In this document: positions 1 through 4,171 of the stretch, piece after piece
Layout of the letters: every line of letters starts with the position of its first letter
How positions within the stretch are numbered: the stretch's first letter is position 1
Virus record (IMG/VR): IMGVR_UViG_3300029476_000079
DNA length: 4,171 nucleotides
Strand: one strand, 5' to 3'
Source: a virus
Lineage: Duplodnaviria > Heunggongvirae > Uroviricota > Caudoviricetes
Program-made: the position numbers and the translations under genes
Notes under the pieces: model-generated
What the model was told of the DNA's origin: nothing
The model's database searches: none
Seen by the model: the letters and a program-made list of their open reading frames with translations, nothing else

Positions 1-153
1 AAATACAAAATCTATAACCATGCATTAATTCATTCACAAGACCTGATCATGCTGCGGTCTGGTGAATTTTCTAAATCGCCTATTCGAGTTTCATTTTGCC
101 CGTTCTGTGGTGAAAGTCTGAAAACGTGGGAAGCGGAGGCAACCAGTGAATAA
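1..153 (+). CDS. Hypothetical protein, 5'-truncated by window start (C-terminal 50 aa visible; ends ...VSFCPFCGESLKTWEAEATSE)
   Basis: Frame 1 is open from base 1 to TAA at 151-153. Internal ATG at 49 has no Shine-Dalgarno, so the gene most likely starts upstream of the window. Its stop overlaps the GTG start of the next gene (GTGAATAA, 146-153), the same coupled arrangement as the rest of the operon. C-terminal CPxCG motif. Confidence 0.45.
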   Translation, partial: KYKIYNHALIHSQDLIMLRSGEFSKSPIRVSFCPFCGESLKTWEAEATSE

Positions 154-790
154 CCGCTTTTACCTGATGTGCTTGCGTGAAACTGTGGGTAATAACGCCT
201 CATTCCATTGCCATAACGGCAATGGTTACAGTTCTGATATCGATCGCGCTCATGTTTACACGCTGGAAGAAGCCCAAAAAGCCTGGAATTGTGGGCGAGA
301 TATCGATCAGCCTGTTTGCGCGGATAGCGTGGATGCAATGGCAGTGTGGCACGTTGATTGCCAGTACATCCCTACAGAAAGCCTGATTGAGTCAGATTGC
401 ACTGCGTATGTGGCCTACAAAAAAGGTAGCTGGAACGGCAACGATGTTTACTGGCTTCAACACGGTGGATTGCCAACAGATGACTTCAGTAAAGCGACCA
501 TCTTTAGCGTCGCCAACAAAAACGAACCAGGAATAGTTTGGTTGCCATTTTCCATTGCTGATGCAGCAAAGCGCCGGACGTTCAATATCAATAAATTTAA
601 CCGCAGAACAATGGTTCAGGGCGCAGGTTTGGTCATGCCTGACTGGTTGAAAAAGCAGAACAGAAGAAAGAAGTCGCGAAGCGGGAAGGTGCGTTGGAAT
701 TGTCCGCATTGCGGAAAAATCACCTGGCAGTACANNNNNNNNNNNNNNNNNNNNNNNNNNNNNNNNNNNNGTGAAGGATGGCGAGAATGA
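146..790 (+). CDS. Hypothetical prophage protein (~214 aa), basic C-terminal region followed by a CPHCG motif; residues encoded by 735-770 undetermined
   Basis: GTG start at 146 preceded by GGAGG (135-139) with 6-nt spacing. Open frame to TGA 788-790, which overlaps the ATG of the next gene (ATGA at 787-790). The frame passes through the 36-nt N-run, so the exact C-terminus is unverifiable. No family recognised. Confidence 0.6.
   Translation: MNNRFYLMCLRETVGNNASFHCHNGNGYSSDIDRAHVYTLEEAQKAWNCGRDIDQPVCADSVDAMAVWHVDCQYIPTESLIESDCTAYVAYKKGSWNGNDVYWLQHGGLPTDDFSKATIFSVANKNEPGIVWLPFSIADAAKRRTFNINKFNRRTMVQGAGLVMPDWLKKQNRRKKSRSGKVRWNCPHCGKITWQYXXXXXXXXXXXXXEGWRE
735..770. other. Run of 36 undetermined bases (N): assembly gap or masked segment
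   Basis: Literal n characters in the sequence. Length is a multiple of 3 and the flanking ORF stays in frame across it. Confidence 0.95.
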
Positions 791-1355
791 CAATTGACTA
801 TCAGGTACTGCGTGAGGCGGCAGAAAAGGCAACACCAGACGAATGGGTCGCATTTATTTCGACGGATACTGGTACTTATGCGGTGCACACGCCCGGTGAT
901 GAACGATGTGAAGACGTTATCAAATGGACCGGCTTTGATGGACAGAAAAATGCAGAGAACAACGCTCGTTATGTTGCCGCGTTCAACCCAAAGGTTGCTT
1001 TGGCACTACTGGATGAACGGGAAAGAAACCAGCAATACATCAAACGCCGCGACCAGGAGAACGAGGATATTGCGCTTACGGTTGGGAAGCTGCGCGTTGA
1101 GCTTGAAGCNNNNNNNNNNNNNNNNNNNNNNNNNNNNNNNNNNNNNNNNNNNTTATCTCTGATGGGTGCAAGCGTATTGCTGAACTGGAAGCGCGGGAAG
1201 TTCAATTACCGACTCGCTACGACCTTCGATATGGACACCCGATAAATGCAGATGAGCGACAAGTCATGATACCTAAAGAAAATGGCAGTTGGCTTTACCT
1301 GATTGACCTAGAACACGCATTACGCGTCGCTGACATTCGTATCAAAGGAGAGTGA
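787..1355 (+). CDS. Ead/Ea22-like prophage early protein, reading frame interrupted at the N-run 1110-1152
   Basis: ATG 787 with AAGGA (774-778) 8 nt upstream (alternative in-frame ATG at 778). N-terminal part in frame 1 reads MTIDYQVLREAAEKATPDEW...ARYVAAFNPKVALALLDERERNQQYIKRRDQENEDIALTVGKLRVELEA. After the 43-nt N-run, an uninterrupted start-less ORF in frame 0 (1155-1355) reads ISDGCKRIAELEAREVQLPTRYDLRYGHPINADERQVMIPKENGSWLYLIDLEHALRVADIRIKGE and ends at TGA 1353-1355, one base before the next start codon. The NP.VALALLDE and RIAELEAR motifs match my recollection of the Ead/Ea22 family; this is not database-verified. Confidence 0.55.
1110..1152. other. Run of 43 undetermined bases (N) inside the Ead/Ea22-like gene
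   Basis: Literal n characters. Length is not a multiple of 3 and the coding frame differs on the two sides (frame 1 before, frame 0 after). Confidence 0.95.
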
Positions 1356-1356
1356 T

Positions 1357-1620
1357 ATGGCCACTTTAACAAAAAAAGAACGGGCATGGTTGAATGAATT
1401 ACAGGACGTTCTTGATCGCTGTCCATCACCAAAAAAAATTGGTTTTTACACCATTGGCGATAAAACCATTTACCTGTATGACCTACGCCGCATGGATGAA
1501 ATCATGGAGGCTCTTGATAATCGTTCGTCGATGGATTGGTGTGTTGCTGTCCATGATATGAATGCAGGGTTTGATGAAAAGATTTTGTTCCCCTCATCAG
1601 TTGAAAGCACTGCGGGTTAA
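1357..1620 (+). CDS. Hypothetical protein, 87 aa (MATLTKKERAWLNELQDVLDRCPSPKK...)
   Basis: ATG 1357 preceded by AAAGGAGAG (1344-1352). The start lies 1 nt after the upstream stop. Ends at TAA 1618-1620, which is embedded in the SD of the next gene. No family recognised. Confidence 0.7.
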   Translation: MATLTKKERAWLNELQDVLDRCPSPKKIGFYTIGDKTIYLYDLRRMDEIMEALDNRSSMDWCVAVHDMNAGFDEKILFPSSVESTAG

Positions 1621-1630
1621 GGAGTAACAC

Positions 1631-3175
1631 ATGACCACTATAACCAAAGAGCGACTGCTGACAATCAAGCAGTGGCGCGAAACATACGGACCGGGTAGCA
1701 ACGTTGTACTGCCAGCAGAAGAAGCGGAAGAACTGGCACGGATTGCACTGGCATCATTGGAAGCAGATCCAGTTAAACGAGTTAACTCAGATCAGATGCA
1801 CCGAGTCTGCTTAGAAGCTAATCGCTATTTAGATAAATATGACGCGATGGCGAAAGAGGTAAATAAGTTGCTTGGACGCATCGCCCCGCCAGCGCCAGTA
1901 TTTAACGGCGAATACGGTGACGCATATCAGGGCGCTCGTGAAGACCTGTCCATCTGGAAACGGCGAGCGCTTGAAGCTGATGAGCACGTTCGGCGACTGG
2001 AGCAAATCAATGACCACATGGTGAAAGAGGCGCAGGGAGAATCACGCATGGGCGAGCCTGTAATACGTGAGCCAGCACCGGTAGTGCCTGAAGAAGCAAC
2101 TCCGGAAAACGTAGAAATGCTCTCTGGCTATGTTTCAACGTACAAATTAACCGATAGCGAGCGCGATATTGCTGCCGAAATATGGAACGCCTGCCGCGCC
2201 GCCATGCTTCAGTCCGGAAACTTTCGGGAAAACAAGAATTCGTCAACCAATAATTTTCGGGAAATCGCGGAAACGTCAACCAACTATCCGGCAATTCCTA
2301 GTGAGGTGTTGTCCGCAATCCTGAAGGTTGCCAGGATTCGTGCCGATTTCGATGATTTTGACGGTGACAGGCGAGGTATCGGTGATTGTCTGGATGAGGC
2401 CGAGCAAGAGCTTATCGTTACCATTAACAAATATGCCAGTCAGTTGGCAGCAGAACCGATAGCGACTAATGACGTTCGAGAGCAAACAGCCGTTCCGCCA
2501 ATACAGGCTGATGTCGCGCAAGCAATTGAAAATCTCAAGCAGAAGTTAGTGGAATGCAATCGCTATAACTACTGCGCAGATGCAGTGAAGAACGTAGAGG
2601 ATGCCTGCCGTGCTGTTAGCTATAGCCAAGCCGACAATCAGCCAGCATCTGGCAACCAGGCTGCCGAATCCAATCGCGGTAATGAGTGGACTGGCAATCC
2701 TGATATTGATAACGCCATCATCATGCTCGACCGCATAGATACGCTGGAAAATTGCGATGATGACCGTATTGAGGCTGTTAAGGCTGTTTTGCGTAGACTG
2801 GCAGGCAACTATCCGGATATTCCGGATAGTTCGGTGCCAGCACCAGGAAAGGGCGTCACCGGTGAACGTATCCGAATTAAGCCGCATGTTTATCGCGAAC
2901 TGGTTAACCGTCTCCACGATACAGCGATCAAGTGTGCTGGCACCCAGCAATTACGAGAAAGAATTAGCCGTGTTTTGGGCGACGTTATTACACCAGATCA
3001 TCATAAACAAGCCGAGAAAAGTGGCCTGGAAAGGTGTCACCTTGAGGCGGCATTAAACATTAAGCCGGGGCATACGCTTGGCATTATTGATGCACTATTG
3101 GTTCATAAGATGGCCAGGGCTTTATTGCCGCTGGTGGCTGAAAAGCATGAGGCGGACCATGCCAACGAAAGCTGA
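1631..3175 (+). CDS. Large hypothetical protein, 514 aa, rich in Asp/Glu/Ala/Asn, with an internal 11-aa tandem repeat and an acidic DFDDFDGD cluster; function unknown
   Basis: ATG 1631 preceded by AAGGAG (1619-1624) at 6-nt spacing. A 1545-nt uninterrupted ORF, the longest in the window, makes all antisense track ORFs inside it implausible. No catalytic motif confidently recognised. Confidence 0.8.
   Translation: MTTITKERLLTIKQWRETYGPGSNVVLPAEEAEELARIALASLEADPVKRVNSDQMHRVCLEANRYLDKYDAMAKEVNKLLGRIAPPAPVFNGEYGDAYQGAREDLSIWKRRALEADEHVRRLEQINDHMVKEAQGESRMGEPVIREPAPVVPEEATPENVEMLSGYVSTYKLTDSERDIAAEIWNACRAAMLQSGNFRENKNSSTNNFREIAETSTNYPAIPSEVLSAILKVARIRADFDDFDGDRRGIGDCLDEAEQELIVTINKYASQLAAEPIATNDVREQTAVPPIQADVAQAIENLKQKLVECNRYNYCADAVKNVEDACRAVSYSQADNQPASGNQAAESNRGNEWTGNPDIDNAIIMLDRIDTLENCDDDRIEAVKAVLRRLAGNYPDIPDSSVPAPGKGVTGERIRIKPHVYRELVNRLHDTAIKCAGTQQLRERISRVLGDVITPDHHKQAEKSGLERCHLEAALNIKPGHTLGIIDALLVHKMARALLPLVAEKHEADHANES
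2219..2284 (+). repeat. Imperfect in-frame tandem direct repeat, 2 x 33 bp, inside the 514-aa CDS
   Basis: aactttcgggaaaacaagaattcgtcaaccaat (2219-2251) versus aattttcgggaaatcgcggaaacgtcaaccaac (2252-2284), 25/33 identical. Encodes NFRENKNSSTN / NFREIAETSTN. Confidence 0.6.
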
Positions 3176-3443
3176 ATTACAGGTGCGCGTAGATGAGCTT
3201 GAAAAAGAGAACGCGAGCCTCAAAAAAATGCTGTCGCGGGCGGAAAGGGAATTATCAGGCAAATTATTGCCAGAAGAACTGCCACCAGCAGATATACCTG
3301 ATCGAGTGTCCTGGTGGATGAAGTATTTCCGTGCACCGTGGGAGGCGTTTTGGTGCTACGACCATCGCAGATGGTGTGATGAACTTGATAGCAGTTTTCC
3401 CTACTTTGCGGAAGGGAACACCTGCCCTCAATGCAGGGGATAG
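3159..3443 (+). CDS. Hypothetical small protein, 94 aa: N-terminal coiled-coil-like segment plus C-terminal four-Cys zinc-ribbon-like motif (C-x6-C-x15-C-x2-C)
   Basis: ATG 3159 preceded by GAGG (3149-3152) at 6-nt spacing. Overlaps the stop of the 514-aa gene by 17 nt. Ends at TAG 3441-3443. The track's longer start at 3078 has no SD and lies inside the upstream gene. Sequence MPTKAELQVRVDELEKENASLKKMLSRAERELSGK...WCYDHRRWCDELDSSFPYFAEGNTCPQCRG. Confidence 0.6.
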   Translation: MPTKAELQVRVDELEKENASLKKMLSRAERELSGKLLPEELPPADIPDRVSWWMKYFRAPWEAFWCYDHRRWCDELDSSFPYFAEGNTCPQCRG

Positions 3444-3501
3444 CATTTGACGAAATCGATCACCCTATCCTGAACTTCAGAAAGAAGGTCTTTTTCACGC
3501 G

Positions 3502-3529
3502 CCAGGACGTCAGGATATTGACGTTCTGG
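3502..3529. repeat. Imperfect inverted repeat (10-bp arms, 8-nt loop): CCAGGACGTC-aggatatt-GACGTTCTGG
   Basis: Arms are complementary at 9/10 positions; the mismatch would be a G-U pair in RNA. Lies about 60 nt downstream of the last operon gene. No U-run follows on either strand, so it is not a canonical intrinsic terminator. Confidence 0.35.
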
Positions 3530-3810
3530 CCTTATCAGATGCCGGAGCTTCCCATTAAGCAGAATGGCCTCAGAAAACACTTTTACGCTGTGCTTTATCC
3601 CCTCTGTTTCACTTTTCAGCGTCAAAATAAAGCGCAATTGCTTATTAGCCTGATTCGGATTCAATACACGAATTTGCAGTTCGTCTATGCTGTTTCGCAA
3701 TGGGATTGATGCCACCACACTGGTGCAGTCTCTGATTGTCTGAATTGAACGGCTAACATTGAGAACGTTATTGTGCATGTGCCTGATCCACTAACTCCTG
3801 GAGGTTTCTT

Positions 3811-3957
3811 GTGTCAGATCGAAATATAGCAGCTAAAAGCCAGGAAGAGCGAGACAAGGTGAACGTAGACCTTGCCGCCAGCGGCGTTGCTTACAAACCC
3901 CGCTTTCACAAACTATGCCTTTTCAATGTATACTGTGTGAATAAACAGTATCATTAA
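3811..3957 (+). CDS. Candidate small ORF, 48 aa (MSDRNIAAKSQEERDKVNVDLAASGVAYKPRFHKLCLFNVYCVNKQYH)
   Basis: GTG 3811 preceded by GGAGG (3800-3804) at 6-nt spacing. Open to TAA 3955-3957. The 3' third overlaps the promoter and LexA box of the downstream gene. Too short to judge by composition; below the ORF-track length cutoff. Confidence 0.25.
   Translation: MSDRNIAAKSQEERDKVNVDLAASGVAYKPRFHKLCLFNVYCVNKQYH
3905..3934 (+). promoter_or_regulatory. Candidate sigma70 promoter for the UmuD'-like gene: -35 TTCACA (3905-3910), 18-nt spacer, -10 TATACT (3929-3934)
   Basis: Hexamers resemble TTGACA/TATAAT. The -10 overlaps the LexA box, the usual layout for SOS-repressed promoters. Identified by eye only. 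Confidence 0.4.
3931..3950 (+). promoter_or_regulatory. LexA operator (SOS box) TACTGTGTGAATAAACAGTA
   Basis: Exact CTGT-N8-ACAG core with flanking TA...TA, matching the consensus TACTG(TA)5CAGTA. Lies 17 nt upstream of the ATG of the UmuD'-like gene. The E. coli umuDC operator, as I recall it, is TACTGTATATAAAAACAGTA. Confidence 0.8.
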
Positions 3958-3967
3958 GGTAAAACGC

Positions 3968-4171
3968 TATGGGCTTCCCTTCTCCTGCGGCGGATTATGT
4001 TGAAAGCCGTATTTCTCTTGATCAGCAACTAATCAGACATCCTTCAGCGACCTACTTCATGCGGGCGGCAGACAGCCATCACCGTGAGGGAATATTGCAA
4101 GGTGCTTTGCTGGTGGTTGATTCCTCACTTACTCCGGTTGATGGCTCACTGCTTATATGCGCTATGGAGGG
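3968..4171 (+). CDS. umuD: UmuD'-like (HumD-like) peptidase S24 family protein, 3'-truncated by window end; natively lacks the N-terminal arm of UmuD
   Basis: ATG 3968 with AGG (3957-3959) 8 nt upstream. Translation [68 protein letters not shown] aligns to E. coli UmuD residues 25 onward ([68 protein letters not shown]). In-frame stop at 3938-3940 with no start codon between it and 3968, so the protein genuinely begins at the Cys24/Gly25 cleavage-site equivalent. Confidence 0.85.

Follow-up and report, generated by a model that had tools for sequence, protein, structure and literature searches.

The zinc knuckle, an element of the zinc-ribbon and treble-clef groups (Krishna/Grishin), has CPXCG as its consensus (Kaur & Subramanian 2016, PMC4999995). 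In haloarchaea, one-domain zinc-finger micro-proteins with C(P)XCG motifs, of the HVO_2753 type, make up 12–21% of the small proteins (PMC6562870). Among the small zinc-finger early proteins of phage lambda, Orf73/TraR binds RNA polymerase (RNAP; PMC9239242), and a homeodomain/zinc-finger fold is described for Ea8.5 (PMC7093339). The viral DNA described here, 4,171 nt long (hereafter the window), comes from a P1/P7/D6-like phage-plasmid and corresponds to its variable region 8, which lies upstream of hot/humD; earlier work supports this identity (PMC9603915). A C1 operator is annotated upstream of the locus in P7, the P1 genes of the region are non-essential (PMC10695390), and the operon, running from pmgT to humD, is a mosaic, repressor-controlled, non-essential accessory operon. 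Three of its genes, referred to as A, B and C, encode proteins with a CPxC motif, and the most probable reading is that each motif supplies one half of a structural zinc site, the three proteins being small, without evolutionary relationship and each with its own site. A, B and C belong to three different PHROG families, unrelated to one another. The features of the window are as follows.

1–153, plus strand: 3′ part of gene A (last 50 codons and stop), for a P7 Upf87.4-like small Cys4 protein of 86–99 aa (PHROG 4030)
97–111, plus strand: CPFCG of A, within FCPFCGESL, Cys codons 97–99 and 106–108 (C69-P70-x-C72-G73 in 88-aa numbering)
146–790, plus strand: gene B, 214 aa, P7 Upf87.6-like (PHROG 2457)
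701–715, plus strand: CPHCG of B, within NCPHCGK, Cys codons 701–703 and 710–712, first knuckle of the putative ribbon
755–772, plus strand: second Cys pair of B, C204-x4-C209, under the N-run 735–770, as read from relatives
778–1355, plus strand: Ead/Ea22-like gene, broken by the N-run 1110–1152 (context)
1357–1620, plus strand: gene for an 87-aa protein (PHROG 1714; context)
1631–3175, plus strand: gene for a 514-aa mosaic protein, P1 pmgU-like by D6 annotation, without CxxC (context)
3159–3443, plus strand: gene C, 94 aa (PHROG 3797)
3354–3365, plus strand: C66-x2-H69, putative first ligand pair of C, invariant in intact relatives
3375–3377, plus strand: C73 of C, probably not a ligand (V/I/L/F in relatives)
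3423–3434, plus strand: CPQC of C, within TCPQCRG, Cys codons 3423–3425 and 3432–3434, putative last ligand pair
3428–3778, minus strand: convergent 116-aa ORF (PHROG 2594; context)
3811–3957, plus strand: short hot gene, pol III theta-like (context)
3969–4171, plus strand: 5′ part of humD, UmuD-like, S24 peptidase (context)

The original prediction had placed a CPxC motif in three proteins of the operon, and all three are indeed there, in coding frames. It had erred on two boundaries, taking A to end at its motif and B to end before the N-run: A has 10 further codons to a stop at 151–153, and B reads through the N-run to a stop at 788–790. No other in-frame CxxC was found in the genes of the window. 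When residues were shuffled within each of the window's proteins, 0.029 CPxC motifs were expected against the three observed, and none of the 20,000 shuffles reached three; for CxxC, the same shuffling gave 0.64 expected against three observed (P=0.023). The closest complete relative, p95_MLI121 (96 kb, 110 intact CDS), has four CPxC proteins in its whole genome, and every one is encoded in this 19-gene operon (Fisher P=6.7e-4), and the clustering holds when counted by family (3/18 versus 0/91, P=3.9e-3). All of these enrichment tests are post hoc.

The zinc-ribbon-like nature originally proposed for the motifs is partly borne out, in that each very probably sits in a zinc site, with partner ligands that vary little or not at all among 120 homologs of A, 102–120 of B and about 16 of C. 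All three families have four conserved Cys/His ligands arranged in two pairs (invariant or at least 90%), and DSSP assignment on the AF2 models of B and C is consistent with motifs at hairpin turns or helix starts, as is usual in zinc fingers. Judging from ligand conservation and AF2 secondary structure, A, B and C would all bind zinc. Foldseek searches with the AF2 models gave no zinc-finger neighbour at significance; A, B and C had no matches above cut-off in Pfam, NCBIfam or PADLOC, and at E<=0.01 they matched none of the PADLOC anti-phage defence models.

In A, CPFCG is paired with a C-x9-C that is invariant and lies some 52 residues further upstream, beyond the window. Among 120 relatives of 23–43% identity, in an alignment partly selected for intact proteins, C6, C16, C69 and P70 are invariant and C72 and G73 are conserved in at least 90%. 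The motif probably staples the two termini of the protein, the zinc tying the N-terminal C-x9-C to the C-terminal CPFCG and closing a single domain of about 85 aa. Because this putative site spans the whole protein, A would have no separable C-terminal module. Membership of Pfam DUF6980 was considered and rejected, with scores of 14.7–16.6 bits against a gathering cut-off of 27 bits; the weak matches, from A and 6/120 relatives (E<=0.01), cover a strand and the CPxCG region.

B starts with an alpha/beta domain of about 170 aa, continues with a linker rich in Lys and Arg, and has at its C-terminus a C4 ribbon of the invariant form C-x2-C-x14-C-x4-C, of which CPHCG is the first knuckle. C186, C189 and G190 are invariant among the 102–120 homologs, and position 188, the x of CPxC, varies between C, H, S and E. 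The second pair, whose existence had been left to the recovery of the masked bases 735–770, is present in B as read from three relatives whose flanking sequence is 98% identical: there the corresponding gap is likewise 36 nt and codes for SPYDFEGC(R/S)DYNC, and the visible 'GT' at 771–772 is consistent with the TGT of Cys209. This pair is also conserved in the family (C204 in 113/113, C209 in 108/114). The AF2 model of B is confident (pLDDT 93.6) and has strands 182–185 and 192–195 around the knuckle, with pLDDT of about 90 there, so that in the model the knuckle is at a beta-hairpin turn; Foldseek found no structural neighbour of the model in the PDB. The order of alpha/beta domain, basic linker and C4 ribbon would be typical of nucleic-acid-binding ribbons, and A, B and C may bind nucleic acid or protein. 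In the early regions of prophages, B is conserved at 47–66% identity across Escherichia, Yersinia, Acinetobacter and Methyloprofundus.

C consists of a long N-terminal helix (coiled coil) followed by a C-terminal Zn domain of about 50 aa. The arrangement C-x6-C-x15-C-x2-C, originally noted for it, is literally present in the protein, but family conservation points instead to C-x2-H-x19-C-x2-C (C66/H69/C89/C92). C89 and C92, the cysteines of CPQC, are invariant in intact P1-type relatives, and H69 is swapped for C (CPEC) in P22-like homologs. Conservation here was read from about 16 homologs, partly selected for intact proteins with a pattern that required C..H...C..C; the independent evidence therefore comes only from the variability of C73 and from the distant homologs. 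In the AF2 model (pLDDT 84), strands 65–66 and 71–72 lie either side of C-x2-H, and CPQC is at the start of helix 90–93. The long helix, probably forming a coiled-coil dimer, would present the small C-x2-H...C-x2-C domain. Homologs of C carry the NCBI name 'antitoxin PHD', but C has no PhdYeFM_antitox match in Pfam or NCBIfam, even at E<=10 or E<=1, and it was rejected as a Phd/YefM antitoxin; the genuine phd sits downstream in relatives.

Two readings would deny the motifs a role in metal binding. That they are three chance tetrapeptides without structural meaning could be argued from the shortness of the motif and the post hoc nature of the enrichment tests, but no shuffle gave three CPxC, and because motifs and partner ligands are kept down to 23–30% identity, coincidence is refuted, its probability being practically nil. 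CPxC is also the classic motif of thiol-disulfide oxidoreductases, and the active site of DsbA is CPHC, which B carries literally. A redox-active dithiol of the thioredoxin/DsbA type is nonetheless extremely unlikely: no thioredoxin-fold Pfam match was obtained, the x residue varies as described for B, every family has two more invariant Cys/His beside the pair, and the sequences, read directly, are those of cytoplasmic phage proteins that lack a signal peptide. In its AF2 model, moreover, the motif of B lies in a beta-hairpin turn and not at a helix N-terminus after a Trx-fold beta-strand.

The remaining alternatives accept the zinc sites and ask whether they have a common origin or target. 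The original prediction suggested domain shuffling, or else a common partner or nucleic-acid binding mode. Under shuffling, one ancestral C-terminal zinc-ribbon module would have been recombined onto three proteins; the region is indeed highly mosaic, and such shuffling is real within family C, whose Zn domain is found attached to differing N-terminal coiled coils. Across the three families, however, the hhalign alignments are limited to the six columns of CPxCG, whether full-length profiles (probability 1.5–12%) or excised C-terminal modules (12–61%, the 61% being A versus B) are compared, an outcome that the original prediction had itself named first as refuting, and no DNA-level repeat linking the three sites was found. 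Ligand order, spacing and partner positions are wholly different as well: A has C-x9-C-x52-CPxC, B has CPxC-x14-C-x4-C and C has C-x2-H-x19-CPxC. The motif would serve as an N/C-terminal staple in A, open a compact C4 ribbon as its first knuckle in B and provide the final ligand pair of a CHCC site in C. Domain shuffling is largely refuted and retains only a very small probability. Functional convergence, in which the three zinc modules bind one target (e.g. host RNAP, DNA or RNA) as a coordinated host-takeover/anti-defence set, is somewhat better placed and still quite unlikely. Speaking for it are the confinement of every CPxC protein of p95_MLI121 to this operon and the tight packing and translational coupling of the genes, the GTG start of gene B lying in an 8-nt overlap with the stop of A and the ATG of gene C in a 17-nt overlap with the end of the 514-aa gene; Orf73/TraR and Ea8.5 are precedents, and the basic linker and ribbon of B are weakly like eL43. 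Speaking against it, A, B and C turn up separately in prophages of Yersinia, Acinetobacter, Methyloprofundus, Salmonella and Citrobacter and in other elements, and, among P1-like elements, D6 has A without B and one P1 isolate has B without A; they are therefore not a fixed set. Further unrelated small CxxC/CPxC proteins occur in the same prophage regions. The three differing zinc-site architectures and the lack of likeness to TraR/Orf73 or Ea8.5 and of PADLOC matches also count against a common target.

Three separate structural zinc sites thus remain the preferred reading, and the finding is largely ordinary, a generic zinc-knuckle signature. The motif would recur because CPxCG is the near-universal zinc-knuckle consensus and because temperate-phage early/accessory ('ea/nin-type') regions appear to encode many small proteins whose folding depends on a metal staple. 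The clustering of four CPxC proteins in one operon exceeds a purely 'generic' prediction and might point to some function in common. Because of this clustering under repressor control, the confident neighbourless alpha/beta domain, basic linker and C4 ribbon of B, and its conservation in prophage early regions, B, and maybe A and C, might represent a new class of zinc-dependent early host-takeover/anti-defence effectors with a new fold, a proposal we consider doubtful. The novelty is mild and confined to B, whose confident model has no PDB neighbour; should the 214-aa family prove to have a new fold and host-directed activity, the biology of phage early genes would gain a moderately interesting case. 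The more general message is one of caution: a CPxCG recurring in neighbouring phage genes is a zinc-knuckle signature and not evidence of shared ancestry or of a system. Annotation is gained for three 'hypothetical' families that are often met in phage-plasmids of E. coli and in Stx/lambdoid prophages: the ligand set of the 94-aa protein is corrected to CHCC, a single site in the 86–99-aa protein appears to draw on both of its termini, the second Cys pair, masked in the 214-aa protein, is recovered, and the 'antitoxin PHD' label is flagged as unsupported.

Among known systems, the three proteins can be compared with the zinc knuckle itself. They share its consensus, C-P-x-C-G in A and B and C-P-x-C in C, and likewise carry two more conserved Cys/His ligands; in the AF2 models, the hairpin-turn knuckle of B would fit a zinc ribbon, and the site of C resembles the knuckle plus helix start of a treble clef. 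They differ from it in that A has its two ligand pairs at its opposite ends, with about 52 residues between them, and in that CPxC is the helix-side pair in C and C-x2-H the knuckle-side pair; against curated zinc-ribbon families, all three fall below every cut-off. The HVO_2753-type micro-proteins are, like A, B and C, small proteins defined mainly by C(P)XCG motifs, and B gives sub-threshold matches to HVO_2753_ZBP, but the organisms are different, the similarity is not significant and B is a two-domain protein of 214 aa. About 50 residues of linker and ribbon in B align with several PDB chains of the eL43 (L37ae) C4 ribbon, with 14 residues between the Cys pairs in both; at E=0.05–0.7 (best 0.051) the match is not significant and the assignment was rejected, Pfam Ribosomal_L37ae is not among the matches listed for B, and the second pair (C-x4-C versus C-x2-C), the context and the N-terminal domain differ. 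In Orf73/TraR, much as in C, an N-terminal helix is joined to a zinc-finger domain, there of the form CxxC-x17-CxxC, yet a TraR/DksA C4 finger was rejected for C, which has no zf-dskA_traR Pfam match and lacks DxxDxA, and hhalign gives A, B and C a probability of 1–3% against lambda Orf73. Ea8.5 ends in ...TCPLC, as C ends with TCPQCRG, yet the two are unrelated: membership of its family was rejected for A, B and C (hhalign probability <=5%, only the NxTCPxC tail aligning), and a PDB sequence search gave no match to its solved homologues. With the zinc-finger proteins of the lambda exo-xis and P22 nin regions, A, B and C share the size class and the type of niche, a repressor-controlled early accessory region beside Ead/Ea22-like genes.

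The motif CPxC occurs three times in the window, each time at the position given for it in the original prediction and in the coding frame of a different protein: A, related to phage P7 Upf87.4 and truncated at its 5′ end, B, a 214-aa protein related to P7 Upf87.6, and C, a protein of 94 aa.

CPxC motifs of the window
97-111, plus strand, CPFCG of protein A, in coding frame
701-715, plus strand, CPHCG of protein B, in coding frame
3423-3434, plus strand, CPQC of protein C, in coding frame

These are all the in-frame CxxC motifs that the window's genes contain. When residues are shuffled within each protein, the expectation is 0.64 for CxxC (P=0.023) and 0.029 for CPxC, of which three were reached in 0 of 20,000 shuffles. 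A DNA repeat can be ruled out as the cause of this recurrence, as none joins the three sites. The consensus of the zinc knuckle is CPXCG (PMC4999995), and small proteins defined by C(P)XCG are abundant elsewhere (PMC6562870); the motif is already known, and the three uncharacterised families add members to a known kind. The recurrence is confirmed with corrections: neither A nor B stops at the motif, A running 10 codons further and B extending through the masked bases 735-770. Recovery of these bases had been proposed to see whether B has a second Cys pair, and relatives indicate one: in three whose flanks are 98% identical, the matching stretch is also 36 nt long and codes for SPYDFEGC(R/S)DYNC, which gives B a full C-x2-C-x14-C-x4-C arrangement.

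The window belongs to 'variable region 8' of P1-like phage-plasmids, running from pmgT to humD (PMC9603915), whose genes in P1 proved dispensable in a CRISPRi screen (PMC10695390). By megablast, it is matched in mosaic pieces, at 95-98% identity, by P1/P7/D6-like phage-plasmids of E. coli and Salmonella, and p95_MLI121 (the closest complete relative), phage P7 and phage D6 share its order of genes ahead of hot (pol III theta-like), humD and phd/doc. P7 carries an annotated C1-repressor operator at the operon head, which makes 'early/accessory operon' a reasonable label. The plus-strand genes are closely packed.

Genes of the window
1-153, plus strand, gene A, 5′ end truncated
146-790, plus strand, gene B
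778-1355, plus strand, Ead/Ea22-like gene
1357-1620, plus strand, 87-aa gene
1631-3175, plus strand, 514-aa mosaic gene
3159-3443, plus strand, gene C
3428-3778, minus strand, convergent 116-aa ORF, PHROG 2594, also annotated in D6 and RCS47
3811-3957, hot (pol III theta-like), 48 aa, Pfam model positions 3-31 of 70
after hot, at the window's end, humD

The 116-aa ORF is the sole minus-strand gene and shares 16 nt with the 3′ end of gene C, and the short, 48-aa form of hot is likewise annotated in phage D6. The 514-aa protein is described as mosaic because its matches change along its length between at least three different PHROGs (60, 14306 and 21459); its gene also contains a tandem 33-nt (11-aa) repeat, NFRENKNSSTN / NFREIAETSTN, at 2219-2283, and uses the motif NYP(A/D)IP twice (2281-2298 and 2806-2823). 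The second masked run, 1110-1152, lies in the Ead/Ea22-like gene and spans 43 nt, against 44 nt (AGCAAAATCAAAACTCAACGAGCAGCGCGAGTATTACGAGGGAG) in chromosomal prophages of E. coli whose flanks are 100% identical. The ORF stays in frame, at 193 codons with the stop counted (192 aa), only at the longer length; either a base is missing from the mask or the Ead copy in the window is frameshifted.

Protein A has 59 close relatives in a word-indexed search and 239 in a full HMM search of 1.8 billion representatives. Across an alignment of 120 of them (23-43% identity), C6, C16, C69 and P70 never vary, and at least 90% keep C72 and G73; CPFCG is therefore a half-site, the other half being an N-terminal C-x9-C outside the window. 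Metal would close the domain, and, as judged from this conservation, a separable C-terminal module is absent in A. Matches to DUF6980 are weak, all under the Pfam cut-off, and likeness to archaeal TFS4/RpoM-2 (PDB, E=1.3e-3; NCBIfam TransFacS4, E=0.016) was rejected, falling to E=0.21 with a broader profile.

The 140 relatives of protein B, down to 47% identity, extend to Yersinia, Pantoea, Acinetobacter and Methyloprofundus, and C186, C189, G190, C204 and C209 are invariant across homologs. An AF2 model (m53419e46a29f; pLDDT 93.6) predicts an alpha/beta domain, a helix in a basic linker and the knuckle on a hairpin of strands 182-185 and 192-195. Foldseek finds no neighbour of this model in the PDB (best E=0.94) and unnamed fragments only in BFVD. 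A PDB profile match of linker and ribbon to eL43 is not significant (E=0.05), and the zinc-ribbon Pfam families touched by B members are many, scattered and all sub-threshold. The N-terminal domain may represent an undescribed fold, and the Lys/Arg-rich linker with its ribbon suggests nucleic-acid binding. C9, H21, C/H72 and C85 (window about 170-402) are kept in most, though not all, homologs, position 72 alternating between Cys (59) and His (55), and the N-terminal domain may hold a second, facultative metal site. The P7 label of Upf87.6, 'putative tyrosine protein phosphatase', is not upheld: Cys22 in the FHCHNG stretch varies (Cys in 87/117, otherwise R, G or A), and no phosphatase family is matched. 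Family B is the single item meriting follow-up, combining a domain that is widely conserved and confidently predicted with no structural neighbour.

Family C comprises 33 clusters, many truncated or frameshifted. Its cysteines had been arranged as C-x6-C-x15-C-x2-C, of which the first and the last two stand, C66, H69, C89 and C92 being invariant among intact members; the proposed second Cys, C73, is replaced in relatives by V, L or F. Distant tblastn homologs agree, with C..H / V / CPGC in Klebsiella phage LASTA, CDDH / I / CKCQHC in a Vibrio phage and, in P22-like homologs, CPEC instead of C..H, with F where the window's protein has C73. H-to-C exchange typifies metal ligands, and the most fitting reading of the putative site is C-x2-[H/C]-x19-C-x2-C. 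The AF2 model (pLDDT 84) has a long helix (4-33), two short strands around C-x2-H and a short helix from CPQC, a layout that appears treble-clef-like; the long helix points to a dimer that would present two Zn domains. Foldseek against the PDB returned nothing significant for the model, and in PDB searches with profiles of C and of its C-terminal domain, the match of C to 3jyg was dismissed (E=0.43).

Paralogs of C lie in tandem in p95_MLI121 (L001 8166-8471) and as a nearby second copy in another phage-plasmid (L015 5170-5466); in both, the N-terminal coiled coil differs and the PWE.F.C..H..W.DELD.SFPY...CP.C domain is the same. Klebsiella phage LASTA gp66 is of this paralog type. Domain shuffling is real within family C, the same putative Zn domain standing behind different coiled coils. 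A TTTT run lies at 3348-3351, just 5′ of the Cys66 codon, and many database copies (P0194, P0195, P0197, P0202, P0207 and D6 orf105) are frameshifted at or near it, reading the +3 frame (...ATTIADGVMNLIA..., equivalent to window ORF 3331-3450) and losing the zinc domain; still other copies end at about 50 aa. Such broken copies may reflect recurrent pseudogenisation, slippage or sequencing error. The NCBI/UniRef name 'antitoxin PHD' of homologs P0181, P0187 and P0189 is probably a propagated misannotation: a Phd/YefM domain is undetectable in C homologs, and the real phd sits a few genes downstream. In Salmonella phage SE10 (L019, about 1501-1845), a P22-like homolog adjoining ninF in the nin region is annotated as a 54-aa C-terminal fragment; its ORF, from MKTISHPGK..., is about 113 aa.

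The conserved ligands are consistent with one structural Zn site in each of A, B and C. A DsbA-like CPHC dithiol acting in redox chemistry, instead of metal ligands, is unlikely because the x residues of CPxC vary, two more ligands are conserved beside it and a thioredoxin fold is absent. The original prediction is partly supported: zinc binding is the probable role by sequence and model, and a C-terminal module shared by the three proteins is not borne out. Profile alignment by hhalign joins six knuckle columns only, with full-length profiles (probability 1.5-12%) and C-terminal segments alike, even where the excised modules of A and B reach 61%; likeness confined to the motif had itself been named as ground for rejecting homology. 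The knuckle also plays different roles: in A it is the last ligand pair in a site spanning the entire protein, in B it comes first in a compact ribbon, and in C it forms the helix side of a CHCC site. In P22-like C homologs CPxC shifts to the other ligand pair. The proteins fall into different PHROGs of unknown function (A 4030, B 2457, C 3797), with no above-threshold match in Pfam, NCBIfam or PADLOC; all window proteins, searched against these and PHROGs, yielded function-unknown PHROGs and sub-threshold zinc-ribbon matches only, and no literature was found on these genes, accessions or PHROGs. By profile comparison and layout, the three modules are unrelated.

Evidence that A, B and C form a functional set is mixed. 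CxxC is present in nine of the 110 CDS of p95_MLI121, and all four of its proteins with CPxC, namely A, B, C and the paralog of C, lie within this 19-gene operon (Fisher P=6.7e-4, or P=3.9e-3 by family, in a post hoc test). HMM scans found neither A nor C near distant B homologs; around A homologs, in nin-like lambdoid regions of Salmonella and Citrobacter, both B and C are missing, and the C homologs, one set in a cI-int early region and one in a further phage-plasmid, are accompanied by neither A nor B. D6 has A and lacks B, and one P1 isolate has B and lacks A. An obligatory A-B pair is likewise rejected, as Ead follows A in D6 and the genes upstream of distant B homologs are unrelated. A common partner is unlikely.

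Equivalent regions of unrelated prophages encode other, unrelated CxxC/CPxC small proteins, amounting to roughly 10% of neighbouring genes, and phage lambda offers a further case. Its exo-xis region encodes the C4 finger protein Orf73/TraR and Ea8.5 (ea8.5, L020 575-856, 93 aa), which ends in ...GGNDTCPLCTKHIDD, with a C-terminal CPxC knuckle in its tail, ...TCPLC. Both are unrelated to A, B and C, the profile likeness of Ea8.5 stopping at the knuckle, and ea8.5 lies in an early region analogous to the window's. Since lambda and other prophages also hold unrelated CxxC/CPxC proteins, the enrichment is a property of phage accessory regions, where small metal-stabilised proteins abound, rather than of this trio.

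Follow-up and report, generated by a model that had tools for sequence, protein, structure and literature searches.

Two ends of one predicted Ead/Ea22-like gene on either side of a 43-N run in a mosaic phage-plasmid region

Gene content and masked positions of the window

The window analysed here, by which we mean the whole 4,171-nt stretch of DNA, is densely packed with plus-strand genes and is interrupted by two runs of N, one of 36 N at 735-770 and one of 43 N at 1110-1152. The first of these genes, a 214-aa ORF of unknown function (146-790), holds the 36-N run at its 3' end; the same gene is called on the metagenome contig L033 and annotated in the related loci L002, L003 and L004. Its TGA (788-790) overlaps the start of an Ead/Ea22-like gene as ATGA. 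The 5' part of the latter (787-1109, plus strand) comprises codons 1-107 and the opening GC- of codon 108, corresponding to the N-terminal module, which is variable, and to a long helix up to its midpoint. Its 3' part (1153-1355, plus strand) picks up at the second base of codon 123, continues through codons 124-189 (ISDGCKRIAELEAREVQLPTRYDLRYGHPINADERQVMIPKENGSWLYLIDLEHALRVADIRIKGE) and ends with a TGA stop at 1353-1355. Between them lies the 43-N run, opposite which relatives carry 44 nt that complete codon 108 with its third base, run through codons 109-122 (AKSKLNEQREYYEG) and open codon 123 with its first. Exactly 1 nt separates the Ead stop from the ATG (1357) of an 87-aa gene assigned to phrog_1714 (1357-1620), which is followed in the same tight plus-strand block by a 514-aa gene (1631-3175) and a 94-aa gene (3159-3443). 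A 116-aa gene on the minus strand comes next, then a truncated hot gene and humD.

The 514-aa ORF is a rare mosaic, its exact protein occurring on only 4 contigs among ~15 billion proteins, and is composed of modules matching phrog_60/3323/660 at the N-terminus followed by phrog_14306 and phrog_21459; the members of its 90% cluster are named DUF551 proteins, whereas Pfam finds no DUF551 in the ORF itself. Proteins identical to the 94-aa product are called 'antitoxin PHD' by NCBI, a name that looks doubtful from sequence comparison, with Pfam detecting only a weak bZIP-like coiled coil and no PhdYeFM; a genuine Phd/Fic pair is located further downstream in L033. Near the end of the window, a 48-aa ORF with a GTG start (3811-3957) represents a truncated hot, the homologue of DNA polymerase III theta (PF06440, 42 bits, profile 3-31 of 70), and runs into a LexA-box-like palindrome, TACTGTGTGAATAAACAGTA (3931-3950), just upstream of humD (ATG 3969, Peptidase_S24).

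Two ends of one Ead/Ea22-like gene

An earlier note had described the segment 787-1355 as an Ead/Ea22-like gene split by the second N-run, with the ORF call at 778-1245 reading the wrong frame after the gap. Our ORF finding reproduced this mechanical ORF, a product of 155 aa ending in ...LSLMGASVLLNWKRGKFNYRLATTFDMDTR. Its codons start at 778, 787 and so on to 1108 before the gap; after the gap a single frame, with codon starts from 1155, is open up to 1355 and encodes ISDGCKRIAELEAREVQL...IRIKGE, 66 aa followed by the TGA at 1353-1355. The interval from 1108 to 1155 is 47, so that one extra base is needed and a gap of 44 (or 41 or 47) nt brings the frames together, which corrects the lengths of 42 or 45 nt that the earlier note had given through wrong arithmetic. 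An N-run one base short would shift the post-gap coordinates by one and thereby carry the mechanical ORF to a spurious stop at 1245, its continuation at 1153-1245 (plus strand) being apparently non-coding. The ORF track also offered ATG 778 as the Ead start, but relatives do not use this position; their start corresponds to 787, in the ATGA that also contains the stop of ORF 146-790, and is annotated in L002 and called in L033 and L034.

With the 44-nt consensus of relatives filled in, the rebuilt 189-aa product matches the Pfam family PF13935 (Ead_Ea22) with 138.1 bits over profile positions 2-139 of 139, and the two halves form one continuous protein of this family. The N-terminal half alone reaches 110.9 bits over positions 2-107 of 139. 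When the masked residues were instead represented as X, the in-frame join scored 114.5 bits over positions 2-139, compared with 111.4 bits over positions 2-109 for the ORF-track product, and it was the only one of the X-filled joins to span the full profile. The rebuilt product, the X-filled product and the N-terminal half all exceed the gathering score of 27 bits. On the far side of the gap, the 66 aa alone match phrog_250 (77 bits, E 3e-21, profile 175-240) within a full-length match covering profile 73-240, such that the post-gap peptide and the N-terminal half match the same PHROG family contiguously. Homology thus lies with the C-terminal segment rather than with the out-of-frame tail, for which neither Pfam nor PHROG returned a match; an NCBIfam search also gave no match. 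In addition, the segment 1153-1355 occurs identically within annotated ead/Ea22-like proteins of 178-201 aa, and among 50 homologous segments (9 distinct DNAs) the proposed post-gap frame is the sole stop-free one, with 5 of the 7 variable sites falling at codon position 3. The proposal that the post-gap tail is real protein, ending 1 nt before the next ATG, is borne out in both its frame and its spacing.

A homologue search of a 5.8-billion-cluster collection yielded at least 8,000 matches at E <= 1e-5. The best 120 of these all carry PF13935, ~100 of the 120 being 178-228 aa in length and covering 96-100% of the rebuilt protein, and most of the source-named entries among them bear the name ead/Ea22-like family protein. 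In an alignment of the homologues, the N-terminal module varies, the central segment is conserved and the C-terminal module is shared. From this alignment, AlphaFold predicts an unbroken helix at residues 68-137 (pLDDT 90-96) that passes through the masked residues 108-122, while the C-terminal residues 138-189 are modelled poorly (pLDDT 41-55). A sequence search of the PDB returned chance matches only (E 0.8), the C-terminal module having no detectable similarity to any solved structure, that of the lambda Ea22 C-terminal domain included. From these sequence comparisons, 787-1109 and 1153-1355 are demonstrably the two ends of one predicted Ead/Ea22-like gene, the frame of which is restored by 44 nt.

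Length of the gap and the apparent frameshift

The earlier note had left two explanations for the break in frame: either the N-run does not preserve the true length, or the gene carries a genuine frameshift and is a pseudogene. Comparison with relatives lends better support to the former. All 51 fetched loci (49 independent contigs) carry 44 nt opposite the 43-N run and none carries 43 nt; between anchors, each has 3+44 nt where the window has 3+43. These loci comprise 28 IMG/VR contigs and 11 metagenome contigs, together with L001, L002, L033 and L034 (the last two refetched as L049 and L050) and six of the seven NCBI chromosome loci L051-L057. The 28 IMG/VR and 11 metagenome contigs came from a flank-pattern search that permitted gaps of 36-52 nt, and each has exactly 44 nt. 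The commonest filling, AGCAAAATCAAAACTCAACGAGCAGCGCGAGTATTACGAGGGAG, was present in 41 of the 43 loci of one comparison and encodes (A)AKSKLNEQREYYEG(V) without a stop or a start.

Individual relatives illustrate how closely the window is matched outside the gap. The E. coli chromosome locus L001 is 100% identical to window 1001-1109 and 99% identical over 1153-1767, and L002 holds an intact, annotated ead/Ea22-like CDS of 199 aa (WP_032239441.1); both have 44 nt at the gap. Two further metagenome contigs, found by looking up the 514-aa protein encoded at 1631-3175, likewise have 44 nt, and in each an Ead_Ea22 gene of 189 aa is called where the window has 787-1355: L034 is 100% identical over window 771-1109 and 1153-4171, and L033 over 1-734, 771-1106 and 1153-4171. 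An Ead_Ea22 gene ending 1 nt upstream of the 87-aa gene is called in L033 and L034 and also in L051 and L055-L057 (4 of the 7 NCBI chromosome loci shown); in L052 and L054 no gene is called upstream of the 87-aa gene, and L053 has a 30-aa ORF only.

L033 and L034 also bear on what the N-runs represent. Among 7,409 positions they differ at only 4, which cluster around the left edge of the second N-run at window 1107-1111 (L033 4394-4398 versus L034 340-344, EA-A versus EE-T alleles); this hints that the N-run marks a strain-variable assembly breakpoint. In addition, one end of the L034 contig falls inside the first N-run, the contig beginning at window 768. Because the two contigs differ only at the edge of one N-run and L034 ends in the other, the evidence suggests that the N-runs are assembly trouble spots with estimated lengths, as opposed to bases overwritten in place.

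The principal alternative is that the second N-run is faithful and the source DNA really has 43 nt, owing to a 1-nt deletion of biological origin or to a homopolymer error in sequencing or assembly, which would yield a recent pseudogene or a 152-aa truncated allele without the C-terminal module. The first N-run speaks for such a source: relatives have 36 nt there too in all 6 loci that span it, exactly its own length and as in-place masking would give, the hidden bases being GCCCATATGATTTTGAAGGCTGTCGTGATTACAACT (SPYDFEGCRDYNC) in five of these loci, L033 among them, and differing by one C-to-A change in the sixth. If the second N-run were also masking in place it would keep its length, and the source would therefore have 43 nt. 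The 44-nt stretch furthermore has two AAAA runs and one GGG run, sites prone to 1-nt indels; in related elements, PGAP marks neighbouring genes as frameshifted or incomplete; and most of the single-base deletions modelled in this stretch would give a 152-aa product ending at 1245. However, contigs identical to the window at all other comparable positions have 44 nt, as do all 51 relatives, and the post-gap frame shows no decay. Over ~3,360 compared bases the window has no other difference from L034, and the a priori chance of an indel falling exactly within the 44 masked bases is ~1%. Frameshifted products of the expected kind are likewise absent from ~15 billion catalogued proteins and 5.8 billion clusters: the predicted out-of-frame tail occurs in no such protein, and exact look-up retrieved none of seven modelled 1-nt-deletion products and none of four to five X-containing products. 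We consider a 43-nt source, whether from a real deletion or from an assembly indel, the less likely reading, though one with an appreciable probability. A natural frameshift allele, in which a 152-aa Ead/Ea22 protein would keep its N-terminal module and the coiled coil to half its length but lose the C-terminal module, appears more doubtful.

The search of the 5.8 billion clusters with the out-of-frame tail produced one match only, to an unrelated 72-aa product sharing part of the tail. In this product (P0001, on a Logan contig of 1,441 nt) an Ead N-terminus is fused straight to the out-of-frame peptide ...NWKRGKFNYRLATTFDMGTQ. It represents a genuine allele, by internal deletion or frameshift, of a related Ead gene found elsewhere, and is the sole such allele encountered.

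An arrangement of two separate genes, in which the masked bases would hide a stop and a new start and 1153-1355 would be an independent small ORF, is formally conceivable since the bases are hidden, with nothing further in its favour. It is contradicted by all relatives: their 44-nt stretches contain no in-frame stop, the three variants, which encode AAKSKLNEQREYYEG, EAKSKLNEQREYYEG or ETKSKLNEQREYYEG, carry neither a stop nor a start signal, and both the annotated 178-201-aa proteins and the Pfam profile run through the masked stretch, leaving this arrangement highly improbable. Least credible of all is programmed ribosomal frameshifting joining the frames of a true 43-nt source, for which nothing speaks beyond the frame offset itself, which is contradicted by all relatives, these being in frame with 44 nt and without a frameshifted allele on record, and for which we know of no recoding in the Ead/Ea22 family.

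We therefore favour an intact gene with an N-run that is one base short, the apparent frameshift probably being an artefact of the length of that run. For the source DNA itself we infer 44 nt, the N-run length being unfaithful and perhaps an estimated scaffold gap. On this intact-gene reading, 787-1355 would be a single ordinary Ead/Ea22-like gene in an early or accessory block of a P1/P7-like phage-plasmid, in which the N-run at 1110-1152 would stand in for a 44-nt stretch in the middle of the long central helix and fall one base short of it. Restoring the 44 nt would give a 189-aa protein in three parts, beginning with a variable module, continuing as a ~70-residue helix (68-137) and closing with ~50 residues of C-terminal module, a predicted layout like that described for lambda Ea22.

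Phage-plasmid context and relation to known Ea22 proteins

The best matches of the window are phage-plasmids of the P1/P7/D6/SJ46 type, and coverage of the window does not exceed 76% for any record in the phage, plasmid and E. coli collections. Scans of genome contigs did not recover the source record, and a 64-mer specific to the window occurred at three viral-contig loci, none of them the source. Judged by its best matches, the window belongs to the mosaic accessory region of a P1/P7-like phage-plasmid, in the form of a block of small genes. Phage P7 offers a comparison within the same region of the same kind of element, encoding the ead/Ea22-like family protein Upf88.3 (NC_050152.1); identity between P7 and the window is 96.3% over the 44% of the window that matches, but the gene set and modules of this highly mosaic block differ between the two.

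Among the ead/Ea22-like proteins of E. coli prophages and P1-like plasmids, one (P0002) is identical to the rebuilt 189-aa product. This intact protein is already catalogued on two ENA contigs from gut metagenomes. ENA is the only listed origin of the two exact Ead proteins, which lie on three contigs, while the 514-aa neighbour occurs on four contigs of JGI/IMG and ENA origin; the fourth, a JGI/IMG contig, is probably the source of the window and lacks a clean Ead product, which speaks for the intact-gene reading. The 87-aa neighbour, by contrast, is widespread. WP_032239441.1 (199 aa, E. coli 10035776-3) has its central helix and C-terminal module in common with the window protein, and its gene likewise begins in an ATGA overlap, ends at the same stop and is followed by the same 87-aa gene. 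It differs in its N-terminal module, the module of the window (787-1000) being joined to the shared module at ~1000, a junction typical of mosaicism in the Ead/Ea22 family.

The Ea22 proteins of lambda (182 aa) and of Stx phages belong to the same Pfam family, PF13935, as the window protein. Their N-terminus is short and variable, a central coiled coil accounts for about half of their length, and the C-terminal domain is a distinct unit that varies from phage to phage (PMC7093339, PMC10834534); the C-terminal fold of the window protein is the part that was poorly modelled. From experiments on lambda and Phi24B, Ea22 is described as a tetramer that favours lysogeny, is expressed early and is non-essential (PMC7093339, PMC10834534). 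The genomic position is different: lambda ea22 lies between exo and xis, whereas the gene in the window lies upstream of hot and humD in a P1/P7-like phage-plasmid, the window ending in the truncated hot and humD rather than in a lambdoid exo-xis region. The C-terminal module of the window protein also occurs beside xis/int in lambdoid prophages.

The annotation of this mosaic family is inconsistent between records. In E. coli NMBU_W05E18 (L001 2877-3191), RefSeq marks the homologous Ead gene as a pseudogene ('missing C-terminus'), while in CP041359 (L051 963-1499) another gene caller gives an intact Ead_Ea22 protein of 178 aa; over window 1001-1700, both match the unmasked bases with 100% identity.

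The gene described here is ordinary and already catalogued; it offers nothing new, and its exact product is in public collections. The relevance of the finding is limited to annotation, where the lesson is that the frame of ORF calls made through N-runs is untrustworthy and that the length of an N-run need not equal the true length. Were the 43-nt allele true after all, it would represent a recent inactivation or truncation of a phage-plasmid accessory gene. With the gene taken as intact, it is one more routine case in a large phage family whose function is poorly understood. By analogy with the lambda and Stx proteins, its oligomerising helix would present exchangeable end modules, and the protein may act as Ea22 does, forming oligomers and modulating the lysis-lysogeny decision without being essential.

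Follow-up and report, generated by a model that had tools for sequence, protein, structure and literature searches.

In P1-like phage-plasmids, the region from pmgT to humD is hypervariable (PMC9603915), and the genes pmgT, pmgU, and pmgV of phage P1 are non-essential both by CRISPRi and by deletion (PMC10695390). Ea22 has been reported to be mosaic, oligomeric, and pro-lysogenic, and to be without a known partner (PMC10834534). In addition, the exo-xis region has been reported to modulate phage development and host gene expression (PMC10789677). A paper on phage-plasmid recombination contained nothing specific to the present locus.

The DNA analyzed here (hereafter the window) is a 4,171-nt stretch of a Caudoviricetes record (IMG/VR IMGVR_UViG_3300029476_000079), in which three consecutive plus-strand genes, referred to as genes 1, 2, and 3, are followed by a convergent gene and humD (Table 1). 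A preliminary description, made from the letters alone, had proposed these genes as a translationally coupled cassette. The gene calls hold, as ORFs of 87, 514, and 94 aa are all present, each start codon is preceded at about 6 nt by a Shine-Dalgarno-like GGAG or GAGG, the gap between genes 1 and 2 is 10 nt, and genes 2 and 3 overlap by 17 nt. Because the pooled pairwise dN/dS values are 0.05, 0.19, and 0.28 for genes 1, 2, and 3, respectively, all three are real genes under purifying selection. However, tight spacing does not set the trio off as a unit. The upstream gene stops immediately before gene 1, so such spacing is not specific to the trio; this upstream gene itself overlaps the one before it (778–790), which also overlaps its own upstream neighbor (146–153).

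Table 1. Features of the window, with positions counted from its first nucleotide.
Feature	Position	Strand	Basis
Ead/Ea22-like gene	778-1355	+	PF13935, E = 6.9e-32; stop 1 nt before gene 1
Gene 1 (87 aa)	1357-1620	+	ORF list, sequence
Gene 2 (514 aa)	1631-3175	+	ORF list, sequence
Gene 2, module A: conserved head MTTITKE...ELARIALASLEA, aa 1-51	1631-1783	+	Separate high-scoring segment in most relatives
Gene 2, modules B-C: two long coiled-coil-like predicted helices, aa 52-147	1784-2071	+	AF2 helices 53-84 and 94-134
Gene 2, tandem 33-nt repeat coding for NFRENKNSSTN / NFREIAETSTN	2219-2283	+	Repeat family D1, 78% identity
Gene 2, palindromic linker-coding sequence (AG-NYPDIPDSS)	2798-2840 (perfect core 2807-2831)	.	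Inverted repeat I2
Gene 2, module I: basic, helical, equivalent to P1 PmgU, aa 403-502	2837-3136	+	tblastn, PHROG
Gene 3 (94 aa)	3159-3443 (ATG at 3159)	+	ORF list, sequence
Gene 3 domains: N-terminal coiled coil, Pro-rich linker, Trp-rich C-x2-H...C-x2-C	3159-3443	+	PHROG 3797
Convergent gene (116 aa)	3428-3778	-	ORF list; phrog_2594, E = 1.6e-46
LexA-box-like CTGT-N8-ACAG	3933-3948	.	Between the minus-strand gene and humD (start 3969)

The Ead/Ea22-like gene reported directly upstream of gene 1 was confirmed by a PF13935 match over residues 5–112. This gene is most likely a single ORF that appears broken at a mask of 43 Ns (1110–1152). The open frame downstream of the mask (1155–1355) matches, at 100% identity, the C-terminal part of undivided Ead-type ORFs of about 190 aa. 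In several loci (L067, L003, L004, and others), these ORFs stop 1 nt ahead of gene 1, and the equivalent site there has 44 nt, 1 nt more than the mask. At the other end of the cassette, the minus-strand gene shares its last 16 nt with gene 3, occupies the position of lxr in P1, and is outside the plus-strand operon. A LexA site is annotated in P1 and P7 at the position equivalent to that of the LexA-box-like element, and promoter-like sites are located at 3905–3934 on the plus strand and 3941–3912 on the minus strand. The scans for promoters and terminators did not exceed chance, and none of the promoter-like sites directly 5' of gene 1 did so either; a search against Rfam gave only a sub-threshold chance match to a miRNA.

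For the replicon context, the window is closest to a set of roughly 95-kb E. coli plasmids that carry humD-phd-doc-lpa, together with P7 and P1; the humD of the window and its upstream neighbors also match those of P1/P7-like relatives. The setting is accordingly the variable pmgT-humD region of a P1/P7-like phage-plasmid, and not a lambdoid prophage as had been supposed. The broader statement remains valid that these are uncharacterized accessory genes, carried in a variable phage region of early type and adjacent to an Ead/Ea22-like gene. A C1 operator, ATTGCTCTAATAAATAT, is located after pap in P7 and in the P1-like plasmid that encodes the gene-2 relative P0097, and the annotation of P1 has OpmgT/Op88 at the same place. 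The window ends short of this operator, and the regulation is therefore taken from the relatives. The stretch would represent the distal part of an early accessory operon, which probably corresponds to pmgT-pmgU-pmgV in P1 and to 'hea' in P7 (also called variable region 8, pap-humD).

Gene 2 belongs to the family of P7 Upf89.5, P1 PmgT-PmgU, EaA, and DUF551 proteins and is a chimeric train of modules. More than 4,600 relatives were found, of which none is identical and the best has 78% identity at full coverage. Residues 1–48/51 form a head, MTTITKE...ELARIALASLEAEPV, that is 88–100% identical in most relatives, as in the Upf89.5/PmgT-PmgU family, and module A matches phrog_3323 and phrog_660. 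Modules B-C are the part of gene 2 that is rarest in P1-like relatives; for positions 1901–2070, megablast found no match in P1-like loci, and this segment is present in the gene of P0033, a DUF551-type protein of a chromosomal prophage. Module I carries a widespread motif, HVYRELVNRLHDTAIK..TQQLRERIS. A tblastn comparison of aa 391–502 with the pmgU frame of P1 gave 95.5% identity, which identifies the C-terminal module as PmgU-type; this region matches phrog_21459 (E = 4e-101), and aa 412–462 are additionally hit by seven further PHROGs. The P1 frame corresponding to module I (pmgU) runs across the annotated 3' end of pmgT, but is read in another frame.

Consistent with the preliminary description, homology does not point to a function for any of the three genes. 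The 514-aa protein belongs to no Pfam, NCBIfam, or PADLOC family and has no sequence relative in the PDB. Since no PDB chain is matched, the solved C-terminal domain of lambda Ea22 is likewise unmatched. An Ead_Ea22 domain (PF13935) was not found in genes 1, 2, or 3 and occurs only in the upstream gene starting at 778; gene 2 also has no match to DUF551 (PF04448), although many relatives carry it. The protein was described as D/E-rich, which holds only in part: it is moderately acidic (pI 5.1, 16.5% D+E), whereas its C-terminal module is basic (pI 9.8). An AF2 model based on an alignment of 49 sequences consists of helices and disordered linkers, with module I as the best-modeled part (pLDDT 61–67). 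Given the low confidence of the model overall (pLDDT 43.8), the description of gene 2 as a non-enzymatic helical scaffold is drawn from secondary structure and negative searches. Gene 2 is probably a mostly helical, beads-on-a-string protein without enzymatic activity, in which the conserved head is followed by a pair of long helices, then by several helical modules of acidic character, and finally by the basic PmgU-type C-terminal domain.

Comparisons with individual relatives illustrate the mosaic nature of gene 2. Residues 1–291 are 99% identical to P0033, and residues 288–514 are 98.7% identical to the P0097 protein. As part of the overall reading that we consider probable, gene 2 is a recent in-frame recombinant between the 5' part of a DUF551-type gene from a chromosomal prophage and the 3' part of a gene from a P1-like plasmid. 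Breakpoints are located at about aa 48–51, 90, 148, 185–191, 216, 291–294, 325–328, 402, and 502, and 110 architectures were found across 269 relatives. Approximately 2,038 clusters at 50% identity match parts of gene 2. Modules also exist as stand-alone small proteins (for example, P0181, P0196, and P0251) or are fused to different domains: DUF551 in 47 of 149 relatives, a dATP/dGTP pyrophosphohydrolase domain in three, and an Ead_Ea22 N-domain in seven or eight (Pfam finds this domain in 8 of 149). In P0156 and P0162, for example, the Ead N-domain is followed by segments matching aa 368–514 (78%) and aa 185–291 (94%) of gene 2, respectively, and phrog_60 is matched by both gene 2 and the Ead/Ea22-like gene. 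Some gene-2 modules are thus also C-terminal regions of Ead/Ea22-like proteins. Gene-2-type modules were also observed in lambdoid regions of the exo-xis type and in other prophage early regions.

The joints between modules are associated with short linker-coding sequences. The palindrome between modules H and I is the principal joint of the mosaic; in 200 shuffles, no inverted repeat such as I2 was expected by chance. Its exact core was found in 87 viral contigs, in which the right flank is uniform and the left flank is of at least five unrelated kinds. In many loci, homology to the window begins precisely at nt 2800. The NYPxIP motif encoded here connects many module pairs. The tandem 33-nt repeat is a low-complexity linker, and codon bin 201–250 has a dN/dS of about 1.6. 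BLASTP detected no internal protein repeats in gene 2, the only repeats found being short DNA repeats at linkers. These patterns suggest that the gene-2 family diversifies when modules are swapped in frame at short linker-coding sequences whose DNA is conserved, with joints that may be of the Pro-rich PAPVVP type, of the NYPxIP type (one copy being palindromic), or at conserved start/stop junctions.

Gene 1 encodes an acidic alpha/beta protein (PHROG 1714) with a fixed length across Enterobacterales and a compact, confidently predicted fold that has no solved relative. It has no significant match in Pfam, NCBIfam, or PADLOC, and a comparison of its profile with PDB sequences gave either no match or generic coiled coils. 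Gene 1 usually precedes, at a fixed distance of 10–11 nt, a gene with a gene-2-type N-terminal head, including in other genera. The next ORF begins 11 nt downstream with MTT(I/F)T in 63 of the 80 gene-1 loci, and homologs with 57–69% identity in Edwardsiella, Serratia, Raoultella, and Erwinia have the same arrangement. In a P2-like prophage of Pectobacterium, gene 1 is located after replication gene A and before an unrelated gene; it is not present in the stretches of P1 and P7 examined. A scan of a genome collection found eight gene-1 loci. Some of these are on E. coli-like contigs within Segatella and Collinsella MAGs, which were taken as binning artifacts.

Gene 3 matches phrog_3797 (E = 8.2e-60), a family of only 33 clusters. 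Its product had been described as a coiled coil plus a four-Cys zinc ribbon. A conserved four-Cys ribbon was not confirmed, as the position of the second Cys (C72) varies among C, V, L, and F across relatives; candidate ligands that are conserved comprise C65-x2-H68 and C88-x2-C91. Searches against PDB and Pfam gave only coiled-coil-type matches, all below threshold. Several candidate assignments were rejected. A bZIP match (17.9 bits vs. a cut-off of 27.6) covers only the zipper (residues 5–32), at which the protein begins, and the MreC, DUF1843, and coiled-coil/bZIP matches of genes 1–3 are weak and below cut-off. The label 'antitoxin PHD' for gene 3 has no PF02604 match, and the true phd is located 3' of humD in relatives. 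Furthermore, gene 3 and PmgV have no BLASTP similarity, so that the two are alternative neighbors rather than homologs. P1 retains only the first nine codons of gene 3. Homologs of gene 3 are found downstream of a umuD-like gene, arranged in tandem, or ahead of a head-type gene, with distant ones in other contexts; frameshifted variants are common. Module I precedes gene 3 in 58 of 65 loci.

The proposal that the three genes form a conserved functional unit was not supported. Among informative viral loci, the full trio is found in 2 of the 63 with gene 1 and 5 of the 52 with gene 3; the sampled loci are mostly close relatives, so that these counts lack phylogenetic independence. Colinearity over at least 80% of the cassette was absent from all 226 phage records and was seen in just two of the 5,426 complete E. 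coli genomes and two of the 72,556 plasmids. In P1 and P7, the C-terminal module of gene 2 is followed by unrelated pmgV-type genes, not gene 3. The order of gene 1, a gene 2 variant, and gene 3 does recur in a few P1-like plasmids (H46, H47, and H66–H69; L083 and L089). Within the same probable reading, the three genes are separate mosaic pieces, loosely linked and of a dispensable accessory type, rather than one three-component system. Some functional coupling of neighbors is possible, given the position of gene 1 before head-type genes across genera and that of gene 3 after module I.

Taken together, we consider it probable that these are mosaic accessory genes in the early operon of a P1/P7-like phage-plasmid that encode non-enzymatic modulators. 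The role as early modulators is our best guess for the three genes; their non-enzymatic, helical character is suggested by the absence of family matches and by AF2 secondary structure. In the plasmid prophage, C1 would keep the operon silent, and expression would start early once the phage is induced or infects. The proteins are presumably dispensable for plaque formation and may bind host or phage partners, tuning development or host physiology in the manner of lambda/Stx Ea22 and exo-xis products. The product of gene 1 may work with the head of gene 2.

The preliminary description had considered a superinfection-exclusion or anti-restriction module, and a single three-component system of this kind, or a toxin-antitoxin system, is what the tight or overlapping spacing inside a variable accessory region and the recurrent gene order in a few plasmids would favor. 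We regard it as very unlikely, since the trio is rarely found together and each neighbor is exchangeable, a PADLOC check for defense gave no match for six proteins of the window at E ≤ 0.1, and the PHD label lacks PF02604 support. More generally, no defense, toxin, or enzyme signature was found in the three genes. In addition, the C1 operator ahead of the relatives' operon argues against superinfection exclusion in the lysogen, where a C1-controlled operon would be off, and gene 1 has no above-chance promoter-like site of its own upstream. A narrower coupling, in which gene 1 and the gene 2 head constitute a functional two-gene pair while the body modules and gene 3 are interchangeable cargo, is rather unlikely, though conceivable. 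Gene 1 could, for example, bind the MTTITKE...ALASLEA head and serve as its small partner, chaperone, or regulator. The downstream MTT(I/F)T start, the shared layout in other genera, the very strong purifying selection on gene 1, and its confidently predicted fold are consistent with such a pair. However, head-type genes are common without gene 1 (in the P0033 and P0097 contexts and at most gene-3 loci), the Pectobacterium gene 1 adjoins an unrelated gene, and the common junction TAA-GGAGTAACAC-ATGACCAC could be a mere recombination joint.

Other alternatives concern the nature of the gene-2 proteins. These may be polyvalent counter-defense or host-takeover proteins, in which each linker-bounded module disables a different host factor and in-frame shuffling makes new repertoires. 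The extreme number of combinations, the stand-alone module proteins, the pyrophosphohydrolase fusions, and the position in an early operon agree with this idea. We nevertheless judge it unlikely: no module matches known anti-defense proteins or families in the databases searched, the modules are mostly short helices modeled with low confidence, and neutral recombination in a dispensable region fits the diversity equally well. In another alternative, the 514-aa chimera would be a recent recombination product that has no selected function of its own and is possibly decaying. Neighboring plasmids have frameshifted versions, the exact combination is very rare, the homologous stretch in the closest plasmid, p95_MLI121, is annotated as partial or pseudogene pieces, and both the out-of-frame overlap of pmgU with pmgT in P1 and the common gene-3 frameshifts point the same way. 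An ORF intact across 514 codons and purifying selection on each module relative to its homologs make this explanation improbable as well. Finally, a virion morphogenetic role, as implied by the labels 'pmg' and 'putative morphogenetic protein' on P1 pmgT/U/V and the RCS47 homologs, is highly improbable in view of the non-essentiality of the P1 genes (PMC10695390), the wholesale exchange of this region among P1-like elements, and the occurrence of the same modules in lambdoid and other prophage early regions.

Beyond the preferred reading of mosaic early modulators, a more speculative extension, to which we assign a low probability, is that head-type module trains constitute a combinatorial effector system. 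Each module would have a different host or rival-phage target, gene 1 would be the dedicated partner of the head, and shuffling would take place at DNA-conserved linkers, namely PAPVVP, fixed start/stop junctions, and the NYPxIP core AACTATCCGGnnATTCC, of which one copy is perfectly palindromic.

These results give little weight to the proposed new three-gene system. The families involved are abundant, catalogued hypotheticals (PHROG 1714 for gene 1; 60, 14306, and 21459 for gene 2; and 3797 for gene 3), and the region has already been called hypervariable. The results rather bring P1 PmgU, P7 Upf89.5, the 'EaA'/DUF551 proteins, and the tails of Ead/Ea22 proteins into one combinatorial module pool, parts of which occur in roughly 40% of the complete genomes of E. 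coli, and they identify short linker-coding sequences as sites of in-frame exchange between chromosomal prophages and P1-like plasmids. Moreover, database names such as 'dTDP-6-deoxy-L-hexose 3-O-methyltransferase', 'antitoxin PHD', and 'putative morphogenetic protein' are misleading for these genes. Should a defined target emerge for one of the modules or for the product of gene 1, the finding would apply to thousands of prophages.

Among known systems, P7 Upf89.5 and P1 PmgT-PmgU-PmgV, whose C1-controlled operon is located between pap and hot/lxr/humD, share with the window their genomic position and upstream neighbors. Positions 146–790 of the window are 98% identical to the frame of P7 Upf87.6, and an Ead-like gene of the Upf88.3 type is next. 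Gene 2 has the head and aa 148–502 in common with Upf89.5, but differs from Upf89.5 and PmgT-PmgU in the addition of aa 52–147 and other modules from a chromosomal prophage lineage; gene 3 is present where a PmgV-type gene follows in P1 and P7. The DUF551/'EaA' prophage proteins of E. coli and Salmonella (for example, P0033 and P0089) share the gene-2 head plus up to 291–402 N-terminal residues at 95–99% identity, as well as the NYPxIP joint, whereas gene 2 ends in a PmgU-type module and has no PF04448.

The Ea22 proteins of lambda and Stx phages are likewise early, dispensable, and mosaic, with long helical or coiled-coil segments and swappable C-terminal regions. Gene-2 modules serve as C-terminal parts of Ead_Ea22-domain proteins, and members of both sets may end in DUF551 as an alternative C-terminus. 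However, gene 2 lacks the Ead_Ea22 domain, and a pro-lysogenic effect has been reported for Ea22 alone. A more distant comparison is with the polyvalent proteins of phages and conjugative elements described by Iyer, Burroughs and Aravind in 2017, which are reportedly very large and contain recognizable enzymatic and anti-restriction domains. These also combine many independent modules per polypeptide, in combinations that vary, within accessory regions of mobile elements, whereas the modules of gene 2 are helical segments of 25–110 aa without a recognizable domain.

E. coli plasmids of about 95 kb that carry humD, phd-doc, and lpa, and thus are P1-like phage-plasmids, matched the window best. 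In P7, a C1 operator precedes the counterpart of the region, the 'hea' operon, which includes Upf87.6, the Ead-like Upf88.3, Upf89.5, and Upf90.8; the frame at 146-790 of the window shares 98% identity with Upf87.6. The P1 counterpart is the pmgT-pmgU-pmgV operon behind the operator OpmgT/Op88. The operator ATTGCTCTAATAAATAT is located directly after pap in P7, and also in a plasmid in which gene 3 comes after a variant of gene 2. Because the position of the C1 operator is outside the window, we only infer that C1 controls genes 1-3. The region from pmgT to humD is one of eight hypervariable regions in P1-like phage-plasmids (PMC9603915), and pmgT, pmgU, and pmgV have been scored non-essential by both CRISPRi and deletion (PMC10695390). 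Given the plasmid matches and the P7 and P1 operons, the lambdoid prophage setting proposed in the preliminary description is wrong for this replicon. The same types of gene are also found in early regions of chromosomal prophages.

The three ORFs described previously are present (see table), and the strong SDs reported for them were confirmed as GGAG or GAGG about 6 nt ahead of each start. Pooled pairwise comparisons of related loci gave dN/dS values of 0.05, 0.19, and 0.28 for genes 1, 2, and 3, respectively, so all three are real coding genes. Just two stretches of gene 2 look unconstrained, namely codons 201-250 (dN/dS of about 1.6; the sole internal part without purifying selection) and the final 14 codons, in the overlap with gene 3. 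A tandem 33-nt repeat at 2219-2283, within codons 201-250, encodes the low-complexity linker NFRENKNSSTN/NFREIAETSTN.

Features of the window and linkers of the gene 2 protein
Feature	Position	Strand	Description
Gene 1	1357-1620	+	87 aa
Gene 2	1631-3175	+	514 aa
Gene 3	3159-3443	+	94 aa; ATG at 3159
116-aa gene, PHROG 2594	3428-3778	-	Converges on gene 3; in the place of P1 lxr
LexA-box-like site	3933-3948		TACTGT-N8-ACAGTA (3931-3950)
humD	from 3969		Beyond the LexA-box-like site
Gene 2 linker	aa 85-90		APPAPV
Gene 2 linker	from aa 148		PAPVVP
Gene 2 linker	aa 218-223		NYPAIP
Gene 2 linker	aa 287-291		AVPPI
Gene 2 linker	aa 394-406		NYPDIPDSSVPAP

Genes 1 and 2 are separated by 10 nt, and gene 3 shares its first 17 nt with the end of gene 2. 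Such tight packing is typical of the whole plus-strand operon, of which gene 3 is the final gene, because the upstream genes likewise abut or overlap: the Ead/Ea22-like gene (778-1355) overlaps the preceding gene at 778-790, and the next gene further upstream overlaps its neighbor at 146-153. Close spacing does not set genes 1-3 apart as a unit, as the Ead/Ea22-type gene is also 1 nt from gene 1. Two stretches of the window are masked with N (735-770 and 1110-1152), and the frame that is open across 1155-1355 ends 1 nt ahead of gene 1. Related loci have this stretch as the C-terminal end of one Ead/Ea22-type ORF of about 190 aa, which also ends 1 nt ahead of gene 1. The ORF looks split in the window because the mask at 1110-1152 has 43 N, 1 nt short of the 44 nt that related loci have at that place. 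Either the mask is not length-preserving, or this copy has a 1-nt frameshift.

The upstream ORFs at 146-790 and 49-153 both end in CxxC motifs (CPHCGKITWQY and CPFCGESLK, respectively). The former encodes a 214-aa homolog of P7 Upf87.6 (PHROG 2457), which is annotated in P7 as a putative tyrosine phosphatase; this label found no support in Pfam or NCBIfam. On the other side, the 3' end of the 116-aa minus-strand gene overlaps that of gene 3 by 16 nt. This gene may be SOS-regulated, because it diverges from humD across the LexA-box-like site.

Genes 1-3 are not a conserved unit. Only 2 of the 63 viral gene-1 loci with enough downstream sequence also have gene 3, and gene 1 is present in only 5 of the 52 gene-3 loci with enough upstream sequence. 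None of the 226 phage records with a match is colinear with 80% or more of the 2,087-nt stretch. Among complete E. coli genomes, the count is 2 of 5,426, and among plasmids it is 2 of 72,556; of the 5,426 genomes, 2,160 contain pieces of the stretch. The order of gene 1, a shorter gene 2 variant, and gene 3 occurs in a few P1-like plasmids (hits H66-H69; loci L083 and L089), so this arrangement is recurrent, as one among many. The observations of the preliminary description largely stand, whereas its interpretation as a cassette does not. Two junctions, between gene 1 and the next gene and between genes 2 and 3, are more stable than the trio.

In 63 of 80 gene-1 loci, the next ORF lies 11 nt beyond the gene-1 stop and begins with MTT(I/F)T. 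Beyond this start, the ORFs have bodies of 53 to 335 aa that represent at least four sequence types. Edwardsiella, Serratia, Raoultella, and Erwinia keep this pairing with gene-1 homologs of 57-69% identity, and it is lost in a P2-like Pectobacterium prophage in which gene 1 follows replication gene A. In L245 and L246, two loci from such prophages, the homolog (4001-4249) is directly after A, between A and the portal gene, a stretch that holds variable cargo in P2-like phages. Copies of gene 1 with 98-99% identity were also found in contigs binned into Segatella copri and Collinsella MAGs (L250, L251, and L257), which are most likely mis-binned DNA from prophages or plasmids of E. coli.

In 58 of 65 loci, the gene directly after the C-terminal module of gene 2 is gene 3, in most cases with an identical overlap. 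In P1 and P7, the same module is paired with an unrelated PmgV-type gene. Of gene 3, P1 (L153, AF234172) has only the nine codons at the start (ATGCCAACGAAAGCTGAACTACAGGTA; 7901-7927 versus 3159-3185 of the window), which overlap the end of pmgV, and PmgV and gene 2 share the ending ANES before the stop. This remnant and the shared ending point to a conserved gene-boundary joint, with gene 3 presumably lost or replaced in P1. Distant gene-3 homologs either follow a umuD-like gene, form a tandem pair with a paralog, or precede a gene that starts with the head (the conserved N-terminus of gene 2); in p95_MLI121, a 44%-identical paralog directly follows gene 3. The family is small (33 clusters). 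The gene 3 protein has a coiled coil at its N-terminus, then a Pro-rich linker, and then a Trp-rich domain with conserved candidate metal ligands (C65-x2-H68 and C88-x2-C91). The four-Cys zinc ribbon suggested earlier does not hold as a conserved feature, as the Cys at position 72 is not conserved. The label 'antitoxin PHD' on gene 3 is unsupported.

The relatives of gene 2 number more than 4,600. None is identical to it; the closest shares 78% identity at full coverage, and about 2,038 clusters at 50% identity match portions of the gene. BLASTP comparisons with 269 relatives revealed sharp breakpoints at about residues 48-51, 90, 148, 185-191, 216, 291-294, 325-328, 402, and 502. These relatives have 110 distinct architectures; in most, the modules keep their order, with some absent or exchanged for others, and in a few the order itself differs. 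Judged by its sequence, gene 2 of the window is a chimera: residues 1-291 share 99% identity with P0033, a 375-aa DUF551 protein of a chromosomal prophage, and residues 288-514 share 98.7% identity with P0097 (329 aa), which a P1-like plasmid encodes directly ahead of gene 3. In addition, residues 391-502 share 95.5% identity with the reading frame of P1 pmgU. In a set of 149 representative relatives, the Pfam domains recognized in fusion with gene 2 modules were DUF551 (47), Ead_Ea22 (8), dATP/dGTP pyrophosphohydrolase (3), and DUF3850 (1). Because proteins with an Ead N-domain have gene 2 modules as their C-terminal parts, and PHROG 60 is matched by gene 2 and the upstream Ead gene alike, gene 2 belongs to a combinatorial pool shared with the variable tails of Ea22-type proteins. 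The mosaic nature of the latter has been described (PMC10834534). The source names 'dTDP-6-deoxy-L-hexose 3-O-methyltransferase' and 'putative morphogenetic protein' are without any domain match. A motif of about 40 aa (HLYRDLVNALFDTAIKYQNTQQLRAKLS) in the PmgU-type module (aa 403-502, equivalent to P1 PmgU) seems portable by itself; a 265-aa protein at L142 (3147-3944) opens with it and continues with an unrelated domain, and its matches to seven different PHROGs also suggest portability. In L154 and L155, a 2,783-aa polyvalent-type protein (LPD5, LPD1, MuF_C, and LPD38; 6530-11128, minus strand) is encoded just downstream of the chromosomal gene that is related to gene 2 in its 5' half.

The breakpoints of gene 2 fall at Pro-rich linkers. 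Modules of many kinds flank the NYPxIP linker on the left and on the right; for example, RRLAG-NYPDIP-DSSVPAPGK leads to the PmgU-type module and RRLAG-NYPVIP-DGWISCSERM leads to DUF551. Its DNA core, AACTATCCGGnnATTCC, is almost invariant in the loci sampled, and six loci have a 9-nt slippage duplication there. A near-perfect palindrome inside gene 2 (2798-2840), with a perfect 11+3+11 core at 2807-2831 (AACTATCCGGA-TAT-TCCGGATAGTT), encodes the linker NYPDIPDSS, precisely where the mosaic breaks most often; no such palindrome arose when the window was shuffled 200 times. The exact core is found in 87 viral contigs, with a uniform right flank in 77 of 80 and a left flank of at least five unrelated types, and homology to the window begins exactly at nt 2800 in many loci. 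The palindrome might act, for example, as a fragile site, or it may be a by-product of coding P-D-I-P-D. Fixed junctions are also found before gene 2 (TAA-GGAGTAACAC-ATGACCAC) and at GCCAACGAAAGCTGA, where the stop of gene 2 or pmgV overlaps the gene 3 start. In-frame exchange probably takes place by crossover at the short conserved linker sequences, and likewise at these fixed junctions.

The 514-aa protein had been described as having no recognizable catalytic motif, and gene 2 gave no family match and no PDB sequence match. Its AlphaFold2 model is of low confidence (pLDDT 43.8) and has only helices, including two long ones (53-84 and 94-134), with disordered linkers between them. The PmgU-type module is the best-modeled part (pLDDT 61-67). 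Most modules are acidic (overall pI 5.1) and the PmgU-type module is basic (pI 9.8). The proteins of genes 1-3 are real, selected, and non-catalytic-looking, and the genes occupy the distal part of a variable operon with interchangeable neighbors. This picture is probably correct overall, and a specific function as developmental or host modulators can be proposed only tentatively. Genes 1-3 would be silent in the plasmid prophage and expressed early once C1 is inactivated, and their proteins would bind host or phage proteins rather than act as catalysts. Exclusion or defense expressed in the lysogen is unlikely because of the operator position and the lack of an obvious internal promoter. The P1 counterparts are dispensable for lytic growth (PMC10695390), Ea22 shifts the lysis-lysogeny balance via an unknown partner (PMC10834534), and the exo-xis region is reported to modulate the expression of host genes as well as phage development (PMC10789677).

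Among other explanations, gene 1 and the head of gene 2 may form a two-gene pair, as their recurrent junction would suggest, with the loss in Pectobacterium to be set beside it; this is a possible but doubtful reading, compatible with the overall picture. A true three-component system is very unlikely, the recurrence of the order in a few plasmids being set against the rarity of co-occurrence. It is also unlikely that gene 2 is a polyvalent counter-defense protein, a reading that its many modules would allow and for which family searches gave no match. The same holds for gene 2 as a recent chimera without function of its own; the rarity of its exact combination would fit such an origin, and each of its modules is under purifying selection. 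Least probable is a morphogenetic role, considering that the P1 counterparts are scored non-essential.

Taken together, this element is a new recombinant of known, abundant, uncharacterized families in a known hypervariable region. The gene 1 protein is notable for its confident predicted fold without a solved relative. The comparisons unite PmgU, Upf89.5, EaA/DUF551, and Ea22 tails in one module pool and identify the linker joints of module exchange. Gene 2 would resemble an Ea22-style scaffold with an exchangeable C-terminal domain.

Follow-up and report, generated by a model that had tools for sequence, protein, structure and literature searches.

The stretch of DNA analysed here, referred to as the window, spans 4,171 nt of a record assigned to a virus of the Caudoviricetes, and its right-hand end holds a truncated hot gene, a promoter-like site, a LexA operator, a putative ribosome-binding site and the 5' part of humD. 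The humD portion (3969–4171, plus strand) was delimited by translation. Its frame opens at the ATG at 3969–3971 and is free of stops up to the end of the window, which cuts the gene after 67 of roughly 129 codons plus 2 nt. The resulting 67-residue fragment was identical to HumD of the plasmid prophage D6 at 67 of 67 positions and to HumD of phage P1 at 66 of 67, the latter amounting to near-identity to an experimentally characterised protein. Profile searches were in line with this. The NCBIfam HumD equivalog NF051876 ('HumD family translesion DNA polymerase') matched the fragment over profile positions 1–67 of 129 at 117.4 bits, where the cutoff of 120 bits is set for the whole protein and half of the gene lies outside the window; the full-length D6 protein reached 213.5 bits against the same profile. 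Pfam Peptidase_S24 (PF00717) matched at 24.6 bits (cutoff 23.3, E = 2e-5), which upholds the membership in the S24/UmuD family proposed in the first-pass annotation, and PHROG 811, 'UmuD-like protein', matched with E = 3e-33. A repressor-type S24 protein was considered as a separate candidate and rejected, the LexA equivalog scoring 16 bits against 117 for HumD. The gene is annotated as humD or as UmuD-like in the records of D6, RCS47, P1, P7 and SJ46. The identification is settled on account of the sequence identity to the characterised protein and to the solved structures of UmuD'.

Alignment to these structures was performed with the D6 protein as a proxy for the window product, the two being identical over all 67 residues. 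In a structure-sequence search, residue 2 of the D6 protein fell on the first residue of the UmuD' chain 1UMU_A (E = 1.7e-23); in 8GMT_B, which contains UmuD at full length, its counterpart was residue 25. Gly2 of the product is therefore the counterpart of Gly25, the first residue of UmuD', and the claim that the protein begins at exactly this point was confirmed. A scissile Ala/Cys-Gly bond with a removable N-terminal segment is absent. As only the initiator methionine precedes Gly2, the product is an analogue of the cleaved form and not a self-cleaving precursor. Upstream of the ATG the nearest in-frame stop on the plus strand is a TAA at 3960–3962, 9 nt away, and a second TAA is found at 3942–3944, 27 nt away. 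Only AAC and GCT separate the nearer stop from the ATG, and neither is a start codon. Together, these stops and the lack of a start codon after the nearer one exclude a longer N-terminus. The same had been concluded previously from an in-frame stop said to lie 30 nt upstream; the distance was incorrect but the conclusion stands, and on firmer ground.

The LexA operator (SOS box), TACTGTGTGAATAAACAGTA, was recognised by sequence at 3931–3950 (no strand assigned) and ends 18 nt before the ATG. The pattern TACTGT-N8-ACAGTA, with one mismatch allowed, occurred a single time in the window and in none of 200 dinucleotide-preserving shuffles. The exact coordinates given earlier for a LexA box were thus borne out; the window has no second such box, and chance would not be expected to yield one. 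Operator quality was judged by consensus positions and by natural variation: the outer consensus positions are all intact (12/12), and the central 8 bases are A/T-rich, not an ideal (TA)n. In the P1 record the homologous 20-mer is annotated as 'LexA binding site in the regulatory region of lxr and humD'. A sigma-70 promoter-like site was located at 3905–3934 on the plus strand, with a -35 hexamer TTCACA at 3905–3910, an 18-nt spacer and a -10 hexamer TATACT at 3929–3934. It matches the consensus at 10 of 12 positions, and the scan returned 2 sites in the region where chance predicts 0.9, which alone is weak evidence; the sequence of the site is identical in D6, RCS47 and CP104667. The -10 hexamer overlaps the LexA box, as is commonly the case where LexA represses a gene by occlusion. 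The start coordinate that had been assigned to the whole feature, 3905, coincides with the -35 hexamer of this promoter-like site. A putative ribosome-binding site, AAGG, follows on the plus strand at 3956–3959, 9 nt before the ATG, where nearly all relatives carry GAGG.

Conservation of this arrangement was evaluated in 80 related viral loci, chosen by their HumD protein and not by their operator. A box of the form CTG-N10-CAG was present in every one of them, with its end 18 or 19 nt upstream of the ATG. The boxes fell into 15 variants in which the CTG and CAG triplets were invariant and the centre was variable. The protein start read M-GFPSP in 79 loci and MDFPSP in the remaining one. The nearest in-frame stop upstream was found at 9 nt in 41 loci, at 15 nt in 36, at 27 nt in one and at 114 nt in two.

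Compared with every relative found, the window copy carries two substitutions in the region from operator to start codon, namely A to G at 3937, which is position 7 of the box, and GAGG to AAGG at 3956 in the ribosome-binding site. Among the 80 related loci, G at box position 7 occurred in one and AAGG in one. The combination of the two, searched as an exact 51-nt pattern from operator to start codon, was not found in genomes, viral contigs or metagenome contigs; a 31-nt pattern with the operator variant of the window had no match in viral contigs, the common variant accounting for 43 loci there. Among complete E. coli genomes, identity over positions 3880–4010 reached 98.5% at best, and two differences per 130 nt fit the overall divergence of the window from its relatives of roughly 2–3%. 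Judged from sequence, either change could lower the affinity for LexA or the efficiency of translation, and, more speculatively, the two might together with the deletion in hot described below retune expression of humD in the window copy.

Directly upstream lies a truncated copy of hot, the P1 gene for a homolog of the DNA polymerase III theta subunit (3811–3957, plus strand), coding for 48 residues as opposed to 83–87. Agreement with HOT of RCS47 and P1 extends over the first 29 residues and the remainder is divergent; in keeping with this, the NCBIfam theta subfamily matched residues 4–34 only (E = 2e-10). The remnant open reading frame runs through the promoter and operator of humD. The gene is shortened by a 217-bp deletion relative to RCS47 whose junction falls in an imperfect repeat, CCAGCG..GC(T/C)TACAAA, and the same junction is found in D6 and in two of the 80 related loci. 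A hairpin-forming sequence that lies 3' of hot in RCS47 is deleted in the window. With hot truncated and the hairpin sequence gone, read-through from upstream is conceivable.

The closest known systems share most of these features. P1 HumD (P1_gp103, YP_006569.1) has the M-GFPSP start, the placement of the LexA box and hot upstream on the same strand in common with the window. P1 differs in that its hot is full-length and a divergent lxr lies between hot and humD, both of which are affected by deletion in the window. The P1 box, TACTGTATAAATGAACAGTA, ends 19 nt before the ATG as compared to 18 nt here, and a single residue differs between the proteins, position 63 (Ile versus Val). The UmuD-like protein of D6 (orf108, YP_009914785.1) is closer, with all 67 residues, the hot junction and the promoter sequence the same as in the window. 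D6 departs from the window at two regulatory points, its box reading ...CTGTATG... and its ribosome-binding site GAGG, and also in the cargo further upstream, where D6 has a 360-aa pmgU-like open reading frame and the window one of 514 aa.

At the level of DNA, positions 3750–4171 were 97.6% identical to D6, in which the corresponding features are annotated 'UmuD-like protein' and 'DNA polymerase III theta subunit', and 95% identical to RCS47. From 3921 onward identity to P1, P7 and SJ46 was roughly 92%. The region was present in 683 of 5,426 complete E. coli genomes, and 699 of the 716 matches in these were on plasmids. The matches collinear over the whole window were all plasmids of roughly 90–102 kb, most of them non-mobilizable. 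With hot directly upstream as well, these results contradict the lambdoid-type prophage context to which the locus had been assigned. P1 HumD, which had been cited merely as a precedent, is the gene itself: the fragment agrees with P1 at 66 of 67 residues and with D6 at 67 of 67, and it sits in the humD locus. The left part of the window contains an Ead/Ea22-like open reading frame at 778–1245 (Pfam E = 7e-32) and several others that match phage families of unknown function, and the cargo genes of this part have thousands of chromosomal match sites in E. coli. The lambdoid impression can be attributed to such Ead/Ea22-type cargo genes residing in a variable region of P1-like plasmids. According to a survey of P1-like phage plasmids, the interval pmgT-humD is one of eight highly variable regions (PMC9603915). 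An Rfam scan of the whole window returned no RNA family.

A UmuC-like partner had been suggested to lie possibly beyond the window. All the relatives examined speak against this. In D6, P1, RCS47 and two E. coli plasmids, humD is followed by an unnamed 140-aa open reading frame and/or phd-doc, and no polymerase. In the viral loci phd was found downstream in 74 of 80, starting at a distance of 72 or 665 nt from humD. The flanks of all 80 yielded no Y-family polymerase. The search was made by tblastn using the UmuC-type protein of Cronobacter phage ENT39118 as a probe, in which Pfam verified the domains IMS, IMS_C and DUF4113; over 138 loci only the source of the probe itself was matched. Conversely, a Y-family polymerase is present in 104 phage records; a sample of 60 rows from these contained no P1-like phage, and the organism tally of the 104 leaves no room for P1-like Escherichia or Salmonella records. 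As no Y-family polymerase lies nearby in the relatives, UmuC of the host is the expected partner of HumD.

The catalytic residues of the S24 fold were located by alignment of the D6 protein to the UmuD structures. The 'DS' of ADSH aligns with the 'DS' of GDSM that contains Ser60, which supports the earlier statement that the position of the catalytic serine is kept. The lysine of RVKRY in the D6 protein aligns with Lys97, a position that falls beyond the end of the window. Proteins of the P1 lineage keep both the serine (ADSH) and the lysine (RVKRY or RIKRY). In the seven stand-alone homologs aligned from outside this lineage (N15, phiKO2, HK140, HK639, APC_JM3.2, yong1 and G19) the Ser60 position is Thr or Tyr, and three of the seven have Met, Arg or Ala in place of Lys97. 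Within this small sample the P1/D6 lineage alone keeps Ser together with Lys among stand-alone phage UmuD' proteins. Given the Thr or Tyr of the other homologs, retention of the serine in the P1 lineage says little about function across the family. The functional core of the first-pass annotation, namely a UmuD homolog made directly as UmuD' under a LexA box that overlaps the promoter and with the Ser60 equivalent kept, nonetheless survives intact.

The stand-alone homologs, comprising N15 gp26, phiKO2 gp23, HK140 gp28, HK639 UmuD and the proteins of Hafnia phage yong1 and Pantoea phage G19, mostly have the pre-truncated M-GFPSP start, phiKO2 being annotated from a GTG and HK639 from three codons upstream. 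Like HumD they have annotated neighbours without an adjacent umuC, and most carry the C-terminal tail; with APC_JM3.2 included, a LexA box is usually found upstream at 28–64 nt. They differ in being 41–67% identical to D6 HumD and in adjoining tail-fibre, partition or integrase genes. The E. coli proteins UmuD and UmuD' (PDB 1UMU, 1I4V, 1AY9 and 8GMT) likewise have the S24 fold, and over the 31 residues that follow the cleavage site they hardly differ from HumD; equivalents of Ser60 and Lys97 are present in both the P1 and the D6 protein. UmuD has a 24-residue arm, RecA-stimulated cleavage at Cys24-Gly25 and an operon with umuC, none of which HumD has. HumD further differs from UmuD in lacking one residue ahead of the DS motif and in having an extra tail of roughly 11 residues. 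A C-terminal tail with the sequence GEFDDCPV(M/I/L), from a part of the gene that lies beyond the end of the window, is conserved in the HumD family and absent from UmuD.

Four other readings of the locus were weighed against these results. That the gene is an ordinary cleavable one of the UmuD/MucA type, its true start further upstream having been missed through a miscall or sequence error, would agree with the S24 fold and the retained Ser60 equivalent. We give it next to no probability: the two TAA stops leave no start codon after the nearer one, the start is identical in D6, P1, RCS47 and all 80 viral loci, no Cys/Ala-Gly cleavage site precedes Gly2, and the DNA upstream consists of promoter, operator and the remnant of another gene, hot. 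A stand-alone UmuD' gene of a lambdoid prophage, belonging to a lineage separate from P1 humD, is similar in outline, as HK140, HK639 and the P22-like APC_JM3.2 have homologs of the M-GFPSP type beside tail or integrase genes, with a LexA box upstream in HK639 and APC_JM3.2 (HK140 has none within 80 nt), and Ead/Ea22-type genes, common in lambdoid prophages, occupy the left part of the window. However, these three homologs are 57–65% identical to D6 HumD as compared to 99–100% for the fragment against P1 and D6. Neither the closest relatives nor a tail-fibre or integrase flank place the gene with the lambdoid type, since HK140 and HK639 are at 61–65% to D6 HumD and the neighbour is the P1 gene hot. 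With the plasmid location of the E. coli matches and the size and mostly non-mobilizable nature of the plasmids collinear over the whole window, a lambdoid origin becomes extremely unlikely.

The remaining two readings concern function. The private substitutions at 3937 and 3956, along with the truncated hot, the lost hairpin-forming sequence and the read-through that is conceivable as a result, could be taken to mean that the window copy is a decaying or poorly regulated remnant in which humD is not properly SOS-controlled or efficiently translated. We consider this very unlikely. The coding part has no amino acid change relative to D6, the outer 12 positions of the box are intact, natural boxes are widely variable in the centre and include one with G at position 7, AAGG is still usable as a ribosome-binding site and is found in one other locus, and two differences per 130 nt are what the divergence leads one to expect; moreover, the same deletion occurs in phage D6, and D6 is a viable phage. 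Alternatively, the main role of HumD might be a different one, such as modulation of the RecA filament or of Pol III, or cleavage in trans of host UmuD or another S24 substrate by the Ser-Lys pair. Retention of both residues in the P1 lineage and the conserved tail absent from UmuD speak for such a role, as does a CRISPRi screen that rated humD non-essential for P1. Replacement of the serine by Thr or Tyr in the other aligned homologs and loss of the lysine in three of seven imply, on the other hand, that protease activity is no requirement of the family, and published work, as represented in secondary citations, reports that P1 HumD substitutes functionally for UmuD'. A different main role is therefore highly improbable. 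The narrower proposal that P1-type HumD is still an active S24 protease that works in trans, for instance by cleaving host UmuD in heterodimers, has in our judgement a slim chance of being correct; if true, trans-cleavage would add enzymatic activation of the host UmuD pool to the substitution for UmuD'.

The reading that we favour, with a probability of approximately 0.93, is that 3969–4171 holds the beginning of humD from an Enterobacteriaceae plasmid prophage of the P1/D6 family, a gene that is repressed by LexA and whose product has the UmuD' form and host UmuC as its partner. We infer that expression and regulation of the window copy, with its variants of operator and ribosome-binding site, are probably as in the relatives. 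In the mechanism proposed, the product of humD, roughly 129 residues, would correspond to UmuD', that is, UmuD minus its 24-residue N-terminal arm. With HumD already in this form, RecA-stimulated autocleavage would be unneeded for activation. LexA of the host would repress the gene by binding the operator at 3931–3950, overlapping the -10 of the promoter, and removal of LexA upon DNA damage would allow HumD to be made. HumD would then dimerise and join host UmuC, with RecA, in a translesion polymerase of the Pol V type, as reported for the P1 protein. In the work of McLenigan et al. from 1999, HumD is said to restore mutagenesis where UmuD' cannot be made, to dimerise, and to bind UmuC and RecA filaments.

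Published descriptions of the gene were also consulted. The survey of P1-like phage plasmids treats humD as an SOS gene under LexA regulation and places it in a conserved cluster, humD-phd-doc (PMC9603915), and in a paper on P1 Ref it served as a control gene that is not under the C1 repressor, measured in thermal induction. The feature is thus already known and ordinary; it does not represent a novel lambdoid-prophage gene of the UmuD' type. What the window adds is one more copy of humD, from plasmid prophages of the P1/D6 type, which are very common in E. coli. The value of recognising it as such lies in correct annotation, in avoiding its report as a new lambdoid-prophage system and in the knowledge that no polymerase partner is to be expected downstream. 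HumD itself is the textbook case in which a mobile element remains under LexA control but bypasses the checkpoint that RecA-stimulated cleavage imposes on SOS mutagenesis.

Immediately upstream of humD (3969-4171, plus strand), the window carries a truncated copy of hot, the P1 homolog of the DNA polymerase III theta subunit (3811-3957, plus strand), which a 217-bp deletion, as judged against RCS47-type elements, has shortened to 48 aa from the usual 83-87. The deletion junction sits within the imperfect direct repeat CCAGCG..GC(T/C)TACAAA and is shared with phage D6 and with two of the 80 IMG/VR loci selected by their HumD protein. The remnant reading frame extends across both the promoter and the LexA box of humD. 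The structure of the hot-humD interval is highly variable: measured from a conserved motif in hot, the humD ATG lies between 125 and 1340 nt away. Comparison with relatives revealed two point substitutions in the regulatory region, namely A to G at position 7 of the LexA box (3937) and GAGG to AAGG in the humD ribosome-binding site (3956). Each was found in a single locus of the 80, and the G7 and AAGG pair had no match in the genome, viral and metagenome contig collections or in complete E. coli genomes, where the top match to 3880-4010 was 98.5% identical.

Full-length UmuD' homologs were examined beyond the window, in loci of the P1/D6 lineage and other phages (L001, 4720-5109; L002, 3049-3438; L129-L135). 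Unlike E. coli UmuD, the stand-alone phage homologs carry a conserved C-terminal tail, (S/G)EFDD.P... In the alignment of these loci, the position of the catalytic Ser60 (E. coli UmuD numbering) is Thr throughout the homologs outside the P1/D6 lineage except that of yong1, which has Tyr. The homologs of HK639, yong1 and Pantoea G19 have lost the lysine equivalent to Lys97.

In the left part of the window, a run of 36 N (735-770) lies inside the phrog_2457 ORF (146-790) and one of 43 N (1110-1152) inside the Ead/Ea22-like ORF (778-1245). Judged by alignment, the former is a mask and not a gap, as the relative NZ_CP117014.1 has ordinary coding sequence of exactly the same length, 36 nt, in its place; the alignments found end at the latter, and the mask reading is thus supported for 735-770 only. 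The 514-aa ORF at 1631-3175 (plus strand) looks composite, its segments matching different phrogs (N-terminus, phrog_60/3323; residues 183-329, phrog_14306; residues 365-514, phrog_21459), and had no hit in Pfam. Several CDSs are annotated as partial within the matching stretch of the closest plasmid. The 121-aa ORF that follows (3078-3443, plus strand) gave weak, sub-threshold bZIP/coiled-coil-like hits and matches phrog_3797 only from residue 28; its true start is therefore probably ATG 3159, which would leave a 17-nt overlap with the end of the 514-aa ORF.

On the divergent side of the LexA box (3931-3950), the next gene on the minus strand is the conserved ORF of 116 aa that matches phrog_2594 (3778-3428), whereas this side is occupied by lxr in P1 and by a dinI homolog in phiKO2. 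A consensus scan predicted a minus-strand promoter-like site at 3941-3912 (TTCACA, 18 nt, CATAGT; 9/12), weaker than that of humD, with which it has the LexA box in common. As the phrog_2594 ORF is next on that strand, its expression might also be SOS-influenced.

Follow-up and report, generated by a model that had tools for sequence, protein, structure and literature searches.

The open reading frame (ORF) of 48 codons found at positions 3811-3957 (+ strand) of the stretch of viral DNA analyzed here (4,171 nucleotides, referred to throughout as the window) is very probably a pseudogene, i.e., the 3'-truncated remnant of hot, which is the P1-family homologue of theta (HolE) of DNA polymerase III. 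A decayed remnant had been offered, in the first-pass annotation, as the alternative to a small protein missed by annotation, and it is this alternative that holds, given that the ORF is made up of the 5' third of hot, its codons 1-29, joined through a 217-bp deletion to the promoter of humD. The ORF rises above chance only owing to these 29 codons, which are a real gene fragment.

The window belongs to the P1/D6/RCS47 group of phage-plasmids, according to BLAST comparisons with annotated phages and plasmids. The Hot protein of P1 is described in PMC2528190 as able to replace theta in the stabilization of epsilon, and the suppression of dnaQ49 is also cited for it in this source, with HOT structures, both alone and with epsilon186, being given as known in PMC3664792. 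The title of Chikova and Schaaper (2007), as cited in PMC4713147, places the expression of P1 hot in both lysogenic and lytic growth, and the same source cites McLenigan et al. (1999) for HumD as a functional homologue of UmuD'.

The ORF and Its Translation Signals

The ORF opens with a GTG at 3811 and closes with a TAA at 3955-3957, as read from the sequence. A Shine-Dalgarno (SD) motif, GGAGG (3800-3804, + strand), is located 6 nt (TTTCTT) before this start codon, and the coordinates first reported for the ORF, its start, and its SD are all confirmed. Alignment of the intact hot alleles of RCS47, KpINF277, MSB1_8B, and JS316 reveals an identical GGAGG in each of them, which identifies this motif as the native ribosome-binding site of hot. 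Both the GGAGG and the GTG of the 48-codon ORF are translation signals that belong to hot.

The position of the ORF directly 5' of a UmuD'-like gene, which had also been described from the outset, is borne out by the presence of a humD-like ATG at 3969, the product of which matches Peptidase_S24. The 3' end of the ORF does overlap the -35/-10 elements and the SOS box, although the extent of this overlap had been put at approximately 15 codons and needs to be corrected, given that the -35 opens within codon 32, and that 17 codons at the end of the ORF are therefore shared with the promoter and the operator.

Identity of the First 29 Codons

The surviving 5' part of hot covers codons 1-29 (3811-3897, + strand), including the merged copy of a TACAAA repeat, and is recognized by its protein identity with the Hot of RCS47, by PF06440, and by the HOT structure in the PDB. 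In the protein alignment, residues 1-29 of the ORF are 100% identical to residues 1-29 of RCS47 Hot, beyond which the two sequences diverge, with the remaining 19 residues, PRFHKLCLFNVYCVNKQYH, being unrelated to Hot. The Pfam family PF06440 (DNA_pol3_theta) is matched with 42 bits (E=8e-11), above its gathering score of 34.6, although the match covers only positions 3-31 of the 70 positions of the profile, whereas the intact RCS47 Hot covers positions 3-67. Among the solved structures, the best match is HOT itself (PDB 1se7/2ido, E=1.8e-11, over residues 1-33), and the E. coli theta is the next after it (E=3e-6).

Theta and HOT are three-helix proteins, of which a lone helix is unlikely to fold or bind by itself. 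The ORF has the sequence match that places it with the theta/HOT family, but not the complete domain of approximately 70 residues with all three helices. Given that only positions 3-31 of the 70 in the profile are matched, and that the divergence begins after residue 29, the ORF is filed here, on the evidence of its sequence, as a putative hot pseudogene or gene fragment, and not as a functional member of this family. Any 48-residue product would keep less than half of the small three-helix theta domain, and is most likely non-functional for this reason.

Origin through a 217-bp Deletion

The nucleotide alignment of the window with the intact alleles contains a clean gap of 217 bp, with TACAAA at both edges in the parent, and the flanks of this gap are 100% identical to those of RCS47, KpINF277, and MSB1_8B, that is, to the alleles of RCS47 and of Klebsiella and E. 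coli plasmids. In the BLAST comparison, RCS47 matches the window in two pieces, with a span 217 bp longer. The deletion junction of the window retains a single TACAAA (3892-3897, + strand), whereas the intact alleles have two copies with 211 bp between them (217 bp start-to-start). In the RCS47-type alleles, one of these copies is found at codons 28-29 of hot and the other is located 7 bp 5' of the -35 of humD, and what was lost with the deletion comprises codons 30-83 of hot, its stop codon, and 52 bp of the spacer. Intact hot genes with identical flanks thus occupy this locus in relatives, and a discrete lesion accounts for the truncation.

The RCS47-type arrangement consists of an 83-codon hot, a 124-bp spacer, and humD. 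A second intact type, found in JS316 and RHBSTW-00177, has a different, shorter spacer in which the distal TACAAA is absent, and this identifies the parental allele of the deletion as one of the RCS47 type. This second class of intact alleles (pRHBSTW-00177_3 and the JS316 plasmid) also has a different Hot C-terminus (...YQKEDIAKK), and its hot-humD spacer, as far as the -10/LexA box, is unrelated and shorter by 25 bp, which shows that P1-like plasmids exchange the region upstream of humD in a modular way.

An ancestor with the RCS47-type arrangement very probably lost 217 bp between the two 6-bp direct repeats, TACAAA, and we infer, from the signature left by this repeat, that the loss occurred either by replication slippage or through a microhomology-mediated deletion. 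The translation signals of hot were kept, and the frame, past codon 29, crosses the -35, the -10, and the LexA box of humD by accident, to end at the first in-frame stop, which is 11 nt before the humD ATG. The humD promoter and its SOS operator are intact, and humD should thus stay under the control of LexA, with the overlap between the ORF and the operator being, in all likelihood, a side effect of the deletion rather than a regulatory design.

The humD Promoter, the LexA Box, and the Tail of the ORF

The tail of the ORF (codons 30-48 and the TAA, 3898-3957, + strand) corresponds to the promoter region of humD, in the reading frame that was set by the deletion. This region holds a sigma-70-like promoter (3905-3934, + strand), formed by a -35 TTCACA (3905-3910), an 18-bp spacer, and a -10 TATACT (3929-3934), which obtained 10/12 matches in the promoter scan, with the same site being found in RCS47. 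The LexA (SOS) box, TACTGTGTGAATAAACAGTA (3931-3950, + strand), has its core, CTGT-N8-ACAG, at 3933-3948, which is the one site of this type in the whole window, and the P1 sequence aligned with this box is annotated as a LexA binding site. The predicted LexA operator is thus placed over the -10 of a sigma-70 promoter, 5' of a umuD'-like gene, as is expected of an SOS promoter.

Beyond this operator, the 5' part of humD (3969-4171, + strand) encodes a UmuD'-like protein of the S24 peptidase fold (Pfam PF00717) and runs off the end of the window, and the gene is annotated as humD or UmuD-like in D6, RCS47, and P1. The SD of humD, AAGG (3956-3959, + strand), overlaps the stop codon of the remnant, with the ATG at 3969.

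The 19-codon tail is in itself unremarkable, and its frame is arbitrary, or accidental. All three of the frames past the junction meet a stop before humD, with that of the ORF being merely the longest. In the intact alleles, a TAG interrupts the tail frame eight codons ahead of the sequence shared with the window, and this frame lacks a start codon. The conservation of the reading frame in homologous regions had been named as the test of a small protein, and its outcome goes against this reading, not only because the frame is closed and startless in the intact alleles, but also because the nucleotide homology of P1 to the window starts, in this region, only at ~3921, with none upstream, and because one relative, the IMG/VR contig designated L018, is frameshifted. 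Frame conservation beyond the clonal deletion lineage was not found.

Two single-nucleotide polymorphisms (SNPs) are located in the tail. The first, an A-to-G change at 3937 that is private to the window, falls on position 7 of the LexA box, which reads TACTGTGTG... here versus TACTGTATG... in the relatives, given that D6, RCS47, P1, and all the other relatives examined have an A at this position. No exact match to the window over 3898-3990 was found among the PLSDB records. The box of the window agrees with the TACTG(TA)5CAGTA consensus at 16/20 positions, or 17 with the common A3937, and the G3937 might slightly weaken the LexA repression of humD. The second change, G-to-A at 3956, converts the stop of the remnant from TGA to TAA and the SD of humD from GAGG to AAGG. 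As A3956 also occurs in some plasmids with an intact hot (e.g., p1_000837, NZ_CP032875.1), it represents a polymorphism of the humD region, possibly moved by recombination.

On the minus strand, a weak promoter-like site (3941-3912), which is formed by TTCACA, an 18-bp spacer, and CATAGT (9/12 matches), overlaps the LexA box and faces away from humD, antisense to the hot remnant. The LexA box of P1 is annotated as serving the divergent lxr, whereas the window has no lxr, and this site may therefore be due to chance.

Distribution and Further Decay of the Deletion Allele

The junction was searched for with a 44-nt probe, which extends 19 nt to each side of the hexamer, and of which the intact alleles share at most 25 contiguous bases, so that they cannot seed a megablast match to it. 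This probe matches 25 records of non-mobilizable plasmids of ~75-170 kb, of which 15 come from E. coli and 10 from Salmonella, and the same junction is present in 11/5,426 complete E. coli genomes, always on plasmids. It was also found in four IMG/VR contigs by an exact-pattern scan, and phage D6 carries it too. Given that ~99 PLSDB records have the orf106-hot-humD backbone over at least 80% of a 772-bp query, the deletion allele is a minority form.

The remnant is an ordinary one, publicly annotated already as a pseudogene, and its RefSeq/PGAP entry carries a pseudogene flag with the description 'DNA polymerase III subunit theta; incomplete; missing C-terminus'. The idea that a small protein had been missed by annotation at this position does not stand, considering that the ORF is annotated in D6 as a theta subunit and marked by PGAP as a pseudogene.

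The 48-codon frame is kept in all the copies of the deletion allele that were examined, except for L018 and the indel-ridden pSa1423-160k, and the presence of this frame and of the strong SD, intact across the E. coli and Salmonella copies, counts against the pseudogene reading. The deletion alleles differ from one another at only 2-5 sites in ~200 bp, a level of divergence at which a dN/dS-style test is without power to detect selection.

A further disabling lesion is found in a single one of the four IMG/VR contigs, L018 (IMGVR_UViG_2778261462_000002), in which an extra 13-bp frameshifting deletion within the remnant (equivalent to approximately 3867-3879 of the window) leaves a 38-aa ORF with a different stop, 17 nt upstream. 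This contig has also undergone a 573-bp deletion (equivalent to 3218-3790 of the window), which removed most of a 94-aa ORF and the whole of orf106, with both of these lesions being found in the region 1340-1480 of L018. These additional deletions indicate that the remnant can decay further, and the interval from pmgU to humD looks, from the alignments, to be prone to deletion in the L018 lineage. The 1-3-bp indels that are scattered over the ~240-bp aligned region of pSa1423-160k are probably sequencing errors, and were not counted as decay.

Surrounding Genes and Mosaic Structure

The window is a mosaic, for which the top PLSDB matches are split into 5-8 pieces, with no plasmid of this database reaching a coverage of 80% at a single place. 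A 116-aa ORF (3428-3778, - strand), for which no Pfam match was found, is divergent from hot, with the two start codons only 32 bp apart, and is conserved in D6 (orf106) and RCS47 (p0100). In the D6/RCS47 backbone, this ORF is directly 5' of hot, at a position where P1 has upfM-upfO and the late promoter LPhot. Further upstream, a 514-aa ORF (1631-3175, + strand), also without a Pfam match, is located roughly where D6 has its PmgU-like gene (360 aa), and is much longer than this gene. The ORFs of 214 and 155 aa are interrupted by runs of N at 735-770 (36 bases) and 1110-1152 (43 bases), which correspond to masked or unresolved sequence. An Rfam scan of 3400-4171 returned a match to mir-67, which was rejected as sub-threshold (25 bits vs a gathering score of 53) and biologically irrelevant.

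Alternative Explanations

The alternative that survives best, although still very unlikely, is that of a regulatory upstream ORF, in which transcription from the hot promoter would cross the LexA operator, and the translation of the remnant would couple HumD to hot, resulting in a LexA-independent HumD. The ribosomes on the remnant would, in this case, end 11 nt before the humD ATG, atop the SD of this gene. The geometry agrees with this, given that the stop at 3955-3957 overlaps the AAGG at 3956-3959 and is 11 nt from the ATG at 3969, and the allele also persists in more than 25 plasmids, in two genera. On the other hand, a search of the hot-humD interval of the intact allele detected no intrinsic terminator, and read-through would not, therefore, be a new property of the deletion allele. 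The frame after the junction is arbitrary, all three frames stopping before humD, and the stop of L018 was moved 17 nt upstream by the frameshift in an allele that still exists.

There is also the question of what would transcribe the remnant, given that the search of this backbone revealed no hot promoter. The promoter scan of the + strand over 3400-3810 returned no sigma-70-like promoter for the remnant, which does not exclude its expression, and the -22 element of the P1 late promoters, AAGTNACTT, was not found near the remnant, the only match with one mismatch, at 1865, being at the level of chance. In the part of the spacer of the intact alleles that the deletion removed, no terminator was detected either, which indicates that no obvious transcriptional barrier was lost. 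As there is no detectable terminator in the intact alleles and no detectable hot promoter, and the stop is found at a different position in L018, the interference of read-through with the operator is unsupported. The claim of the first-pass annotation that an unannotated small protein, through its translation or through read-through, disturbs LexA repression is left without support.

Translational coupling through the stop that overlaps the humD SD is also considered highly improbable. More doubtful again is that the deletion allele would have been kept since the hot translation unit, when fused to the operator of humD, provides an additional, LexA-independent way of expressing HumD (UmuD'). 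If this were true, read-through and the termination-reinitiation of translation at the stop over the humD SD would enable the phage-plasmid to supply the activated mutagenesis subunit outside SOS.

It is extremely unlikely, in turn, that the 48-aa chimeric peptide is functional, for example, as a Hot helix-1 fragment that binds the epsilon proofreading subunit, or as a new hydrophobic peptide. Its SD is strong and ideally spaced, and residues 1-29 hold the most conserved motif of theta, DKVNVDLAA-GVA-K. A single-sequence AlphaFold model predicts two helices, at 11-23 and 30-46, but its confidence is low (pLDDT 63, pTM 0.31), too low for the model of this product to be used. Only 29 of the 70 profile positions are left, and it is general knowledge that theta and HOT have three helices, of which one alone would hardly fold or bind. 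The tail, moreover, is not conserved as a coding sequence elsewhere, with one relative being frameshifted, and both of its SNPs fall in the regulatory sites of humD (the LexA box and the SD), which means that the sequence of the tail serves humD rather than a peptide.

Finally, the view that both the open frame and its SD arose by chance, without a genic origin, for which the short length of the ORF (48 codons) and its 19 accidental last codons might speak, is refuted almost beyond doubt by the identity of residues 1-29 with Hot, the PF06440 match above the curated cut-off, the PDB matches, and an SD and start identical to those of the intact hot genes at the same locus.

Significance and Comparison with Known Systems

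As a truncated hot, the ORF carries little biological weight, with a tempting SD-led small ORF over an operator proving to be, in all probability, the stump of a known accessory gene. A minor point is that Hot has been lost from a sub-lineage of the D6/RCS47-like phage-plasmids of E. coli and Salmonella, in agreement with the view that theta-like proteins are dispensable. For the screening of small ORFs, the case illustrates that a truncated gene can leave behind a perfect SD and start codon, and that candidates should be compared with the full-length alleles at the same locus before they are called new.

In the P1 family, hot is found at this same locus, directly 5' of the SOS-regulated humD and of phd-doc. 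The first 29 residues of the ORF, which match RCS47 Hot in full, are nearly identical to those of P1 Hot, and its start context and SD are of the RCS47 type. It differs from Hot in the absence of codons 30-83 (profile positions 32-70) and in its C-terminal 19 residues, which come from the humD promoter. The LexA box and the humD start of the window are homologous to those of the divergent lxr-humD SOS region of P1, in which lxr is found on the opposite strand between hot and humD, whereas lxr is absent from the lineages of RCS47, D6, and the window, in which hot adjoins the humD promoter.

Orf107 of phage D6 (YP_009914784.1), for which the annotation reads 'DNA polymerase III theta subunit; similar to P1 gene hot', has the junction and the 48 codons of the ORF described here, and the two products differ at one residue (V43 in the window vs M43). 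The pseudogene marked by PGAP in D6-like plasmids (e.g., NZ_CP122828.1) also shares its junction and its ORF with the window, which differs from the D6 type in the private or rare SNPs G3937 and A3956 and in a different mosaic of upstream genes.
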